DNA of 64,000 nucleotides from an uncultured bacterium. Lineage in GTDB: Bacteria > Patescibacteriota > Saccharimonadia > UBA4664. Under the pieces are notes generated by a model, which saw only the letters and a list, made by a program, of their open reading frames with translations, was not told the origin of the DNA and did no database searches. This document shows positions 1 through 64,000 of the stretch, one piece after another. The translations under genes and the position numbers were made by a program. The DNA lies in NCBI GenBank assembly GCA_963720265.1, contig CAVRET010000002.1:942069-1006068 (forward strand), written 5' to 3'. The first letter of the stretch is position 1; each line of letters opens with the position of its first letter.

Positions 1-3000
1 CATCCCAGCTCATATTTACCGTGCCGCCGGTACCAGGCTGCAGAGCACCTGCAGCGGGCCAATCGCCGCCACTGGGCGGCTGATTCCAGAGCTGGGTTTG
101 GCCGCCGAGGTAGTTTATAGGGGCACCGCCGTCCGAACCCAAGCCGTCTACTACTACCTGTGCGGTTGAGGTCGTGGCTACATTAAGGCTACTGTCGGTC
201 GTTCCGGTACCAGAGGCCGTGGCCACAGTCCCGAATGGCGTTGTCTGGTCGACATTATAGAACGTACTCGCGCCTATCAGCCTGCCGCAGGCGTTATTTA
301 ATAGTGTGGCCACAATGTTATGGGTCCCGGATGGAGGATTTAAAAGGTACCACATCTCCACGTGCGGGCCGGCCGCGCCCGCTACAGTGGAAAGCTGGGT
401 CAAATTTATTCCGTTATACGTAACTGAGGTGTATGAATCGGTGGTGCAAGTGATATCCGTGACCATAAGTAAACGATTGGATTGAGTGCCGGTGGTGAAG
501 CTAAGGGTGGCGTTAGCCGGGAAGCCGCCAATCATTGAGCCCGTATTATCAAGTGCTATGGCGTTGCCGCTGGGTTTGGCAGTTCTGAATATCAGGGACC
601 CCGATCCACCGGACCCGGTGCCGTTGGAGGCATCGAAGGTAATGTTGGCGCCATTGTCGTCAGTGCCAATGGCCGCGCCGCCTCGGACCGTGAGCGCGGT
701 CGGCGTATTGTCCTGACCCAGAACTAGTGCCGTATTGGTAGTGTCGGCCGTAAGCAAAGCCTCACCTGATGCATTCTGTATCTGGAAGGCGGTGGTGGAA
801 TTCGTGTAGTTTTCGAATGTCGCCGAGCCATTGGTTCCGATGGTCTCGGCCCCAACAGTCTGGTTGTTCGTGAAGAAAAGGAGGGGGTTATTTGAAAAGG
901 TTCCATAGGCACCACCCTCTGCGTCATTGAGAGCCGAGCCGACGGTCACGGTGCCGTCTGATTGGGCATATCCAACTTCGTCATTGCCAGTATTGGCCAT
1001 AAGCCACGCGCTGCAGGTGCTGGGAGCATACCCAACTACCACGCAGTGGTCGGCGGTGTCGACGTTGAGCAGGCTATCCCCGCCGGCGTCTTGAACCTGG
1101 AAGGCCGCGGTGGAATCGGCCGTGTTCTCAAGTGTAGTAGCACCGGTATTGGTGATGGTTGCCACATTCACGTCACCTGAACCAGTATTCGCCTGCACAT
1201 TGAGGAGATTCGCAGTTTGACCATTGGCTCCTTGCACAGTAAGACCGGTTTGGCCGACGCCGTCAGTCTCAACCTCGAGCGCCGAATTCGAGCTATTGGT
1301 GCCGACGCCGACGTTACCGTTGGCTTTGACGTTGAGCCGGTCGTAACCTGACCTTGCATAGGCTAATCCGCTAGCCGACGTGGCCGCGGCACTGTAGAGC
1401 GTGAGGTGGGTGTCATCGGTAATGCCGGCAATGATCCCGGGATTTGATTCGCCGTTAATGAGAATGGTGTCGCCGGCCTGGAAGGTAGTGGTAAAGGTTG
1501 TGCCGGAGCCGACGATTGCGGCCGTGCCATTGGTGGTAATTGTGCCGGGTTCAACTACGCCGTTGTAATAGGTTTGACTGCTACCGCTAGAAATTGAGGT
1601 GCTTACGGTCAGGCTCGTGTCACTGGCAATGGCCGTCACACTGCGGAGTTGACCGTTCACTAGGATTCCGTCGCCAACCCTAAAGTATTGTGTGAACTGG
1701 GTGCCGGTGCCAGTGACGGTGGTGGTGCCGTTGGTGGTGACGGTGCCAACGCCGGTGCCGGTGGAAGCAAACTGGCCGACATCATACGTACCCGCTTGAT
1801 AGGCTCTGAAGGCCGGTACGCTCGAGGTGTTGACGTTGAGCTTGGCGTTGGGGACGTTGTTGACGCCGACGGTTAGGGTGGTGCCGGACGTAGTTCCGAA
1901 GGTTGAGTTGTACGGGACGCTAAAGCCTACACCGGCGCCAACCGCAACTGTTGTGCCGTTGTCGGTGAGGTCAGAATTGCCGATGCTGCCGGTGCCGGTG
2001 AATTTGGCGATGGTATTGTTGGTACCGCCGCCGGTGGTAACACCGCCGCCAACGCCTGCGCAGTTGCCGCTGGTGGTGCAAAGATCGTAGTTGCCAGCGG
2101 CTAGGGCCGGGAAATTGAGGATGGCACTCGCGGTCGGCGTATCGAAACCGATAGTTGTGACTTTGCCGGAATTGGTTGCCGTGATGACGCTTGAGTCCGT
2201 GCCCTGGAGCGTGAAGGCCTGTCCGGTGGCGCCGAGCGTTAGGCCAGACGACGGTGTAATCGCATTGGTGTCGACGCCTACGAACGTGGGGGTGGCGCTG
2301 GTCGCGATGCTCTGAATAGTGTCAACGTTGCCCGATGAAACCGTGAAGTCGGTGGCATTAAATTGCGCCAGACCAAGTTGGGAGGTTGAGGCATCCTGAA
2401 TGGTAACCGTGGTGCCGGTACCGGTGGAGTTGGCTATGGTAAGGGCGCCGGGTAGGCTGTCGAGAGTTGTAACCCCGCCACCTCCGCCACTGGGGCAGGA
2501 GGTCCAGGTGGGGGCGCCGGCGGTTGACTCCAGGCAGAGGCTGGGAGATCCGGCCACCAATGATGACAGTGCGCTCGTGCCGCCTCCGATCAGCACGCCG
2601 TCGGCGGCAAGGCTGGTGGCGCCGGTGCCGCCTTGGGCCACACTCAGCGCAGTCGTGAGGCCAGAGAGTGAGGTGATGTCGGAGTTGGAGCCCGAGGCGG
2701 CAGCACCGAGGTTGGCGAGGGCACCGGCGGCGCTATTTGCGCCGGTACCGCCGTTTAGGATGCCCAGTTGACCTGTAAAGGTAATGTTGCCGGCGGCCGA
2801 GAGCGCAATATTGCCTGAGGCTGAGACAGCCAAGGTGCCGGAAGCATTTGGGACAGTAATTGATTGGCTGGCGCCTAGGGTTGCGGTTGTAACCGTGGTC
2901 GTAAAGCCGTCGGCGGTGCCGTCGTCGAACAACAGTGAACCGGCGGAGGAGGAGGAGCCGAGCGTGAGCGCGTTCGCACCGGCGAGTGTGGCAGCCGCAA

Positions 3001-6000
3001 AGGTTGGGGTCGAGGTGGTAGCAATGCCCTGGATGGTATCGATCGCGCCGGCAGAAGCCGTGAAGTCGGCGGCGTTAAACTGGGCGATGCCTTTTTGACT
3101 GGTGGAGGCGTCGTCGATGGTGACGGTGGAGCCCGAGCCGGTGGCGTTGGCGACCGCGAGGGCGCCGGACAGGCCGTTGAGCGAAGCTACTCCCCCACTG
3201 CCGCCGGACGAACCGGACAGGCAGGCGTTAAAGTTTAGGTTGCCATGCCCGTCGGTGGTGAGGCAGTTTCCGCTCGAACCGTCGGCCGTTGGCAGGGTGA
3301 AGGTGAGATTTGAACCGGAGACACCGGCTTGAAGGGTAAACGTGTTGTTATTGGTGCTGTTATCGAAGGTGATGCTACCGGTATTGCCCGAGGTCGTACC
3401 GAGCGTGAGGCCGCCCGTGCCCTGAATGACTCCGGCACCGGCAACGGTGATGGTGGTGCCGGATTGCGAGATGACAGAACTGCTCAAGGTTTGGGCACCC
3501 GTGAACACGGCGATGCTGCCATTGGCGCCGCCGCTCGCCGTAACACCGCCGCCGGAGCCTGCGCAGTTGCCGCTGGTGGTGCAAAGATCGTAGCTACCGG
3601 CGGCTAGGGCCGGGAAATTGAGGGTGGCACTCGCGGTCGGCGTATCGAAGCCGACGGTCGTGATTTTGCCCGTATTGGTAGCCGTAAAGACGCTTGAGGC
3701 ATTACCTTGGAGGGTAAAGGTTTGGGCAGTCGCGCCCAAGGTGAACGCTCCGGACGGCGTAATCGCGTTGGTGTCGAGCCCGGCAAAGGTCGGCGTCGCA
3801 CCAGTGTCGATATCCTGAACCGTGTTGATGACGCCGCTTGCCGCCTGGAAATTGGTACCGTTGAACGCGGCGACACCCTTTGTCGCGCCGTCGGCGGCCG
3901 CGTTTTGGATAGTTACCGTTGAGCCTGAGCCGGTTGAATCGGCAATTGTGACGACGCCCGACTGGTTGTCCAGCGAGGTAACGCCGCCGACTCCCCCGCC
4001 GGTGCAGGCAGCCCAGGTGGGAGCGCCGGCCGTTGATTCGAGACACAAATTCGGGGAAGCCGCCGCGAGTGCACTAATGGGACTCGTGCCGTTACCGAGG
4101 AGCACACCGTCAGCCGTGAGCGTAGTAGCGCCGGTGCCGCCCTGCAGCACATTAAGAGCGGTCGTGAGGCCGGAGAGCGAGGTGATGTCGGAGTTGGGGC
4201 CTGAGGCAGCGGCGCCTAAGTTTGTGCGGGCGCCGGCGGCAGCGGTGGCGCCGGTACCGCCCTGGTTTACGGCCAATGCGCTGGTGAACGTCACCGTGCC
4301 GGTGACCGACAGGTTGCCGGTGTCTGTTACAACCGTGCCGTTGTCAGTTAGGAGCGAAGGCGCAAGGTTGGAGCCTGAGGTATATTTGGGAATATCGCCG
4401 GCGACAGCAGCTGAGGTTGAAACACTGCCGCCTACACCGACGCAGTTTCCGGCCGTGGTGCAGACATCATAGGTGCCGGCAGCAGCAGTTTGCAAACGAT
4501 ACGTGACATTGGCTGTGGGCGCGACGAACGTAAGCTGGGCCGTGTTACCGGAGTTTGTGGCAGTGACGGTGGTGTTCGAGCCTTGCAGAGTAAGGGATTG
4601 CCCAATGGCGCCGACCGTGAGCGCAGCGCTGGGTGTGATGCTGTTCGTGTTAATGCCGGCAAAGGTTGGGCTGGCGGTGGTAGCAATATCTTGGATAGTG
4701 TTCACAAGGCCTGCGGCAACGGAAAAGTTGGTGGCGTTAAACTGGGCGATGCCTTTTTGCGCGGTGGAAGCGTCCTGAATGGTAATGGTGGTGCCTGTGC
4801 CGGTCGAATCGGCGACGGTGAGGGCGCCGGCCAGATTGTCCACGGTAGCAACTCCGCCGGTGCCGGGGCAGGCGGCCCAAATCGGGGCGCCGGCCGTTGA
4901 TACCAAGCAATCCCCGGCGGAGCCTGAAACCAGCGCTGATAGTGGGCTGGTACCCTCGGCGACGACAACGCCGTTGGCCGGTAGGCTGGTCGCACCGGTA
5001 CCGCCGCTGGCAACCGCGAGCGGGGCGGTAAGCGTGAGCCCGGCGAAGGTGGGCGAGGCCGTGACGTCTATGTTCTGGACGGTGTTAACCGCGCCGGCTA
5101 CGACCGAGAAGTTGCCCGCGTTAAAGCTGGCGAGGCCGGGCGTGGCCGTGGTGGCGCTATCGATGGTGATTGTGCCACCGGCACCGGTAGCATTTGCGAT
5201 GGTCACTGCCCCGGTTTGGCTGTTGACGGATGCTACTGCCGCACCGCCGGCGCAGGATCCCCACTGCAGATCGGTAGCTGCCGATTCGAGACACAGGCCG
5301 GCCGACCCTGGTGTGGCTACGCCCAATGAGGGGCCACCTTGACCGTAGAGAATGCCGAGATTCGGTACGCTTGTCAGCCCCGTGCCACCCTGGGTGATTG
5401 GGAGCGGAGTGCTTAAGATCAGATCAGAGATGGTGGTAGTCCCGGTTAAGCTGGCCGGTCCGGAGATGGTCACCGAGCCGCCCAGTGTGGTCTGACCGCC
5501 GACGTTTAGATTGCCGTTAAAGCTGTTTGTCGCGGTGAATGTATTACGGGCGCCCAGCAGGGCCGCACCGTTTTGCAGGCTCGCTATGGACGAAGTTAGT
5601 ACATAGGCGGAACCCGGTTTGCCGCCCAAGAGACTGGCATCGACGTTTGTTAGACCAGCCCCGTTGCCGGCGAGAGCGCCGGCCTGGAGCGTACCGGTAA
5701 ACGTGCCGTTTTGGGCGCCGGTGACGTTGCCCTGAATCGTAATATCGCCGGACACTTGCAGACTATGGGCGAGCAGGGTTTGGAGGCTTGCAGCTTGCGA
5801 CTCGAGATAGGTGACACTAAGCTGGCTTGGTCCCATCGCTGGTGCCGGCACTTGCTCGAGTCTTGAGGCCGGAATGGTGGTGGTCGGGCCGGATTTCGTG
5901 GCCGCAGTAGGCGATTCGTCCAGACCTGGTAAGTGAGCGAGTTTAATAACCGCAAAGCTGACAATTAGCGCAACCGCTACACCAAATCCAATATACGAGA

Positions 6001-6091
6001 GTATACGAAACCAGCGCCGTGCGAAATTGCGCGTCGTTGGAGTTTTGTTGGGGGACGGCGGCCGCATACTTAACGGTTGCTCTGGGGGCAT
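1..6091 (-). CDS. Giant repetitive cell-surface protein, more than 2000 aa, truncated at the window edge. An N-terminal signal/TM anchor is followed by Gly/Thr/Ala/Asn-rich tandem units with recurring Cys pairs (for example SPNLCLESTAGAPTWAAC).
   Basis: Manual minus-strand translation from ATG at 6067 (or the in-frame ATG at 6091) reads MRPPSPNKTPTTRNFARRWFRILSYIGFGVAVALIVSFAV (TM) then continuous LTGTTTISD, GGTGLTSVPN and CLESAATDLQWGSC-type repeats. No stop was met over the ~1 kb translated by hand; continuity across the rest is inferred from the recurring repeat units. The gene runs off position 1, so the ORF track lists only short antisense Pro/Val-rich artefacts here. Confidence 0.75.
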   Translation of the reverse strand, partial: MPPEQPLSMRPPSPNKTPTTRNFARRWFRILSYIGFGVAVALIVSFAVIKLAHLPGLDESPTAATKSGPTTTIPASRLEQVPAPAMGPSQLSVTYLESQAASLQTLLAHSLQVSGDITIQGNVTGAQNGTFTGTLQAGALAGNGAGLTNVDASLLGGKPGSAYVLTSSIASLQNGAALLGARNTFTATNSFNGNLNVGGQTTLGGSVTISGPASLTGTTTISDLILSTPLPITQGGTGLTSVPNLGILYGQGGPSLGVATPGSAGLCLESAATDLQWGSCAGGAAVASVNSQTGAVTIANATGAGGTITIDSATTATPGLASFNAGNFSVVAGAVNTVQNIDVTASPTFAGLTLTAPLAVASGGTGATSLPANGVVVAEGTSPLSALVSGSAGDCLVSTAGAPIWAACPGTGGVATVDNLAGALTVADSTGTGTTITIQDASTAQKGIAQFNATNFSVAAGLVNTIQDIATTASPTFAGINTNSITPSAALTVGAIGQSLTLQGSNTTVTATNSGNTAQLTFVAPTANVTYRLQTAAAGTYDVCTTAGNCVGVGGSVSTSAAVAGDIPKYTSGSNLAPSLLTDNGTVVTDTGNLSVTGTVTFTSALAVNQGGTGATAAAGARTNLGAAASGPNSDITSLSGLTTALNVLQGGTGATTLTADGVLLGNGTSPISALAAASPNLCLESTAGAPTWAACTGGGVGGVTSLDNQSGVVTIADSTGSGSTVTIQNAAADGATKGVAAFNGTNFQAASGVINTVQDIDTGATPTFAGLDTNAITPSGAFTLGATAQTFTLQGNASSVFTATNTGKITTVGFDTPTASATLNFPALAAGSYDLCTTSGNCAGSGGGVTASGGANGSIAVFTGAQTLSSSVISQSGTTITVAGAGVIQGTGGLTLGTTSGNTGSITFDNSTNNNTFTLQAGVSGSNLTFTLPTADGSSGNCLTTDGHGNLNFNACLSGSSGGSGGVASLNGLSGALAVANATGSGSTVTIDDASTSQKGIAQFNAADFTASAGAIDTIQGIATTSTPTFAAATLAGANALTLGSSSSAGSLLFDDGTADGFTTTVTTATLGASQSITVPNASGTLAVSASGNIALSAAGNITFTGQLGILNGGTGANSAAGALANLGAAASGSNSDITSLSGLTTALSVAQGGTGATSLAADGVLIGGGTSALSSLVAGSPSLCLESTAGAPTWTSCPSGGGGGVTTLDSLPGALTIANSTGTGTTVTIQDASTSQLGLAQFNATDFTVSSGNVDTIQSIATSATPTFVGVDTNAITPSSGLTLGATGQAFTLQGTDSSVITATNSGKVTTIGFDTPTASAILNFPALAAGNYDLCTTSGNCAGVGGGVTTGGGTNNTIAKFTGTGSIGNSDLTDNGTTVAVGAGVGFSVPYNSTFGTTSGTTLTVGVNNVPNAKLNVNTSSVPAFRAYQAGTYDVGQFASTGTGVGTVTTNGTTTVTGTGTQFTQYFRVGDGILVNGQLRSVTAIASDTSLTVSTSISSGSSQTYYNGVVEPGTITTNGTAAIVGSGTTFTTTFQAGDTILINGESNPGIIAGITDDTHLTLYSAAATSASGLAYARSGYDRLNVKANGNVGVGTNSSNSALEVETDGVGQTGLTVQGANGQTANLLNVQANTGSGDVNVATITNTGATTLENTADSTAAFQVQDAGGDSLLNVDTADHCVVVGYAPSTCSAWLMANTGNDEVGYAQSDGTVTVGSALNDAEGGAYGTFSNNPLLFFTNNQTVGAETIGTNGSATFENYTNSTTAFQIQNASGEALLTADTTNTALVLGQDNTPTALTVRGGAAIGTDDNGANITFDASNGTGSGGSGSLIFRTAKPSGNAIALDNTGSMIGGFPANATLSFTTGTQSNRLLMVTDITCTTDSYTSVTYNGINLTQLSTVAGAAGPHVEMWYLLNPPSGTHNIVATLLNNACGRLIGASTFYNVDQTTPFGTVATASGTGTTDSSLNVATTSTAQVVVDGLGSDGGAPINYLGGQTQLWNQPPSGGDWPAAGALQPGTGGTVNMSWD
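2041..2290. repeat. Internal long repeat unit of the giant surface-protein gene (copy 1). It is near-identical to 3543–3790, and the units recur about 1.5 kb apart.
   Basis: The ~100 bp run ctggtggtgcaaagatcgta through ggcgtatcgaa is shared almost base for base with 3570–3670. Flanking blocks at 2400–2760, 3900–4260 and 4780–5000 are also similar. Confidence 0.7.
3543..3790. repeat. Internal long repeat unit of the giant surface-protein gene (copy 2).
   Basis: See copy 1. The direct repeats lie about 1.5 kb apart within one reading frame. Confidence 0.7.
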
Positions 6092-6189
6092 ATCCTCACA
6101 TCACACAAAACTGTCTCAATTTTCCTCCCCCAAATGGATTAGCACAAGCTTTTTGCGTTGCCTAATGCCGTTATGGCTGCGCGAGAAAG

Positions 6190-6245
6190 GGAGCTTTAGT
6201 CGAACATCTTTTAGAATGGCTTGAAGGCTATGCCAATCTTTTAGC
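6190..6245 (-). repeat. Cassette-boundary repeat, copy A. It is the most diverged copy, carries the tagtcgaacatcttttagaatggcttgaagg..atgccaatctttt arm, and overlaps the mazF stop.
   Basis: It aligns with copies B, E and F over the agtcgaaca(c/t)cttttagaatgg(c/t)ttga.gg...atg.caa block. Confidence 0.7.
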
Positions 6246-6579
6246 CGTTTACCAGACTCGTAACCAGTCGTTGCGTCATTTTCATGACATCTTCATCAAC
6301 AGATCGATCGTACTTTACGCTGCGGCCTCTCCAATCCAGGCTTTTCATTTGGTCGGCAAGAATAACACCGTCGATGGCTCCGCTTTTGATTCGTACTTCA
6401 AAAGGATATTGTTTCACCTTGGAAGTTATGGGGCATGCGAGCATCAAGCCACTACTTGCATTGTATGATCTTGGCGACACCACGAGTGCCGGCCTGACTC
6501 CTGATTGTTCGTGGCCAACTTGGGGGCTAAAGTTTAGCCAGACGACATGACCCCTTTCGGGTACGTAGGCATTTACCAT
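6241..6579 (-). CDS. mazF: Type II toxin MazF/PemK endoribonuclease.
   Basis: The sequence VPERGHVVWLNFSPQVGHEQSGVRPALVVSP...LACPITSK is the canonical MazF/PemK motif. It overlaps the upstream mazE by 7 nt. Confidence 0.85.
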   Translation of the reverse strand: MVNAYVPERGHVVWLNFSPQVGHEQSGVRPALVVSPRSYNASSGLMLACPITSKVKQYPFEVRIKSGAIDGVILADQMKSLDWRGRSVKYDRSVDEDVMKMTQRLVTSLVNG

Positions 6580-6821
6580 ACTTCTTTGCCAACCGGTGCG
6601 CCCCAGTCTGTCTCCCCGTGCATATTTTCCGGAGTAATGCGTTTAACTAGGTCTTCCAGCGCAATTGGGGCATCTGCTTCCCGTTTGATGGTAGCAGTGC
6701 TACCGTCAGTCGTGATTTCAACATGGGTGTCATCTTGTAGGCCGAGATCACGTGCGATGCGCAACGGTATTCGAATTGCCAGGCTGTTTCCCCATTTTTT
6801 TACCTGAACAGTCGTCTTCAT
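6573..6821 (-). CDS. mazE: Type II antitoxin MazE (AbrB/SpoVT fold).
   Basis: MKTTVQVKKWGNSLAIRIPLRIARDLGL is the MazE/AbrB swapped-hairpin signature. It forms an operon with mazF. Confidence 0.8.
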   Translation of the reverse strand: MKTTVQVKKWGNSLAIRIPLRIARDLGLQDDTHVEITTDGSTATIKREADAPIALEDLVKRITPENMHGETDWGAPVGKEVW

Positions 6822-6922
6822 GCGTTACGCCTCCATTTACATTATTGTATCTTCTTGTATATACAAAAGCAACGTTACAAGTTTATACGAAAGTGTGATC
6901 CAATATTGTCACGTTTTTGTAC

Positions 6923-6988
6923 GCCTGAGTGGTCTCTTGTCGAACACCTTTTAGAATGGCTTGATGGGACTATGTCAATTTTTTAGCG
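6923..6988 (-). repeat. Cassette-boundary repeat, copy B (cctgagtggtctcttgtcgaacaccttttagaatggcttgatgggactatgtcaatttttt).
   Basis: It shares the ctgagtggtctc block with copy F and the full right arm with copies A, C and E. It ends 6 bp before the relE-like stop. Confidence 0.75.
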
Positions 6989-6993
6989 CTCAG

Positions 6994-7254
6994 TCATTCA
7001 TACAGCCGCGAGTGACTGCCTACCGCTACAAATACTGCCTCGTCGTTATTTTTCAGAATAAATAATGCCCGCAAGTCAGGCTGCACATCAATACTCCGGT
7101 AAGCTTTGTATTTGCCCCTTAAGGTATGGTTGCGAAGGGACTTGTGCAGAGGATTTTGTTCGAAAAGCTCGATGACTTCGGTTAAGACCTGCCTTTGCGA
7201 GACGTCGAGTAGCTTGACTTGGTTAACGAATCCTTTTGAAAAGGATATTTTCAT
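6994..7254 (-). CDS. Type II toxin of the RelE/ParE superfamily, YafQ-like.
   Basis: HTLRGKYKAYRSIDVQPDLRALFILKNNDEAVFVAVGSHSRLYE matches the YafQ/RelE C-terminal core. It overlaps the upstream antitoxin by 4 nt. Confidence 0.75.
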   Translation of the reverse strand: MKISFSKGFVNQVKLLDVSQRQVLTEVIELFEQNPLHKSLRNHTLRGKYKAYRSIDVQPDLRALFILKNNDEAVFVAVGSHSRLYE

Positions 7255-7532
7255 TTGGCTTCTTTGCGAAGAAAATCTAGCGCCTTTTCATTGCTATCGA
7301 ATGTGTAATAATCGCCGGCTTTGATTTCTTTACTCGTATCGGCCAAAAGTTCTGCAATGGCCGTATTGGGGACTTCCGGCAATTCAAAGGCTACGCTTTG
7401 TTCAGCAACGAAGCGTCTAAGCTCGTTGTTTAGGACCGCGCTGATACTGATGCCCAGTTTGTCTGCAGTTCTTGCAGCCTCCTCCTTGAGGAGAGGATCA
7501 GTCTTGAGATTGATGACAGAATATTTACTCAT
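7251..7532 (-). CDS. DinJ/RelB-family antitoxin.
   Basis: MSKYSVINLKTDPLLKEEAARTADKLGISISAVLNNELRRFVAEQ is a DinJ/RelB-like ribbon-helix-helix N-terminus. Start is taken at internal ATG 7532 and is translationally coupled to the toxin. Confidence 0.65.
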   Translation of the reverse strand: MSKYSVINLKTDPLLKEEAARTADKLGISISAVLNNELRRFVAEQSVAFELPEVPNTAIAELLADTSKEIKAGDYYTFDSNEKALDFLRKEAK

Positions 7533-7639
7533 ACCAAAAGTATATACCTTTGGTAGTATACGATCAACTGGAATAGACAAAAGCACCACCTTGACGCGGC
7601 AGATTAGTCACCATAATCTCTCTGAGGTTTTCCGCTATT

Positions 7640-7984
7640 TCACTCGCCGCTGATTAGCAAGGTGGCTTTTTCGGTTGCCTCACGAAGAACGGACTTAGGA
7701 GCTTTCATTATAAATGCCGTTTCCCTTGCCTGGTAATCAACACTTCGAACATGGATAGTCAGTATAGCGCCTTGGATCTTGCCGCTATTTATAGCCACTT
7801 CATAGGGCTTGTCCTTTGGCTTGCTCGTAATCGGACAAATTACTACGAGGCCGGTCCGTGCAGCAAGCAACTCCCTGGAAAGCACGAGCACTGGTCTTCG
7901 GCCTGATTGCTCATGGGCGGTCCTTGGGTCGAGCTGTAACCACAGAATATCGCCGCGGTCAGGTATATACGGGTTACTCGTCAT
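7640..7984 (-). CDS. mazF: Type II toxin MazF/PemK (second copy, a diverged paralogue).
   Basis: IPDRGDILWLQLDPRTAHEQSGRRPVLVLS...VVICPITSK. Confidence 0.85.
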   Translation of the reverse strand: MTSNPYIPDRGDILWLQLDPRTAHEQSGRRPVLVLSRELLAARTGLVVICPITSKPKDKPYEVAINSGKIQGAILTIHVRSVDYQARETAFIMKAPKSVLREATEKATLLISGE

Positions 7985-8231
7985 ACCAGCGTTCGGCTCC
8001 TACATCGGGTCCCCAGTCGGACTGTGGATGGACATTATCGGGAGTGACTCCTTCGAGCATGTCCTCAAGTGTCAGCTTACGCGTCGGTGTCGCTGTGATT
8101 ACCATTGTTTTGCCGTTGCTTTTAATCTCAATGTCGGAGTCGTCGGAGAGGCCCAGGTCCTCCGCTACGTGCTGCGGAACTCGGATGGCGAGGCTGTTCC
8201 CCCACTTCTTAACTTTTGCGTCGACTTTCAT
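7974..8231 (-). CDS. mazE: Type II antitoxin MazE (second copy).
   Basis: MKVDAKVKKWGNSLAIRVPQHVAEDLGL. An AGGAGAG RBS precedes ATG 8231, so the listed longer ORF start at 8261 is probably not used. Confidence 0.8.
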   Translation of the reverse strand: MKVDAKVKKWGNSLAIRVPQHVAEDLGLSDDSDIEIKSNGKTMVITATPTRKLTLEDMLEGVTPDNVHPQSDWGPDVGAERWYDE

Positions 8232-8266
8232 ATTAGCTCTCCTGGCAGTATATACCATCATGTCTA

Positions 8267-8297
8267 TTGATGGCCTTATGTCAAATTTTAATAAGCG
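8267..8297 (-). repeat. Cassette-boundary repeat, copy C. Only the right arm survives (ttgatggccttatgtcaaattttaataagcg).
   Basis: It matches the right arm of copy E (ttgatggccttatgtcaactttttagcc). The left, tRNA-like arm is replaced by the mazE start region. Confidence 0.6.
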
Positions 8298-8303
8298 AGC
8301 CTG

Positions 8304-8723
8304 TTAGGCTGACTTTGGTAGGTCGCTCCGAAATATATTTTTTAGCTCTCTTGGATGTGTTACGCCGATGCCACGAAAAGGATTTAACAGCAATAGATCT
8401 TGATCGGCTGAAATTATTAGGTGTGCTGGTGCTGCTAAAGCACACTCGAGAATCATTATATCGTCCGGATCGCGAATCGTACCCCGTTCCAGGTGACTGG
8501 ATGGATTTATTATAGAAGCACGCTCTCGGATCCCGCTAATAAATGCGTCTACTCGCTCAGCACTGAAGCTGAATTCATGGACAAGCTTTTCTCTAAGCTC
8601 GTCAAGAATCGGGTCCGAAACAAACAATTCGAACGAGCTTCGTGGCTGGCCAGCAATTCTAAGCCACATCTCGGTTGGTCCACCCGGTTTTAAGGCGGCG
8701 GCAATGAAAATGTTGGTGTCAGC
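8304..8723 (-). CDS. vapC: PIN-domain toxin (VapC-like). The N-terminal PIN motif lies upstream of the first canonical start codon.
   Basis: The listed ORF (from MWLRIAG) carries IRDPDDIMILECALAAPAHLIISADQDLL. The same frame continues upstream as VVADTNIFIAAALKPGGPTE with no ATG, GTG or TTG. The PIN acidic-triad N-terminus is therefore encoded but lacks a standard start. Confidence 0.55.
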   Translation of the reverse strand, partial: ADTNIFIAAALKPGGPTEMWLRIAGQPRSSFELFVSDPILDELREKLVHEFSFSAERVDAFISGIRERASIINPSSHLERGTIRDPDDIMILECALAAPAHLIISADQDLLLLNPFRGIGVTHPRELKNIFRSDLPKSA

Positions 8724-8730
8724 AACAACC

Positions 8731-8964
8731 CTAATTTTCTTTGAGGTATCGATAGACGTCGTCCTCAGTTTCCAGACCTAACCTGGCCGCGATAACTCGC
8801 CCTTCGGCCTGTATGTCGTCCAGGGCGCGATGAAACCGGTACGATTTATACATGTCGCGCAAGATATCGCTCTTAGAGCGCTGCTCTTGGGCAGCGAGCT
8901 GGTCAATCCCATCCTTTACATCTAGCTCGATTGAAAAGCTGGCAATGGTTTTTGGCTGCTTCAT
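8731..8964 (-). CDS. Ribbon-helix-helix (CopG/VapB-like) antitoxin.
   Basis: A small protein lies immediately upstream of the PIN gene. Its C-terminus, AARLGLETEDDVYRYLKEN, is typical of RHH antitoxins. Confidence 0.55.
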   Translation of the reverse strand: MKQPKTIASFSIELDVKDGIDQLAAQEQRSKSDILRDMYKSYRFHRALDDIQAEGRVIAARLGLETEDDVYRYLKEN

Positions 8965-8992
8965 TCTAATTCTTTCCTAATAGTTTTTATTA

Positions 8993-9205
8993 TTGTTCAT
9001 AGAAACTATTAGTGTCAAGCTCACTTTTGACGCGTTCATCAAGACAGTTTTGTTTGCAGATCAACGAAAAGACTCGTTTGGGCTGTTAAACATAAGACCC
9101 TTGGCGCGCGAAGTGGCTCTAGAATGGAACACTTTATACCCTAGTTTGCTCAAGATCGACAGTAAGCTAGAGAAACTTGGTCTTACTGACGAGCTTATCA
9201 AATGA
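8993..9205 (+). CDS. Small hypothetical protein (70 aa). Its C-terminus is homologous to the small ORF at 13566–13703.
   Basis: EWNTLYPSLLKIDSKLEKLGL versus RWNHFVPSLYLMHRKLAELGV. Both are followed by the same conserved element. Confidence 0.45.
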   Translation: MFIETISVKLTFDAFIKTVLFADQRKDSFGLLNIRPLAREVALEWNTLYPSLLKIDSKLEKLGLTDELIK

Positions 9206-9290
9206 ACCGCCTGAAGGCTCAAGTACGAAACTTAAGCACTCGGGTGGTGCTCCCGGCACCACTTCTTTATATAGACGGTGCTTTTGTGTA
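9204..9290 (+). other. Conserved double-hairpin element (copy 1), found downstream of the small ORF.
   Basis: atgaaccgcctgaaggctcaag...ctcgggtggtgctcccggcacc matches 13700–13760 at about 80 percent. Hairpin 1 is gctcaag/cttaagc and hairpin 2 is ggtgc-tcccg-gcacc. Both hairpins are retained in the second copy with changed sequence. Confidence 0.5.
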
Positions 9291-9320
9291 AGATATTTTT
9301 TTGTATAGATGATTTCAAAG

Positions 9321-9382
9321 GGTGCCTCTCAGCGGTCGCCAGTCGAACACCTTTGTGCTGGCTTGATCGGATGATGTCAAGC
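9321..9382 (-). repeat. Cassette-boundary repeat, copy D (ggtgcctctcagcggtcgccagtcgaacacctttgtgctggcttgatcggatgatgtcaagc).
   Basis: The ggtgcc...agtcgaacacc left arm and the ttgat.gg.tgatgtcaa right arm are both recognisable. Confidence 0.7.
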
Positions 9383-9405
9383 ATCGGGAGCCAGGCACCG
9401 CCAAC

Positions 9406-9939
9406 TCAACGTCGCTTGCTTTGATAATGGACGAGTTGACCAAATCCTTGTATAATTTGTTGATCCGGTAAACCGAAACCGGCGAGTGCAAAGGATTCGC
9501 AATGTTCCTGAACAGCGCTAACCGTGCGTACGTCAGCCGGTGGCTTGTCCGCCCCCACGAGGGCGCACTGCTTCGTGTCTGGACCAGGGTTGATGAGCTT
9601 ATCGGATGGCCCGGGCTGAATACCGAGACCAGTATTCTGGCAGCATTCATGATGCCCACAAATGCCGATCAGCCCTGTGCCGGTGGCTGCTCTGGCCGCA
9701 CCGAGCATGCTGTGTCGCAGACGATTTCCTGGTCCGTAGGGGAGCTCCCAAACCAGAGGTGGCCGCACCCGGTCTTCGACAGTCACACACCACACGACCT
9801 GGCATGTATAGCGGCTCACAATAGGATGAACGGCCCGCATCCTCCAGGAGACCGTACCTTCGTACCCGAGCTCCGGATCGACGGGAATCTTCCTACTGGT
9901 GCAGCGCTGGGCCGGGTGACGATAGCACGGAGCCACCAT
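9406..9939 (-). CDS. Hypothetical cassette ORF (177 aa), GC-rich relative to its flanks.
   Basis: Only its orientation and its position between repeats D and E support the call. The competing plus-strand ORF 9502–10080 cannot be excluded. Confidence 0.35.
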   Translation of the reverse strand: MVAPCYRHPAQRCTSRKIPVDPELGYEGTVSWRMRAVHPIVSRYTCQVVWCVTVEDRVRPPLVWELPYGPGNRLRHSMLGAARAATGTGLIGICGHHECCQNTGLGIQPGPSDKLINPGPDTKQCALVGADKPPADVRTVSAVQEHCESFALAGFGLPDQQIIQGFGQLVHYQSKRR

Positions 9940-10210
9940 TTTCTCTGTACAGTGGCAGCTGGCGAGCCGGTCGAGGGCGTACAGCCCTACCAGCTGCTGG
10001 CCGAACTGCTACTGGGGGTTATCCGGTGGGACCTGGCCAAGGAGCCCGCCCGTCGCCTGGCCCCAGCTGGTCACGGGTAAGTTCGCAAGCATCACCGGTG
10101 GCGGCGCCCCGCAGGAGCGGGTGCCGCCACCGGTCTGGCTTTTAATTAGACGTTTAAAGATGGGTCTGTTACAGATTTTTGTTGTTACCAAGACCAGAAG
10201 AATAAGAATG

Positions 10211-10287
10211 ATTCCTTGGTGCCCCAGAGGGAACTCTAGTCGAACACCTTTTACAATGGTTTGATGGCCTTATGTCAACTTTTTAGC
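10211..10287 (-). repeat. Cassette-boundary repeat, copy E (attccttggtgccccagagggaactctagtcgaacaccttttacaatggtttgatggccttatgtcaacttttt).
   Basis: Read on the gene strand, it is GGTGTTCGACTAGAGTTCCCTCTGGGGCACCAAGGAAT. That is a tRNA-like T-loop followed by a CACCA tail. Confidence 0.8.
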
Positions 10288-10528
10288 CTAAAATCGTCTT
10301 TTTTCGACCGAGTGTGTTTTCTTGACACTGCGGTTAAAATGCTGTCGTGTTCCAGTTTTTGCTTTTTAAGCGAAGTGGATATTCCGGGTGATCGGTCGCC
10401 CGGCAGCTGGAAGCTGCCGGGCGGGACCGTTGCTCAGTGTTCTCAGTCCCGAGATGAATGCGAACAAGTAAATCGGAAGGAGGCTTCGCCGGGTCGACCC
10501 CTAGGCGGTTAGTAGGCGCTGGGGGCGC

Positions 10529-10846
10529 CTAATCTTCCGCGGCGGTCAGCCGCGCTGCTCCACTGGAGACAGAAATGATGTACGTCTGCCCGCCCTTGCG
10601 GACGAGTAGTTGTGCACCGTTTCGAATCTCCGCGAAGCAAAAACCGCCGAGCTGAAGCAGTTGGCATGCAGCATCGGTACGAGTGAGGTTAGCTTCAACC
10701 TCATGATGATGCAGTGCCGCTTCAGCCTCGGGGATGAGCAGGACACTCAACCTGCTCGTAACGGTCCCAGATCCAGGGGCATCAACTAGGTTGACGCTCG
10801 TAGTCACAAGTAAGTAACATTGAGATAATCTTCGGCATCGGACCAA
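10529..10846 (-). CDS. Hypothetical protein (about 100 aa).
   Basis: It is a cassette-oriented ORF that overlaps the end of the upstream gene. No family could be assigned. Confidence 0.35.
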   Translation of the reverse strand: MVRCRRLSQCYLLVTTSVNLVDAPGSGTVTSRLSVLLIPEAEAALHHHEVEANLTRTDAACQLLQLGGFCFAEIRNGAQLLVRKGGQTYIISVSSGAARLTAAED

Positions 10847-11400
10847 ATACTTATAATGTACTCCCCTTTGTGCAGGGTGTATTTTCGCATCGCGTCATAC
10901 TGTGGGTCATGAATGAACGGTAAGTCCTTGTAACCGTACTCATCGCCCTCAAGCCATAATTGTCCAAATTTGGGATTAAAATATTCAACCAAAACGCCAT
11001 TTTCGCTCATTGTTAATGGGTCTTTGCTCAATTGGATATCCAATGTGAGTCCGCCGGACGCTTCTGGGCTAGCATCTGTGTAATACCCCATCGCTTTTAA
11101 CTCGCCATCAAGCTGTCGCAGGTTCTGAGTGAAATTGCCGTTGTTTTTCGACAGTTTTAAAAAATAGTACGAACACTGGAAAGTTGCCGACATGCCTCCA
11201 GCTTCATTCTCGCACGTACTGAAGACATTTGAGGTTAGTAACTGGCCTGGCAATATGATTTGGTTTGATATTGAACTTACGCGACTTCTCACCTTAATAC
11301 TGTTTCGCCAAATGCTGAAGGTGCCTATAAGCAAACCGAGCGCCAAAACAATAAGGATATAAAGTACCGACTTCTTTTTGCTCGAAAGTTTGACGCTCAT
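10804..11400 (-). CDS. Secreted or membrane-anchored hypothetical protein (198 aa), AT-rich.
   Basis: It has a Lys-rich N-terminus followed by a hydrophobic helix, VLYILIVLALGLLIGTF. Its composition is distinct from the neighbouring genes. Confidence 0.55.
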   Translation of the reverse strand: MSVKLSSKKKSVLYILIVLALGLLIGTFSIWRNSIKVRSRVSSISNQIILPGQLLTSNVFSTCENEAGGMSATFQCSYYFLKLSKNNGNFTQNLRQLDGELKAMGYYTDASPEASGGLTLDIQLSKDPLTMSENGVLVEYFNPKFGQLWLEGDEYGYKDLPFIHDPQYDAMRKYTLHKGEYIISIWSDAEDYLNVTYL

Positions 11401-11572
11401 GTTGTTATATGAACCTTACATGGTTCATACATTCAGCACAAGAAAGGGGCCCCACCCCATGCTTTACCGGCCGAGGCGAGGCGCGAAATGTTGGTAGTTC
11501 AGTTGGTTAAACACGGTATCAATGAACAACCAAAATATACCGCCTTGTTTGGCGACATTTTTTTGATTGTGA

Positions 11573-11648
11573 TAATTCCTCTGGTGCCCCTGAGTGGTCT
11601 CCAGTCGAACACCTTTTAGGATGGTTTGATAGGATTATGTCAGCTTTT
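11573..11648 (-). repeat. Cassette-boundary repeat, copy F (ataattcctctggtgcccctgagtggtctccagtcgaacaccttttaggatggtttgataggattatgtcagc). It overlaps the vapC stop.
   Basis: It shares aattcctctggtgc with copy G (12476–12500) and the arm with copies B and E. Confidence 0.8.
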
Positions 11649-12027
11649 GCGTAAATTCGTTTGGCGACATTATCTGAGTATTTTTGTGAGCCTTAAGAGT
11701 AAGGAGGTCGTTGTCTGCAGTTACGAGATAATCCACTCTGCCCTCTATTGCTGCGGCTAGTACATAATCGTCGAGTGGATCGCGAGAGATGTGCTCGACG
11801 ATTTTGGGGACCACAACTTCAGACAGCTTTCCTAGGGCGTTACTGGTCACTTTGGCTTTTTGACTCGTGAAGCCAAATTTTGTCCGGAGAACAGCCTCGA
11901 GTTCGGCCAGGATGTAATCTGACGTTACGTGAACGTTTGCCGGGGTCTCCAACAGATTTCTAAACCGAGCGAGCTCTTCTCTCCTTGTCATAGTGGCCAG
12001 AACGTTTGTATCGTACAGAAACCGCAT
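11635..12027 (-). CDS. vapC: PIN-domain toxin VapC.
   Basis: MRFLYDTNVLATMTRRE...VDYLVTADNDLL carries the PIN catalytic Asp motifs. Confidence 0.85.
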   Translation of the reverse strand: MRFLYDTNVLATMTRREELARFRNLLETPANVHVTSDYILAELEAVLRTKFGFTSQKAKVTSNALGKLSEVVVPKIVEHISRDPLDDYVLAAAIEGRVDYLVTADNDLLTLKAHKNTQIMSPNEFTQKLT

Positions 12028-12034
12028 TCGCTGC

Positions 12035-12340
12035 TCAGCTCGAACTTTCGGGCGACAAGTATTCGCGGCGAACTTCTTTTACTGCCCGCACGAAATCATC
12101 ATCCGTGACGTAGCCACGTTCGGCGGCGGCCACACCAGCATCCGCCATCATTGCCTCGAGAACTGCCCAGTCTTGCTGAACTGATTGCTCAGATTTTAGC
12201 TTCTTCACCACCGCTTGGCGAATGTATTCGCTCCTGTTTGTGTATTCAGCCCTGGCCACTTTATCAACCTGGCTTACTAGCTCCTCTGGAAGGGAAATAT
12301 TAATTGTTTGACTCGGCATATGTATCTGCTCCACATACAT
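12035..12340 (-). CDS. vapB: Ribbon-helix-helix (CopG family) antitoxin, VapB-like.
   Basis: MPSQTINISLPEELVSQVDKVARAEYTNRSEYIRQAVVKKLK is the RHH signature. It lies directly upstream of vapC. Confidence 0.8.
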   Translation of the reverse strand: MYVEQIHMPSQTINISLPEELVSQVDKVARAEYTNRSEYIRQAVVKKLKSEQSVQQDWAVLEAMMADAGVAAAERGYVTDDDFVRAVKEVRREYLSPESSS

Positions 12341-12447
12341 GATATATACATATATTGTATATATTGGCTACACTGCGGTCAAGAAATTACGCGTTGGTGT
12401 GCAGTACAAAAACACAATGGTTTGAACATAGCGTTGAACATAGCGTT
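12341..12447 (-). promoter_or_regulatory. Likely promoter and operator region for vapBC. It holds AT-rich palindromes and a 12-bp tandem repeat, ttgaacatagcg repeated twice, at 12424–12447.
   Basis: acatacatgatatatacatatattgtatatat and the tandem gaacatagcgttgaacatagcgtt lie immediately 5' of the antitoxin gene. TA antitoxins typically autoregulate through repeated operators. Confidence 0.4.
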
Positions 12448-12475
12448 TTTGTATTAAACGCTATAGATTTGTTGA

Positions 12476-12500
12476 ATAATTCCTCTGGTGCGCGAGAGAG
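12476..12500 (-). repeat. Cassette-boundary repeat, copy G. It is an exact 15-bp copy of the tRNA-Leu 3' terminus (tggtgcgcgagagag) fused to the aataattcctc arm.
   Basis: 12486–12500 equals 14229–14243 at 15/15. The left flank aataattcctctggtgc equals copy F. This copy therefore bridges the tRNA and the diverged cassette repeats. Confidence 0.8.
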
Positions 12501-12719
12501 ACACATTCTGGAACCCACTCCTGGAAGGTGTGCTCAAAGTTGACGCGAGACTAACCAAACTCGGGTATATTTTTTTAGACGGAGAAGTCGCTATCATCGA
12601 ACCAGACGCGGAGATGACCCGTGTTTAGCCCGCAGAAAACTGAAGGCCCCCGATTGCTCGGCGGCCTCAGTCACCCTGAGGTTCGCGCTACAATGCGAGG
12701 GCGGATGGTCCTGAGTAGC

Positions 12720-13436
12720 TTACTCCGAACCGAGTTGGTCCGCGAGGTCCTGAGCGAGATCTGTGAGCCGCTCGTGCTGGTCCTCGGGAACCAGGATGTT
12801 GAGGATGTCGTCCTCCTTCCCGTCAAGGCCGTGCTCACCGCAGAAGAACGTGACGGCGAGCAGGAGTTCGAAGACGGCGATGCGCTTGCCGGCCACCTGG
12901 CGGAGCAGTTCGGTCGGGTTGACTGTGCCCTCGAGGAACTCGGTGAGCAGCTCGCGGATCTCCGCGGCGTCGCGAGTGCGGACGCCATGCAGGTCGAGCG
13001 GGTCGGGGCCCGGCTCGCGGCCGGCCCGGAACGTGACGTGCTGGCGGGCCAGTTCGACGACGTTTTCCGGGATGGGAGCGTTGTCCCACGGGTCCGGACC
13101 GATGCCCGGCTCCCGGAAAATCCGGAGGGCGCCTTCCAGTGTCCAGTGCGGGTAGCTGGCGATGCCGTTCGAGCAGTAGGAGATCTGCCACTCGTCGTGT
13201 CCGGGCTCACGCGGGAAGCACTGGAAGATGGTCACTTCCAGGAGCATCGCGTAGAAGCCGGGACGGTTGGAGATCAGCCAGTAGCGCCCGGAACGATTAC
13301 CGACGACACGGCGGTGAAGGGCCTCGTCGAAGCTCTGGCCTTCGATGGACAAGAGGTCCCCGCGCGAAGCGTCGATCTGGTTGCCATCCGGGCCGAAAAG
13401 CGTAAGGTAGCCGAGATCATCAGTGGGTTCGGACAT
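12720..13436 (-). CDS. Hypothetical protein (about 238 aa from MSEPTDDLGYL). It is very GC-rich and possibly horizontally acquired.
   Basis: The long minus-strand ORF has coherent amino-acid composition. The overlapping 360-aa plus-strand ORF looks like a GC-driven artefact. Confidence 0.5.
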   Translation of the reverse strand: MSEPTDDLGYLTLFGPDGNQIDASRGDLLSIEGQSFDEALHRRVVGNRSGRYWLISNRPGFYAMLLEVTIFQCFPREPGHDEWQISYCSNGIASYPHWTLEGALRIFREPGIGPDPWDNAPIPENVVELARQHVTFRAGREPGPDPLDLHGVRTRDAAEIRELLTEFLEGTVNPTELLRQVAGKRIAVFELLLAVTFFCGEHGLDGKEDDILNILVPEDQHERLTDLAQDLADQLGSE

Positions 13437-13565
13437 ACGGGAACTTCCTCTCGTGGGCAAGATCTCACTTTCGGATTGTACTATTGTAGCATTTTTGGTA
13501 ATTGTTGTCAATTTCGAAGAAATAAAGCAAAAAACTCCCACGTGGGAGTTTTAAGCATAAGAACG

Positions 13566-13703
13566 ATGGTGCGCGTACTGGATAGTAGGTGGAACCACTT
13601 CGTGCCTAGCCTGTACCTTATGCACAGGAAACTAGCGGAATTAGGAGTGGTTCTAGTGGAGGGCAAAGTCTGCCACGCCGCCGAAGATGGGACTTTGCGA
13701 TGA
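13566..13703 (+). CDS. Small hypothetical protein (45 aa). It is homologous to the C-terminus of the 8993–9205 ORF.
   Basis: MVRVLDSRWNHFVPSLYLMHRKLAELGVVLVEGKVCHAAEDGTLR. It follows a bidirectional terminator hairpin and is followed by the conserved element. Confidence 0.4.
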   Translation: MVRVLDSRWNHFVPSLYLMHRKLAELGVVLVEGKVCHAAEDGTLR

Positions 13704-13790
13704 ACCACCTGAAGGCTCAAACACAACGCTTGAGCGCTCGGGTGGTTCCCACCGGCTCGCCGAAGCGGTCAAGCCGGTGGGGTGCAGTGG
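13700..13790 (+). other. Conserved double-hairpin element (copy 2).
   Basis: atgaaccacctgaaggctcaaacacaacgcttgagcgctcgggtggttcccaccgg. Hairpins gctcaa/ttgagc and ggtgg/ccacc are retained; compare 9204–9290. Confidence 0.5.
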
Positions 13791-13798
13791 GGGCATGG

Positions 13799-14047
13799 TC
13801 AGGGGAGGTACTCGAAAGCCGTGACGACTTCGATCGTTCCTCGGCTGCCGGCCGCCTGGCGTTGGGTGGGGTGGGTCTCGATCCGCACCTGCGGATGCTG
13901 GGCCACCCGACCGAACGGCCAGTGCTGCATGGTCAGAGCGTGGGGCAGGTAGTAGTCGACATCGGCCCCGTTCACCTCGAGGGTGATGACGTCGATGTTC
14001 GGGCCGTCGCCCGGGGCGAAGTGGTACTTCAGGGTGCCAGTGACCAT
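13799..14047 (-). CDS. Hypothetical protein (82 aa), GC-rich.
   Basis: The call rests on the ORF alone. Confidence 0.35.
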   Translation of the reverse strand: MVTGTLKYHFAPGDGPNIDVITLEVNGADVDYYLPHALTMQHWPFGRVAQHPQVRIETHPTQRQAAGSRGTIEVVTAFEYLP

Positions 14048-14130
14048 CGTTATGCCAATCTGCTCAGTGCCGTGACAAGGTGTTCACGGTGCTATACATT
14101 GTACTATATTTTGTTAACTTTGTCAATGCT

Positions 14131-14156
14131 CAGAGCGAAAGAGGAGTCGAACCCGG
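14131..14156 (-). repeat. Degenerate second copy of the tRNA-Leu 3' half (T-loop plus acceptor 3' strand), about 70 bp from the intact tRNA.
   Basis: agaggagtcgaacc matches at 14/14. The flanking cagagcgaa is similar to gtgcgcgag. The 5' T-stem strand is not complementary, so this is a junction remnant and not a gene. Confidence 0.6.
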
Positions 14157-14169
14157 TGCCAGATAGGAA

Positions 14170-14215
14170 ATTGAATAAATGCAAAAAGACGCCCGAGTCG
14201 GGACGTCTTCTTATC
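14170..14215 (-). terminator. Stem-loop between the tRNA 3' end and the degenerate copy.
   Basis: The hairpin aagacgcccgagtcgggacgtctt is followed by a T-rich run when read on the minus strand. Confidence 0.4.
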
Positions 14216-14228
14216 TGTAAAACTAAAA

Positions 14229-14314
14229 TGGTGCGCGAGAGAGGAGTCGAACCTCCACGCCATTGCTGGCACTAGTACCTGAAACTAGCGTGTCTACCAT
14301 TCCACCACTCGCGC
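14229..14314 (-). tRNA. tRNA-Leu (anticodon CAG) with a long variable arm and an encoded CCA.
   Basis: The reverse complement folds as acceptor GCGCGAG/CTCGCGC, anticodon loop TTCAGGT, a 13-nt variable arm, T-loop GGTTCGACTCC, discriminator A, then CCA. Confidence 0.85.
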
Positions 14315-14388
14315 GAGTGGGTTTGTAACTGCGTTACTTTAGCATAATTTTGTGCCTTAGGCGAGCTTGGCTGCGACGACCATTTGGG

Positions 14389-14583
14389 TTAGCCGTTGCG
14401 ACCGAAGATTTCTGCCAGCACTACAAATAGAACCACGAGCGCCACGAAGAAGATGACGGCAAGAACGAGCAGCAGACTGAGGTTCTTCCAGTTTATGAGT
14501 GCGACCAAGCCGGAGCCAAAGGCTACAAGAGCTGCGCCGATAGCGACTGGACTAGCGGGTTGTCCGAGGCTTTTTTGTGGCAT
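14389..14583 (-). CDS. Small membrane protein (64 aa).
   Basis: It has two hydrophobic helices, but a plus-strand ORF overlaps it. Confidence 0.3.
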   Translation of the reverse strand: MPQKSLGQPASPVAIGAALVAFGSGLVALINWKNLSLLLVLAVIFFVALVVLFVVLAEIFGRNG

Positions 14584-14605
14584 ATGTTTATTATTCCGCT
14601 TTGGT

Positions 14606-15139
14606 ATGATGGTGGCAATGGATACGCTTGGGCAGGTTATCGGCGACTACAACGGCTTTTTGCAGACGGTGCTGGAGGATATGGCGGCGGCTGAGTTTGA
14701 TATGGCCGATTTTGTGCAAATTGACCACATGTGCTACCGGACCGTATCGCAGGAAAACTATGAAGCTAAAAAGGACGAGCTGGCCGTAGTGGGCCGGTTG
14801 CTAGGTGAGAGCATCGTCAGCGGGCGGCACATTGCCGTATACCGGCTACATCAGCCGGTGCGGTATAAGAGCTGGCGGATCGATGCCGTCGAGGTGCCGG
14901 CGCCTAAGGCTAGCAAGCCGTTTGCTGAAGGACTTGAGCATGTGGAACTCGTTTTGTTTGATGATAAGGATACATTTCTCGCCAAATACGCCGGCAAGCC
15001 GTTTGATATGACCTCGGCGGATCGTGGCATTAACCCAGAGATCGGCCTCAAGCTTGCGCGCTGTGCAGTGAAGTTTCATCTATTGAACTTGCCGACTGTG
15101 GTGTATTTGGAGAATAAGCTGCGGCAGGGTCCGGTTTAG
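14606..15139 (+). CDS. YecM-like protein of the VOC/glyoxalase fold.
   Basis: FVQIDHMCYRTVSQENYEAKKDEL resembles the YecM metal-binding core. Start is taken at the internal ATG 14606. Confidence 0.45.
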   Translation: MMVAMDTLGQVIGDYNGFLQTVLEDMAAAEFDMADFVQIDHMCYRTVSQENYEAKKDELAVVGRLLGESIVSGRHIAVYRLHQPVRYKSWRIDAVEVPAPKASKPFAEGLEHVELVLFDDKDTFLAKYAGKPFDMTSADRGINPEIGLKLARCAVKFHLLNLPTVVYLENKLRQGPV

Positions 15140-16893
15140 TAGGCGGGGGCGGTGCGGCGGCGGACGGTCCAGCGGTAGACATCGTAATAGCGATCGGACG
15201 GTGAGATGAGACGCTCGGCTTGGATACCGGCAACAGTCGCATCCGTAGCATAGACGTAGCCGGTTTGATACAGCACCGCGGCCGGGGCGTCTTGGTCCCA
15301 GGTTTGCAAAAAGATGTGATACTTGGCCGCGCGCAGACCCGGGTCGGCAGTAATACGGCCGGATTCGAGCGCGTGGTCGGCCGTATCGGAGGCGTACTGC
15401 GAGAGGTTGACGCCTGGGTCGGTGGCCTGCGACGAGTGCCAATAGGCGTACACATCGGGGTCGGCGCCAACATTGAGGCCGTACAATAGCATCTGGAAGT
15501 TGCGCGGGCGCATGTAGGTTTGCTGGAGTTCATCCTCCCCAACGGTGGTAATGCTCACTTTAATGCCGAGCGGCGCCCACTGGCGTTTGATTTCGCCGGC
15601 TGCTGCACTGAGCTCACTGTTTTGCAGGGTGACAAGATGAAGGGTGAGCTGTTGGCCGTTTTTGGTGCGCAGGGCACCGGGGCGACTTTGCGTCCAGCCG
15701 TCACCCGAGAGCGCGGAAGCTGCAGCCGAGGGTGACAGCGGTGTGGGCTGATAGGCATTGGTGTAGCCGAGCTGGCCGGGGAGCAGCGGCTGGGTTACCA
15801 CAGTGGCCTGGCCGGCCGTGGCACGGTTTAATATGGCCTGGCGATTGAGCGAGCGCGACAAAATGAGGCGCAGCGTGGCGTCGGACAGCACCGCATCTTT
15901 GGTATTAAAGAACAGCGTTTGCTCTTCGGGCAGGGAGAATTTGTATTGGAGCAGGTCCGGCATGGATTGCGCGGCGGCCAGCTCGCTTGGCAGCAGTTGG
16001 CCGGGAGAGGTTACCTGATGCTGGGCATATGCGGTGAGAGCATCGGCGGCCGTGGGGTAAAATTTAAAATCAAATTCGTCGAGTTTGGGCCGACCAAAGT
16101 AATAATCTGGGTTGGCGGCCAGTTCAATATCGCCGGCGCCGGGGGCAAAGGTCTTGAGCTCAAACGGGCCGGTGCCGACGGGGTCCTGATTGAAAGTAGC
16201 AGTTCGAAGTTCGCTTGGGTCGACGTCTTCGAGTAGATGGCGCGGTACGATTCCGACAGTCGTGGAATCGATGAATGAACTCAACGGTTCGGGTAGGGTG
16301 ATGACCACGGTATAGTTGTCGGGCGTAGCAAATTGCACGCCCTGCCAGGAACTCGCGAGCGGCGAGTGCGAGTCGGGGTCCTGGATGGCAGTAAGGGTAA
16401 AGGCTACGTCGGCCGAGGTGAACGGTACGCCGTCTTGCCACTTCACGCCGTGACGGAGGTGGAAGGTATAGGTCGTGCCGTCGCTCCCGACGGTCCAGGT
16501 AGCAAGATCGGGCACCACCTGGCCCCGTGAGTTGTAGCGGGTCAGGCCGGAGAAAATTAGGCTATTGATATCGCTGGCTGTGGTTGATTCCGGCAGTAAG
16601 GGATTGAGCGTGTTGACCGTGCCCACGGCGGCCTCGGTGTACGTACCGCCGGGTTCAGGCACGGATATCGTTGCCAGGCTACCCAGATATCCGAGCTGCT
16701 GTAAGAGCCCGATGAATGCTACTGCCATGACCGTCCACCAGAGGAACAAAAAGCGCCGTATCAGGCCGACCTGGTGCCATTTACCCCATAGGTGCCGGTC
16801 GACGTAATTTACGCTCCACAGGCGCAGGATGCGAACAGTGCGCCGGGTCCGACGCGCGCCGCGCCGATAGCGAAATCGCAGGTACTCCCACAT
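15136..16893 (-). CDS. ABC transporter substrate-binding protein, family 5 (oligopeptide/dipeptide OppA/DppA-like), with an N-terminal membrane anchor.
   Basis: Length 585 aa. GTYTEAAVGTVNTLNPLL...RYNSRGQVVPDLATWTVGSDGTTYTFHLRHGVKWQDG is the SBP_bac_5 pattern. Confidence 0.75.
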   Translation of the reverse strand: MWEYLRFRYRRGARRTRRTVRILRLWSVNYVDRHLWGKWHQVGLIRRFLFLWWTVMAVAFIGLLQQLGYLGSLATISVPEPGGTYTEAAVGTVNTLNPLLPESTTASDINSLIFSGLTRYNSRGQVVPDLATWTVGSDGTTYTFHLRHGVKWQDGVPFTSADVAFTLTAIQDPDSHSPLASSWQGVQFATPDNYTVVITLPEPLSSFIDSTTVGIVPRHLLEDVDPSELRTATFNQDPVGTGPFELKTFAPGAGDIELAANPDYYFGRPKLDEFDFKFYPTAADALTAYAQHQVTSPGQLLPSELAAAQSMPDLLQYKFSLPEEQTLFFNTKDAVLSDATLRLILSRSLNRQAILNRATAGQATVVTQPLLPGQLGYTNAYQPTPLSPSAAASALSGDGWTQSRPGALRTKNGQQLTLHLVTLQNSELSAAAGEIKRQWAPLGIKVSITTVGEDELQQTYMRPRNFQMLLYGLNVGADPDVYAYWHSSQATDPGVNLSQYASDTADHALESGRITADPGLRAAKYHIFLQTWDQDAPAAVLYQTGYVYATDATVAGIQAERLISPSDRYYDVYRWTVRRRTAPAY

Positions 16894-17114
16894 TACTTCT
16901 TGGACAGAATACTCAGAACCACGGACAGCACAAAAATAACAGCTAAAACGACGGTGGCGTTAAAGATAACGGCTTCGCCGCCGCGGCGTGATCGGTAATA
17001 ACTGGTATCGCCACCGAAGGCCGCTCCGAGCGACTGCCCGCGTGATTGGATGAGGATGCAAATGATCATGAGCGCGGCAGAGATGACCGTGACGGCATCA
17101 AACAGGTTTTTCAT
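16893..17114 (-). CDS. secG: Preprotein translocase subunit SecG.
   Basis: 73 aa with two TM segments and the Gly-rich loop QSRGQSLGAAFGGDTSYY. Confidence 0.7.
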   Translation of the reverse strand: MKNLFDAVTVISAALMIICILIQSRGQSLGAAFGGDTSYYRSRRGGEAVIFNATVVLAVIFVLSVVLSILSKK

Positions 17115-17466
17115 GCTTGGGCTCCAGGAGTTCAGTTAAGAGGTAGTTGACGATCCAGATAATAACAGTCGCGACCACTGCCGTCCAGAAGGAGCGCAAG
17201 TGGAAGCTGGGATAGATCTTGGTGACGAGGTACAGCATGAATGCATTGATGATGAGTGTGAACAGGCCGAGCGTGAGCACAATGGCCGGCAGCGAAAGGA
17301 TAATCACGAGCGGACGGATAATGGCGTTAACGACCGAGAAAATGAGCGCGGCCACTAAGAGCACCCAGATTTTATTATTGTACTGGATGCTGCCGGTCAT
17401 AAGCTCGGCCGCGGCCCACAGACCGAGGAAATTGACCAGCCACCGGAGCAAAAATTTGCGCAGCAT
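17098..17466 (-). CDS. Phage holin family 4 / DUF360-like small membrane protein.
   Basis: VNAIIRPLVIILSLPAIVLTLGLFTLIINAFMLYL is the pattern of that family. Start is taken at MLRKF (17466). Confidence 0.55.
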   Translation of the reverse strand: MLRKFLLRWLVNFLGLWAAAELMTGSIQYNNKIWVLLVAALIFSVVNAIIRPLVIILSLPAIVLTLGLFTLIINAFMLYLVTKIYPSFHLRSFWTAVVATVIIWIVNYLLTELLEPKHEKPV

Positions 17467-17591
17467 GACCTCAGTATGGTAGCACAAAATGCATCTTTCG
17501 TCCTGTTGTTGTGAGGTCCCTAAAAATAGCTGGGGACGGTAAACGTGAGCGGGCGGGCTGGGGCACATTCTGCTCCAGCCCGCCCGCATGT

Positions 17592-18050
17592 CTAGGCCGT
17601 GGCCTGCTGAGGTTCGTTGTTGATCTTCCGGACCGAGGCAAGCCAGCCCATTCGCTTGCGCCAACCCCGGAGCCACGAGAGTTGGGCACGAAGTTCATCC
17701 CAGGCTCCACGGCCCAAGTGCACATAGCCGACGTACCCGACTTCAAGGCGTACACCCGGCGGGATGTCGATGACGCACGATGGCTCCGGTATTACTTCCA
17801 GGGGTTGGGTGTGCTGGCACCAGTACTCCGCTGGGTCGATACCGAGATCGTTGACCCTCGCCACGACTGCGCACCGATCCTTACGATCTGTCCTGAATGA
17901 GGCAGCTGGAGAGGAGCCATAGATGGTAAGCCTTGCGTCCCCGCCCGCTTTGCTCCGATTGACCGTGAGATCGGCCTTAGCCGTGTGCAGCACGATGGTG
18001 CCGCCGGTCTGGAGGCTCCAGGTGACGGTGTGCACAAATCGTTCTTCCAC
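17592..18050 (-). CDS. Hypothetical protein (152 aa), GC-rich.
   Basis: Strand choice follows the minus-strand neighbours. The overlapping plus ORF 17511–17900 is an alternative. Confidence 0.3.
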   Translation of the reverse strand: MEERFVHTVTWSLQTGGTIVLHTAKADLTVNRSKAGGDARLTIYGSSPAASFRTDRKDRCAVVARVNDLGIDPAEYWCQHTQPLEVIPEPSCVIDIPPGVRLEVGYVGYVHLGRGAWDELRAQLSWLRGWRKRMGWLASVRKINNEPQQATA

Positions 18051-18159
18051 GTCTGCCTACTTTCTGAAGGGCGATGTTGCTTATGGATTGGCGATACCAG
18101 TTTTATTATTATACAACAATATACTTGTATAACGCAAGGACGACTTTTGGTAGTGACCT

Positions 18160-18288
18160 TTAGCGCTTTTTGCGCAGGAGCTTTTGGAGCGCGAAGACGC
18201 TCGTGCCCGTGACTTTCATGCCGGGCTTGCGTTTGCGGTCGCGGCTTTTGGCGCGGCGCAACGCCCGGTCGACATGGCGGGTGCTCAT
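18160..18288 (-). CDS. Small, highly basic protein (42 aa: MSTRHVDRALRRAKSRDRKRKPGMKVTGTSVFALQKLLRKKR). Its start overlaps the uvrC stop.
   Basis: Manual translation of the minus strand gives this ORF. An ATGA-type overlap with the end of uvrC suggests translational coupling. Confidence 0.4.
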   Translation of the reverse strand: MSTRHVDRALRRAKSRDRKRKPGMKVTGTSVFALQKLLRKKR

Positions 18289-19733
18289 AGTACTTCTCCT
18301 TTGGTTTCAGTTTGGCCAAGATGCTCGGCCACAATTTTTGCTTTTGCCGGGCCAACAACGGCGCTCAGCTCGTCGAGACTAGCGAGGCGGACGCCGCGCA
18401 CCGAACCGAAGCGGCGGATGAGGGTTTTGCGCGTACTCGGGCCGACACCGGGGATAGCGTCGAGCAGACTGGTGGTAGCGCGCTTGCCGCGCAGAAGCGT
18501 TTGGTAGGTAATGGCGCTGCGGTGGGCTTCGTCGCGAACACGCTGGAGGAGTTGGAGAATGTGGCTGGAGCTGGGAAGCAGGATTGATTCGTAGGTACCG
18601 TCTGGCCGCGGGCGAATGATTTCTTCCAGGCGCTTGGCTAGACCAATTGCCGGTAGCGTGAAACCGAGCTCAGCCAGCACTCCGAGGGCGGCCGCCAGCT
18701 GTGGTTGGCCGCCGTCTACTACGAGCAGGTCGGGTGCCGGCCATTCCTCGAGGTTTTTGGGGCTGAAGCGGCGCGAAATGACCTCCTTCATGTGGCCGAC
18801 GTCGTTGTTGCCGGCGAGACGAAGCTTGAAGCGCCGATAGTTTTCGCGGTCGGGCATGCCGTCTGCGAACACCACGAGGCTGGCCACGTTGTCGGTGCCA
18901 CCGAGGTGGGAGACGTCGTAGGCTTCAATACGCCGCGGCGGACCGGGCAGCTCGAGACGTTCGGCCAGGCCGGTGAGGCCTTGATCTCGATTGAGGTCAA
19001 ACATTTCCTGCTCGCCAAACACCATGTGACGGCTAAACGAGCGTAGATCGTTTAATTGGTCGCGAAAATGGGCAGCGGCTTCGTATTGCTTTTTGGCAGC
19101 GGCTTTTTGCATATCCTTTTCGAGCTGGGCGAGCAGTTTGGTTGACTCCCCTTTTAAGTACAATTCCAGGCGGCGAATGGTCTTGCGATATTCGCTTGCG
19201 GTAATGGCGCCCTCTTCCGGGCCGGGGCAGAGGCCAAGATGATACTGCAAGCAGCCACGGGCCGGCCAGTGCTCGTGCGTAACGTACGGAAAGACTTTGC
19301 GCAACATGCGCATGGCGCGCCGCAGGGCGTCGGTAGAGGTGAACGGACCGTAATAGTGGGCCTTGTCGTCGAGCGGGTGGCGGACATAGCTGATGACCGG
19401 AAATTCGTCGGCCGAGATTTTTACATACAGCCAGCGGTGCTTGTCGTCTTTGAGGTCGATGTTGTACTTGGGCTTGTAGCGCTTGATGAACTCGGATTCA
19501 AGAAAGAGCGCCTCAACCTCGGAGCGGGCAACAATCCAGTCGGTGTCGGCAATGTCGGCCACGAGTGCGAGCGTTTTGGGATCGCGGTGCTTGTTTTGGA
19601 AATAGCTCATGACCCGGTTTTTGAGTACGGAGGCTTTGCCAATATAGATGATTTTCTTGTTGGCATCGCGGTGGAAGTACACGCCGGGTTCGGCTGGGAG
19701 GGTCTTTAATTTGGCTTTGAGGGCTTCGGTCAT
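18285..19733 (-). CDS. uvrC: Excinuclease ABC subunit C (UvrC), a short 482-aa form.
   Basis: It has an N-terminal GIY-YIG domain (GVYFHRDANKKIIYIGKASVLKNRV), a UvrBC domain, and a C-terminal HhH (LLDAIPGVGPSTRKTLIRRFGSVRGV). Confidence 0.85.
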   Translation of the reverse strand: MTEALKAKLKTLPAEPGVYFHRDANKKIIYIGKASVLKNRVMSYFQNKHRDPKTLALVADIADTDWIVARSEVEALFLESEFIKRYKPKYNIDLKDDKHRWLYVKISADEFPVISYVRHPLDDKAHYYGPFTSTDALRRAMRMLRKVFPYVTHEHWPARGCLQYHLGLCPGPEEGAITASEYRKTIRRLELYLKGESTKLLAQLEKDMQKAAAKKQYEAAAHFRDQLNDLRSFSRHMVFGEQEMFDLNRDQGLTGLAERLELPGPPRRIEAYDVSHLGGTDNVASLVVFADGMPDRENYRRFKLRLAGNNDVGHMKEVISRRFSPKNLEEWPAPDLLVVDGGQPQLAAALGVLAELGFTLPAIGLAKRLEEIIRPRPDGTYESILLPSSSHILQLLQRVRDEAHRSAITYQTLLRGKRATTSLLDAIPGVGPSTRKTLIRRFGSVRGVRLASLDELSAVVGPAKAKIVAEHLGQTETKGEVL

Positions 19734-20273
19734 ATGGGATATTATATGCTATATCTATTTGCTTTATTTATAGCATCATGTCATTCTAAAAATTCAGCAT
19801 CCGAGGTTGGCGGTCATGACCGCCAGGAGGGAGTTTGGATGACCGATTATCCTTACCCGCAAATCATTAGTATCGCGATTACGGATGATCACGATCGGGC
19901 CGATGGTCTACTCGATGAGAAGCTGCGCGCAGTCGGTGCCATGCTCGTTGACCATGGTAATGCTGTTCGTGTCGACATCTCGCCCGACCGTGCACGGAGT
20001 AGCTTCGGTACGCAGACTTCGGTTCGCGGCTGGCTCATTTTCCACACGACACGGCCGCTCCCACACCTGCCGATGCTTTGCTCCGATCTCATTCGGGCAG
20101 GGGTAGACCTGCCTCCGCTGAGTGAAGCGGCTGCCGGCTCATCCAGATAGCCGGCTTAGCGCCGGCTCTTACTTCGATGTACTCTCCTCCGCCCAGGCGT
20201 CGTTTGGGCGGGGGAGACCCTAATAGTTGAAACAATCGCATATCCTGCAGTGGCAGGATTTTTGCTGTCCGGA

Positions 20274-20813
20274 CTATTCAACCGGATCAGTGCCGCGGGT
20301 GCCTTGTGGACTAGGAGCAGACGAATAGCCGGGCTGCAATGTGTCAGGGCCGGTGGCCGCCTGATAGGTGTCGATGTTGGCAGTAGCAAACGGCTGCCCG
20401 GCCGAAGCCTGGCTGACGGCCGAGGCCGGTGTTACGGTCAGATTAGGGGCGTCCGGTTTAACCGTGCCGGCAATATCAGGGCTAGTAACGGTCCCGACAC
20501 TTAGTTTGGTTGAGGCCACTGGTTCAGGGGCTGGGCCTAGGGCGATGGAGTGACCTCTGAGCAACAAGCCGAGGCCGGCACCGGCTGCGATAAGCGCGAA
20601 CAGCCAGATTACGATTAGTAAGGTACGTAGCGTGCGGTCGCTGAGGTGGGGAAAGCCGGCGAGTCCAGCCGGCAGAAGGGTGGCCGGTGCCAATGGCAGC
20701 GCCGGTGTTAACACTTCCTGAAATGTAACCGGCTGATTCTTACGGGTTTTGGGTGCTTTGCGGGCGGCCTTGGTGGTCTTACGCTTCGAAGTGGTTTTTT
20801 CGTTTGCGGGCAT
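20274..20813 (-). CDS. Hypothetical membrane-anchored protein with a basic N-terminus, one TM helix and a Pro/Ala/Thr-rich extracellular tail.
   Basis: ORF composition only: MPANEKTTSKRKTTKAARK, then the TM helix LLIVIWLFALIAAGAGLGLLL. Confidence 0.45.
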   Translation of the reverse strand: MPANEKTTSKRKTTKAARKAPKTRKNQPVTFQEVLTPALPLAPATLLPAGLAGFPHLSDRTLRTLLIVIWLFALIAAGAGLGLLLRGHSIALGPAPEPVASTKLSVGTVTSPDIAGTVKPDAPNLTVTPASAVSQASAGQPFATANIDTYQAATGPDTLQPGYSSAPSPQGTRGTDPVE

Positions 20814-20922
20814 GGGTGGCTCCTTTACCGAGCACCCTCCCGTTTGGTTTGATTATTATATCTTATAATTAGTTTTTGATCAAAGCAGGATAACGACCCG
20901 GCCACTGAACGTAGTCGGGTCG

Positions 20923-21420
20923 TTAACGCCTAGCAGAACGGCGCGCACGGCGCCGCTGGGGAACGGGTGCTACGGGGTAGCGCCTGATGCCCATGAGCGA
21001 GTAGAAAGCGTCCAGGGTTACTTCAAGCTCACCAGGACGACGGGAAAAAGCTGCGACCTTGGGGTATTGGCTCGTGACCCACTCCACGAGTGCTGTCATG
21101 ACATCGAACTTGAAAAGATCGGCGCCTATGACGCTGTGGGCTGGGCTGTCGAGCACCGTTGCTTCGAACAATCGCTCGGCCTCTTGCCGACAACGAGCAA
21201 TCACCTCCATGTCGGGGTGGTTGATGGTCGCGTCTTTATTAGGCGCCATGGCCGCTGCTTTCGCGGCTGCTATGGTTCCCAGTGCGTGCTCGATCAGGAT
21301 GCCGGTTAGTGCCAGTATCAGTCTCGGGGGTATCGGCCAACCGGTATTTACCCCTCTGGTTGGAGCCGGGATCCGCCGGCGTGTTGCCGGTGCAGTTGCG
21401 GTGTCAGACACGTATCTCAC
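20923..21420 (-). CDS. Hypothetical protein (165 aa).
   Basis: ORF only. Confidence 0.35.
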   Translation of the reverse strand: MRYVSDTATAPATRRRIPAPTRGVNTGWPIPPRLILALTGILIEHALGTIAAAKAAAMAPNKDATINHPDMEVIARCRQEAERLFEATVLDSPAHSVIGADLFKFDVMTALVEWVTSQYPKVAAFSRRPGELEVTLDAFYSLMGIRRYPVAPVPQRRRARRSARR

Positions 21421-21461
21421 CTCATTTCAATGTATGCTCGCGTAGACGTCGGATTATTATA

Positions 21462-24370
21462 TCACAGAACGCGGGCGCTAGTAGCCGGAGTTTTGACAGG
21501 TTGGGCAACGGCCTTGTTCGATGCGGCAAAAATGCGGGCCAGGTAGTGGCCGGTGTGGCTCGCTTCAACTTTTGCGACGGCTTCAGGCGTACCTTGGGCA
21601 ATAATTTGGCCGCCGCCGGTGCCGCCTTCGGGACCGAGGTCGATCAGCCAGTCCGAGGATTTGATGACATCCAGGTTGTGTTCGATGATGAGCACTGAGT
21701 TGCCAGTATTGACGAGGGCGTTTAAGACACCGAGCAGGCGTTGAACGTCGTCGAAGTGGAGGCCGGTGGTGGGCTCGTCGAGAATATAGAGCGTGCGGCC
21801 GGTGGAGCGGCGGGCGAGCTCAGTGGCGAGCTTGATGCGCTGGGCTTCACCGCCGGAAAAGGTGGTGGCAGACTGGCCGAGCCGGATGTAGCCTAAGCCG
21901 ACGTTATTTAAGGTTTCGAGCTTGCGGCGGATGGCCGGGATGTTTTCGAAAAAGGTAACGGCTTCTTCCACGGTCATGCCGAGGACGTCGGAAATGGATT
22001 TGCCTTTGTAGTGGATTTCGAGCGCTTCGCGGTTGTAACGTCGGCCTTTGCATTCTTCGCAGGTTACGTAGACGTCGGGCAAGAAGTGCATTTCGATCTT
22101 AATGATGCCGTCGCCGCGGCACAGCTCGCAGCGGCCGCCCTTAACGTTAAAACTGAAGCGGCCGGATTTGTAGCCGCGAATTTTGGCTTCGGGCGTGGCC
22201 GCAAACAACTCGCGGATGTCGGCGAATACCCCAGTATATGTCGCCGGGTTGGAACGCGGCGTGCGGCCGATCGCTGATTGGTCAACCGAAATAACTTTGT
22301 CGAGGTTGGACATGCCTTCGATATTGTCGTGTTTGCCGGGGAGGTCTCCCGCGCGGTGATAAGCCTGGGCGAGCTTTTTGGCCAAAATGTCGTTGATGAG
22401 GCTTGATTTGCCCGAGCCGGAGACGCCGGTCACGCTTACGAGCAGGCCGAGCGGAATCGTAACGTCGATGCCCTTTAAGTTGTGCTCGCGAGCATTTTTG
22501 ATGACAAGCGTTTTTTTGTTTCCGGGCCGGCGTTTGGTGGGCAGGGCGATGGCTTTGGCGCCGGAGAGGTACTGGCCGGTGAGGCTCTCAGGTGTAGCAG
22601 CAACTTCATCCGGTGTGCCGGCGGCTACTACGTGGCCGCCGTGCTCGCCGGCGGCCGGCCCGATATCGATCACGTAATCGCTAGCCCGAATTGTGTCTTC
22701 GTCATGCTCCACCACAATCACCGTATTGCCGAGGTCGCGCAGGCGGACGAGCGTGGCAATGAGGCGGTCGTTGTCGCGCTGGTGCAGGCCGATACTCGGC
22801 TCGTCTAAGATGTAGAGCACACCCATGAGGCTCGAGCCAATTTGAGTGGCCAGGCGAATGCGCTGAGCCTCGCCGCCGGCGAGCGTGTTGGCCGAGCGGT
22901 CGAGCGTGAGGTACTCGAGGCCGACGTCCTTTAAAAATGTTAGACGGGCGCGGATTTCTTTGAGGATTTGCGTTGCGATTTGCGCATCGCGCGGGCCTAA
23001 GTTGAGCTCGCTAAACCATTTGGTAGCCTCGCCGATACCGAGTCTTGTAACATCGACGATGGACTTATTCTCAATAGTGACAGCCAGGATTTCCGGCTTG
23101 AGGCGCTGGCCATGGCAGACCGGGCATTCGTGCTCGGCCATGTACTTCTCAATGTCTTTGCGCACAAATTCGGAATCGGTTTCGTGATAGCGGCGTTCAA
23201 GGTTAGGGATGACACCCTCGTAGGTGGTGTGGTAGGTGCGGCCGCCGGGTCCGCGCAGGGCAACTTGAGTGTCGCCGGCACCATAGAGCACAATGCGCAG
23301 ATCGGCCGGCTTCATTTCGGTCACCGGCGTATCGAGCGAAAAACCATGCGCATCGGCCACACCCTGGAGCAGGCGCGTGTACCAAGTGAGGCGGCTGGTA
23401 GTTTTGGTCCAGGGGCGAATGGCGCCCTCGGCCAGTGTTAAGCGGCGGTTGGGAATCACGGCTTCGGGGTCAACTTCGAGCCGCGTGCCAAGGCCGGTAC
23501 AATGCGGGCAGGCGCCGTGCGGCGAGTTAAAGCTGAAATTGCGCGGCGCGATGTCGGGCAGCGAAATTTCACGGTGAACCGGGCAGGCGTAATGCTCGGA
23601 ATAAACCTGCTCTTTATTCGTGTCGGCTTGGAGTACCTTAATGATGCCGTCGGAAAGATTCAGGCCCTGCTCAACTGATTCGGTTAGGCGCTGGCGGATC
23701 TCGCGATCCACGGCCACGCGGTCGACCACAGCCTCGATGGTGTGCTTTTTTTGCTTATCCAAAGTCGGAAATTCGGAGATCTCATAAATCGTGCCGTCGG
23801 CTCGCACGCGAGTATAGCCGGCCTTTTTGAGCTCGCCGACGAGCGAGCGGTACTCGCCTTTTTTGTCGTCAACCACGGGTGCTAGCAGCATGATGCGGGT
23901 ACCGGCTTCGAGTTCTAAGATTTGGTCAACGATTTGGCCGGGTGTTTGGCGCGTGACTTCGCGGCCACACAGCGGGCAGTGCGGCACGCCGATGCGCGCA
24001 TACAGCAGGCGCAGATAATCGTACACCTCGGTGACCGTGCCGACGGTGGAGCGGGGATTGCGGCTGGAGCTTTTTGGTCGATAGAGATGGCGGGTGAGAG
24101 CCCGTCGATTTGATCTACGTCGGGCTTTTCCATGAGACCCAAAAACTGGCGTGCATAAGCTGACAGCGACTCAACATAGCGGCGCTGCCCTTCAGCATAA
24201 ATAGTATCGAACGCGAGCGACGATTTGCCGGATCCCGACAAGCCGGTAATTACCACCAATTGGTCGCGCGGAATTTCAACGTCAATGTTTTTGAGATTAT
24301 GCTCTCGGGCGCCGCGCACGACAATTTTATCTGTCATAGACCTCCACCTCTGGCCATTTGGGCCTGGCAT
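21462..24370 (-). CDS. uvrA: Excinuclease ABC subunit A (UvrA), interrupted by a -1 frameshift in a T5/A5 run at 24071–24075. It is either a pseudogene or an assembly error.
   Basis: The 151-aa ORF 23915–24370 carries the UvrA N-terminus ([40 protein letters not shown]) and then goes out of frame. The 854-aa ORF carries the rest: both ABC ATPase modules, the Zn fingers, and the second Walker A motif. Shifting by one base at caaaaag restores [23 protein letters not shown]. Confidence 0.85.
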
Positions 24371-24419
24371 TACGGAGAGTTATTGTACCGAATTTTGGCG
24401 CGATTTGCAACTGGCGGAC

Positions 24420-25346
24420 ATGGCAAACCTGATGGCTTTGTGCTATAGAGATACAACCACCTCCGCGTGGGGCTTGGAGTACGCGAACAACCTAATAACG
24501 AGGGGGAGCGCCATGCCTGTATCTGTGCCGGGGGCGCATGGCGACTCTTTGTCGCTGCGTTTCCAACCGATTGTCGAGCCCGGCGGTCCGCCGTGGACCG
24601 TTCGGCTCGTAGAGGCCTTGCGTCTCGACCCGCGGGTTCTGGGGCAATTCACGGCTGCGCAGCGGCGTGAACTTGACGTTTTGGCTATCGGCGCTGCCGC
24701 CGTCGTGGTAAAAGATTGGCATTGTTGGCTGAGTGCCAATACGTCGTGGCAGGATCTGCGGTTCGACGACTACGCCATCAACCTCCTGGCGATTCTGGCT
24801 GCGGCCGATTTTCCGCCTCGGCGTTTCGTTATGGAGCTCCTAGAGTCCAGCCCGCCGCTGATTGACTACCCCGGCGTGCAGCCTAACATCGTACGGCTGG
24901 CCGCAGCGGGTATCCGGATTATTTTCGATGACGCCGGTACCGAGTACGCCAAATATCCCGGGCTCATAGTCAGAACTCTTAGGAACCAACCCCGAGTGAA
25001 TACCGAAGCCGGTGCCACTGACCAGCCCAGTTTTTATGGGCTTAAGCTAGCCCGCGAGCTGATAGCGAATATAGAGTCGGAAAGCGGTTTCGCGCTGGCC
25101 GCCTATTACCTGCAAGCCGCACGCGACTATTACGTCCGCAGCCGTACCAGGCTTACGACAACGCTCTTTATCGCCGAGGGCGTGGAGACCGAGCAGCAAC
25201 TGGCCCGCGTCCGGGAGTTGGCACGCTATTGCAAGGTGCGGATTCTAGTACAAGGGTATTTGGTGTCTCACAAAGCCAAACCGCGCGAGCTACTGGAAAA
25301 CCCGGACCTTAGACTGGCGATTCGCCGTGGCACAGGTGAGCCTTAA
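24420..25346 (+). CDS. EAL-domain protein (c-di-GMP phosphodiesterase-like), stand-alone.
   Basis: Motifs [16 protein letters not shown] (the EAL motif), [16 protein letters not shown] and [37 protein letters not shown]. Confidence 0.6.
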
Positions 25347-25400
25347 CGCTTGGCCGCCCCTGGATTTGAGTACCAGGGGCGGCCTCGGCTTTTCAGTGTC
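25347..25400 (+). terminator. Rho-independent terminator hairpin after the EAL gene.
   Basis: ggccgcccctgg...ccaggggcggcc is followed by tcggctttt. Confidence 0.5.
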
Positions 25401-25465
25401 TAGTTTATTTTTTAATTATTTTATGCTATAATTATATTATCCATACCGACTTCAGGAGGTGAGAT

Positions 25466-25954
25466 ATGTCGAGTAATGGAGTCCTTCGAGCATCAAACGA
25501 CTCTCTACCGAGGACACTGGCGGAGCGCAGGTGGGGCATCGCCGTCACGGGTATAACGCTGGCACTTGGTGCCGGTGCCGCGTGGGTGGTGATCGCGATC
25601 GCGACACCGGACCTGCCTGGTGTTGTCGGCAGACTTATCCAGACGACTGCGATCCTGACCGTTGTGGCCATAGTAACACCAACTCTGCCGGGCTTCGGTC
25701 CATACCGAATCAAGCGGGCTTCCCGGATACTGAAGCAAATCGGCATAGCCGCGCTTTACTCAGCCGCGATCTACGGCGCAGTGATCGGCACGTTCATATG
25801 GTTTAGCGCGCCCGACTATCGCTATGCCGCAGGGTGGATGTTGCTCATCGGGAGTCCCTGCATGGGCTACGTGCTTATATGCGGTGCCCTGGAACTGCAG
25901 TCGTGGTGGCGCCAGCGGCGGCAATCAGTCGGCCAATCGCCATCAGGCGAGTAG
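25466..25954 (+). CDS. Hypothetical polytopic membrane protein (162 aa).
   Basis: An AGGAGG RBS precedes the ATG. Four hydrophobic segments are present. Confidence 0.55.
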   Translation: MSSNGVLRASNDSLPRTLAERRWGIAVTGITLALGAGAAWVVIAIATPDLPGVVGRLIQTTAILTVVAIVTPTLPGFGPYRIKRASRILKQIGIAALYSAAIYGAVIGTFIWFSAPDYRYAAGWMLLIGSPCMGYVLICGALELQSWWRQRRQSVGQSPSGE

Positions 25955-25975
25955 TACGCAACTCGGGAGGTTGCC

Positions 25976-26257
25976 ATGTCAGCAATTTTGCAGGGCGTTG
26001 GCGCAGGTGCGGTAGAAGTCGTAGCGGTGCTCTGCGGTTTGAGTATCGTAAGAATGCCGTACCTGCGAGCGCCGGCTGCCATTATGACCATCGTCTTCTT
26101 CTTCGGAGGTATGGCGATCCAACCAGTCGTCGCTGTGATTACGGCCGTTGTGGCCGTAATCGTCACAATGGCAATCGTACGCACGCGCACGAACTCGGAC
26201 CCGCAAGCCAGCAGGCAGACCGATCGTTCGGAGGATTCGGACCCTGGGGCCGACTAG
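25976..26257 (+). CDS. Small membrane protein (93 aa).
   Basis: It has two or three TM helices and an acidic C-terminal tail, and is followed by a hairpin terminator. Confidence 0.45.
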   Translation: MSAILQGVGAGAVEVVAVLCGLSIVRMPYLRAPAAIMTIVFFFGGMAIQPVVAVITAVVAVIVTMAIVRTRTNSDPQASRQTDRSEDSDPGAD

Positions 26258-26369
26258 GCCCCGGGGCTCCGGCCCCAATTTTGGCTTATTAGTTGATTTA
26301 TTGTTAAAAATATGATATTATATTAACACGGGACGAGTGTCTCGTTGGTTGCTTGATAAGAGGTGGGCT

Positions 26370-27125
26370 ATGCCACGACACTTGCGATCCAGGAAACTGG
26401 GGCGGCGGCCGTTTCAAGCATTGACGGTTGCTCTCTTGCTGGCTGCACTCGTGGCAGGCTGGAGACTTCACCGCAACACCTTCGCAATGACCGGGTCTTT
26501 CTGGTTGGGCTCGTTCGTGATCTACCAGGTTACGATCAAGTATTACACCGGCCACTGGGCACTGAAGCCCAGTAAGGAATATCCCTCCTTCTGGTGGGGA
26601 AACCTTGTCATCCTGCCACTGTTCGTGTCAGCGCCGCTGGCGGTGTTGGCGAATCATTTGCCAACACACACCCAGCTGTACTGGTTCGAGGAGAGGTGGT
26701 GGGCACTGGCGGCGGCGACGCTGGCACTGGCGGTTGCAGCCGGGTTCAGGTTGACCCAGCGACAGGTCTTCTGCAAGGAGGCGCTGGCGGCACCCTGGAA
26801 GACCATCCACGACTGGTTCGAATTTACGTTCCTGTCGTTCATCCTGATCTTGAATGCGCCGGCCCTGTGGTATTCAAGCTGGGGTTTCCGGTCGTTCCAC
26901 GCCACATCGGTTCTCGCACTCGTGCCGCTCATCGGCCTCGGCATCTGGCTGTACGTTGCCCGGGTTCGAGACCGTAAGAGGGACCGGGATCTGCCGCCGG
27001 ACAAGGAGGGCGTGACGATTGAAGGCTGGGACTGGGAACGGAGTGCGGTTATTCCGTGCAAGTACCTGGGGCACAAGGACGGCAAGACCTTTGAGTGGGT
27101 ACCCGACCTGCCCGAAGCGGCTTAG
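26370..27125 (+). CDS. Hypothetical polytopic membrane protein, paralogue A of a tandem pair.
   Basis: YPSFWWGNLVILPL, RWW and APWKTIH are shared with the protein at 27254–28024. Start is taken at ATG 26370 with an AGAGGTGG RBS. Confidence 0.6.
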   Translation: MPRHLRSRKLGRRPFQALTVALLLAALVAGWRLHRNTFAMTGSFWLGSFVIYQVTIKYYTGHWALKPSKEYPSFWWGNLVILPLFVSAPLAVLANHLPTHTQLYWFEERWWALAAATLALAVAAGFRLTQRQVFCKEALAAPWKTIHDWFEFTFLSFILILNAPALWYSSWGFRSFHATSVLALVPLIGLGIWLYVARVRDRKRDRDLPPDKEGVTIEGWDWERSAVIPCKYLGHKDGKTFEWVPDLPEAA

Positions 27126-27129
27126 CCGC

Positions 27130-27190
27130 AATCCGATGGCCCGGCTGCTCGAACGTGAGAGTGGCCGGGCCAGACCTGTCTTTATTGATT
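27130..27190 (+). terminator. Terminator hairpin (ggcccggctg...cggccgggcc followed by a T-run). It is duplicated after paralogue B.
   Basis: An inverted repeat is followed by ctttattgattttt. A near-identical structure occurs at 28035–28090. Confidence 0.55.
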
Positions 27191-27253
27191 TTTCTAATAT
27201 TTGTGTTATTATATTTGTGTTAACGTCCATGTCTACTGAACCTTGGAAAGGAT

Positions 27254-28024
27254 GTGGTGAGCGTGGCTACTATTGGCCCGCCCATACCGCACTGGGTGTT
27301 TGTCGTGATCGTGCTCGCACTGCTGGCATTGGGGCTCGTACTCGGGCCCTGGCTGTACCGCCGCCGGTGGTACGCGGTCACCCTGGCCTGCATCATGACG
27401 TTCGTCCTGTACCAGCTGACGACGCTCTACTTCGGACATTTCTGGGCGCTTAACTTGGCCCACCAGTACCCGAGCTTCTGGAGCGGGGACCTTATTCTGC
27501 TGCCGTTTGGCACCCTGGCGCCGCTGTCGTATATGATCGACCACTTGCCCAAGCGGGACGTGACGCTCCGACAGCCGTACCTGTTCAACCGGCGGTGGTG
27601 GCCGTTTGCGGCCACGGGACTTGCACTGGTGTATGCCGTCTGGTTCTGGGGGACGCAGCGTGCGATTTACCCGCCGCTGGCAGATGACGCACCATGGAAG
27701 TATCTCCACAATGTTTTGTCGGTGACGTTCATCAGCTACCTGATCATCCTGGGTTCGCCCGCGATCTGGTACTGGATCGTTGAGGCGCGCGGGAGCAGGC
27801 AACACAGCACAAAGGTGCTGGTCGCCTTCATCCCGCTCGTGTCGCTCTTCGCCTGGGGCGTCGTTGCGACAACCGCCGACCGGCTGATGGATATCAACGC
27901 CCCCGGGGGACATGCGCTCGTTCAGACGCGCGACTACGACTGGAGCAACGGCCTGACGGGTTCGGACGTAATTAAGCGGCTGCCTGGTGGAGGCTGGCGG
28001 TGGGTCCCCGTTCCAGGGCAGTAA
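27254..28024 (+). CDS. Hypothetical polytopic membrane protein, paralogue B.
   Basis: YPSFWSGDLILLPF, RRWWPF and APWKYLHN. The gene, its terminator and its upstream AT-rich region are all duplicated. Confidence 0.6.
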   Translation: MVSVATIGPPIPHWVFVVIVLALLALGLVLGPWLYRRRWYAVTLACIMTFVLYQLTTLYFGHFWALNLAHQYPSFWSGDLILLPFGTLAPLSYMIDHLPKRDVTLRQPYLFNRRWWPFAATGLALVYAVWFWGTQRAIYPPLADDAPWKYLHNVLSVTFISYLIILGSPAIWYWIVEARGSRQHSTKVLVAFIPLVSLFAWGVVATTADRLMDINAPGGHALVQTRDYDWSNGLTGSDVIKRLPGGGWRWVPVPGQ

Positions 28025-28034
28025 GTTCGTTCGA

Positions 28035-28090
28035 TGACGATGGCCCGGCTGTTCGCGCAGATGCGAGCGGCCGGGCTGGTTTGATTTTTA
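28035..28090 (+). terminator. Terminator hairpin, duplicate of the one at 27130–27190.
   Basis: ggcccggctgttcgcgcagatgcgagcggccgggctggtttgattttt. Confidence 0.55.
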
Positions 28091-28098
28091 CGGCGATG

Positions 28099-28341
28099 TT
28101 AGGTTAATCGCTGGGCGTCGGCTTCGGTAGCGGCGGCGATGTCTTGCTGGCGGCGAAGATCGGCGGCTTGGGAGCGATTAACATTGGCTTGCCGTTCTTG
28201 ATCGGTGGCATCGCTTTCAAGACCGGCGGCCTGTCTCACGTGATCATCGGCCTGGCTGCGGTGGTTGGTCGCGGTGTCACGATTATCGGTCGCTTTTGCG
28301 TCAAGTTCGTCTGCGGTTGATTCAAGGGTGTCGGGATCCAT
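28099..28341 (-). CDS. Hypothetical acidic protein (80 aa). The call is ambiguous: a Gly-zipper-like ORF on the plus strand covers the same DNA.
   Basis: The minus ORF has an ATG start. The plus frame reads LGVGFGSGGDVLLAAKIGGLGAINIGLPFLIGGIAFKTGGLSHVIIGLAAVVG but has only a TTG start. Confidence 0.25.
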   Translation of the reverse strand: MDPDTLESTADELDAKATDNRDTATNHRSQADDHVRQAAGLESDATDQERQANVNRSQAADLRRQQDIAAATEADAQRLT

Positions 28342-28440
28342 GTGTTCGCCTTCTTTTCCGTTAATGAAGTTGGGATTTTATACGAGCCGGGCGGCCTGAT
28401 CATTGGTGATTTTGCCAAACGATCGACGAGTGGAAGCCTC

Positions 28441-30276
28441 TTAACGGTGGCGCTTACGTTCGAGATTGGTGAGATAGCGTTTGCGCAGACGCAGGTTGGC
28501 TGGGGTAACTTCGAGTAATTCGTCGGCTTCGATGAAGTCGAGGGCTTCTTCGAGCGAGAGGTTGGTGAACGGCGTAAGTTGGGTCGTCATATCGGTTGAG
28601 GACGCGCGCACGTTGGTGAGCTTCTTTTCTTTGGTGACGTTGATTTCGAGGTCATCACCGCGGCGGTTTAAGCCAATAATCATACCTTCATACACCTGCG
28701 TGCCCGGGCCGATGAAAGCGGTGCCGCGCTCTTCGACCGTGGCTAGGCTGTAGGTGGTGGCGGGGCCGGTGGCGGCCGAAATGAGCACACCATTGCGTAG
28801 TTGCTGCAGTGGCGTGCCAAGCGGCTCATAGCCGGTGAGTAAGCTGTTCATAATGACAGTGCCTTTGGTGGCGGTAAGCAAGCTGTTGCGCAGGCCGATG
28901 AGGGTGCGGGTCGGCAAGGTGAAGACAAGGCGGGTGGTAGCTTTGGTGGTGGGCTCCATGGTGTCGAGACGGGCGCGGCGGCGGCCAAGCTCGGCCGAAA
29001 CGGCACCCACGTGCTCTTCCGGCACCTCGATCGTAAGTTCTTCGACTGGTTCGAGTGTGCGACCGTTTTCCTCTTTGGTAACCACTTCCGGCCGGCCAAC
29101 TTCAAATTCAAAGCCTTCACGGCGCAGGGTTTCGATGAGCACGGAGAGATGTAGCTCGCCGCGGCCGGCCACGAGGAAATTGGTGCCGCGGTCGGTGACG
29201 CGCAAGCCCACATTGGTTTCGAGCTCGCGTTCGAGGCGGGTGCCAATTTGGCGCGAGGTGGTAAATTTGCCTTCGCGCCCGGCAAACGGCGAGGTATTGG
29301 GGCCGATTTGGATTTGGAGTGTGGGTGCCTCGATCTGCATGACCGGCAAGCTTTCGGGGTTTTCCGCGGCGGCCAGTGTGGCGCCGATGGAAGCCTGTGG
29401 TACACCCGTAATCCAAACGATATCGCCGGCGGCCACTTCATTTGCTTCAACCCGGCCAAGACCTTCGGCAACATAGAGCTTTTCGGCGCGAGCCGAAGTG
29501 ACGTTACCTTCACGGTCAATTAGAGCGAGGGCCTGCCCGGCTCGCACATCCCCACGCTGGACACGTCCGATGGCATACTTACCTTGATATGAATCCCAAG
29601 CCAGCGCAGTTACGAGCAATTGGAAATCGCCGTGCGGATCAACGCGCGGCGCCGGAATGTCATTCGTAATGGCATCGAAGATAACCTCAAGGTTGGCTGG
29701 AGTTTCTAGCTCGGCGGCGGTGGGCTCGTGGTCCCAGGCTTTGCCGTCGCGGCCAATGGCGTAGTAAACCGGAAATTCAAGCTGATCGTCGGTAACGGCG
29801 AGTTCAAGGAAGAGATGCTCGACTTCACTCACCACCTCGGCTGCGCGAGCGTCGCGCTTGTCGATCTTGTTGATAATGACGACCGGCTTAAGGCCCAGCG
29901 CCAGGGCGCGCGACAGCACAAACTTGGTTTGGGGCATGGGACCTTCGGCCGCATCGACGATCAGGAGGCAGCCGTCGGCCAAATTGAGCGTTCGCTCGAC
30001 TTCACCGGAGAAATCGGCATGTCCGGGTGTGTCGATGATGTTGATTTTGTAGCCGTTGTGGCTGACCGCGATGGTTTTGGCCGAGATCGTAATCCCCCGC
30101 TCGCGCTCGAGGTCGCCGGTATCTAAGATGGTAGTTTGGCTCATTTCGGCCTGGTTGTCGCGGAATGTACCGGCCTGCTTTAACAAGCCGTCGACGAGCG
30201 TGGTTTTGCCGTGGTCGACGTGCGCAATAATGGCAACGTTGCGGATTTGACTGGTAGCGGTAATGGTCGGATTCAT
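28441..30276 (-). CDS. typA: Translational GTPase TypA/BipA.
   Basis: 611 aa. [23 protein letters not shown] and NKIDKRDA are the GTPase motifs. It has EF-G-like domain architecture. Confidence 0.9.
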
Positions 30277-30371
30277 AGGCTCACATTAAAACACCGGGGC
30301 TGCTTATTACGCCGGTGGCGGTTGTTTTGTTAATTATAGCACGTTTTATTGGTTTACGCTAGACTTTAGTG

Positions 30372-30674
30372 CTACTGCTCGCTCTGGTCGATGGCCTGGC
30401 GAGCCTGGTAAGCCCTGACATCGGCCTCGGTGACATCCCGCATTGGCTGACCACTGCTAACCCATCCGGCCCGGATGGCTTCCCATTCAGCAACGGTTGC
30501 TCCGACCTCGCCGGCTGCTCGGGCCTTATTGTTCCGCTCGGCAGCGCCTAGGTCTAGTGCTTTGGCGGCGTCGCTTGGGTAATGGTCGGTACCAGCGTAA
30601 GGGAGGGATCTCCCTTCGTCTGCACGATCACGCGCCCAGTTTTCTGGATCTGGACCACTGTATTCACTCGGCAT
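30372..30674 (-). CDS. Hypothetical protein (100 aa).
   Basis: ORF only. Confidence 0.35.
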   Translation of the reverse strand: MPSEYSGPDPENWARDRADEGRSLPYAGTDHYPSDAAKALDLGAAERNNKARAAGEVGATVAEWEAIRAGWVSSGQPMRDVTEADVRAYQARQAIDQSEQ

Positions 30675-30756
30675 GTTTGTGCTCCCGTTATTCGATATTT
30701 AGTACGACGCGATACACCAGTAAATGGGTGGGGCTGGGGCAGCTCGCACGAGATGC

Positions 30757-31407
30757 TTAGGCTGCTTCTTGTGATTCGGCGGCGAGTGATATCAGGTTGT
30801 ATCTGGTATCTACGACGTGCGCATCGGGCCCAGTGCCACTTGTTTCCTGCCACACCTCTACTCCCACGCCCGGGTAAGCCGTAGTGTAACGGTTTCTTAT
30901 GTGGCCTCGTCCGTCGTCTTCCGGACTGGTGTTCAGGGGGAGTGACTCACCGGGGTTTAAGCCGAGTACCTGATCGGTTCGGTGTCGCAGCGCCGCGACG
31001 AACCGATCATCTGCACTGGCGGCCTCAAGGCCTACTCTTGGCGGATTTTCTAGCTGAGTCGGATCCTGTAATACTCGATCAATAACCTCAATGTCATGCC
31101 TGAGATCCGATCGAGCCCCATCCTCGGTCTCCCGCGGTTGTGAACGATTTTCAACGTCGTACTCGGCATCAGGACCCGGCCAGATCCGATCACCCTGATC
31201 CTGGGCGGCGAGAGCCTGCAATCTGGCGGCGAGAGCGGGACTTTTAACCTCATGGACTAAGCCGCCATAAAACTCGGCGACGGTCGATTCGCGCCGCCGG
31301 CGCTCGGCACCGTCCGGGTGTGCTAGCCCCGCCATTTCATCAGCGTTTCGTCCGAGGCCACGAGGCCCTTGCGCCCCGGGGCCGTCGAGTTCTCCTTGCG
31401 TGGTCAT
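30757..31407 (-). CDS. Hypothetical acidic protein (216 aa).
   Basis: ORF only. Confidence 0.4.
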   Translation of the reverse strand: MTTQGELDGPGAQGPRGLGRNADEMAGLAHPDGAERRRRESTVAEFYGGLVHEVKSPALAARLQALAAQDQGDRIWPGPDAEYDVENRSQPRETEDGARSDLRHDIEVIDRVLQDPTQLENPPRVGLEAASADDRFVAALRHRTDQVLGLNPGESLPLNTSPEDDGRGHIRNRYTTAYPGVGVEVWQETSGTGPDAHVVDTRYNLISLAAESQEAA

Positions 31408-31473
31408 AGGGGTACCCCTCCTTTATGGGCTAATCATAACTGACATATATGAAGGGGGACAAATTTGACTGGG

Positions 31474-33477
31474 TTACCGCCCGCGGGGCGGACGGCCGGA
31501 GGCTGGTTTGGAGCGGGACGGTTTTAGAGTTTCAATTTGGTCGCGGAGGGTGGCGGCCTTTTCGAATTGGAGGTTTTGGGCCGCCATTTGCATTTGCTCG
31601 GTGAGTTCTTTGACGATCCTTGCACGGTCTTCTTTGGGAATGGTGTCGGGGTCGAATTCGCGCACATCGGCGGTTTCAACCGCTTCGGCTTGGCGCATGC
31701 GTTCGCCCATGGCCTTTTTGATACCTTCGGGCGTAATGCCGTGCTCTAGGTTGTAGGCTTCCTGGACTTCGCGGCGTTTGTTGGTCGTGTCGATGGCTAT
31801 GCGCATGGAGTCGGTAATGCGGTCGGCATACATTATGACGCGGCCTTCAACGTGGCGGGCGGCTCGTCCGATGGTTTGGATAAGGGCTGTTTGGCCGCGC
31901 AAGAAACCCTCTTTGTCGGCATCGAGGATGGCGACGAGCGAAACCTCGGGCAAGTCGAGGCCCTCGCGTAAGAGGTTGATTCCCACCACGACATCGTAAA
32001 CACCGGCGCGCAAGTCTTGGAGAATGTCGACTCTTTCTAGGGTGTGGACGTCGGAGTGTAGATATTGGACCTTGATACCAGCTTCGTTTAAGTATTCGGT
32101 GAGGTCTTCGGCCATGCGTTTGGTGAGGGTGGTAACGAGCACGCGCTGACCCTTTAACGTGGTAGCCCTAATTTCGGCCAGTAGGTCGTCGATTTGGCCT
32201 GAGATGGGGCGGACGTCGATCATTGGGTCGAGCAGGCCGGTGGGACGGATGACTTGCTGCACGACTTGGCTGGAGCGCGAGAGCTCGAGCTCGGCCGGCG
32301 TGGCGGAAACATTGATGACTTGGTTTAAGTGGCGCTCGAATTCGGTCCATTTGAGCGGGCGGTTGTCGAGTGCACTAGGCAAGCGGAAGCCATAATCTAC
32401 CAGCGTTTCCTTGCGGGCGCGGTCGCCGTTGTACATGCCGCGGACTTGCGGCAGGGTGATATGCGATTCGTCGACAAACATGAGGAAATCGTCCGGGAAG
32501 TAGTCGAGGAGGGTGGCGGGCTGCTCGCCGGGTTCGCGGTCGGACAGAAAACGCGAGTAGTTTTCGATGCCGGGCACCATGCCGGTTTCGAGCAGCATCT
32601 CCATGTCGAATTTGGTGCGCTGCTTGAGGCGCTGAGCTTCAAGGAGTTTGTGCTCGCGTTCGAGCTGGTAGAGGCGCGTGTCGAGCTCTTCGCCGATCTT
32701 CTGAACTGCGATGCGCAACTTTTCTTGCGGCGTGACGTAGTGCTTGGCCGGGAAAATCTTAAGCTCCTTACGCTCGCCCGTGAGCTCGCCCGTGAGCGAA
32801 TCAAGCTGGCGTATGCGTTCGATCTCGTCACCAAAGAATTCGAGGCGGTAGGCTACTTCTTCGCCGACGGGGAAAATGTCGACCACGTCGCCGCGGACCC
32901 TAAAACGGCCGCGGGTGAAATCGAGGTCGTTGCGCTGGTATTGGATATCGGTGAGCTGGCGCAGGAGCTTGTCGCGCAGCCTGCGCTCCCCCACCTTAAG
33001 GTCGATGGTCATGGCAGTGTAATCCGAGACATTGCCGAGGCCATAAATACAGCTGACTGACGCCACAATTAACACGTCGCGGCGGGTTAAGAGGCTCATG
33101 GTAGCAGCATGCCTAAGGCGGTCGATCTCCTCGTTAATTGAAGAGTCTTTTTCAATGAAGGTGTCGGTGCGCGGCACGTAGGCTTCGGGCTGGTAGTAAT
33201 CGTAATAGCTGACGAAGTACTGCACGGCATTGTCGGGGAAAAACTGACGAAATTCGGAGTAAAGCTGGGCGGCTAGGGTTTTGTTGTGCGAGAGCACAAG
33301 CGTGGGCCGCTGCAGTTCCTGCACGATGTTCGCCATTGTGAAAGTTTTTCCCGATCCGGTTATGCCGAGCAAGGTTTGTTCGCGGTCGCCGCGTCGCAAC
33401 CCTTGCGTGAGTTGGGCGATAGCCTTAGGCTGGTCGCCGGCGGGTTGGTATTTACTTACAAGCTTGAATTCGGGCAT
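31474..33477 (-). CDS. uvrB: Excinuclease ABC subunit B (UvrB).
   Basis: 667 aa. [15 protein letters not shown], a helicase fold, and the C-terminal UVR domain [17 protein letters not shown]. Confidence 0.9.
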
Positions 33478-33571
33478 ATAGTCTTATTATAGCAATTCCT
33501 TGAAACTTATTAAATTATGTGGCATTGTTGGTTACGCTTGCCCTTTTACATACGGCCCCTCGGAGTGAAAT

Positions 33572-34012
33572 ATGCAACTACTTTTCAACCAGCTGGCGGC
33601 CCAAGCAACAGCCGGCAATAAGCTGTTCGCGCTGTTTTTTACGCTGTGGGTGCTGAGTGCGACGGCCGTCGTATATTTTGTGACCGACGACAGCAAACCC
33701 CCTTGGTCGCTGCTGTCGGTAATGCTTGCGAGCATCGGAGGCACGATGGCGACAGAAGGTTCGGGTGTATTGCCTCCTCCGCGAGTCCATATTACGGCCG
33801 TCCAGCTGGCGGCCGTGCTGCAGGCCAATGCCAAGCTCTGGGCGCTCACATGGCACTGCGTGGCGCTTGCAATCGCGGTGATGTTGGCCTACGGCGGGGC
33901 GCATCTGTACTTCAACGCGCGAACAGGCTTGCTGTTTTCGCTGCCCCGATTGGTTATGGGCACCTACCTGCTTGCGTTCGCACCACTGGTGGTCACGCTT
34001 GCTCTTAACTGA
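33572..34012 (+). CDS. Hypothetical membrane protein (146 aa, four TM segments).
   Basis: ORF and hydrophobicity only. Confidence 0.45.
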   Translation: MQLLFNQLAAQATAGNKLFALFFTLWVLSATAVVYFVTDDSKPPWSLLSVMLASIGGTMATEGSGVLPPPRVHITAVQLAAVLQANAKLWALTWHCVALAIAVMLAYGGAHLYFNARTGLLFSLPRLVMGTYLLAFAPLVVTLALN

Positions 34013-34083
34013 GCGGGCAAACTGTGGGCGCCCGGGAGCAATTCCTGGGCGCCCGCGTTGGCGTTTTTATGGTGACTATTTTG

Positions 34084-34767
34084 CTAATTCAAGCGCTTCG
34101 GTATGCCGGTTGTGCCGTTGATTTCAATGGTGGCCTTTAGGCCGTCATTGTTTTCAAATACCAGATCCATTGTGCCGGCGTTGTGCGAGCACTCATAGGC
34201 GGGAGTATTCCATGGAGAGCTAGTGCAAACCTCGAGCGGCGTGCCCGGGTCATCCGGCGGATTATGAATGTAATATATTTCAATTTCAGGCATCGGATTG
34301 CCGGCCGTGTCGTAAATTTTGTACTGCGAAGTTTGTAAGGTGTGGAAGTACATTTCAAAGCATTCGCCGTCGCCGGAGGGGTCATTTGCGGGGTCGCAGT
34401 AGTCCTTGAAATCGTTGTTTGGCGCTATGACATACCCGGTAAAATTACCGCTTGCATCATAGTCAGCGTATAAAGGTTCGAGCTCGACGAGGTAGCCGAG
34501 CGGATCGTTCGCGTCAAACTCTAGCCCAGTGCCGGCGACCGCTGATGTGGTGGTATTGCCTGGACCGGTTTGATTGTCGTTCGAGAGGGCATAATTGCGG
34601 GTATAGCTAATGTCTTGTACGGTTTGGTCAATAGCGGTGTCGAATCTGGAACGCTGGAGCATCGTTGACCACCCTTGGAAAACCAACACCAATAGCAGTG
34701 AAGATATAGCCATTACAAGTGTCAGCTCAATGAGTGTAAAGCCCGAGTTCTTAAGTTTATTCGTCAT
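34084..34767 (-). CDS. Type IV pilin / pseudopilin with a prepilin N-terminal cleavage-methylation motif.
   Basis: GFTLIELTLVMAISSLLLVL lies directly after a short leader. Confidence 0.7.
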   Translation of the reverse strand: MTNKLKNSGFTLIELTLVMAISSLLLVLVFQGWSTMLQRSRFDTAIDQTVQDISYTRNYALSNDNQTGPGNTTTSAVAGTGLEFDANDPLGYLVELEPLYADYDASGNFTGYVIAPNNDFKDYCDPANDPSGDGECFEMYFHTLQTSQYKIYDTAGNPMPEIEIYYIHNPPDDPGTPLEVCTSSPWNTPAYECSHNAGTMDLVFENNDGLKATIEINGTTGIPKRLN

Positions 34768-34840
34768 GATAACTCTTGAGCTTAATTGTCTAATTATCAG
34801 GCCGATTGGTCAATGGAGACCGGTTACGAGGGTTTGAGTC

Positions 34841-36760
34841 TTAAATTTCGGCAAATGCGTCAGGGCGGAAGCGCCGAGGTAGGAAGAAGCTAAGGCAAAA
34901 AACGAGGACCAGGAGCGAAATTTCGTAAACCACACCCCAACGGAAAGCATTGTCGAAATCGACGCCTTCAGCCGCGGCAGCTGCACTGATCGCGCTGGCG
35001 GTGATCTGGCGGGAAAGGAACGGATCGGCGGCGAAGGCGGGGCTATTTTGGATCTTTTGACAGCTTTCCGGCACGACGGATGAATCTTGCTCGCGGGCGC
35101 GGTCGACGAAACAGGACTGGACGCCGCTTATAACGGCGTTTTGGGTATCTGGTGGGAGGCCGGCGGCTGAGAGTTGTGAGCTGAGCTTGGGCACGGCAGC
35201 TTCGAAGCTGGCGGGGGCCGCGGCAGTGAGCTGGCCAAAGAAAATTACGCCGATGACGGCAATGCCGATGGCGCCTCCAACCTGCTGCACGGCGTTCAGC
35301 GTACCGGAAGCAGCACCGGCATTCGACGGATCGACGCCGTTTAGCACTGCCGCATAGAGTGAAGCAAAAATGTGGCCCATGCCGATGCCAACAATTAACA
35401 GCCCGGGGATGAGCTGCCACGAGTGTATGCCGAGTGTGTAATGGTGCAGGGTCCAGGCCGCTATGCACAAACCTATAGTCATGTAAATGCAGCCGAGGAA
35501 TAAGGCTCTGCGGCCAAGCTTGGGAATAACTTTTTCGCCTAGCAACGCCATGGTGAGGCCAATGCCAATGGCCACCGGCAGACCGGTGAGCGCAGCGTGA
35601 ACAGGACTAAAGCCCAAGCCGATTTGCAAAAACAGGCCAAAGGTGAGGAAAAAGCCGAGCATGGCGGCCTCAAAGATGAGGTTAACCGACAGACCAATGT
35701 TAAATGACAGTTTGCGGAAGAGCTCCGGTAACACCAGCGGCGAGCCGTCAGTCCTGGCTTTGTGGCGCTGCCACAGTGCAAAAATTACAAACACTGGGAG
35801 CGACGAAATCATCATGGCAAATGACCACTCAGGCCAGCCGAGTTCGCGGCCCTGGATCAGCGGATACACAAGCAGCAGCATTGCGATCATGATTAGGAAT
35901 GTGCCGACCAGATCGAGCTTGAGCGGGTGTGATGATTTGCCGTTAGGTAGGTAACGGACAGCGGCAATGAGCGCAAAGATGCCGATGGGAATATTAATGA
36001 GGAAAATCGGCCGCCAATCGAGTCCAAAAAGGTTGGCTTTGATCAGCAAACCGCCTACGACCGGCCCAAGCGAGGCGGCCAGTCCGCCGAGGGCGCCAAA
36101 CAATCCGTTGATAGCGCCGCGTTCTTCCGGCTTGTACATGATCTGCATCAGGGACATGACTTGCGGCACCATGAGGGCGGCCATGGCACCTTGGAAGAGC
36201 CTGGCGGCAATGAGCCAATCCGGCCCGGCGGCCAGTCCGCTAAACAGCGAGGCGACGGTGAAGCCGGCCACGCCAAACATGAAGATTTTTTTGTAACCGA
36301 AGACGTCGCCCATGCGGCCGCCGGTCACGAGTAAGAGTGCAAAGGCTAAGCCGTAACCTGCTACCACCCATTGGATGGCCGAATACGTGGCGTGGAGATT
36401 GGTGCGGATTGACGGGATGGCAATGTTTACGATCGTGGAATCGAGCAGGTCCATGATGAATGCCAGTGACACGACAACCAGCGCGATGGTGCGAAGCTTG
36501 GAGCTTAGGCCGGCGGCGTGTTCTTGGGCTGATAATGGTGCGGCCTCCGCGGCCTCGATAGCTACCGGAGCAGCTTCTGGTGCGGGCTTGGTGTCCGGAG
36601 CGGGCTGCGGACCCGGTGCGGCTGCGGGAGCTGGAACTGGCTGTGAGCTCAGATCTAATGTCGGCTGGTGTTGTGCCCTGTTCGGTTGGGATGGGCGTTT
36701 TCTAGGCTGAATCGTATCTAACATGTTCGGTATATTACTGGTTACGCCTAGGCGAGTCAA
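34841..36760 (-). CDS. MFS transporter, DHA2/EmrB-like with 14 TM segments. It has a Pro/Ala-rich N-terminal extension.
   Basis: MDLLDSTIVNIAIPSI...GLAFALLLVTGGRMGDVFGYKK are MFS family motifs. Real start may be an internal Met. Confidence 0.75.
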   Translation of the reverse strand: MTRLGVTSNIPNMLDTIQPRKRPSQPNRAQHQPTLDLSSQPVPAPAAAPGPQPAPDTKPAPEAAPVAIEAAEAAPLSAQEHAAGLSSKLRTIALVVVSLAFIMDLLDSTIVNIAIPSIRTNLHATYSAIQWVVAGYGLAFALLLVTGGRMGDVFGYKKIFMFGVAGFTVASLFSGLAAGPDWLIAARLFQGAMAALMVPQVMSLMQIMYKPEERGAINGLFGALGGLAASLGPVVGGLLIKANLFGLDWRPIFLINIPIGIFALIAAVRYLPNGKSSHPLKLDLVGTFLIMIAMLLLVYPLIQGRELGWPEWSFAMMISSLPVFVIFALWQRHKARTDGSPLVLPELFRKLSFNIGLSVNLIFEAAMLGFFLTFGLFLQIGLGFSPVHAALTGLPVAIGIGLTMALLGEKVIPKLGRRALFLGCIYMTIGLCIAAWTLHHYTLGIHSWQLIPGLLIVGIGMGHIFASLYAAVLNGVDPSNAGAASGTLNAVQQVGGAIGIAVIGVIFFGQLTAAAPASFEAAVPKLSSQLSAAGLPPDTQNAVISGVQSCFVDRAREQDSSVVPESCQKIQNSPAFAADPFLSRQITASAISAAAAAEGVDFDNAFRWGVVYEISLLVLVFCLSFFLPRRFRPDAFAEI

Positions 36761-36784
36761 GAACAGGGGTTACAAATATGAGGC

Positions 36785-37396
36785 TTAATCGCCGAAGGCT
36801 GAGGGCGGGCCGGCCGGCGCGGTCGGTGTTGGCGTATCGGCGGCCGCAGCGGGCGCAGCAAAAGCTCCGGGGCCGCCCGTACCCAGGTTGCGAAGCATTT
36901 GGTCGCGGATTTCAAGAGCCTCTTCCGACAGCGCTTCGGGGTGCGGCGCGCGGTGAAAGATGAACTTTTCAGTTTCCCCAGCTGACTGCACTTGCACATC
37001 ACCATAATCAAAAATGGTCGCCCAGAAGCCAACGCGAGTCCCTGACACGTCCTGAATTCTGGCGTAGGTCAGTTGCGAGATTTGGCGGCTAAAGAGCGTG
37101 GGCTGCTCGACTTCGATAATGTGGAGGTTGGTGAAGATCAGTACATTGCGTTGATAGGTGAAGATGCCGATGAGCAAAATGAGTCCGCCGATAACGGCCA
37201 TGAGTGTAACGAGAATGAGCACGAGCAGGGGCGGAAATGGAATGAGCTCGGGATGACGGCCAGCCAGGTAGGCCAGGGCAACGCCGGCCAAGATGAGGAA
37301 GAGCGACATCGCGATTGGGCCGACCAGGTCAATAAACGAGCGGTGGACGACGCGGATAATGTTTTCGCCGGGGTCAAGCTGAAAGCCGTAATTCAT
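36785..37396 (-). CDS. Membrane-flanked bacterial PH-domain protein (YdbS/YdbT-like).
   Basis: Two TM helices are followed by YQRNVLIFTNLHIIEVEQPTLFSRQISQLTYARIQDV. Confidence 0.55.
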   Translation of the reverse strand: MNYGFQLDPGENIIRVVHRSFIDLVGPIAMSLFLILAGVALAYLAGRHPELIPFPPLLVLILVTLMAVIGGLILLIGIFTYQRNVLIFTNLHIIEVEQPTLFSRQISQLTYARIQDVSGTRVGFWATIFDYGDVQVQSAGETEKFIFHRAPHPEALSEEALEIRDQMLRNLGTGGPGAFAAPAAAADTPTPTAPAGPPSAFGD

Positions 37397-37417
37397 AGTG
37401 CATATGTTTTAGCATAA

Positions 37418-38461
37418 TTATCCGACTTTGCCAAGTCCGGAGGCGACTAGGACTAGAATGAGCGCGATGAGGACGCCAACGGTAACAGCTGCATATATCC
37501 GGTAGTTGAGCTGGCGCCAGCGCAGGAGCCCTTTGCGCCAGACCACCATATGGGTCACGAGATAGACTAAGAGTAAGAGCAGCAGGAGGCCTAAGGTTGC
37601 AAGTGTTGCCCAGTTGAGTGTGCGGGTGAGACTTAGGGGAGCGAACAGGCTGTAGGACTTGGCCGCCGGGGTACTGGCCGTAATTTGTCCGTTGGCAGTT
37701 GGGGGCTGGATGGCGGCAGCTAGTGGTCCCGGTGTGGCACTGGGCGATGGGCTGGTTTGCGGTGGTACGCTAGCCGCGGGCGAGGGAGATGCACTATGTG
37801 GTAGCACTGTGGCCGTCACGGTCAAGCTGCCGGCGGCAGGGGCGCCATAGTGTGCTACAACGAGCGTAGTTTGGCCGCTCACGAGGGTGCCGTTTTCGAC
37901 CGCAAAGCCAACGTCGGTGTAGTGCGGATTTAAGATGTTGGCGCGGTGGCCGGGTGAGTTCATCCAGCCGGTCATAACGCCTGAGGTGGTGTCAAAATCT
38001 TTGGCCAGATTTTCCCCGGCGTACGAGTAGTTGTAGCCGGCTTTTTCAAACCAGTACCAGGGCTGAATGCCGGACGGTGAAACGTGTGCCCAATAATCTT
38101 CGGAGAACATGTCTTGGGCTTTGAGCTCGGCGGAGTAATTGAGCTGGGCGCTCAGGTTTAGCGGCGGCAGGCCATTGGCCTGGCGAGCTTGGTTGGTTTG
38201 GGTAAATAACGCTTCCGGCGTGATATCGGTGGCATAGGCCAGGACTTGCCCGGGCGTAGTCGCTCGAACACCTGCCGGGCGGGTGGCGATAACCGTGGCT
38301 TGTGCGCCCAAAATGAGCAGCGCGACAAGCGCTAGCCCGTGCGCCCGGATGAGGTGCGGCCGGTGATCGTTGCCGGTGTGCGGAATGAGCCAGTGCTTGA
38401 GGTGACGGCCGATGTGGCTGGCTGTGAGATGCTTTTTTTGTTTTTGGCGTCGCTTTGGCAT
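37418..38461 (-). CDS. CAP/SCP/PR-1 domain protein with a C-terminal membrane anchor.
   Basis: NQARQANGLPPL, NYSAELKAQDM, GYNYSYAGENLA and GWMNSPGHRANIL are the CAP motifs. Confidence 0.7.
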   Translation of the reverse strand: MPKRRQKQKKHLTASHIGRHLKHWLIPHTGNDHRPHLIRAHGLALVALLILGAQATVIATRPAGVRATTPGQVLAYATDITPEALFTQTNQARQANGLPPLNLSAQLNYSAELKAQDMFSEDYWAHVSPSGIQPWYWFEKAGYNYSYAGENLAKDFDTTSGVMTGWMNSPGHRANILNPHYTDVGFAVENGTLVSGQTTLVVAHYGAPAAGSLTVTATVLPHSASPSPAASVPPQTSPSPSATPGPLAAAIQPPTANGQITASTPAAKSYSLFAPLSLTRTLNWATLATLGLLLLLLLVYLVTHMVVWRKGLLRWRQLNYRIYAAVTVGVLIALILVLVASGLGKVG

Positions 38462-38607
38462 CGATAAATCTTATGGTTAGCCATATTGTACATCATATCT
38501 GGAAATTGGAGTCCTGGCACGACTAATTTGCGAGAGCCATACAATGACTTTGATTTTCCGTGGCCAAAGTTCGAAATGTGTCCACTACGAGGTGCCGCCT
38601 AAGAGGC

Positions 38608-38871
38608 TTACTTGTAGTGGTAGCGGCAAGCTATTATTCGCAGCTCGTCGTCAACTACTGTATACACTAGCCGGTGCTCATCCGAGATCCGTCTTGACCA
38701 CGCGCCAGATAGGTCTCCGCGCAGTGGCTCTGGCTTCCCGGTTCCCTCAAAAGGGTTCCGAGCACAGTCCTGGATGAGCTGGTTGATTTTTTTTAGTGTT
38801 TTCTTGTCTTGGGACTGCCAGTATAGGTAGTCGTCCCAGCCATCATTAGTAAACGCGATGATCCTTGTCAT
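38608..38871 (-). CDS. yoeB: Type II toxin YoeB/Txe.
   Basis: GWDDYLYWQSQDKKTLKKINQLIQDCARNPFEGTGKPEPLRGDLSGAWSRRISDEHRLVY is near-canonical YoeB. Confidence 0.9.
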   Translation of the reverse strand: MTRIIAFTNDGWDDYLYWQSQDKKTLKKINQLIQDCARNPFEGTGKPEPLRGDLSGAWSRRISDEHRLVYTVVDDELRIIACRYHYK

Positions 38872-39122
38872 GCATTATTGAGTTTGTGACGCGTGACATT
38901 GCCAGCCCCGGCGTCAGCTAGGCTGCGGCGCAATCGCTTTGCATTTGCGGGATTGGCGAGCAGGTAGTCGGTTTCTTTCTTGGCAGTGTATTGCTCTAAA
39001 GGCATGGCTACAATTGTTTGGCCGTCGCTGCGCGTAATAAGGAGGATGTCTTGGTCGTCGATGACCTGGTCGAAATACTTTTTAGAGTCTTTCCGGAATT
39101 TAGAGATAGATGTAACGTTCAT
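38868..39122 (-). CDS. yefM: Type II antitoxin YefM/Phd.
   Basis: MNVTSISKFRKDSKKYFDQVIDDQDILLITRSDGQTIVAM. An AAGGAGA RBS precedes ATG 39122. There is a 4-nt overlap with yoeB. Confidence 0.85.
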   Translation of the reverse strand: MNVTSISKFRKDSKKYFDQVIDDQDILLITRSDGQTIVAMPLEQYTAKKETDYLLANPANAKRLRRSLADAGAGNVTRHKLNNA

Positions 39123-39400
39123 GGGTTTCTCCTTGTACGCTACATTGTACGTTGAGGGATACAATATAGCAATTATTACGGCGCGATTATATGTGGATCT
39201 TGTCTTCTGACTTCGGCCTGAACATTGAACGCTGTAGTGTACAAAGGTCTTCTGTGATGACTATGAGTGTTTGCTTGGATGCAGCGGGCTGCATTTTTTT
39301 GATGCATGCAATCAGAAGAGGCCCTGTTCGGCAGGGTTTTTCGCGCAACCTAGGTGGTCGCACGCCTCTTCCGACGAACAGGGCCTGGGGGCCGGGTTGG

Positions 39401-40075
39401 TTATACGGCGATTTTGGTTACGCCGCCTTGCATCCATTCACCCTCATGTACGACGACGTGCATGAGGGCCGGGATGGTTTGGACTGTGCCCGATCCGAGA
39501 TGGATGACGGCGATTACGCTGCCGGCTGCGATGGTGGCACCCACCTTAACGTAGTCTGCCAGCGTGATCTGCCGGGCCACGAGGCCGGCGAACATCGTGA
39601 AGTCGAAGCCCTGCTCTGTCACGATGCGAATCTGGAAGTTGCTCCGGGCGGCTTCGGCAGTGTGGGCCATGCGGCGTCTCGTGCCCGAGACGATGATGCC
39701 CCCTACGGTAATGTCGGCAGGGCAGGTGATCATGTGCTCATTGAGCAAGGTGAGGAAGGTCCGTACCAGGTGCGAGCCGTCCGGCTGAGCCTCGATGGAC
39801 ATAATCTTGCCGTTGGCGACAGCATAAACTGTGCCGACGTCGTGCCCGCGCGGACGCGGTATGTGCCGGAAGGTAGCAGCTACCACTAGACCTGCACCGG
39901 TCAGTGTACCAGCCAGCCGCCACTCTCTCCGAGCAGCTGCCACAACGCTTGCACCGAGCAGGGGTACTACGTAGCGGGCGCCCGCTCGCACACTGAGGGC
40001 TGAGAACCGCAGACCCGGCACGCCTATCGTGCTCACTCGATGGGTTATTGAGACAGTGTTTTCATCGGAAGCCAT
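39401..40075 (-). CDS. Possible M23/LytM-like peptidase domain protein. Assignment is weak.
   Basis: VKVGATIAAGSVIAVIHLGSGTVQ...LMHVVVHEGEW loosely fits the M23 C-terminal pattern. Confidence 0.35.
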   Translation of the reverse strand: MASDENTVSITHRVSTIGVPGLRFSALSVRAGARYVVPLLGASVVAAARREWRLAGTLTGAGLVVAATFRHIPRPRGHDVGTVYAVANGKIMSIEAQPDGSHLVRTFLTLLNEHMITCPADITVGGIIVSGTRRRMAHTAEAARSNFQIRIVTEQGFDFTMFAGLVARQITLADYVKVGATIAAGSVIAVIHLGSGTVQTIPALMHVVVHEGEWMQGGVTKIAV

Positions 40076-40241
40076 GGGCCTCCCTCTCGCTAGTAGGACT
40101 GTGGACGAGTGCACAATCGGTCTTTCGACGCCATGGGCATGCGTAGTATCTAATAGAATCAAAGCGGTAATCAAGAGGCGTCTGGGTGGTACGCCCGGCG
40201 AACGATCCGCCGGGCGTACCAGATTGTGACATCCCGATCTT

Positions 40242-40967
40242 TTACGAGATGTCGGCAGAGTAGACGTTGGCCGGCGGGACGAGGTTCCAGAAGACCCAAC
40301 GCCTGGTGAGTTGTACACCGAGCAGCTCGCGCAACTCGACTTCCCTCTTCGTCGTGTACTGGATGACCGCGACCTTGCCGCCGAGCGACCGGATCATCCT
40401 GAGCACGTTGCTCACTACCTCTTCGGGCAGAGAGAGCAACGGCAGGAAGCAGTACCAGCCCACCGGCTTGCGGCCGACGAAGCGCCTGGGGTCGCCTTTG
40501 ATCAGGTTGTCAGGACTCTTGAACAGTTCGTCCAGACCTTCCCCGGTGAAGAGCCGGGACACGTCTTGGGCGTCGGCCAGAATGGCGATGACCCTGGAAT
40601 CGCCCCAGTGGCGCTTGATCAGCGCCGCCCGGAGGATCGGATCGAGTTCGGTCAGGATAACGTCCCGGTAGAGGACTTGCGCGAGCAGAGCCTTGGTGGA
40701 GCGCCGGCCGTTACCGGCCCCAAGCTCGATCACGGGTCCGTCCACGGCGTCCCGCAGGATGGCGGGGCCGTCCCCGGCATTCCCCAGAATCGTACGAGCC
40801 ATGATGCGGCAGGTGACGAGACGGGTGGGGACGACCTCGCCGACCTGGCCGGGATGCCTGATAAGGGCTGCCGTCATGGACGCAGACTTGTTTGCCCAGA
40901 CCCGGGCCATCCAGCCGGCCGTGAGTCCCGCTGCTCCGGTGAGCAGCAAGGCCTGTTTCGAAGCCAT
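40242..40967 (-). CDS. Class I SAM-dependent methyltransferase.
   Basis: VIELGAGNGRRS is the glycine-rich SAM motif I. Start is taken at MASKQ. Confidence 0.5.
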   Translation of the reverse strand: MASKQALLLTGAAGLTAGWMARVWANKSASMTAALIRHPGQVGEVVPTRLVTCRIMARTILGNAGDGPAILRDAVDGPVIELGAGNGRRSTKALLAQVLYRDVILTELDPILRAALIKRHWGDSRVIAILADAQDVSRLFTGEGLDELFKSPDNLIKGDPRRFVGRKPVGWYCFLPLLSLPEEVVSNVLRMIRSLGGKVAVIQYTTKREVELRELLGVQLTRRWVFWNLVPPANVYSADIS

Positions 40968-41157
40968 CAGGGTCCCTTCAGCTGTTGTGTTCGGACATGG
41001 CCGCTCGATCGGGCTTTGGGGTCGCCTACGAGCACAATTAAGTATGGTATGGGTAGATCGTAACGTCAAACAGGTTCGTTTTGGATGAGTCGGTAATTAT
41101 TGCATTGGGGGGACATGCCAAGTGACAGCGCTGTCGCCCGGCACACCCCCAAGGAAT

Positions 41158-41634
41158 TTAAGAATACTCCCTCCTTTGCTTCATCGAGCGCAGAGCCCAT
41201 GCACATATCGCGGCTTCCAGCAGCAGGGCTGCGCCTTTGAAGCGACCTTCGGAATTGGAGAGCGGCGAGTGAAACCGCTTCCTTATTACGGGGTAGCCGA
41301 GTGGCCTGGCATCGGTGTGGTGCCACCAGAAGTCGATCAAGTTGTGCCAGATCCAGCCGGCCGCGAGCGCCCGGAGCCCGGGGTTCTTACCGGTAAGTGC
41401 CAGCAAGATAGCGGGCGGGATAACCGAGTGCAGCCACAGATCGAGAGGCCAGGAAGTTTCCTGGCCATAATCGAGTCCTTCGGCCGTGAGCTCGCCGCGT
41501 GTTAGCAAGGCCAGAGCCTTGGCGGCGTACGGCATATCCGGCAGCAATCCGCCGATGACTGTCATGAGAACGTCCTCGGATTCCAGCCGACGTGCGATTT
41601 CGGCGCTCAGCAGTCCGTGGGTCGGTATGAGCAC
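41158..41634 (-). CDS. Membrane-associated metal-dependent hydrolase-like protein (YdjM/DUF457-like).
   Basis: It has an MLIPTHGLL start and His-rich segments WIWHNLIDFWWHH. Confidence 0.4.
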   Translation of the reverse strand: MLIPTHGLLSAEIARRLESEDVLMTVIGGLLPDMPYAAKALALLTRGELTAEGLDYGQETSWPLDLWLHSVIPPAILLALTGKNPGLRALAAGWIWHNLIDFWWHHTDARPLGYPVIRKRFHSPLSNSEGRFKGAALLLEAAICAWALRSMKQRREYS

Positions 41635-42347
41635 TAGGCATCGTCTCCGCTCTTTGAGGTAGTGGCTCGGGCGATAAACTCACGTACGACCGTCCAGGCA
41701 ACGACTCGGTCCGAGATCTGCCGGCCAAAGGCACTCCAGGTGGGCAGCCTGAACCATGACAGCATGGCGACCGACAAGGCGACCGCGAGTATGGCCGTGA
41801 GGATAACGCTGACCCGGATGAGTGTGACGTTTAGCACGGCTACAATGACCACGATGTCGGCGGCCAGAGGGGCGGGACAACCAAGGTAGTTGTTGTCCGA
41901 GTGACCCATGACGGTGTAGCGGACGAGCCGGAAGGCGCCGGCCAGGCACCATCCGATGACGACCACTGGACCGATTACGGGCAGCGTGTGGAGTTGCCCG
42001 TAATACAGGATGGCCGCTCCGCCGAGTGCCGCCCAGGTGGTGTCAGACACGAAGTCGAGCTGATGGCCGACCGGGTACGGAAGCTTGTCGGTGCCGGTAG
42101 CTCGGGCTATGGTTCCGTCCAGTAGATCGGTGATAGTGGCGCCGGCAACGAAGGCTGATGCGACCAGGATGTACCCACGCTGGGCCAATGCTATGATCAC
42201 GATGCCCATAATGAAACCGCAGGCCGTGACCAGGTTGGCCGGGTTGCGCCGGGGGCTGACATACGGCCCCCAGGTGAAGGCGGGCAGCTGCGAGAGCTGA
42301 CCTCCCGAGACTAGATCGGTAGAGGTTTGATGGTCAGCCGTCGTCAT
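41634..42347 (-). CDS. CDP-alcohol phosphatidyltransferase family protein.
   Basis: DLLDGTIARATGTDKLPYPVGHQLDFVSD is the D-G-x2-A-R...G-x3-D-x3-D signature. It has multiple TM segments. Confidence 0.7.
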   Translation of the reverse strand: MTTADHQTSTDLVSGGQLSQLPAFTWGPYVSPRRNPANLVTACGFIMGIVIIALAQRGYILVASAFVAGATITDLLDGTIARATGTDKLPYPVGHQLDFVSDTTWAALGGAAILYYGQLHTLPVIGPVVVIGWCLAGAFRLVRYTVMGHSDNNYLGCPAPLAADIVVIVAVLNVTLIRVSVILTAILAVALSVAMLSWFRLPTWSAFGRQISDRVVAWTVVREFIARATTSKSGDDA

Positions 42348-42764
42348 GACGACTCCCTTCTCGGGTATGGCTAGGGGGGACTTGTAGGAACTACGCTTCC
42401 CAAACCCGGCTTGGGGCTGTTAACCGAAATTGCAGCAACCTCAGGCCGGATTTAGGGCGCTCATCCAACTGTAACGAATAAGCACGAGGATAATCAATTA
42501 TTCTTCTCGATGAGTGATTGGTGTTTACGAACGATTAAGGTTCATGACTACGGGTTGGCAAGTCCCAGTGTGTTTTACTCCAGGTTTCGTGGGGCCGGAG
42601 GGCACTGGGTATGCCTGATGTTTTCGAATCTGTTGGCCATCATGTGTGATGATGCGAAACGATAATAATTACTTGGGCGCAGGGCCCGGGTCCTCCACAT
42701 GCTGTGGGACCCGGGCCCGCGTGTTGTCCGCCCTGGCTGGACGGGTGCTTCTCGTTTCCGGCTG

Positions 42765-43979
42765 TCAGCCGGCGGCGAGTGCGAGTTCGTCCTTGGAGAA
42801 CTGCGCGAGGGCCAGTTTCGGTGCCAGAGCGGCGGTCGCCAGGCCGAGATGACCAGCGTCGCCGGTTTGGGTGGCGTCGTCGGCATACGCCATCCAGAAC
42901 AGGTTCTGGACCCACGGCGTTGCCACCCACTGCGTGTAGGTGCTGTTCAGGATGGCCAGCTGCAGGGCCTGGGAGGCTGGATCAGCGGCCGGAGCCCCAT
43001 CTTCCGTTGCCCAGATCTTCTTGCTGCCGATGATCTGGTGCAGCTGCTGCATCTGCTGCCATGCGTTCGTCGGATCCTGGTCGCTGGCCAGCAACGGGTA
43101 CGAGTACGGGTGATCCCCGAGCGCGTCCAGGTACTGGCCACCGTGGAGCTGGAAGAGCTCCGTCACGAACTGGACGGGCGAGATGCTGCCGCCGGTCGTA
43201 TCTGACGGCCCGAGGCCGCCGGAGATGACGACCGCACCCGGCTCCAGCTTGTGGATCATCAGGTAGAGCGGCTTGAGCAGAGCGAGATACTGGCTGACGT
43301 TGGCGGCGGGACCGGCGAAGCCGGCGAGGTTGGGTTCGTTCCAGACCTCCCAGTCTGCTATCCCGACGCTGGAGCCGGGTTTCGGCTCATAGCGCAGGAT
43401 CGCAGCACGGGCGAACGGCTCGTACTGGGTCCACGTCGGCATGCACATGATGAACTGCGAGTTCGGGCACGACGATGTGAACGCCCAGCCGGGCGTGCCG
43501 TCGAGAAGGCCGAGGACCTTGATCCCGTTGCGTTCGAACGTGTTCACCACGTTGTCGATCCTGGTCCAGTCGAAGACGCCCGGTGCGATCTCGACTACAC
43601 CGCGGTCGATGTCGAAGCGCACGCAGTTCGCGTGCGCCACGTTCTTGATGCCGTCCACCACCTTCTGCAGGTCGGCCTGGCTGAGGAACGGCATGCTGCC
43701 GCCCTCGGCGATGCACAGCGCCCTGCCCTGAATGGCTGCCGCCGACACCACGGTGGGTACCGATGCGGAGGCCGTCGGGGCCTGAGACTGGCGCGACGGT
43801 GCGGGCTGCGACGACGTGACGGAACTTGTTCCCGGCGACGGCGCAGTTGCGGGGGTGGATGTCGTGCTGGAGCTGCTACAGGCACCCAAAACGAGCGCCA
43901 GGACAACTCCTGCGGCTGCGCCTGCGGGTCTCCGCCAGCGCGGTGCGCCACGCGGTCGGCGTGACGATGATTTGTTCAT
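42765..43979 (-). CDS. Secreted lipoprotein glycoside hydrolase of GH5/GH39 type (TIM barrel with an NEP motif). It is very GC-rich.
   Basis: A signal peptide plus a lipobox (LVLGAC) and a Ser/Thr/Pro linker precede the catalytic domain. WEVWNEPN, ISGGLGPSD, GDHPYSYP and IWATEDGAP are the domain motifs. It is a paralogue of 57536–58780. Confidence 0.6.
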   Translation of the reverse strand: MNKSSSRRPRGAPRWRRPAGAAAGVVLALVLGACSSSSTTSTPATAPSPGTSSVTSSQPAPSRQSQAPTASASVPTVVSAAAIQGRALCIAEGGSMPFLSQADLQKVVDGIKNVAHANCVRFDIDRGVVEIAPGVFDWTRIDNVVNTFERNGIKVLGLLDGTPGWAFTSSCPNSQFIMCMPTWTQYEPFARAAILRYEPKPGSSVGIADWEVWNEPNLAGFAGPAANVSQYLALLKPLYLMIHKLEPGAVVISGGLGPSDTTGGSISPVQFVTELFQLHGGQYLDALGDHPYSYPLLASDQDPTNAWQQMQQLHQIIGSKKIWATEDGAPAADPASQALQLAILNSTYTQWVATPWVQNLFWMAYADDATQTGDAGHLGLATAALAPKLALAQFSKDELALAAG

Positions 43980-44100
43980 GTACTCTCCCTCGATGGACAT
44001 GGAACCAGTTGATCGGCCGGATTTATCCTGTGGCTTTACAACCGGATTATTTTATATCATTTATTGCTGTTTTGTCAATCTTTACTATCAAGGGTTACAA

Positions 44101-45450
44101 CTACCGTGTCGGGATGAACTGGACACTGAGGTCCGAGCCGTTTATTCGATAGTCTCCGTCGTTGATTGACAGGGTGCACGAAGTCTTTTTGAGTGCATGT
44201 ATGCCATTAAACGCTGTCGGAAAGTGCAATTCGGGGAGCTCGGCAACGTGTGCTCCAGTGATTACAACTGCTAGCTTGTCCCCCGCTTCAAAATAAGGTG
44301 CTTTATCTGCAACTGTTTTCTGTAGGACCAAAACCAACTCCAGATGGTTCGTGTACATTTCGACCAATTCACAGTCATGTTGCAAATCGATGATCTGGTC
44401 TCCATTCGGATAGACAACCCGCACACCGTCGTCGGCCAAATTCCAGTCAAATTCTTCGATGTTTAAGCCCATTGACCTTGGTGTCTTAGCTCGGATAATT
44501 GGGTCCGGGTTGCAGCGTTGCAGCGCCCATTTGAAGACGCTTTCCTCGTTTTCGTCTGCCCCGACGGCGATAGATAACTTTTGGGCCTCCAGCAATACTT
44601 CATATAAGTCGGGGGTGGCAAAATAGCCGGCTGTTTCAGCATTTTTGATTATGTCTCCATGCCAAGGATGTTTGGCTCTTAATGCGAACCATTTTTTGAA
44701 CCGGGGCAGCTGGCTGATGTCACCGCGCTCAGCCAGCCCCTGAAACGCCTCAGTTTTCGTAAATCGGTGACGGTCATATGTGCGTTTGATGAGTACATCT
44801 CGGATCTCGACTGAATGGATATCCGAGAAGGGATGTTGTTGACCAATGTGGAAGGTCGCCCAGCTTCTTACTTCCGGGTTTTTATCTTCCGTCAGCTCAA
44901 CTATTCGCCGCATATATTTTAGTTCTAGATTATCGCAGTCAACATCAAGACCGGATGAATATGCCTGAGTCGCCGAAAGGCGAACGTTCGGGTTTTGGTG
45001 AAAGGTCAAATCGTAAATAGCAGGCATCGCGCTGACTCGATAGATATCCCCGAGGGCATCGGCTGCTGCCTCAAGCAATACCACGCTGGATTCTCGCTTA
45101 ATAAATTTCGACAGAAGTTGTGCGATCTTGTCGGCCTCAGCGTCTTCGCCGTCATCGCTGTAATAGCACAGTTGACCAAGCAATGTGAGTGCGAAAAACT
45201 GTTCTGTTAGCAGGCGGCTCCGCAGCAAAGTCTTTGCTCGCTTTAGGGCGCGATTACGGTCTTTCCGAATAAGCTCCATTGGTCGCCAGTAGATGCGCCA
45301 AGTGAGTCTCGGGTATACGGTTGCGTCCTCAGGCAGACGCCTACTAAGCACCGTAAGCAACTGCTGCACCCTGCGATCGAATTGTTGTTGCCCCGGCATG
45401 AAAAAATCATAACAGCTACAATCAGCCGCCAAACGCCGCCCTTGGCCCAT
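44101..45450 (-). CDS. HEAT/PBS-lyase-type repeat protein with an unassigned C-terminal domain.
   Basis: NPNVRLSATQAY and DKNPEVRSWATFHIGQ repeat. It is lower in GC than the flanking genes. Confidence 0.45.
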   Translation of the reverse strand: MGQGRRLAADCSCYDFFMPGQQQFDRRVQQLLTVLSRRLPEDATVYPRLTWRIYWRPMELIRKDRNRALKRAKTLLRSRLLTEQFFALTLLGQLCYYSDDGEDAEADKIAQLLSKFIKRESSVVLLEAAADALGDIYRVSAMPAIYDLTFHQNPNVRLSATQAYSSGLDVDCDNLELKYMRRIVELTEDKNPEVRSWATFHIGQQHPFSDIHSVEIRDVLIKRTYDRHRFTKTEAFQGLAERGDISQLPRFKKWFALRAKHPWHGDIIKNAETAGYFATPDLYEVLLEAQKLSIAVGADENEESVFKWALQRCNPDPIIRAKTPRSMGLNIEEFDWNLADDGVRVVYPNGDQIIDLQHDCELVEMYTNHLELVLVLQKTVADKAPYFEAGDKLAVVITGAHVAELPELHFPTAFNGIHALKKTSCTLSINDGDYRINGSDLSVQFIPTR

Positions 45451-45639
45451 CGCTGGGGTGGCGGAGCGGTTGCGCGAGGTATCAGATTGGCGTTAAATTT
45501 TATGCTTGCATGTTGACAATATATATGTTATCGTCGTATGTAATTGCAGGTGAGGCAATATATGGGTTGTCTCGGATAGTCTTGAGTGAGCGAAGGCATA
45601 TCATCGGGTTGGCTCGACTCGTAATACCAATCTCGAAGA

Positions 45640-46071
45640 GTGCTGAGAGCTATGTTGTTGCGCCTCGCTGGTGCCATTTTAATTATCTGTGTTCTTATGA
45701 CAGTGGTCTTGACGCTCCCTGCTGGCCGTCAAGCGGTTGTGCTTGCCACCACCAAACAGCCTGAACCATTTACCGAGCTGTATTTTAGTAACCCCAACAA
45801 TTTGCCCAAGCTGATAACAGCGCGGGTGGCGGCCCGCTTTAGCTATGAGGTGGTAAACCATGAAGCCCAGACCGAAAACTACCAAGCTGATGTGACTATG
45901 GTTGAAAACGGCCGGTCCAGGTCGCTCGGCAACGCGGAGTTTAGCTTGGCCGATGAACAAAGCGTTACCGAGACGGTTGTGTTTGCCGCAGCTTCGGCGC
46001 ACGAAACCATTGAACTGATCGTGGCGCTGCCTAGTCAAAACGAGACGATCCATTTCTGGAGCCAGTCGTGA
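45640..46071 (+). CDS. Hypothetical membrane-anchored protein (143 aa), the first gene of the glycan locus.
   Basis: It has an N-terminal TM helix. A TTGACA (17 bp) TATGTAAT-like promoter lies at about 45514–45545. Confidence 0.45.
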   Translation: MLRAMLLRLAGAILIICVLMTVVLTLPAGRQAVVLATTKQPEPFTELYFSNPNNLPKLITARVAARFSYEVVNHEAQTENYQADVTMVENGRSRSLGNAEFSLADEQSVTETVVFAAASAHETIELIVALPSQNETIHFWSQS

Positions 46072-47897
46072 AGAAAATCGCTGTTATTATCCCCTGCTAT
46101 AACGAAGAGCTCGCGATTGCCGAGGTGGTGGGCGGATTCCCAACAGCGCGCTTGAAGGCGGCCGGATATAAACTCGACATCATTGTGATTGATAACCGGT
46201 CGAGCGACCGCACGGCTGAGCTGGCACGGGCGGCCGGCGCCAGGGTGGTGTTCGAACCTCGCGGCGGCAAAGGTTTTGCTGTACGTACCGGATTTCAAGC
46301 CGTGACTCCCGACACTGAATTTGTAGTTATGCTCGACGGCGACGGCACCTATCATCCCACGGAAATTATGCGGTTGATTGAGCCGCTGGACTCGGGTTTT
46401 TCAAACGTCGTGATCGGTTCTAGACTGGGGGGTCGGATCTCGGAGAAATCGATGACCGGGTTCAATCGTTTGGGCAACTGGGTGTTTTCGCATTTGGTCC
46501 GCTACTGCTACCGAGTGAATGTGACCGACGTCTTGACCGGCTATTTTGCATGGCGGCGGGAGGTGACGGAAAAACTGCGGCCAAACCTGGTTTCGCGCGG
46601 CTTCGCGATTGAGATGGAAATGATTACCAAAATGGCCCGCTTAGGCGAAGAGATTTTCTCTGTACCGATTAGCTATACCCCGCGCTCGGGCGACGAAACG
46701 CATTTGCGACCAATCGCTGACGGCAGCAGGATTTTGGGAATGTTTTGGCGCAATTTACACTGGCAGCCGGTGGAGCCGCGTCCACAGCGGATTGCATTTG
46801 TGAGTGATGCGGTGTGGCCGTATGCCAAGGGCGGCAAGGAGAAGCGGCTACACGAGATTTCGCGCCGGCTGGTGCGGGCTGACCGCGAGGTTCACATTTA
46901 TACCATGAAGTGGTGGAAGGGGCCGAATGTAATTGTCCGCGAGGGGGTGTTTTTCCACTCTATTAGCCGCTTGCATCCGTTGTACCGCCACCACCGGCGC
47001 TCGATTCGGCAGGCGGTGTGGTTTGGCCTGGCGCCGCTTAAGCTAATGTTCGTGCCGTTTGATATTTTGGATGTTGATTCCATGCCGTTTTTTCCACTAA
47101 TGACGGCCCGGATCGTGACCTGGGTGCGGCGCAAGAAACTGCACGCCACCTGGCACGAGGTGACTTCGCGCGAAACCTGGCGGCAATATCTTGGGGTTGG
47201 CGGTAGAGTCGGTTACGCCGTGGAGCACTTTTCGCAAAGTTTACCAGATGTGATTATTGCCAACTCAGCCCATACCGCCAGCCGGCTGCGCGAGGCCGGG
47301 GCGAAGCAGCCAATTAACACGGTCCCGCTGGGCGTCGATTTTGCTCAGATTTACGCGCTGACGCCGGCTCGCGAACGATACAATGTGTTTTTCGCCGGCC
47401 GCTTACTGGCGCATAAAAACGTTGACGTACTGCTTAAGGCCCTTCAAATTGTGCAGCATACGCAGCCGAAGATCACGGCCAAGATTGTTGGAAGTGGCCC
47501 GGAAGAATTCAGTTTAAAACAACTGACTTACGAGCTTGGCCTAGAGAACGCAGTCACGTTTAGCCCGTTTATTGAAGACCATGATGAACTACTGAGCGAT
47601 ATGAAGGCGAGTGATGTCTTTGTGCTGCCGTCGGTGCGCGAAGGCTTTAGCCTGGTGGTGGTTGAAGCGAACGCCGTGGGTGTGCCGGTCATTACGACCA
47701 ATCATCCCGACAATGCCGCCCGGTACTTGATTATCGAAGGTGCGAACGGTTATACCGTGGAGCCTACGGCTGAGGCGCTGGCCACTAAAATTTTGGCGGT
47801 ATTGGGGTCTGGTGCCGAGCTACAGCCTGCGGCCGCTGTTAAAGAGTATGACTGGAATAGGGTAGCCAGGAGTATCGAGAAAGCTTTCGGAGTGTAG
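46068..47897 (+). CDS. Bifunctional glycosyltransferase: an N-terminal GT2 (Dpm1/GtrB-like) fused to a C-terminal GT4.
   Basis: IIPCYNEELAI, VIDNRSSDRT and MLDGDGTYHP are the GT2 motifs. The C-terminal half carries the GT4 motif pattern with E-x7-E. Confidence 0.7.
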   Translation: MKKIAVIIPCYNEELAIAEVVGGFPTARLKAAGYKLDIIVIDNRSSDRTAELARAAGARVVFEPRGGKGFAVRTGFQAVTPDTEFVVMLDGDGTYHPTEIMRLIEPLDSGFSNVVIGSRLGGRISEKSMTGFNRLGNWVFSHLVRYCYRVNVTDVLTGYFAWRREVTEKLRPNLVSRGFAIEMEMITKMARLGEEIFSVPISYTPRSGDETHLRPIADGSRILGMFWRNLHWQPVEPRPQRIAFVSDAVWPYAKGGKEKRLHEISRRLVRADREVHIYTMKWWKGPNVIVREGVFFHSISRLHPLYRHHRRSIRQAVWFGLAPLKLMFVPFDILDVDSMPFFPLMTARIVTWVRRKKLHATWHEVTSRETWRQYLGVGGRVGYAVEHFSQSLPDVIIANSAHTASRLREAGAKQPINTVPLGVDFAQIYALTPARERYNVFFAGRLLAHKNVDVLLKALQIVQHTQPKITAKIVGSGPEEFSLKQLTYELGLENAVTFSPFIEDHDELLSDMKASDVFVLPSVREGFSLVVVEANAVGVPVITTNHPDNAARYLIIEGANGYTVEPTAEALATKILAVLGSGAELQPAAAVKEYDWNRVARSIEKAFGV

Positions 47898-47901
47898 AGT
47901 T

Positions 47902-50826
47902 GTGTCGTCCGTGTTCGTGACAACTAGTTGGGATGACGGCCATGTACAAGACATCAAAGTAGCGGAGCTCTTGCGGCGCTACGGCATTGCCGGCACTTTC
48001 TATGTGGCGCCTTGGGATCATGAGTTTGATCGTCATGAGCGCATGGACGACAAACAGATTGCGGCTTTGGCTAAGAATTTTGAGATTGGTGCTCACACCA
48101 TGACGCACCCGCGACTGCCGCAGCTGGAGGACGCTACGGCGTATCAAGAGATGGCCGAGTCGCGAGATTATTTGCAGCGGGTAACTAGGCAGGCGGTGAC
48201 GAGCTTTTGCTATCCGGGAGGGGCATATCGCCGCCAACATCGAGCGATGGCGGCCCGGCTCGGTTTTACCTATGCGAGGTCGATCCGGCGGTTTTGGTTC
48301 GGCCGGCCGGACGATGCGCTTGCCGCCGCAACAAGCGTGCACGCGTACCGGCACTGGTCAGACGGGTGGCGTATTTTGCGTTTCGCACGGTTTAATCCGG
48401 TGCGATTTGTGCGCTACCAGTGGTCGTGGGACGCGCTTGCGATTGCAATGTTCGAGCAAACGAAGGCCCGAGGCGGCGTGTTTCATTTGTGGGGGCACTC
48501 GTGGGAAATTGACCGGAACGGCGATTGGGAACGGCTAGAGCATGTCCTGTCACACCTGTCCGGCCAGAAACAGGTCGAGTATGTGGAGAATAAGGCGCTC
48601 GCCCCCAGTAAGCAGCCATCAGTACTGATTACCGCACCCTATTTCTACCCGCACATTGGTGGTTTAGAAAATTACGTTTTGCAGCTTGCGCTCAAGTTTC
48701 AACGCGAGCAGGGTATGCGGGTGGTGGTGGTAACGACCACTGAGCCGGGGCAACGGCCCGGTGTATACGAAGAGCTTGGGCTTACGGTCTACCGCATGCG
48801 GGCGCGCTTTAAGATTGGCAATACCGGCTGGAGCCCCACTTGGGCGCGCCAGTTGCGGCGGATTATTGCTCAGGAGCAGCCGGATATTATTAGCACACAC
48901 GCGCCGGTGCCGGGCATGGCCGAGTCGACGATACTGGCGGCCGGCAAGCGTCCAGTGGCATTAACGTGGCACGCCGGGTCGATGGAAAAGGGCCAGTGGG
49001 CGTTTGATATCGCGGCCTGGGTGTATGAGCGCACGCTACTTACATGGCTTAGGCACCGGTCAGCTGCGGTGATTTGTAATTCTGAATTTGTGCGGGAGAC
49101 GGTGATGGCCGGAGCCGACTTGCCGATCGTGTGGCCGGGCGTGGATCTGGAGCGGTTTATTCCGGCTCCCAAACTTGCTCGCAATACCGTTTTATTTGTG
49201 GGCAATCTCAACCACTCGGACCAGTACAAAGGTGTGAGCCAGATCATTCAGGCGATGGCCGAGCTCAAGAAAGACTTGCCGGAAATTAAACTGATTGTGG
49301 TTGGGGACGGCAATCACCGCGAACTGTACGAGGCCGAAGCGGCTGCGGCAGGCGTCACAGCCACATTTACGGGCGCGTTGCACGGCAATGATTTGGTGAA
49401 CACGTTTCAGTCGGCCACTGTCTACGCATATCCGGTAACAAATGACAGTTACCCTACGACGGTTCTGGAAGCTATGGCTTCGAGTCTACCGGTAATTTCA
49501 ACCCACACCGGCGACATTCCAACTATGGTGCAGGACGGCATCACCGGACGGCTGGTGCGTGACAGGGAGGCGGGGCTGAGCGCGGCACTGCGCGAATACC
49601 TGGGCGATTATAAGCTTGCGCAAAAGCATGGGGCGGCCGGAGCGGTATGGGCGCGCGAGCAAGCTAGCTGGAGTATGCGAGCCAAGACGATGAAGGCGCT
49701 GCTTGAGGCAGCGCTGCAGCCTAAGATCCTGCAGGTCACCCCGTATTACCCGCCGCATGTTGGGGGTATGGAGAACGTGGTAAGGGAACTTTCCGCCGTA
49801 TTGCGCGAGCAAGGGCAGCAGGTTGAGGTTATTACTTCCAAGCTTGGAGCAGGCTCTGGCGCCGCGGCTTACGCCGGCGTTGATGACTCCGCCTATGTAC
49901 GGAGGCTTTTTGCGCTAGATATTTTGCGTACGCCAATTATGCCGGGGCTGTTTTTGAGCATTGTGCGGCAGCCAAAGCGCAGCGTGGTTCATATGCATGT
50001 GGCCCAGGCCCTCGTACCTGAAGTAACGCTTCTCGCCGCTAAATTGCGTGGATTTCCAATTATTGCCCATGTGCATCTGGATGTGGGCGCTTCCGGTGTG
50101 GTGGGCAGGTTAATTTTTGGACCGTATAAGCGCGTGTTCCTGTCACGCGTGCTCAGAGCATGTGACCGCGTGGTGGTGCTGTCAGAAGACCAGCGTGAGC
50201 TGATGATTAGGCTGTACCGGCTCGATTCGTGGCGGGTGCTTGTGATTCCAAATGGTGTGGCCGACCGGTTCTTTATGGACGTGCGCGAGACGGCCCACCA
50301 ACCGCTTAGGCTACTCAACGTCGGGCGGCTGGCCGTGCAAAAACGGCTTGAGCGCATGGTGGAAGCGACAGCCGAATGCGGCGACGCAGTGCAGCTAGAC
50401 CTCGTGGGTGACGGCGAGGAACGGGCTACGCTTGAGGCTAAGGCGTCTGAACTTGCGGCGAGTAATATTGCCTTCCACGGCTACAAATACGGCGATGAGT
50501 TACTCGATTACTATAAGCAAGCCGATGTCTATATCATGACGAGCGACAAAGAGGGGCTGCCCCTCGTGCTGCTTGAAGCCATGGCGGCCGGGCTCCCCGT
50601 GATTGGATCAGATGTCATGGGCATTCGCGAGCATTTGCGCGGGGTCGGCTTGCTTGTGGCTGATTTGACTCCGGCTGGTTTTGCCAAGGCTATTAAGGCT
50701 TTTATCGCGGCCGGTACGGAGGAGTACGCCCGGTTAAGCCGACGTAGCCTTAAGGCTGCCAAGCGGTACTCTTGGAATCTCCTGGCCGAGCGAGTGAACG
50801 CGCTGTACCGAGAGGTGGAGCTGTGA
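47902..50826 (+). CDS. Tripartite enzyme: a polysaccharide deacetylase (CE4/NodB) fused to two GT4 glycosyltransferase modules.
   Basis: TTSWDDGHVQD and HTMTHPRL are NodB motifs. Two successive GT4 cores follow, each with its own EAMA motif. It has a GTG start. Confidence 0.65.
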   Translation: MSSVFVTTSWDDGHVQDIKVAELLRRYGIAGTFYVAPWDHEFDRHERMDDKQIAALAKNFEIGAHTMTHPRLPQLEDATAYQEMAESRDYLQRVTRQAVTSFCYPGGAYRRQHRAMAARLGFTYARSIRRFWFGRPDDALAAATSVHAYRHWSDGWRILRFARFNPVRFVRYQWSWDALAIAMFEQTKARGGVFHLWGHSWEIDRNGDWERLEHVLSHLSGQKQVEYVENKALAPSKQPSVLITAPYFYPHIGGLENYVLQLALKFQREQGMRVVVVTTTEPGQRPGVYEELGLTVYRMRARFKIGNTGWSPTWARQLRRIIAQEQPDIISTHAPVPGMAESTILAAGKRPVALTWHAGSMEKGQWAFDIAAWVYERTLLTWLRHRSAAVICNSEFVRETVMAGADLPIVWPGVDLERFIPAPKLARNTVLFVGNLNHSDQYKGVSQIIQAMAELKKDLPEIKLIVVGDGNHRELYEAEAAAAGVTATFTGALHGNDLVNTFQSATVYAYPVTNDSYPTTVLEAMASSLPVISTHTGDIPTMVQDGITGRLVRDREAGLSAALREYLGDYKLAQKHGAAGAVWAREQASWSMRAKTMKALLEAALQPKILQVTPYYPPHVGGMENVVRELSAVLREQGQQVEVITSKLGAGSGAAAYAGVDDSAYVRRLFALDILRTPIMPGLFLSIVRQPKRSVVHMHVAQALVPEVTLLAAKLRGFPIIAHVHLDVGASGVVGRLIFGPYKRVFLSRVLRACDRVVVLSEDQRELMIRLYRLDSWRVLVIPNGVADRFFMDVRETAHQPLRLLNVGRLAVQKRLERMVEATAECGDAVQLDLVGDGEERATLEAKASELAASNIAFHGYKYGDELLDYYKQADVYIMTSDKEGLPLVLLEAMAAGLPVIGSDVMGIREHLRGVGLLVADLTPAGFAKAIKAFIAAGTEEYARLSRRSLKAAKRYSWNLLAERVNALYREVEL

Positions 50827-53189
50827 AAAGCTTACGTATTCCGGCTTCGGCATTGTGGGCAACCCTAGCCGTTTTGGCGACTTTATTTAATTTGTTTGTT
50901 TTGCATGTGCCGGGCTTTAACGCCTTGAAGATAATCGCCGGCTTTGGCTGGCTCATGGTGCTGCCCGGCTATTTAGTGACGCGCATTTTGAAGCTCAAAT
51001 TTAACAGTTTCTGGGAGAGCTTGTGCTTTTACGTGGGCCTGAGCCTACTCAGTGTGATGCTGGTGGCGCTCATCACCAATACGATTTTGCCCCATTTTGG
51101 CGACCACCAGCCGCTGGCTACCGGAAGCCTGTTGGTTAGTACGTATATCGGATGGTTGGGGCTGGCGATTGCTTCGGTTTGGCGCAATCCGGCAATTGGT
51201 TTGGAGCTTAGAATGCCTAGGGTTTCGGGGCCCGGCTTGCTGGTGGGGCTGACTGGACTCATCTGCACTGCACTGTCCGTTTTTGGCGCAATTTACCTCA
51301 ACAACGGCGGCACCGGACTTATTACCTGGCTTATGTTGGCGCTGGTCGTTGGCGGTCTTGGGGTGCTGGCGGCAAAGCGCAACAAGCTTAGTGAGACCAC
51401 TACTCTAACCGGCCTCTATTTTGCTTCATTGTCGCTGCTTCTTATGACGAGCATGCGAGGCTGGTTTATTACCGGGCATGATGTGCAAAACGAGTTTCAC
51501 GTATTTTCGATTACGCTGGCGCACCTTGATTGGAATATGGCCAATTTCCAGGACGCCTATAACGCATGCCTGAGTATTACGATTTTGCCGACGGTGGTTA
51601 ACCGCATTATGGGTGTTCCGGAGTTGTATGTGTTTAAAACCGTGTTCCAGGCCTTGTTCGCACTAACACCGGTGTTGGTTTATCTCATTGCCAGGCGCTT
51701 TGCCGACCGGCTGGTGGCACTGCTCGCGGCTATCTATTTCATCGCTTTTCCGACCTACTTTACTGATATGCCGATGTTGAACCGTCAGGAAGTGGCGTTT
51801 GTCTTTATGGGTCTCATCCTCTATACGACCTTTAGCGAGGTTTGGACAATGGCACAGCGGCGGTGGCTGATTGCCCTGCTCGGTCTGGGTGTCATTTTGT
51901 CTCATTACACCACCACCTACGTGATGCTCGTCATGTTTGGTTTTGTGGTGGCTGCGCGTTATGTCATCTCAGGCTACCACAAGAGCCTGCTTGCGGTGCT
52001 CAAACGCTTGCCGCAAAAAATATGGATGCAGCGGCTGCGGCGAGCGTCACTGCGGGAATTGCGCCGAAAGATCCCGGTGACAATCACGGTGGAGGTTCTG
52101 GCAGGTTTGCTGGTCGCCACCTTTGTTTGGAGCGTTTGGCTTACCAACACGGGTGGTAACCTGGCTGATGTGCTTGGCCAAACGGTTTCGAGTATTGATC
52201 ACGGGCTTTCAAGCGATTCGAAGTCGAGCGATACGAGCTATAGCATCTTTGGCGGTTCGAAAGAGACTGACCAGCAACGACTGGACCAGTACGTGAGCCA
52301 GACCGTGCCGGAATTGAGGGCCGGTGTGGCGCCGGACGATCGTTATTCTTTGCTGAGCACAGCGGTCCAAGCCGTGGAACCTAGTAATATGGCGCTCACG
52401 ACCATCGGCAGCCTGCTCAGCTCAGTACATTTCCCGGTCGTGACATTTAACGATCTTGTGCGACAGGGCTCAGCCGTGTTTTTGCAGCTGGCATTGCTTG
52501 TAGGTGTCGCGCTCGTGTTTGTGTCAAAGAAGCTGCGCAAGACGCTTTCGCGCGAGTACCGATTGTTCCAGCTAACCTCGCCGTTTTTGCTAGCTACCGT
52601 CGTCATTTTGCCAGTACTGTCAGCGCAGTATGGTTTGCTTAGGGCGTTCCAGCAATCGCTCATGCTGTCCGGAGTCGTCATTGTATGGGCCACGCTCCTC
52701 CTTGTGCCGGCACGTTTTAAGCGTATGCGGGTGTGGGTAGCGACGGGGCTGGCGCTAGGATTTTTGGCGTCATCTACAGGCATGATTACGACCCTGCTCG
52801 GAGGGTATCCGGCTCAGTTGCAACTGGCCAACTCAGGGTCCTACTACGACCTGTATTACGTGCACGGGACGGAAGTCGCGGCAGCTGATTGGCTGGCTAA
52901 CGAGATTGGTACAACCAAACCGGCCACGATTTATGCCAGCGTGCCGGCGACCGGCTACATTCTGAACCAGTTGAGCCAGCAGTCCAATGTGTCGATTCCC
53001 GACGAAGGCGTTTACCCGTCCATCATTCCCCAAGACGCTTTTGTATTTTTGGGCTATACCGCGACCGTCGACGACGAGGCCACGATCTACAGCGACGGTA
53101 ATTTGATTACCTATCGCTTTCCCACTAGTTTTCTCGATACCCACAAAGATCTCATTTACGCCAATAACGGAGCAAGGATTTACCGATGA
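50823..53189 (+). CDS. Large polytopic membrane protein (about 790 aa, at least 13 TM segments) with a C-terminal extracytoplasmic domain. It may be a glycan polymerase or ligase.
   Basis: GTG 50823 overlaps the upstream stop. The hydrophobic N-terminal two-thirds are followed by a soluble tail. Confidence 0.5.
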   Translation: MKSLRIPASALWATLAVLATLFNLFVLHVPGFNALKIIAGFGWLMVLPGYLVTRILKLKFNSFWESLCFYVGLSLLSVMLVALITNTILPHFGDHQPLATGSLLVSTYIGWLGLAIASVWRNPAIGLELRMPRVSGPGLLVGLTGLICTALSVFGAIYLNNGGTGLITWLMLALVVGGLGVLAAKRNKLSETTTLTGLYFASLSLLLMTSMRGWFITGHDVQNEFHVFSITLAHLDWNMANFQDAYNACLSITILPTVVNRIMGVPELYVFKTVFQALFALTPVLVYLIARRFADRLVALLAAIYFIAFPTYFTDMPMLNRQEVAFVFMGLILYTTFSEVWTMAQRRWLIALLGLGVILSHYTTTYVMLVMFGFVVAARYVISGYHKSLLAVLKRLPQKIWMQRLRRASLRELRRKIPVTITVEVLAGLLVATFVWSVWLTNTGGNLADVLGQTVSSIDHGLSSDSKSSDTSYSIFGGSKETDQQRLDQYVSQTVPELRAGVAPDDRYSLLSTAVQAVEPSNMALTTIGSLLSSVHFPVVTFNDLVRQGSAVFLQLALLVGVALVFVSKKLRKTLSREYRLFQLTSPFLLATVVILPVLSAQYGLLRAFQQSLMLSGVVIVWATLLLVPARFKRMRVWVATGLALGFLASSTGMITTLLGGYPAQLQLANSGSYYDLYYVHGTEVAAADWLANEIGTTKPATIYASVPATGYILNQLSQQSNVSIPDEGVYPSIIPQDAFVFLGYTATVDDEATIYSDGNLITYRFPTSFLDTHKDLIYANNGARIYR

Positions 53190-54508
53190 AGATAGTCATC
53201 ACACACGCTTACAGTCTGGAGCAGAAGGGTGATTCAGCCCTCTTGATCGGGACCATTAAGCAACTCACACAAACTTTTACCTCGGCTGACATTACGGCTC
53301 AATTTATGGGCCACGCCAAGCCCGGACAGACGTATCAGGGGGCCAAATTAAATGATTCGCTGGTGTATCTGGCGCTGGTCCCGGACCGGCCGAAGTGGGC
53401 GCGGCCGCTTCATATGGCCTATACCTTAGCGGCGAGCCTCCTGTGGGCCGGCATGAGCCGCCTGAGCCGGCGTAGTCAGAGCTGGTGGCTCGCTGGCGAT
53501 CTGCGCCGCAGCTGTGACGCAATGTATGCGGCTGATCTCATCGTGCCGGTGGCAGGCGGCTATATCGCAGCTAACGGCAGTACGATGTCGACGGTTAACC
53601 TGATCTTTATCTTGCTGCCCCTGTGGGTGGCGCATAGCTTGCGTAAACCCGTCATTCACTACGCCCAGTCGATTGGTCCGCTTGGAAACCGGTTTCAACG
53701 CTGGATGGTGAGGCGCACCCTAAAGAGAGCTCGGCTCGTGATTACGCGCGAAAGCGTCAGCACGGAATTTGCCCGGGGCCTTGGCGTCCAACCAGCCAAG
53801 CTGCGGCAATCGGTGGATGTGGGCTTCTTGTTCCAGCCGGCGGATTTTCCCTTGGAGCAGGCCTTTGATGATGGCGCTGCACCGGATCATATGCGAGCTA
53901 TCGTTGGGGTTACGACCAAGGTGCACTATACCGGTGAGGCGCAAGCCCGGTATGAACGGGAGCTGGCCAAGTTTTGCGACTGGGCCGTAAATGAGAAACA
54001 CATGCAAGTCGTGTTTGTGCCGCAGATTACGTCGCCTGAACTCCGGGTAGATGACCGGACCATTAACCGGCGTATTTACGACCTGATGCGGCATCCCAAA
54101 GGCGCGTTCCTGATTGATCGGAACCTGTCGAACTATGAGACCAAGGCCGTCATTGAGCAGCTCGATTACATGGTGGGTACTCGTTTCCATGGCGTGATCT
54201 TTGCCCTTACCGGGTATGTGCCGTCAATCGCGATCGAATATGAGCACAAGACGCGCGGCATTATGAGCGACCTCGGACTGCTTGACTGGGTCGTGCAGAT
54301 GAAAAGCGTTACGGCAGCCCAGCTTGAGGCGCTGTTTGATCGCCTGATCCCAGCTCGCGAAGACTATGTCGCTCAGCTTCATCGCAATCTGCCGCCTTAC
54401 CTTGCCCAGGCCGACGAAGCTAGAGCGGCGATGGCTAAGGCTTACCAAGCCCATAAGGGTGGGGCTTCTGTGAAGGCTTTAATTGACAAAAGTAACTTAT
54501 ACACGTAA
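53186..54508 (+). CDS. Polysaccharide pyruvyl transferase family protein (CsaB/WcaK-like).
   Basis: MVGTRFHGVIFALTGYVPSIAIEYEHKTRG fits the PS_pyruv_trans core. Its start overlaps the upstream stop. Confidence 0.55.
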   Translation: MKIVITHAYSLEQKGDSALLIGTIKQLTQTFTSADITAQFMGHAKPGQTYQGAKLNDSLVYLALVPDRPKWARPLHMAYTLAASLLWAGMSRLSRRSQSWWLAGDLRRSCDAMYAADLIVPVAGGYIAANGSTMSTVNLIFILLPLWVAHSLRKPVIHYAQSIGPLGNRFQRWMVRRTLKRARLVITRESVSTEFARGLGVQPAKLRQSVDVGFLFQPADFPLEQAFDDGAAPDHMRAIVGVTTKVHYTGEAQARYERELAKFCDWAVNEKHMQVVFVPQITSPELRVDDRTINRRIYDLMRHPKGAFLIDRNLSNYETKAVIEQLDYMVGTRFHGVIFALTGYVPSIAIEYEHKTRGIMSDLGLLDWVVQMKSVTAAQLEALFDRLIPAREDYVAQLHRNLPPYLAQADEARAAMAKAYQAHKGGASVKALIDKSNLYT

Positions 54509-54539
54509 AGTATGTTAATTGCTGTGAGGAATAAATAAC

Positions 54540-55784
54540 ATGATTATCAAAAACGTAAAGCTTAGCCGTGAGGGCGATATCACCACGCTGTCGGCCAAGT
54601 GTAAGATTCGTAAAATCGGGTGGGACACGGTCTACTTTACGCTGACGTCACCCCAGCCCGAGTACGTATATGAAGACGCCAGCCCGTTCGCATGTGCGCT
54701 GCTCGTGGCGTCGATGCGCCAGGGTGAGGACCTCATTATCCACGGTAGTATCTCCGAGAAGCTCTATGAGGGTATGGATGAGATTATGGATGAGATGCTG
54801 ACGTGGAATATCGGCCTCTCTCGGATTGCCATTAAGGCCGATAAAATTACGGAAGATGCCGAAACGCCCGTCGGAACCAAAGCCGGATCGTTTTTCTCCG
54901 GTGGCGTTGATTCATTCTATACCTACCTTAAGCACAAGACTGATCCAGTGGGCGAAGGACGAGTTGATAGCCTGATCCTCGTCAACGGCTTTGACATTGA
55001 TTTGCGCAGCAAAGAACTCTGGCGGATGACGCTTGAGAACATTGAGCAGGTGGCGAAGGCCGAGAGCGTCGAGCTCGTGGTGGTTGAGAGCAATATTCAG
55101 AAGTTGCTTGAGCCGATCTTGTCGTGGGACTTCGCGCACGGCGGGTGTCTGGCGGCAGTCGGTCTATTTTTGCGGGGCGGTATGAACCGCATCTATATCC
55201 CGTCGACCTTCACGGTCGCGGCGCAGGCACCATGGGGTTCTCACCTGAAGCTTGACCACCACTGGAGCACCGAGCGCATAGTGTTTGTTCATGACGGAAC
55301 AGAGGCGACCCGGGTCGAGAAGGTGGGGTGGCAGGTAGCCAAATCGCCGGTGGCGCTCAAGCATTTGCGTGTTTGCTATGTTAATAAAATTGGTACGTAC
55401 AACTGCGGGGTTTGCTCCAAGTGCATCCGCACCATGGTCAACCTGTATCTGGCCGATGCCCTTGATAAGGCCGGGACGTTTCCTCACGAACTTGATTTCA
55501 AAATGATTGCCGAAACGCCGTCGTCCTTTAACGAAGGCGAGCAAATGTTTACCGGTGAGGATGAAAACATTAATGCACTTCATGAGCGCGGGCTTAATCC
55601 CTTGTTGGAGCAGGCGTTGATCGCAAGCAAAAATCTGACGATTGGGATGCGCCAAGGTGTACTGGATAGCCCGAGTACGAAATTTAACAAACTGGTACTC
55701 CGCGGCATACAGCTTGACCATGTGTACACACACGGCCGGGTATATGTCGCGTTGTCGCGTATGTTTGGCCGTGAGTTTGTCTAG
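54540..55784 (+). CDS. PP-loop ATP-pyrophosphatase superfamily protein, possibly an N-acetyl-sugar amidotransferase-like enzyme.
   Basis: SFFSGGVDSFYTYL is the SGGxDS PP-loop. A CGVCSKC Cys cluster is also present. Confidence 0.45.
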   Translation: MIIKNVKLSREGDITTLSAKCKIRKIGWDTVYFTLTSPQPEYVYEDASPFACALLVASMRQGEDLIIHGSISEKLYEGMDEIMDEMLTWNIGLSRIAIKADKITEDAETPVGTKAGSFFSGGVDSFYTYLKHKTDPVGEGRVDSLILVNGFDIDLRSKELWRMTLENIEQVAKAESVELVVVESNIQKLLEPILSWDFAHGGCLAAVGLFLRGGMNRIYIPSTFTVAAQAPWGSHLKLDHHWSTERIVFVHDGTEATRVEKVGWQVAKSPVALKHLRVCYVNKIGTYNCGVCSKCIRTMVNLYLADALDKAGTFPHELDFKMIAETPSSFNEGEQMFTGEDENINALHERGLNPLLEQALIASKNLTIGMRQGVLDSPSTKFNKLVLRGIQLDHVYTHGRVYVALSRMFGREFV

Positions 55785-55839
55785 GCCTTTGTATTTATGA
55801 TTGCTGCGTCCGGCATCTTTCGCTGGGCGGCATCGAGAT

Positions 55840-57129
55840 CTAGTTACTGCGAGCCGTGATGATGCGCCCGAGGTTTATGTGCGAGTAAGCTAAGGCGGAG
55901 AATGAGATAATGGCCGCCACGAGATTACCGACTAGCCAGGCGCCCGCAACCCATGTCAGGCCGCGAGTCGACCAAACGAACGCTAGCCCACAGGTGGTAA
56001 GGGCGTAGACAAGATTACTCACGACGAGTGCGGGGATGTGGCGGCTGATACGCAGCGAAACGCCGCCGAGTACATTGGCGGCCACAACCGGGGCCGCAAG
56101 GGCCAAGATGACGATGACTTTGTGGGCCTGAGTATTGTATGTACGGCCGAAAACATCGAGAGCCGTGGGGCCCGCCAGGGCAAGCAGTAATGCTACCGGT
56201 ATCATAATCGCGGCCAAGATGGCCGCACCTTTCGGAAGCAGCTGTTCAAAACGATTTTCTTCATGCGAGACCTCTGCAAACAGGGCCTGGGCGACCGAAT
56301 AAGCTACGGTGTAGATGAGGTTCGCGAGCATGAAGGCAAGGTAGTAGTAGCCGGCGGCGGCGGCACCGATCCGGTCAACGATGACGATAGGCAGGATAAG
56401 TGTTGGGGTGATATTAAAGAGGCTTGCCAGGTAGTTACCGGACGAATAATATCTCACCTGCTTTATAACCTGACGGCTAATGTGGAGGCTGGGCCGATAT
56501 TTGAAGCTCCGGGCCATAAAGTAGAGGCTTAACCCTAGGGCTATGGCTGCGGCCAGACCCGAGGCCGCAAATACACCGAAGGCGCCCAGCGCAATCAGGG
56601 CGACCGGCAATGCGAGTTTAGTGGCCGACTGGATGCTATAAATGAGCAGGTTGTAACCTGAGGCGCGGTAGGCGATGAAGACGCTATCGGTTAAAAGATT
56701 GGCGGCAGCGGCAGCCGACAGCAGTACAAAGCCAATGATATGCCAGTTGTGGCCAATGAGCATCATAAGCTGCGGTGCAAACCGGGGTAGGGCGAATATG
56801 TATGCACTCGCCAAGATGAGCGACATCGCAAGAACGAGCAAAAGACCCGTGTTAATCTCGTCATTACGCCTTTTTGAGGTTGGCAAAAAGCGGATAAAGG
56901 TTGAATTAAATCCCAGCAGACTAAAGTAGGCGATGAAGGTGCTTGCCGAAATCAGAGCTGAAGCGATGCCGATTTGGCCGGCCGAGTATAAATGCGCACT
57001 CAGCAGCCAAAAGCCAAACCCAAAAACGGCCTGGACCAGGGTCGAAAGCATGAGATAGATGGAGTTTTGGAACAGGGTGTCGGTGCGGAAATGGTGGATC
57101 AGTCGGCTCACCCAAACAGACGCGCGCAT
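55840..57129 (-). CDS. Wzx-type oligosaccharide flippase / polysaccharide biosynthesis protein (PST family).
   Basis: 429 aa with about 12 TM segments. The N-terminus LMLSTLVQAVFGFGFWLLSAHLYSAGQIGIASAL is typical of the family. Confidence 0.6.
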   Translation of the reverse strand: MRASVWVSRLIHHFRTDTLFQNSIYLMLSTLVQAVFGFGFWLLSAHLYSAGQIGIASALISASTFIAYFSLLGFNSTFIRFLPTSKRRNDEINTGLLLVLAMSLILASAYIFALPRFAPQLMMLIGHNWHIIGFVLLSAAAAANLLTDSVFIAYRASGYNLLIYSIQSATKLALPVALIALGAFGVFAASGLAAAIALGLSLYFMARSFKYRPSLHISRQVIKQVRYYSSGNYLASLFNITPTLILPIVIVDRIGAAAAGYYYLAFMLANLIYTVAYSVAQALFAEVSHEENRFEQLLPKGAAILAAIMIPVALLLALAGPTALDVFGRTYNTQAHKVIVILALAAPVVAANVLGGVSLRISRHIPALVVSNLVYALTTCGLAFVWSTRGLTWVAGAWLVGNLVAAIISFSALAYSHINLGRIITARSN

Positions 57130-57535
57130 GGCGAAACAGGACCTTGTTATTTACACAAAATAAAAGCATGCCTAAAAACTATGGCAAGCTCGGAATAAAT
57201 ATATTATACTATATGTTATGAAATATTTCCAGCCTTTTTTACGAACTACGTGGCTCTACTGCCTGATGGGCGGCATTTACATTTGCGTGAATGCCTGGGT
57301 TCATCCCTATACCCTGCCGTGGCAACTGACACACCTGACCCCCTGGATCCGTGAAGATACCTTTGGGATGGTATGTTTTACCCTATCGGCACTGGCCTTT
57401 TTTGGGCTTGAGGTCATCAAGCGATCCGAGCAAAAAGCCAAGTAGCTTTGACGCGGCCCGACTCTTGCGAGTAGCATGGTGGAGTTAATCTGAAGGGGGC
57501 ATTTTATCGGCTTTCGGTTTGCGGGCGATTTAGTA

Positions 57536-58780
57536 TTGGCACGTCGGCGCCTGCGTTTCCTGTATGTAAGCGCGCTTATTTTGGTGTTCGCAGTAGTTTC
57601 TGCCGGGTATTATGGTTGGTCATTTTATCACCGAGGCCCTGTCCAGGCATTAGCCGTCTCACACGGCTACCGCGCTAAGACTTCACCGTCTGCGAGTCCA
57701 AGTTCTACACCGGTGCAAGCGAGCGCTACACCGGCCCCCACTCAGACTGCATTGCCGCAGATTGGCAGTCGGTTTGGCTTGTCGCTGGGCGATACCCTCC
57801 AGGGGATGCCTAGTACCAGGCTTGCAAACGAGCTTAGCGGTATTAAGGCTCTGGGCGTTGGTTGGATACGGGTTGACCTCGACTGGAATGATATCCAGCC
57901 AAATAACGCATCTTCTTACCATTGGAGCGGATTTGATGCGATTGTGGCGGGAGCACGGGCGCGGGGGCTTCAGGTCCTTCCGGTCGTCGACTATACGCCT
58001 TCGTGGGCGAGGCCGGCCAGCTGCACGTCGGCCGAGTTTTGCGCCCCGGCAAGTCCCGGTCAATTTGCAGCTTTCGCGGCTGCTGCGGCCGCGCGGTACG
58101 CGCCACGCGGCGTTCACAACTGGGAGATCTGGAACGAAGAGAATCAAAACTTTTATTGGCAGCCGTCCGCAAACGCGAGCGCGTACGTAACACTGCTTAA
58201 GCAAACCTATGCGGCAATAAAGCACGTCGATGGATCAGCTACGGTTATCAGTGGGGGGCTGGCAACGACCGATACCGCAGCCGGTGGGATCGCCCAGCTG
58301 GATTATTTGTCCGAAATGTATGCTGACGGCGCCAAGGGTTCGTTTGATGCCGTCGGATATCATCCCTATTCATTTCCGGTACCGGCATCGTATTTTGTGA
58401 GCTGGAATGCCTGGAGCAAAATGGGCCAGACAACGCCTAGTTTACGCAGCATTATGGTGGCGAACGGCGATGGCAATAAGCAGATTTGGCCAACCGAATA
58501 CGGCGCGCCAACCAATGGGCCTGGTGCAGTTTCAGTGCCGAATAATTACAACATTAATGCCTCGCCCGACCATGTGAATGAGGCGATGCAGGCAGTGATT
58601 GCGCGCGATTTTGTAACTACAGCCGAGAATGTCCCTTGGCTCGGTCCGGCGTTTTGGTATACGTATCAGGATGCAGGGACAGATGCATCCAACACCGAGG
58701 ATTTCTATGGCCTTTTGAGGGCCAACGGATCGCAAAAGCCGGCGTATCTGGCGTTTAAAGAGGCGCTGTCAGGATTGTAG
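57536..58780 (+). CDS. Secreted GH5/GH39-like glycoside hydrolase, a paralogue of 42765–43979.
   Basis: EIWNEENQNFYW, ISGGLATTD, GYHPYSFP and IWPTEYGAP, after an N-terminal anchor. Confidence 0.55.
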   Translation: MARRRLRFLYVSALILVFAVVSAGYYGWSFYHRGPVQALAVSHGYRAKTSPSASPSSTPVQASATPAPTQTALPQIGSRFGLSLGDTLQGMPSTRLANELSGIKALGVGWIRVDLDWNDIQPNNASSYHWSGFDAIVAGARARGLQVLPVVDYTPSWARPASCTSAEFCAPASPGQFAAFAAAAAARYAPRGVHNWEIWNEENQNFYWQPSANASAYVTLLKQTYAAIKHVDGSATVISGGLATTDTAAGGIAQLDYLSEMYADGAKGSFDAVGYHPYSFPVPASYFVSWNAWSKMGQTTPSLRSIMVANGDGNKQIWPTEYGAPTNGPGAVSVPNNYNINASPDHVNEAMQAVIARDFVTTAENVPWLGPAFWYTYQDAGTDASNTEDFYGLLRANGSQKPAYLAFKEALSGL

Positions 58781-58870
58781 AATACTCGTCCCGCGTATAA
58801 ACTTGACTATAGGCTAATTTTCGTATTTAATGTTGTAAATATTTATTGCGTGAGGGTCGGGAGCCGCCTC

Positions 58871-59350
58871 ATGACACAAACCACAAAAACTCGTCTCATC
58901 ATCGTAGCCGTGATCGTTGGCGTCTTTGGTCTCATCGGTGGCTATCGCTGGATCATGGCGCAAAGGGAGCAATCAAATACATCAGTCTCTTTCACGGGCA
59001 CGGATACCGATACGAGTACGCCTGTGACTGACACGCCACAGGCGCCGGCAGCTACGCCTACACCACCATGTTTTACGGCAGCTCAGTCCTGGAACGAAAT
59101 TGGACAGAGTGGTTGCGTCGAGTTCACGGTTGGCTCGACATACGTTTCTTCTCGCTGCAACGCCTACCTTGATCAGTACAGCGATTACAGTAGTGGATTT
59201 TCAGCCTGGATTCCTGATGGATGCTCGCTCGGTAACGCCCTAATAAGTGAATATGCCAATAAAACCATTGAGGTGAGCGGCTCCATCACCCGATACGATG
59301 GCGCGCCAGAGATTGAGGTAACTAGCGCCTCACAAGTCCAGCTGCACTGA
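58871..59350 (+). CDS. Hypothetical membrane-anchored Cys-containing small secreted protein.
   Basis: A TM helix and a Thr/Pro linker precede a Cys-rich domain. Confidence 0.4.
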   Translation: MTQTTKTRLIIVAVIVGVFGLIGGYRWIMAQREQSNTSVSFTGTDTDTSTPVTDTPQAPAATPTPPCFTAAQSWNEIGQSGCVEFTVGSTYVSSRCNAYLDQYSDYSSGFSAWIPDGCSLGNALISEYANKTIEVSGSITRYDGAPEIEVTSASQVQLH

Positions 59351-59502
59351 AACTCGCGCTTTTGTTAAGGCGTTTTTCCGCGAATACCACGGATTCCGTC
59401 TACGTCACACTGTATGTGCTTGTGCACACACCCTCTTTCGGAGAAGGTCAAATAAAGTGCCTAGGCTGGCTGGCGATTGTCATGACATCCACGGGCCTAG
59501 AA

Positions 59503-60870
59503 TTAGTGCCCCAATATCAGCGTCTGATAATCTTTCAGCGAAGCAAATCCTGAGCCATAAAGCTCAGGTTCAAAAGCCCACATCATACCCATCAGGCCGT
59601 ACGCCTTTGCCTGCGTTAATGTAAAGTCCATGTCGGTGTACGAGCCATGACCAGTGTTTTCCCCAAAGACTTTGAGATGATTTGGATTTTGGGCTGCTAG
59701 TTGTGCTAACCAATGTACCGGCCGCCATTCGCGTGAATCCGTGCTCGCATCACTACCGTCGCTCGCATCAAGCCAGGTCGTATAAACCACAACACCGGGA
59801 TCCTTAACATCAGCGATAAACTGCGCGTAATCAGTACCGCGCTGGATTTCGCCATTAATCTCAGTTGATGATTTTCCGCCCAGGTTGTCCGCGACTGCTT
59901 CGGCGATTTGGCCATCACGTACACCCCATGACGAGTAGAGCATAAACAGGTATCCCGGGTAATACTGCCGCATTGTCGCGATCTGCCAGTTTTGGAAGTT
60001 GGCCATGCTAGCCAGGTACCAATTAATAAACGTTGAGGCCGCCGCATGATCAACTGCGCCATTATCCGGCTTCCAATCCGGAACCGGATCTGCGCTGACC
60101 CCTTGCGCTAGCCCCGTGGCCCGGCCCTGCGCAAGGTCATCAAAAGCCCAATAGCAATTGGTGTGTCCGCCCCAGTTTTGACCCGGATACTGAAGCTCGT
60201 TATACCACCCGCCGCCGAGCCGGACGCCGTAGAAAGTATTTGCTCCAAGATCGTTCATGGCGCGGGCAAGATAGTTCGCATAATCGTCACGTTGCTTTTG
60301 GTTAAACACAAGGTTTGCAATGTTTTTACCAGATGCCGTATCAACGTAGGGCTGTCCGTATTGGTTTACGTAGCGCCCGTCGGGGACTTGTAACACCCAC
60401 GAGGGCGTATACTGCACGCCCGGGTCAAGCACGATGCGCAGGCCGGCGTTTTTAAACCCCGCTATTTCGCTTCGCATCTTGGCAATATATGTGGCGTCAA
60501 ACTCCCCTGGCGCCGGCTCAAATTGGTCCCAGGCGAGACCTAGCGTCACAAGGCGGATGCCGGCCGCGTAATCAGATGATGCGTGATTGCTCGTACTTGC
60601 AACAGTGCCAAACATAAAACTTTCACTGCTGCCAGTGGTAGCTGTCATTGAAACAGCCGGCGATGGGGCCGGGGTTTCGAGTTTGCCTGCCGGCAGCACT
60701 TGCTGGCTGGCTTCTTTTGCTGAAGTACGGGGAGTGGTCATAGGGCTGGTTGGGGTTGCAGCTATGCAGCAACCTACAAGAATTAGAGCGTACGGCCAGA
60801 ATAACAACCCGATGAACCTGCGCCGATCTACTCGTAAGTGGCGTAACGTCGCCGATTTCTGCAAGAGCAC
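59503..60870 (-). CDS. Putative secreted glycoside hydrolase (TIM-barrel, GH42/GH5-like). Function is uncertain.
   Basis: LAWDQFEPAPGEFD is typical of beta-galactosidase/cellulase-type barrels. It has a signal-like N-terminus. Confidence 0.4.
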   Translation of the reverse strand: MLLQKSATLRHLRVDRRRFIGLLFWPYALILVGCCIAATPTSPMTTPRTSAKEASQQVLPAGKLETPAPSPAVSMTATTGSSESFMFGTVASTSNHASSDYAAGIRLVTLGLAWDQFEPAPGEFDATYIAKMRSEIAGFKNAGLRIVLDPGVQYTPSWVLQVPDGRYVNQYGQPYVDTASGKNIANLVFNQKQRDDYANYLARAMNDLGANTFYGVRLGGGWYNELQYPGQNWGGHTNCYWAFDDLAQGRATGLAQGVSADPVPDWKPDNGAVDHAAASTFINWYLASMANFQNWQIATMRQYYPGYLFMLYSSWGVRDGQIAEAVADNLGGKSSTEINGEIQRGTDYAQFIADVKDPGVVVYTTWLDASDGSDASTDSREWRPVHWLAQLAAQNPNHLKVFGENTGHGSYTDMDFTLTQAKAYGLMGMMWAFEPELYGSGFASLKDYQTLILGH

Positions 60871-61042
60871 CCCCCTTTGTACTTTCCCATCTAATCAGGT
60901 CATGGATGAAGCGTCAAAGGTCGGTAATATTCACCGGTTTCGCACGAAATTCGCCAAAGATACAATATTGTGTTATAGTCCCAGCCATTCACAAATTGGA
61001 CATGAGGGTAGCCCAAGAGACCAGGAGTTAAGGCCACCCTTC

Positions 61043-61858
61043 ATGCCATCTGACAGCACAAGTGTTCATCGTAAACCCCAGACGAATCTATCGGTCGTCA
61101 TCCCCACCCTCAATGAAGCCGACAACATTGACGGGCTCGTTGAACGACTCGCCGGAGCGCTCGGCGACTTGGGTTATCAATACGAGCTCATCTTTATTGA
61201 CGACCATTCCTCAGACGCCACCCTTAAAAAAATCCGGTCATACGGCTCTTCGTTACCGTTAAAGGTCTGGCTGAAAGACGGCGAACCGGGCAAGGGCTAC
61301 TCGCTTATTCAGGGTTTTAAGCGCGCCCGGTATGACCTCATTGTCATGATCGACGCGGATCTGCAGTATCCGCCTGAAGCTATTCCGGAGATGGTCACAG
61401 CCCTCCATGGGGATATCGGGATAGTTGTTGCCAACCGGGTTAACGCCAATACCGGATTCGCTCGACGCCAACTGAGCCAGTTAGGGCGCAATGTGTATGG
61501 CAAATGGATGCATGGCCTGGACTGCGACGTGCAATCCGGGCTTAAACTCTTTCGCCGTGAGATTCTTGCCAAGGTACGGCTCGCGCCGACAGCCTGGGCA
61601 TTCGACCTTGATTTCCTCGTCCAGGCCAAAGACGCCGGCTATGCCATTACTACTATTGATATCTCGTTCTCCGAACGTGCGGCCGGCAGTTCGCACGTCA
61701 ACGTCTTTAAAACGGGTACAGATATCTTTGTCCAAGCACTGCGCGTGAAGCTTCACCGTAAAAAAATCGCGCAGATGGTTCTTTCGCGAAGTATGACAAC
61801 ACACACGGAGCCCCGAGCTGTGGTCGCTTTAGCCGCAAAGCGAGAGCCAGATGCTTAG
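61043..61858 (+). CDS. GT2 glycosyltransferase, a polyprenyl-phosphate sugar synthase (Dpm1/ArnC/GtrB-like).
   Basis: LSVVIPTLNEADNI, FIDDHSSD and MIDADLQYPPE. Start is taken at ATG 61043. Confidence 0.65.
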   Translation: MPSDSTSVHRKPQTNLSVVIPTLNEADNIDGLVERLAGALGDLGYQYELIFIDDHSSDATLKKIRSYGSSLPLKVWLKDGEPGKGYSLIQGFKRARYDLIVMIDADLQYPPEAIPEMVTALHGDIGIVVANRVNANTGFARRQLSQLGRNVYGKWMHGLDCDVQSGLKLFRREILAKVRLAPTAWAFDLDFLVQAKDAGYAITTIDISFSERAAGSSHVNVFKTGTDIFVQALRVKLHRKKIAQMVLSRSMTTHTEPRAVVALAAKREPDA

Positions 61859-63047
61859 TAGTCCCAACCTCACCACAGCGGCGAAAAAGGAGCAGCCGAC
61901 CAAGCGGCGGCTGCACATCCTGCATTTGGGTTTTGAAGACTACCGACAGCCGGGTAGCGGTGGCGGCGCGATCAGGACGCATGAAATTGACAAGCGACTT
62001 GTCCAGGAGCACGAGATTACGGTTCTAACGAGCAAATACCAGGGCTCTATCGACCGGGTCGAAGACGGGGTGCAGTACATACATATCGGGCGTCCCTGGG
62101 GATACTTCGGCAGCATTCTCACCTATTTCGCGGCTTTGCCGTTCGCGGCAAGAAAATACAAAGCCGATGTCGTCATTGAAGATTTTGCAGCGCCATTCTC
62201 AAGTTGCCTTACACCTTTGTGGTCGCGCGGGCCAATCGTCGCAATGGTGCAGTGGCTGAATGCCAAAGAGAAGTCGGCCCAGTATCATTTGCCTTTTTGG
62301 ATTACAGAAAAAATTGGTCTTCGTTTGCATAAACACTACATTGCGGTCTCACAGGAGCTTGCGGATCGAATTCGTTTGGCCAATCCAAAGGCTTCGGTAG
62401 AGGTCATCCCAAACGGCGTGCCTGCCTCGGCATTTGATCAGCCCCTAGGCCAGTCCCGCAAGGACATTGTCTATATTGGCCGGATTGAACGTGCACAAAA
62501 AGGCCTCGATTTATTGCTGGACGCATTTGCCGAGATTGCCCCAAAAACCACGGCTCAGCTCGTATTGGTGGGGGATGGACCGGATGAAGCCTGGGTTCGG
62601 TCGCGTATTAGAAACTTGGGCATCACTCAGCGAGTCACCTTGGCGGGGCGTATTAACGGAAGCAAGAAGCACACAATGCTTGCTACAGCCAAGGTCGTAG
62701 CCATGCCTTCTCGATTTGAGACCTTTGGTATGGTGGCAATTGAGGCCATGTCCGCCGGCACTGACGTGGTGGCCTTTGACATTCCGTGCCTGCGCGAAGT
62801 TGTCCCGCAGGGGCTCGGCACGCTGGTCCCAGCGTTTGATATCGACGTTTATGCCAAAGCGCTTCTCAACTCGCTAGATACGCGCGACAGCCTAAAAAAC
62901 GAAGAAAGCCGGCGCACATTTGCGAGTCGCTTTAACTGGGACGCTATCGCGGCTGCGCAGCAACTAGTTATTGAAACGGCCGCGGCATCATCGCAAAAAG
63001 CATGGCAGCGAGAAGTACGGCCGGACCAGCAAGGGGTCACTTCATGA
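61851..63047 (+). CDS. GT4 family glycosyltransferase.
   Basis: 398 aa. The C-terminal GT4 core reads FGMVAIEAMSAGTDVVAFD. Confidence 0.65.
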   Translation: MLSSPNLTTAAKKEQPTKRRLHILHLGFEDYRQPGSGGGAIRTHEIDKRLVQEHEITVLTSKYQGSIDRVEDGVQYIHIGRPWGYFGSILTYFAALPFAARKYKADVVIEDFAAPFSSCLTPLWSRGPIVAMVQWLNAKEKSAQYHLPFWITEKIGLRLHKHYIAVSQELADRIRLANPKASVEVIPNGVPASAFDQPLGQSRKDIVYIGRIERAQKGLDLLLDAFAEIAPKTTAQLVLVGDGPDEAWVRSRIRNLGITQRVTLAGRINGSKKHTMLATAKVVAMPSRFETFGMVAIEAMSAGTDVVAFDIPCLREVVPQGLGTLVPAFDIDVYAKALLNSLDTRDSLKNEESRRTFASRFNWDAIAAAQQLVIETAAASSQKAWQREVRPDQQGVTS

Positions 63048-64000
63048 TGCGCTCAAGCTTCAGGAAGAACATTCTTGGCCTAATCTTTGCCTTTGGCGTT
63101 GTCCTCGAGACACTCGTCATTAGAATCATGGGCATCAACCTTTATGACATTCACATTGATGAGATTACCTATGCTCATTTCGCCCAGACCATTGACGCGG
63201 GCCAGTTGCCGCGTGACTTTGGCGGGGCCCCATTCTTCCTGCATCCACCCGGCTATTTTGTGCTGCTTGCCATCTGGAGAGCCCTGTTTTGGCATGGCAC
63301 AAATATTTTTGCCGAATACACCTTGCTGCGCGGGTTAAGCGTGTTTCTGGCCGTGCCTACTGTCATTCTCATTATCTTGCTCGTGCAAAAGTTAACCAAA
63401 AACTTATGGCTGGGGGTCGTTGCAGGCACCCTGTTTATGATTGACCCATTTGCCATCCGCCAAAACACGCGGGGCCTGATGGAAACCGACACGATGATGT
63501 GGCTGTTGTTTGGCTTGTGGCTGTTGTTTGAGCGTATCGAAAAAAATGTATCGGGCTGGATCTGGTCTGCAATCGGCTTGGTATTCGGTATCGCGATTGT
63601 GACAAAAGATGTTGCCGCAATTTTTCTCGTGCTTGTTTTTGTGCTCATGATGCTGCTCAAAATTGGCCCCAATCGTAAGGTGTACCGCTATCTCGTACCG
63701 ACTGCGTTGGCGCCTTACGCACTGTGGGTGGGCATTGTTTCGCTGCGCGGATACTTCTGGCAGTTTTTAGCATCCAAAACGGTTGGCATCCAGAGGCTTA
63801 TCGGGCTATTTCAGCAGACCGGCTTTAATTCACCTAATTCGCCATCTAAGGGCAGTGCGCTCATGCAGACTATCCCACTGTACGGCATCAGCTATGTCGT
63901 CATGGCTACTGGAGCACTAGGCTCCATATTGCTGCTCACTTCCAAGGATAAAAATCGCAGGCGGTGGGGCGCGGTCGGAACCGCTGCAACGTTACTGCTC
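63044..64000 (+). CDS. GT-C fold membrane glycosyltransferase (GT39/GT83, PMT/ArnT-like), truncated at the window edge.
   Basis: The IDEITYAHFAQ...FFLHPPG motif is in the first periplasmic loop. It has multiple TM segments. The ATG overlaps the upstream stop (ATGA). Confidence 0.55.
   Translation, partial: MMRSSFRKNILGLIFAFGVVLETLVIRIMGINLYDIHIDEITYAHFAQTIDAGQLPRDFGGAPFFLHPPGYFVLLAIWRALFWHGTNIFAEYTLLRGLSVFLAVPTVILIILLVQKLTKNLWLGVVAGTLFMIDPFAIRQNTRGLMETDTMMWLLFGLWLLFERIEKNVSGWIWSAIGLVFGIAIVTKDVAAIFLVLVFVLMMLLKIGPNRKVYRYLVPTALAPYALWVGIVSLRGYFWQFLASKTVGIQRLIGLFQQTGFNSPNSPSKGSALMQTIPLYGISYVVMATGALGSILLLTSKDKNRRRWGAVGTAATLLL

What the first reader, a model, noticed from the sequence alone, without database searches (positions are those of the whole stretch)
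8993..9290. Recurring module of a small ORF plus a conserved double-hairpin element
The same module recurs at 8993–9290 and 13566–13790, in two different elements of the accretion series.

Both places have a small plus-strand ORF whose C-terminus is conserved: WN-x-(L/F)-(Y/V)-PSL-x-(K/L)-(I/M)-(D/H)-x-KL-x-(K/E)-LG. Each ORF is followed by an element of about 60–90 nt. The first 23 nt are near-identical (atgaacc.cctgaaggctcaa). Two hairpins are then retained in both copies, but their stem sequences differ between copies.

The module recurs in different cassettes, on the strand opposite to the cargo genes. This suggests it belongs to the mobile machinery itself. It could be a second att arm, a recombination directionality factor with its binding site, or a small structured RNA.
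Basis: seen in the sequence. Interest (0 to 1): 0.65.

Follow-up and report, generated by a model that had tools for sequence, protein, structure and literature searches.

The report
Small gene capping tRNA-integrated elements
The repeated module is the conserved end-piece of small mobile DNA elements that inserted one after another next to a leucine tRNA gene: a copy of the tRNA's 3' end, a real but undescribed ~46-codon gene, and a conserved RNA hairpin.

Summary
The window holds three copies of the small ORF (9101-9205, 12485-12628, 13566-13703, + strand). Two of them carry the hairpin element.

The ORF is a genuine gene. At least 155 clusters of ~46-aa proteins match it, the substitution pattern is coding in this frame only, and no Pfam, NCBIfam, PHROGs, PADLOC or PDB match exists.

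Each copy starts with (N)TGGTGCGCG, the reverse complement of the 3' end of tRNA-Leu. Each is preceded by a displaced tRNA trailer and terminator. The same layout (small ORF, cargo on the other strand, tRNA) recurs at tRNA-Leu and tRNA-Gly genes in unrelated metagenomes.

In fuller elements, one with conjugation genes, the ORF overlaps the start of a PLD-family nuclease gene.

The 'atgaacc...' block is not a leader peptide. It is the 5' arm of an 18-bp hairpin (HP1) found at ten places in total. Nine distinct copies were aligned and show compensatory changes and many G·U pairs on the + strand. A variable GC-rich hairpin follows it.

The module therefore marks junctions in a series of insertions at tRNA-Leu(CAG), with no integrase found nearby. 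An excisionase role is not supported. The functions of the protein and of HP1 remain inferred.

The parts
9040..9100 (+). Left flank of copy 1. It is a degenerate hairpin plus the trailer ..GTTAAACATAAGACCCT. This is homologous to the trailer and terminator that follow tRNA-Leu(GAG) genes in L036 and L037, read as reverse complement.
9101..9205 (+). Small ORF copy 1, with TTG start and 34 codons plus stop. This is the short form, matching HMM positions 1-29. The same short form ending ..ELIK* is conserved in L033-L035 (protein P0084). The att core TGGCGCGCGA lies at 9102-9111.
9204..9251 (+). HP1 copy 1, a conserved hairpin. The outer stem is GAACCGCCUGA / UCGGGUGGUGC, then a 2x2 internal loop, then the inner stem GCUCAAG / CUUAAGC.
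   Evidence: covariance-model hit 9200-9254, 70 bits
9242..9264 (+). HP2 copy 1 (GUGGUGC-UCCCG-GCACCAC) followed by CUUUAUAU. It is terminator-like. It shares GGUGGUG with the 3' arm of HP1, so the two pairings are alternatives.
12440..12484 (+). Hairpin (ATAGCGTTT..AAACGCTAT) plus T-rich trailer preceding copy 3.
12485..12628 (+). Small ORF copy 3, not in the original finding. It has a CTG at the start position and 47 codons. Positions 12486-12500 are 15/15 identical to the tRNA-Leu 3' end (reverse complement). It is followed by a GTG-started remnant resembling the N-terminus of the PLD gene (MFSPQKTEGPRLLGGLS).
13520..13565 (+). Displaced tRNA terminator hairpin (AAAACTCCCACGTGGGAGTTTT) plus the trailer AAGCATAAGAACG. 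It is almost identical to the flank of tRNA-Leu(GAG) in L036 and L037.
13566..13703 (+). Small ORF copy 2, with ATG start and 45 codons plus stop. The att core TGGTGCGCG lies at 13567-13575.
13698..13752 (+). HP1 copy 2.
   Evidence: 74.7 bits
13748..13781 (+). HP2 copy 2 (CCCACCGGCU..AGCCGGUGGG). It is a GC-rich variable hairpin with no U-tract.
14135..14153 (-). Partial duplicate of the tRNA-Leu acceptor and T-arm, 18/19 identical. It lies beside the terminator. The same fragment is present in L033.
14182..14228 (-). Terminator hairpin and trailer of the resident tRNA-Leu.
14229..14314 (-). tRNA-Leu(CAG) with encoded CCA. It is the anchor (attB side) of the insertion series.
6174..11652 (+). 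Rest of the series. Six 'B-type' junction repeats start at 6174, 6916, 8267 (half copy), 9320, 10217 and 11582. The best-preserved copies (10217, 11582) begin with the same TGGTGC core; the copy at 6174 has TGGCTGC and the copies at 6916 and 9320 are degenerate. The full copies carry AGTCGAAC, or TGTCGAAC at 6916. They separate toxin-antitoxin and other small cassettes on the - strand.

Best explanation
The module is the conserved distal end of a family of small integrative elements that insert by site-specific recombination into the 3' end of tRNA genes, here tRNA-Leu.

Each insertion regenerates the tRNA. It pushes the previous junction outward, so a series builds up. Each junction reads, on the + strand: displaced tRNA terminator, trailer, the TGGTGCGCG core (the tRNA 3' end), and then the element's first gene. 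That gene is a translated reading frame of about 46 codons whose first codons are supplied by the tRNA-derived core.

In fuller relatives the gene overlaps the start of a single-HKD PLD-family nuclease gene (..nATGTTTAG..). My best guess is that the product is an acidic partner or inhibitor of that nuclease, like an antitoxin or immunity protein.

In the tRNA-Leu lineage seen in this window the nuclease gene is gone. In two of the three copies the ORF is followed instead by a conserved RNA hairpin (HP1) abutting a variable GC-rich hairpin (HP2). Most likely these form the 3' end of the short transcript and insulate it from the convergent cargo genes.

The three window copies are junction relics, or integrase-less 'CIME-like' units, of three insertion events. 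No integrase was found nearby, so any present mobility would need one supplied in trans.

Shown: the anatomy, the tRNA homology, the coding signature, the family size, the PLD coupling in relatives and the HP1 covariation.

Inferred: the order of events, the protein's role and the role of HP1.
For: - Core and flanks. Copy 3 shares 15/15 nt with the tRNA-Leu 3' end. Copy 2 shares 10 nt, and copy 1 shares 9/10. The left flanks are tRNA trailers and terminators. False N-terminal extensions of family members are translations of that trailer, and P0072 reads straight into a tRNA.
- The same architecture occurs elsewhere. L036 has the ORF at 330 and tRNA-Leu(GAG) at 1329-1412. L033 has ORFs at 90, 1967 and 3168/4443 and tRNA-Leu(GAG) at 6188. 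L028 has the ORF at 8653 and tRNA-Gly at 11228.
- The gene is real. An exhaustive profile search found 155 clusters at E <= 1e-3, all short. The median distance from the start position to the stop is 46 codons. pN/pS is 0.52 in the ORF frame and 0.86 and 1.42 in the other two. Variability by codon position is 0.46 / 0.29 / 0.54 over 14 DNA copies.
- Coupling to a PLDc_2 gene, followed by a 63-69 aa ORF and an XRE regulator. L031 also carries type IV secretion genes.
- Charge. The small protein has median pI 5.4, and the PLD partners have pI 7.9-10.
- HP1. Nine distinct copies were aligned (L024 repeats L021, giving ten places). 88.9% of cells are paired. Six pairs change on both sides, and 0 of 500 shuffles reach this. 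G·U pairs dominate two columns. All copies fold into HP1 plus HP2 with z between -2.6 and -6.7.
- No integrase was found among the ORFs scanned.
- Serial integration at one tRNA, leaving partial tRNAs and degenerate remnants, is documented for other elements (bioRxiv 10.1101/2020.12.28.424599, read).
Against: - The start position is ATG in only about 55% of family members and Leu (CTG or TTG) in the rest.
- No Shine-Dalgarno sequence is evident from reading the sequence, and no sigma-70-like promoter precedes the window copies. Translation is therefore inferred from evolution, not shown.
- No intact element of the tRNA-Leu/HP1 lineage with an integrase or a PLD gene was recovered.
- No integrase of any lineage was seen on the contigs at hand, so the recombinase is unknown.
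- HP2 has a U-tract only in copy 1, so a terminator role is weak.
- Most HP1 covariation comes from one divergent copy (L037:1776).
- The antitoxin or inhibitor idea rests only on gene order and charge.
Confidence: 0.6

Rival explanations
1. The small protein is an excisionase or recombination directionality factor, and HP1 or the adjacent core is its binding site. It would bend DNA next to the att core and steer an integrase acting in trans.
For: - It always abuts the att core.
- It is small, with a helix plus a beta-hairpin 'wing'.
- Its N-terminal half is slightly basic.
Against: - No match to Xis, HTH_17 or AlpA, or to any other model, for 97 members.
- Only a chance-level PDB sequence match at E = 1.3. 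No Foldseek match at E <= 0.001.
- One continuous helix, not a helix-turn-helix.
- Net acidic in about 60% of members.
- Translationally coupled to a PLD nuclease gene, with no integrase nearby.
Confidence: 0.12
2. The HP1/HP2 unit is a DNA-level site: a secondary att core, an oriT-like nick site or a folded single-strand recombination site. Cargo would be exchanged there, so the module would be a mini-cassette bounded by two TGGTGC cores.
For: - The 3' arm of HP1 ends in GGGTGGTGC in most copies, the same hexamer as the att core.
- Similarity between loci ends a few bases later and the sequence beyond varies.
- L037:951 has the core, 12 nt, and then HP1, with the ORF deleted.
- Copy 1 is a 220-bp unit lying between two cores.
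Against: - G·U pairs are frequent on the + strand. Columns 10-47 and 13-44 hold 13 G·U cells, which would be A·C mismatches on the other strand.
- L021 and L033:4617 share HP2 and a third hairpin beyond the supposed crossover.
- No relaxase, HUH enzyme or integrase was found near any copy.
- The TGGTGC hexamer is absent from copy 2 (TGGTTC), from L021 and L033:4617 (TGGTGA) and from L037:951.
Confidence: 0.12
3. The whole module is one non-coding structured RNA (a small RNA or cis-regulator), and the ORF is only an apparent one.
For: - One compensatory change inside the ORF, CCUGU/ACAGG to CCUAU/AUAGG in L023.
- HP1 is structured.
- No canonical start context.
Against: - Codon-position pattern and a pN/pS minimum in one frame only.
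- Conserved ORF length and stop.
- L025 and L026 keep the peptide but lose the CCUAG..CUAG pairing.
- Overlap with the PLD start codon.
- No Rfam hit.
Confidence: 0.06
4. The ORF is a leader peptide, and the alternative HP1/HP2 pairings form an attenuator controlling a downstream gene.
For: - GGUGGUG can pair either with GAACCNCC (HP1) or with CACCAC (HP2) in copy 1, L036, L033 and L021.
- In L025 and L026 the ORF sits 20 nt upstream of an MFS transporter gene.
Against: - In the window and in L033, L036 and L037 the next gene is convergent, so there is nothing to regulate.
- The conserved part of the peptide is N-terminal and the C-terminus varies, the opposite of arrest peptides.
- L025 and L026 lack HP1.
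Confidence: 0.05
5. A simple local segmental duplication with no function.
For: Two copies lie 4.5 kb apart on the same strand.
Against: - Only 73% identity, with different flanks.
- A third, more divergent copy is present.
- Homologous modules occur in at least 10 unrelated metagenome contigs, and there are 155 protein clusters.
Confidence: 0.02

Closest known systems
Tandem accretion of tRNA-targeting integrative elements and their integrase-less derivatives (CIMEs of the ICESt1/ICESt3 type; tycheposon arrays and remnants in Prochlorococcus islands)
   Same: - Serial insertion at the 3' end of one tRNA gene.
- Junctions marked by partial tRNA copies.
- Older units pushed outward and degraded.
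- Units lacking their own integrase.
- Low-GC island: 47% against about 58%.
- The phenomenon is described in bioRxiv 10.1101/2020.12.28.424599 and in the IME review PMC5704250 (listed, not read).
   Different: - The units are very small (0.2-1.4 kb), and several cassettes carry their own strong promoter-like site.
- The tRNA identity segment is only 9-15 nt.
- Every A-type junction carries a conserved ~46-codon gene starting inside the core, which to my knowledge is not described for those systems.
- No integrase was seen at all.
Integron cassette arrays (IntI, attI, attC), especially chromosomal arrays rich in toxin-antitoxin cassettes
   Same: - An array of short, mostly single-operon cassettes in one orientation.
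- Many are toxin-antitoxin pairs.
- Each is bounded by a repeated site with hairpin potential.
   Different: - No IntI.
- The sites are not attC: no R''/L''/L'/R' palindrome and no GTTRRRY (and reading of the sequence).
- Several cassettes are preceded by their own promoter-like site.
- The anchor is a tRNA gene, not attI.
Type II toxin-antitoxin operons or nuclease-inhibitor pairs (small acidic first gene overlapping a toxin gene)
   Same: In L030, L031 and L032 the small gene overlaps the start of a basic PLD (HKD) nuclease-like gene by 8-17 nt. The small protein has an acidic tail.
   Different: - No DNA-binding antitoxin fold (RHH, HTH or AbrB).
- PLD toxins with such partners are not an established TA family in PADLOC or Pfam.
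- In the window the nuclease gene is absent.
Excisionases/RDFs (lambda Xis, Tn916 Xis, AlpA/HTH_17)
   Same: Small size, position close to an att site, and a helix followed by a beta-hairpin.
   Different: No sequence or fold match, mostly acidic, and not adjacent to an integrase.

Membership tests
att junction of a tRNA-targeting integrative element (accretion / CIME-like remnant) | Direct repeat of the tRNA 3' end at the junction, in the same orientation as an intact tRNA gene nearby | tested here: met
   Identity to tRNA-Leu(CAG) at 14229-14314 is 15/15 nt for copy 3, 10 nt for copy 2 and 9/10 for copy 1. The same holds in L036, L033 and L028.
att junction of a tRNA-targeting integrative element (accretion / CIME-like remnant) | Displaced tRNA flank (trailer and terminator) on the outer side of the repeat | tested here: met
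   The flank of copy 2 matches the flank of tRNA-Leu(GAG) in L036 and L037.
att junction of a tRNA-targeting integrative element (accretion / CIME-like remnant) | Site-specific recombinase (integrase) encoded by the element or nearby | tested here: not met
   No integrase or recombinase domain in 36 Pfam-scanned ORF translations of the window, two of them alternative frames of one region. The precomputed Pfam calls for the TA genes of 6241-8964 (L016) show none either. No site-specific integrase appears in the gene tables of L028-L037; those tables do list DDE_Tnp_1 and rve transposase domains in L028 and L033. The window scan was not exhaustive.
att junction of a tRNA-targeting integrative element (accretion / CIME-like remnant) | Excision, circular intermediate, or an empty site in related strains | not testable with these tools
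   Only the same genome was recovered (L015, L016).
Excisionase / RDF | Match to Xis, HTH_17 or AlpA-type models, or a winged-helix fold | tested here: not met
   0 of 97 members hit Pfam or PHROGs. No significant NCBIfam, PADLOC or PDB match. The AF2 model is a single helix plus a hairpin, with no Foldseek match at E <= 0.001.
Excisionase / RDF | Basic DNA-binding protein encoded next to the integrase | tested here: not met
   Median pI 5.4. The neighbour is a PLD nuclease gene or cargo.
Integron | IntI integrase with attI, and attC sites (R''-L''...L'-R', GTTRRRY) | tested here: not met
   No IntI. The junction repeats fold weakly and lack the R boxes (and sequence reading).
Type II toxin-antitoxin / nuclease-inhibitor pair | Small first gene overlapping a toxin gene | tested here: inconclusive
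   Met in L030, L031 and L032, with the PLDc_2 gene starting inside the end of the small ORF. In the window only a 17-aa PLD-like remnant follows copy 3. Toxicity and neutralisation are untested.
Second ORF / leader peptide starting at ATGAACC | Conserved start codon and reading frame across copies | tested here: not met
   L036 lacks the ATG. Loop length is 11 nt in three copies (L036, L037:2552, L037:951), 13 nt in five, and 14 nt in the divergent L037:1776 as aligned. The register relative to the small ORF differs in L036 and L037.
Known RNA families (Rfam 15), including T-box | Covariance-model hit | tested here: not met
   Only the tRNA reaches the threshold. Permissive scans of both copies give chance-level hits.
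Intrinsic terminator | GC-rich hairpin followed by a U-tract | tested here: inconclusive
   Met for HP2 of copy 1 at 9242-9264. Not met for copy 2, L036, L037 or L033.

The most novel reading that the evidence does not exclude
The window shows a tRNA-anchored, integron-like cassette platform, probably in a small-genome uncultured bacterium. Nine units of 0.2-1.4 kb, several with their own promoter-like site, are each bounded by a hairpin, a trailer and a TGGTGC site. They would be captured one by one at tRNA-Leu by a recombinase acting in trans. The ~46-aa protein and/or the HP1 hairpin, whose 3' arm ends in the same TGGTGC core, would be the cis-acting 'cassette end' needed for capture or excision. 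That would make them a new class of accessory factor and folded recombination site.
Probability: 0.12. Interest if true: 0.75.

Novelty: new variant of a known kind. Interest (0 to 1): 0.45.

Why it matters
- It explains the architecture of the island. The recurring module is a practical marker for junctions of a widespread family of tRNA-targeting elements that annotation misses: the ORF is unnamed in every source seen here.
- It defines an undescribed small-protein family of at least 155 clusters. Its reading frame begins inside the tRNA-derived attachment core across elements that use different tRNAs, an unusual link between an att site and a gene.
- It points to a candidate nuclease-partner pair at the ends of conjugative elements.
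- It defines a new conserved RNA hairpin with covariation.
- If the protein or hairpin takes part in recombination, the array would be an integron-like capture system anchored on a tRNA gene.

Tried and rejected
- Exact-pattern scans for GAACCNCCTGAAGGCTCAA in genome contigs (14 hits) and viral contigs (4 hits) gave only chance matches lacking the second block.
- Rfam at gathering and at permissive thresholds found nothing but the tRNA. A T-box resemblance (GGGUGGU) was considered and dropped for lack of any model hit.
- I tested whether the ORF's reverse complement is itself a tRNA-like gene. It shares a 10-mer, CGCTAGTTTC, with the anticodon arm. The idea was rejected: no cloverleaf, the 10-mer is not conserved in other members, and ARAGORN and Rfam are negative.
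- I tested whether ATGAACC.. starts a truncated second gene, with N-terminus MNHLKAQ... This was rejected because of frame-breaking loop lengths and a copy without an ATG.
- The attC/integron reading of the 72-nt repeats was rejected.
- The AF2 model gave no usable fold match.
- A covariance model of HP1 found no further copies in the window or in the loci held, including copy 3.
- A possible derivation of HP1 from the 5' end of the PLD gene was noticed. It rests on a shared CCGCCTGA in L023 and CTGAAGGC..GCTCGG in copy 3. It is too weak to claim.

Full report
**1. The observation**

The sequences are as described. The 21-mer ATGAACCNCCTGAAGGCTCAA occurs only at 9202 and 13700, against 0.01 expected. 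The two regions align at 73% identity over about 250 nt, beginning upstream of the claimed peptide at ..CATAAGA... Both fold into two adjacent hairpins.

An HMM built from relatives finds three copies of the ORF in the window, all on the + strand:
- 9101-9205
- 12485-12628, which is new
- 13566-13703

**2. The ORF is a real gene of an undescribed family**

- A profile of the two window peptides first found two metagenome proteins.
- An exhaustive profile search then found 155 clusters (50% identity) at E <= 1e-3. All are short.
- Counted from the conserved start position, the product is 44-48 aa in half of them, with a median of 46.
- The consensus is (M/L)VRxxDxxWNxxxPSLxLxxxKLxxLGxxxxxGxVxY followed by an acidic tail.
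- In 14 DNA copies pN/pS is 0.52 in this frame, against 0.86 and 1.42 in the other two. Variability by codon position is 0.46 / 0.29 / 0.54.
- None of 97 members matches Pfam or PHROGs. The window copies and two intact members match nothing meaningful in NCBIfam or PADLOC. The profile's only PDB sequence match is at chance level, E = 1.3.
- AlphaFold2 gives a helix (residues 2-25) plus a beta-hairpin at pLDDT 73. Foldseek finds no match at E <= 0.001.

Caveat: the start position is Leu (CTG or TTG) in about 45% of members. No promoter-like site precedes the window copies.

**3. The ORF begins inside a tRNA-derived attachment core**

- The resident tRNA-Leu(CAG) lies at 14229-14314 on the - strand.
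- Read on the + strand, its end is TGGTGCGCGAGAGAGGAGTCGAACC. It is preceded by a trailer (CTTATCTGTAAAACTAAAA) and a terminator hairpin.
- Copy 3 starts CTGGTGCGCGAGAGAG, 15/15 identical (z = 7.5). Copy 2 starts ATGGTGCGCG. Copy 1 starts TTGGCGCGCGA.
- Each copy is preceded by a hairpin plus trailer. The flank of copy 2 is almost identical to the flank of genuine tRNA-Leu(GAG) genes in L036 and L037.
- Many database members have false N-terminal extensions, such as ..QNKK..LLICNxxMV.. or ..NSQxGVLSIRT.. These are translations of such trailers, and one member (P0072) runs into a tRNA.
- In other lineages the first codons differ (MAG.., MVS..) along with a different core (TGGCTGGCC, TGGTGAGCC). 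This is what different target tRNAs would give.

**4. The same layout elsewhere**

The order small ORF (+), cargo (mostly -), tRNA (-) recurs in three other loci:
- L036: about 1 kb to tRNA-Leu(GAG).
- L033: four ORF copies, one split by an insertion sequence, upstream of tRNA-Leu(GAG).
- L028: tRNA-Gly.

In L026 an MFS transporter cassette lies between an ORF-type junction and a junction of the second type. Both share the same hairpin, trailer and core.

**5. Fuller elements**

In L030, L031 and L032 the end of the ORF overlaps the ATG of a ~160-aa single-HKD PLDc_2 protein (..nATGTTTAG..). That protein weakly resembles NucT and the Mokosh PLD domains. A 63-69 aa ORF and an XRE regulator follow.

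L031 continues into TrbC, TrbL, PrgI and TraC-like genes, so it is a conjugative element. In L029 a PLDc_2 gene lies about 1.1 kb downstream of the ORF, beyond a methyltransferase gene on the other strand.

This overlap explains the family's conserved ..(N/D/H)V* end. The small protein is mostly acidic (median pI 5.4) and the PLD partners are basic. After copy 3 in the window, a GTG-started MFSPQKTEGPRLLGGLS resembles the PLD N-terminus (MFSFRKTPPQDLLTSKL), so it looks like a remnant. L023 carries a longer remnant.

**6. The hairpin element**

HP1 was found at ten places:
- window, two places
- L021 and L024 (the same sequence)
- L033:199 and L033:4617
- L036
- L037:2552 and L037:951
- a divergent copy at L037:1776

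Four facts rule out a second ORF or leader peptide:
- Loop length is 11 or 13 nt.
- L036 has no ATG.
- The register relative to the ORF varies.
- In L033:4617 HP1 lies about 110 nt after the stop codon.

On nine distinct sequences the 18-bp model is 88.9% paired. Six pairs change on both sides, and 0 of 500 shuffles reach this. Slid controls give 22-43% pairing. G·U pairs are frequent in the + sense, which favours an RNA in the sense of the ORF. The minus strand nevertheless folds about as stably.

HP2 abuts HP1, is GC-rich and varies freely. L021 and L033:4617 also share a third hairpin. HP2 has a U-tract only in copy 1.

In most copies the 3' arm of HP1 ends in TGGTGC, the core hexamer. GGUGGUG can pair alternatively with CACCAC of HP2. 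I could not decide what these two facts mean. A covariance model finds no further copy in the sequence held.

**7. Context in the window**

The island spans about 6.2-14.2 kb. Its GC is about 47-53%, against about 58% for the rest of the window. It consists of nine short units. Each starts with the A-type junction (the small ORF) or with a B-type ~72-nt repeat.

The best-preserved B-type repeats begin with the same TGGTGC core, and the full copies contain a T-loop-like AGTCGAAC. The leftmost (6174) matches the tRNA end at 16/17 positions.

Cargo lies on the - strand, and several cassettes are preceded by strong promoter-like sites:
- MazEF, two pairs
- YafQ with its antitoxin
- PIN with RHH, two pairs
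- several unknown genes

No integrase was found among the ORFs scanned. The genome is known only as a 1.1-Mb contig.

**8. Interpretation**

The module is the conserved distal end of tRNA-3'-end-targeting elements. Its recurrence reflects serial insertion at tRNA-Leu. That process is documented for other element families (the reviews listed were not read).

New here are the att-embedded small gene family, its coupling to a PLD nuclease gene, and HP1. The protein's role (nuclease partner or inhibitor, about 0.3) and the role of HP1 (3'-end or insulator structure, about 0.4) are inferences. The RDF and DNA-site alternatives are kept at about 0.12 each.

Noticed in passing
It is full length (47 codons), has CTG at the start position, and its first 15 nt after that codon's C are identical to the tRNA-Leu 3' end. 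It has no HP1.
   Followed up: yes
window 6174-6245, 6916-6987, 8267-8289, 9320-9385, 10217-10287, 11582-11652; also L026 3965-4030: These ~72-nt 'B-type' junction repeats take the place of the small ORF after the same hairpin and trailer. The best-preserved copies (10217, 11582) start with TGGTGCC. The full copies contain AGTCGAAC, which is T-loop-like. On the - strand they carry a TTGACA..TAAAAG promoter-like motif pointing out towards the core. They may be degenerate tRNA-Leu 3' parts or the end of a second element family.
   Followed up: partly
window 14135-14153 (and L033 6100-6125): A partial duplicate of the tRNA-Leu acceptor and T-arm (18/19 nt) lies just outside the terminator of the resident tRNA. 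It is conserved in position in L033.
   Followed up: partly
window 12621-12680: A GTG-started MFSPQKTEGPRLLGGLS overlaps the stop of copy 3. It resembles the N-terminus of the PLDc_2 proteins that follow the small ORF in L030-L032, so it looks like a gene remnant.
   Followed up: partly
window 8989-9018, 12354-12382, 13483-13511, 14098-14126 (- strand): Near-consensus sigma-70-like promoters (TTGACA-17/18-TACAAT or AATAAT) precede four - strand cassettes, immediately beside the junction sites. 13 promoter-like sites were found in the region, against 4.0 expected.
   Followed up: no
window 9406-10080: Two overlapping long ORFs lie on opposite strands: 192 aa on + and 177 aa on -. Neither has a Pfam hit. 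The Logan gene call takes the + strand ORF. Which one, if either, is real is unclear.
   Followed up: no
L033 3168-4505: A small-ORF copy is split by an insertion sequence (a DDE_Tnp_1 gene at 3335-4423). The N-terminal half is at 3168-3242 and the C-terminal half at 4443-4505. HP1 follows 110 nt downstream.
   Followed up: partly
L037 930-1010: A deletion variant: the core TGGTGCGCGAGA, then 12 nt, then HP1 and HP2, with the small ORF missing.
   Followed up: partly
window 1-6000: A GC-rich (61-63%) region with several families of 200-230-nt direct repeats at 64-74% identity and many GGT/GCC-rich short repeats. This is consistent with one or more very large repetitive proteins encoded on the - strand, next to the island.
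   Followed up: no
L023 505-600 versus HP1 copies: The PLD N-terminal remnant in L023 contains CACGCCGCCTGACGAGC. This resembles both the end of the copy 2 ORF (CACGCCGCCGAAGATGG) and the 5' arm of HP1 (CCGCCTGAAGGC). HP1 may have arisen from the 5' end of the PLD gene, but the similarity is too short to judge.
   Followed up: no
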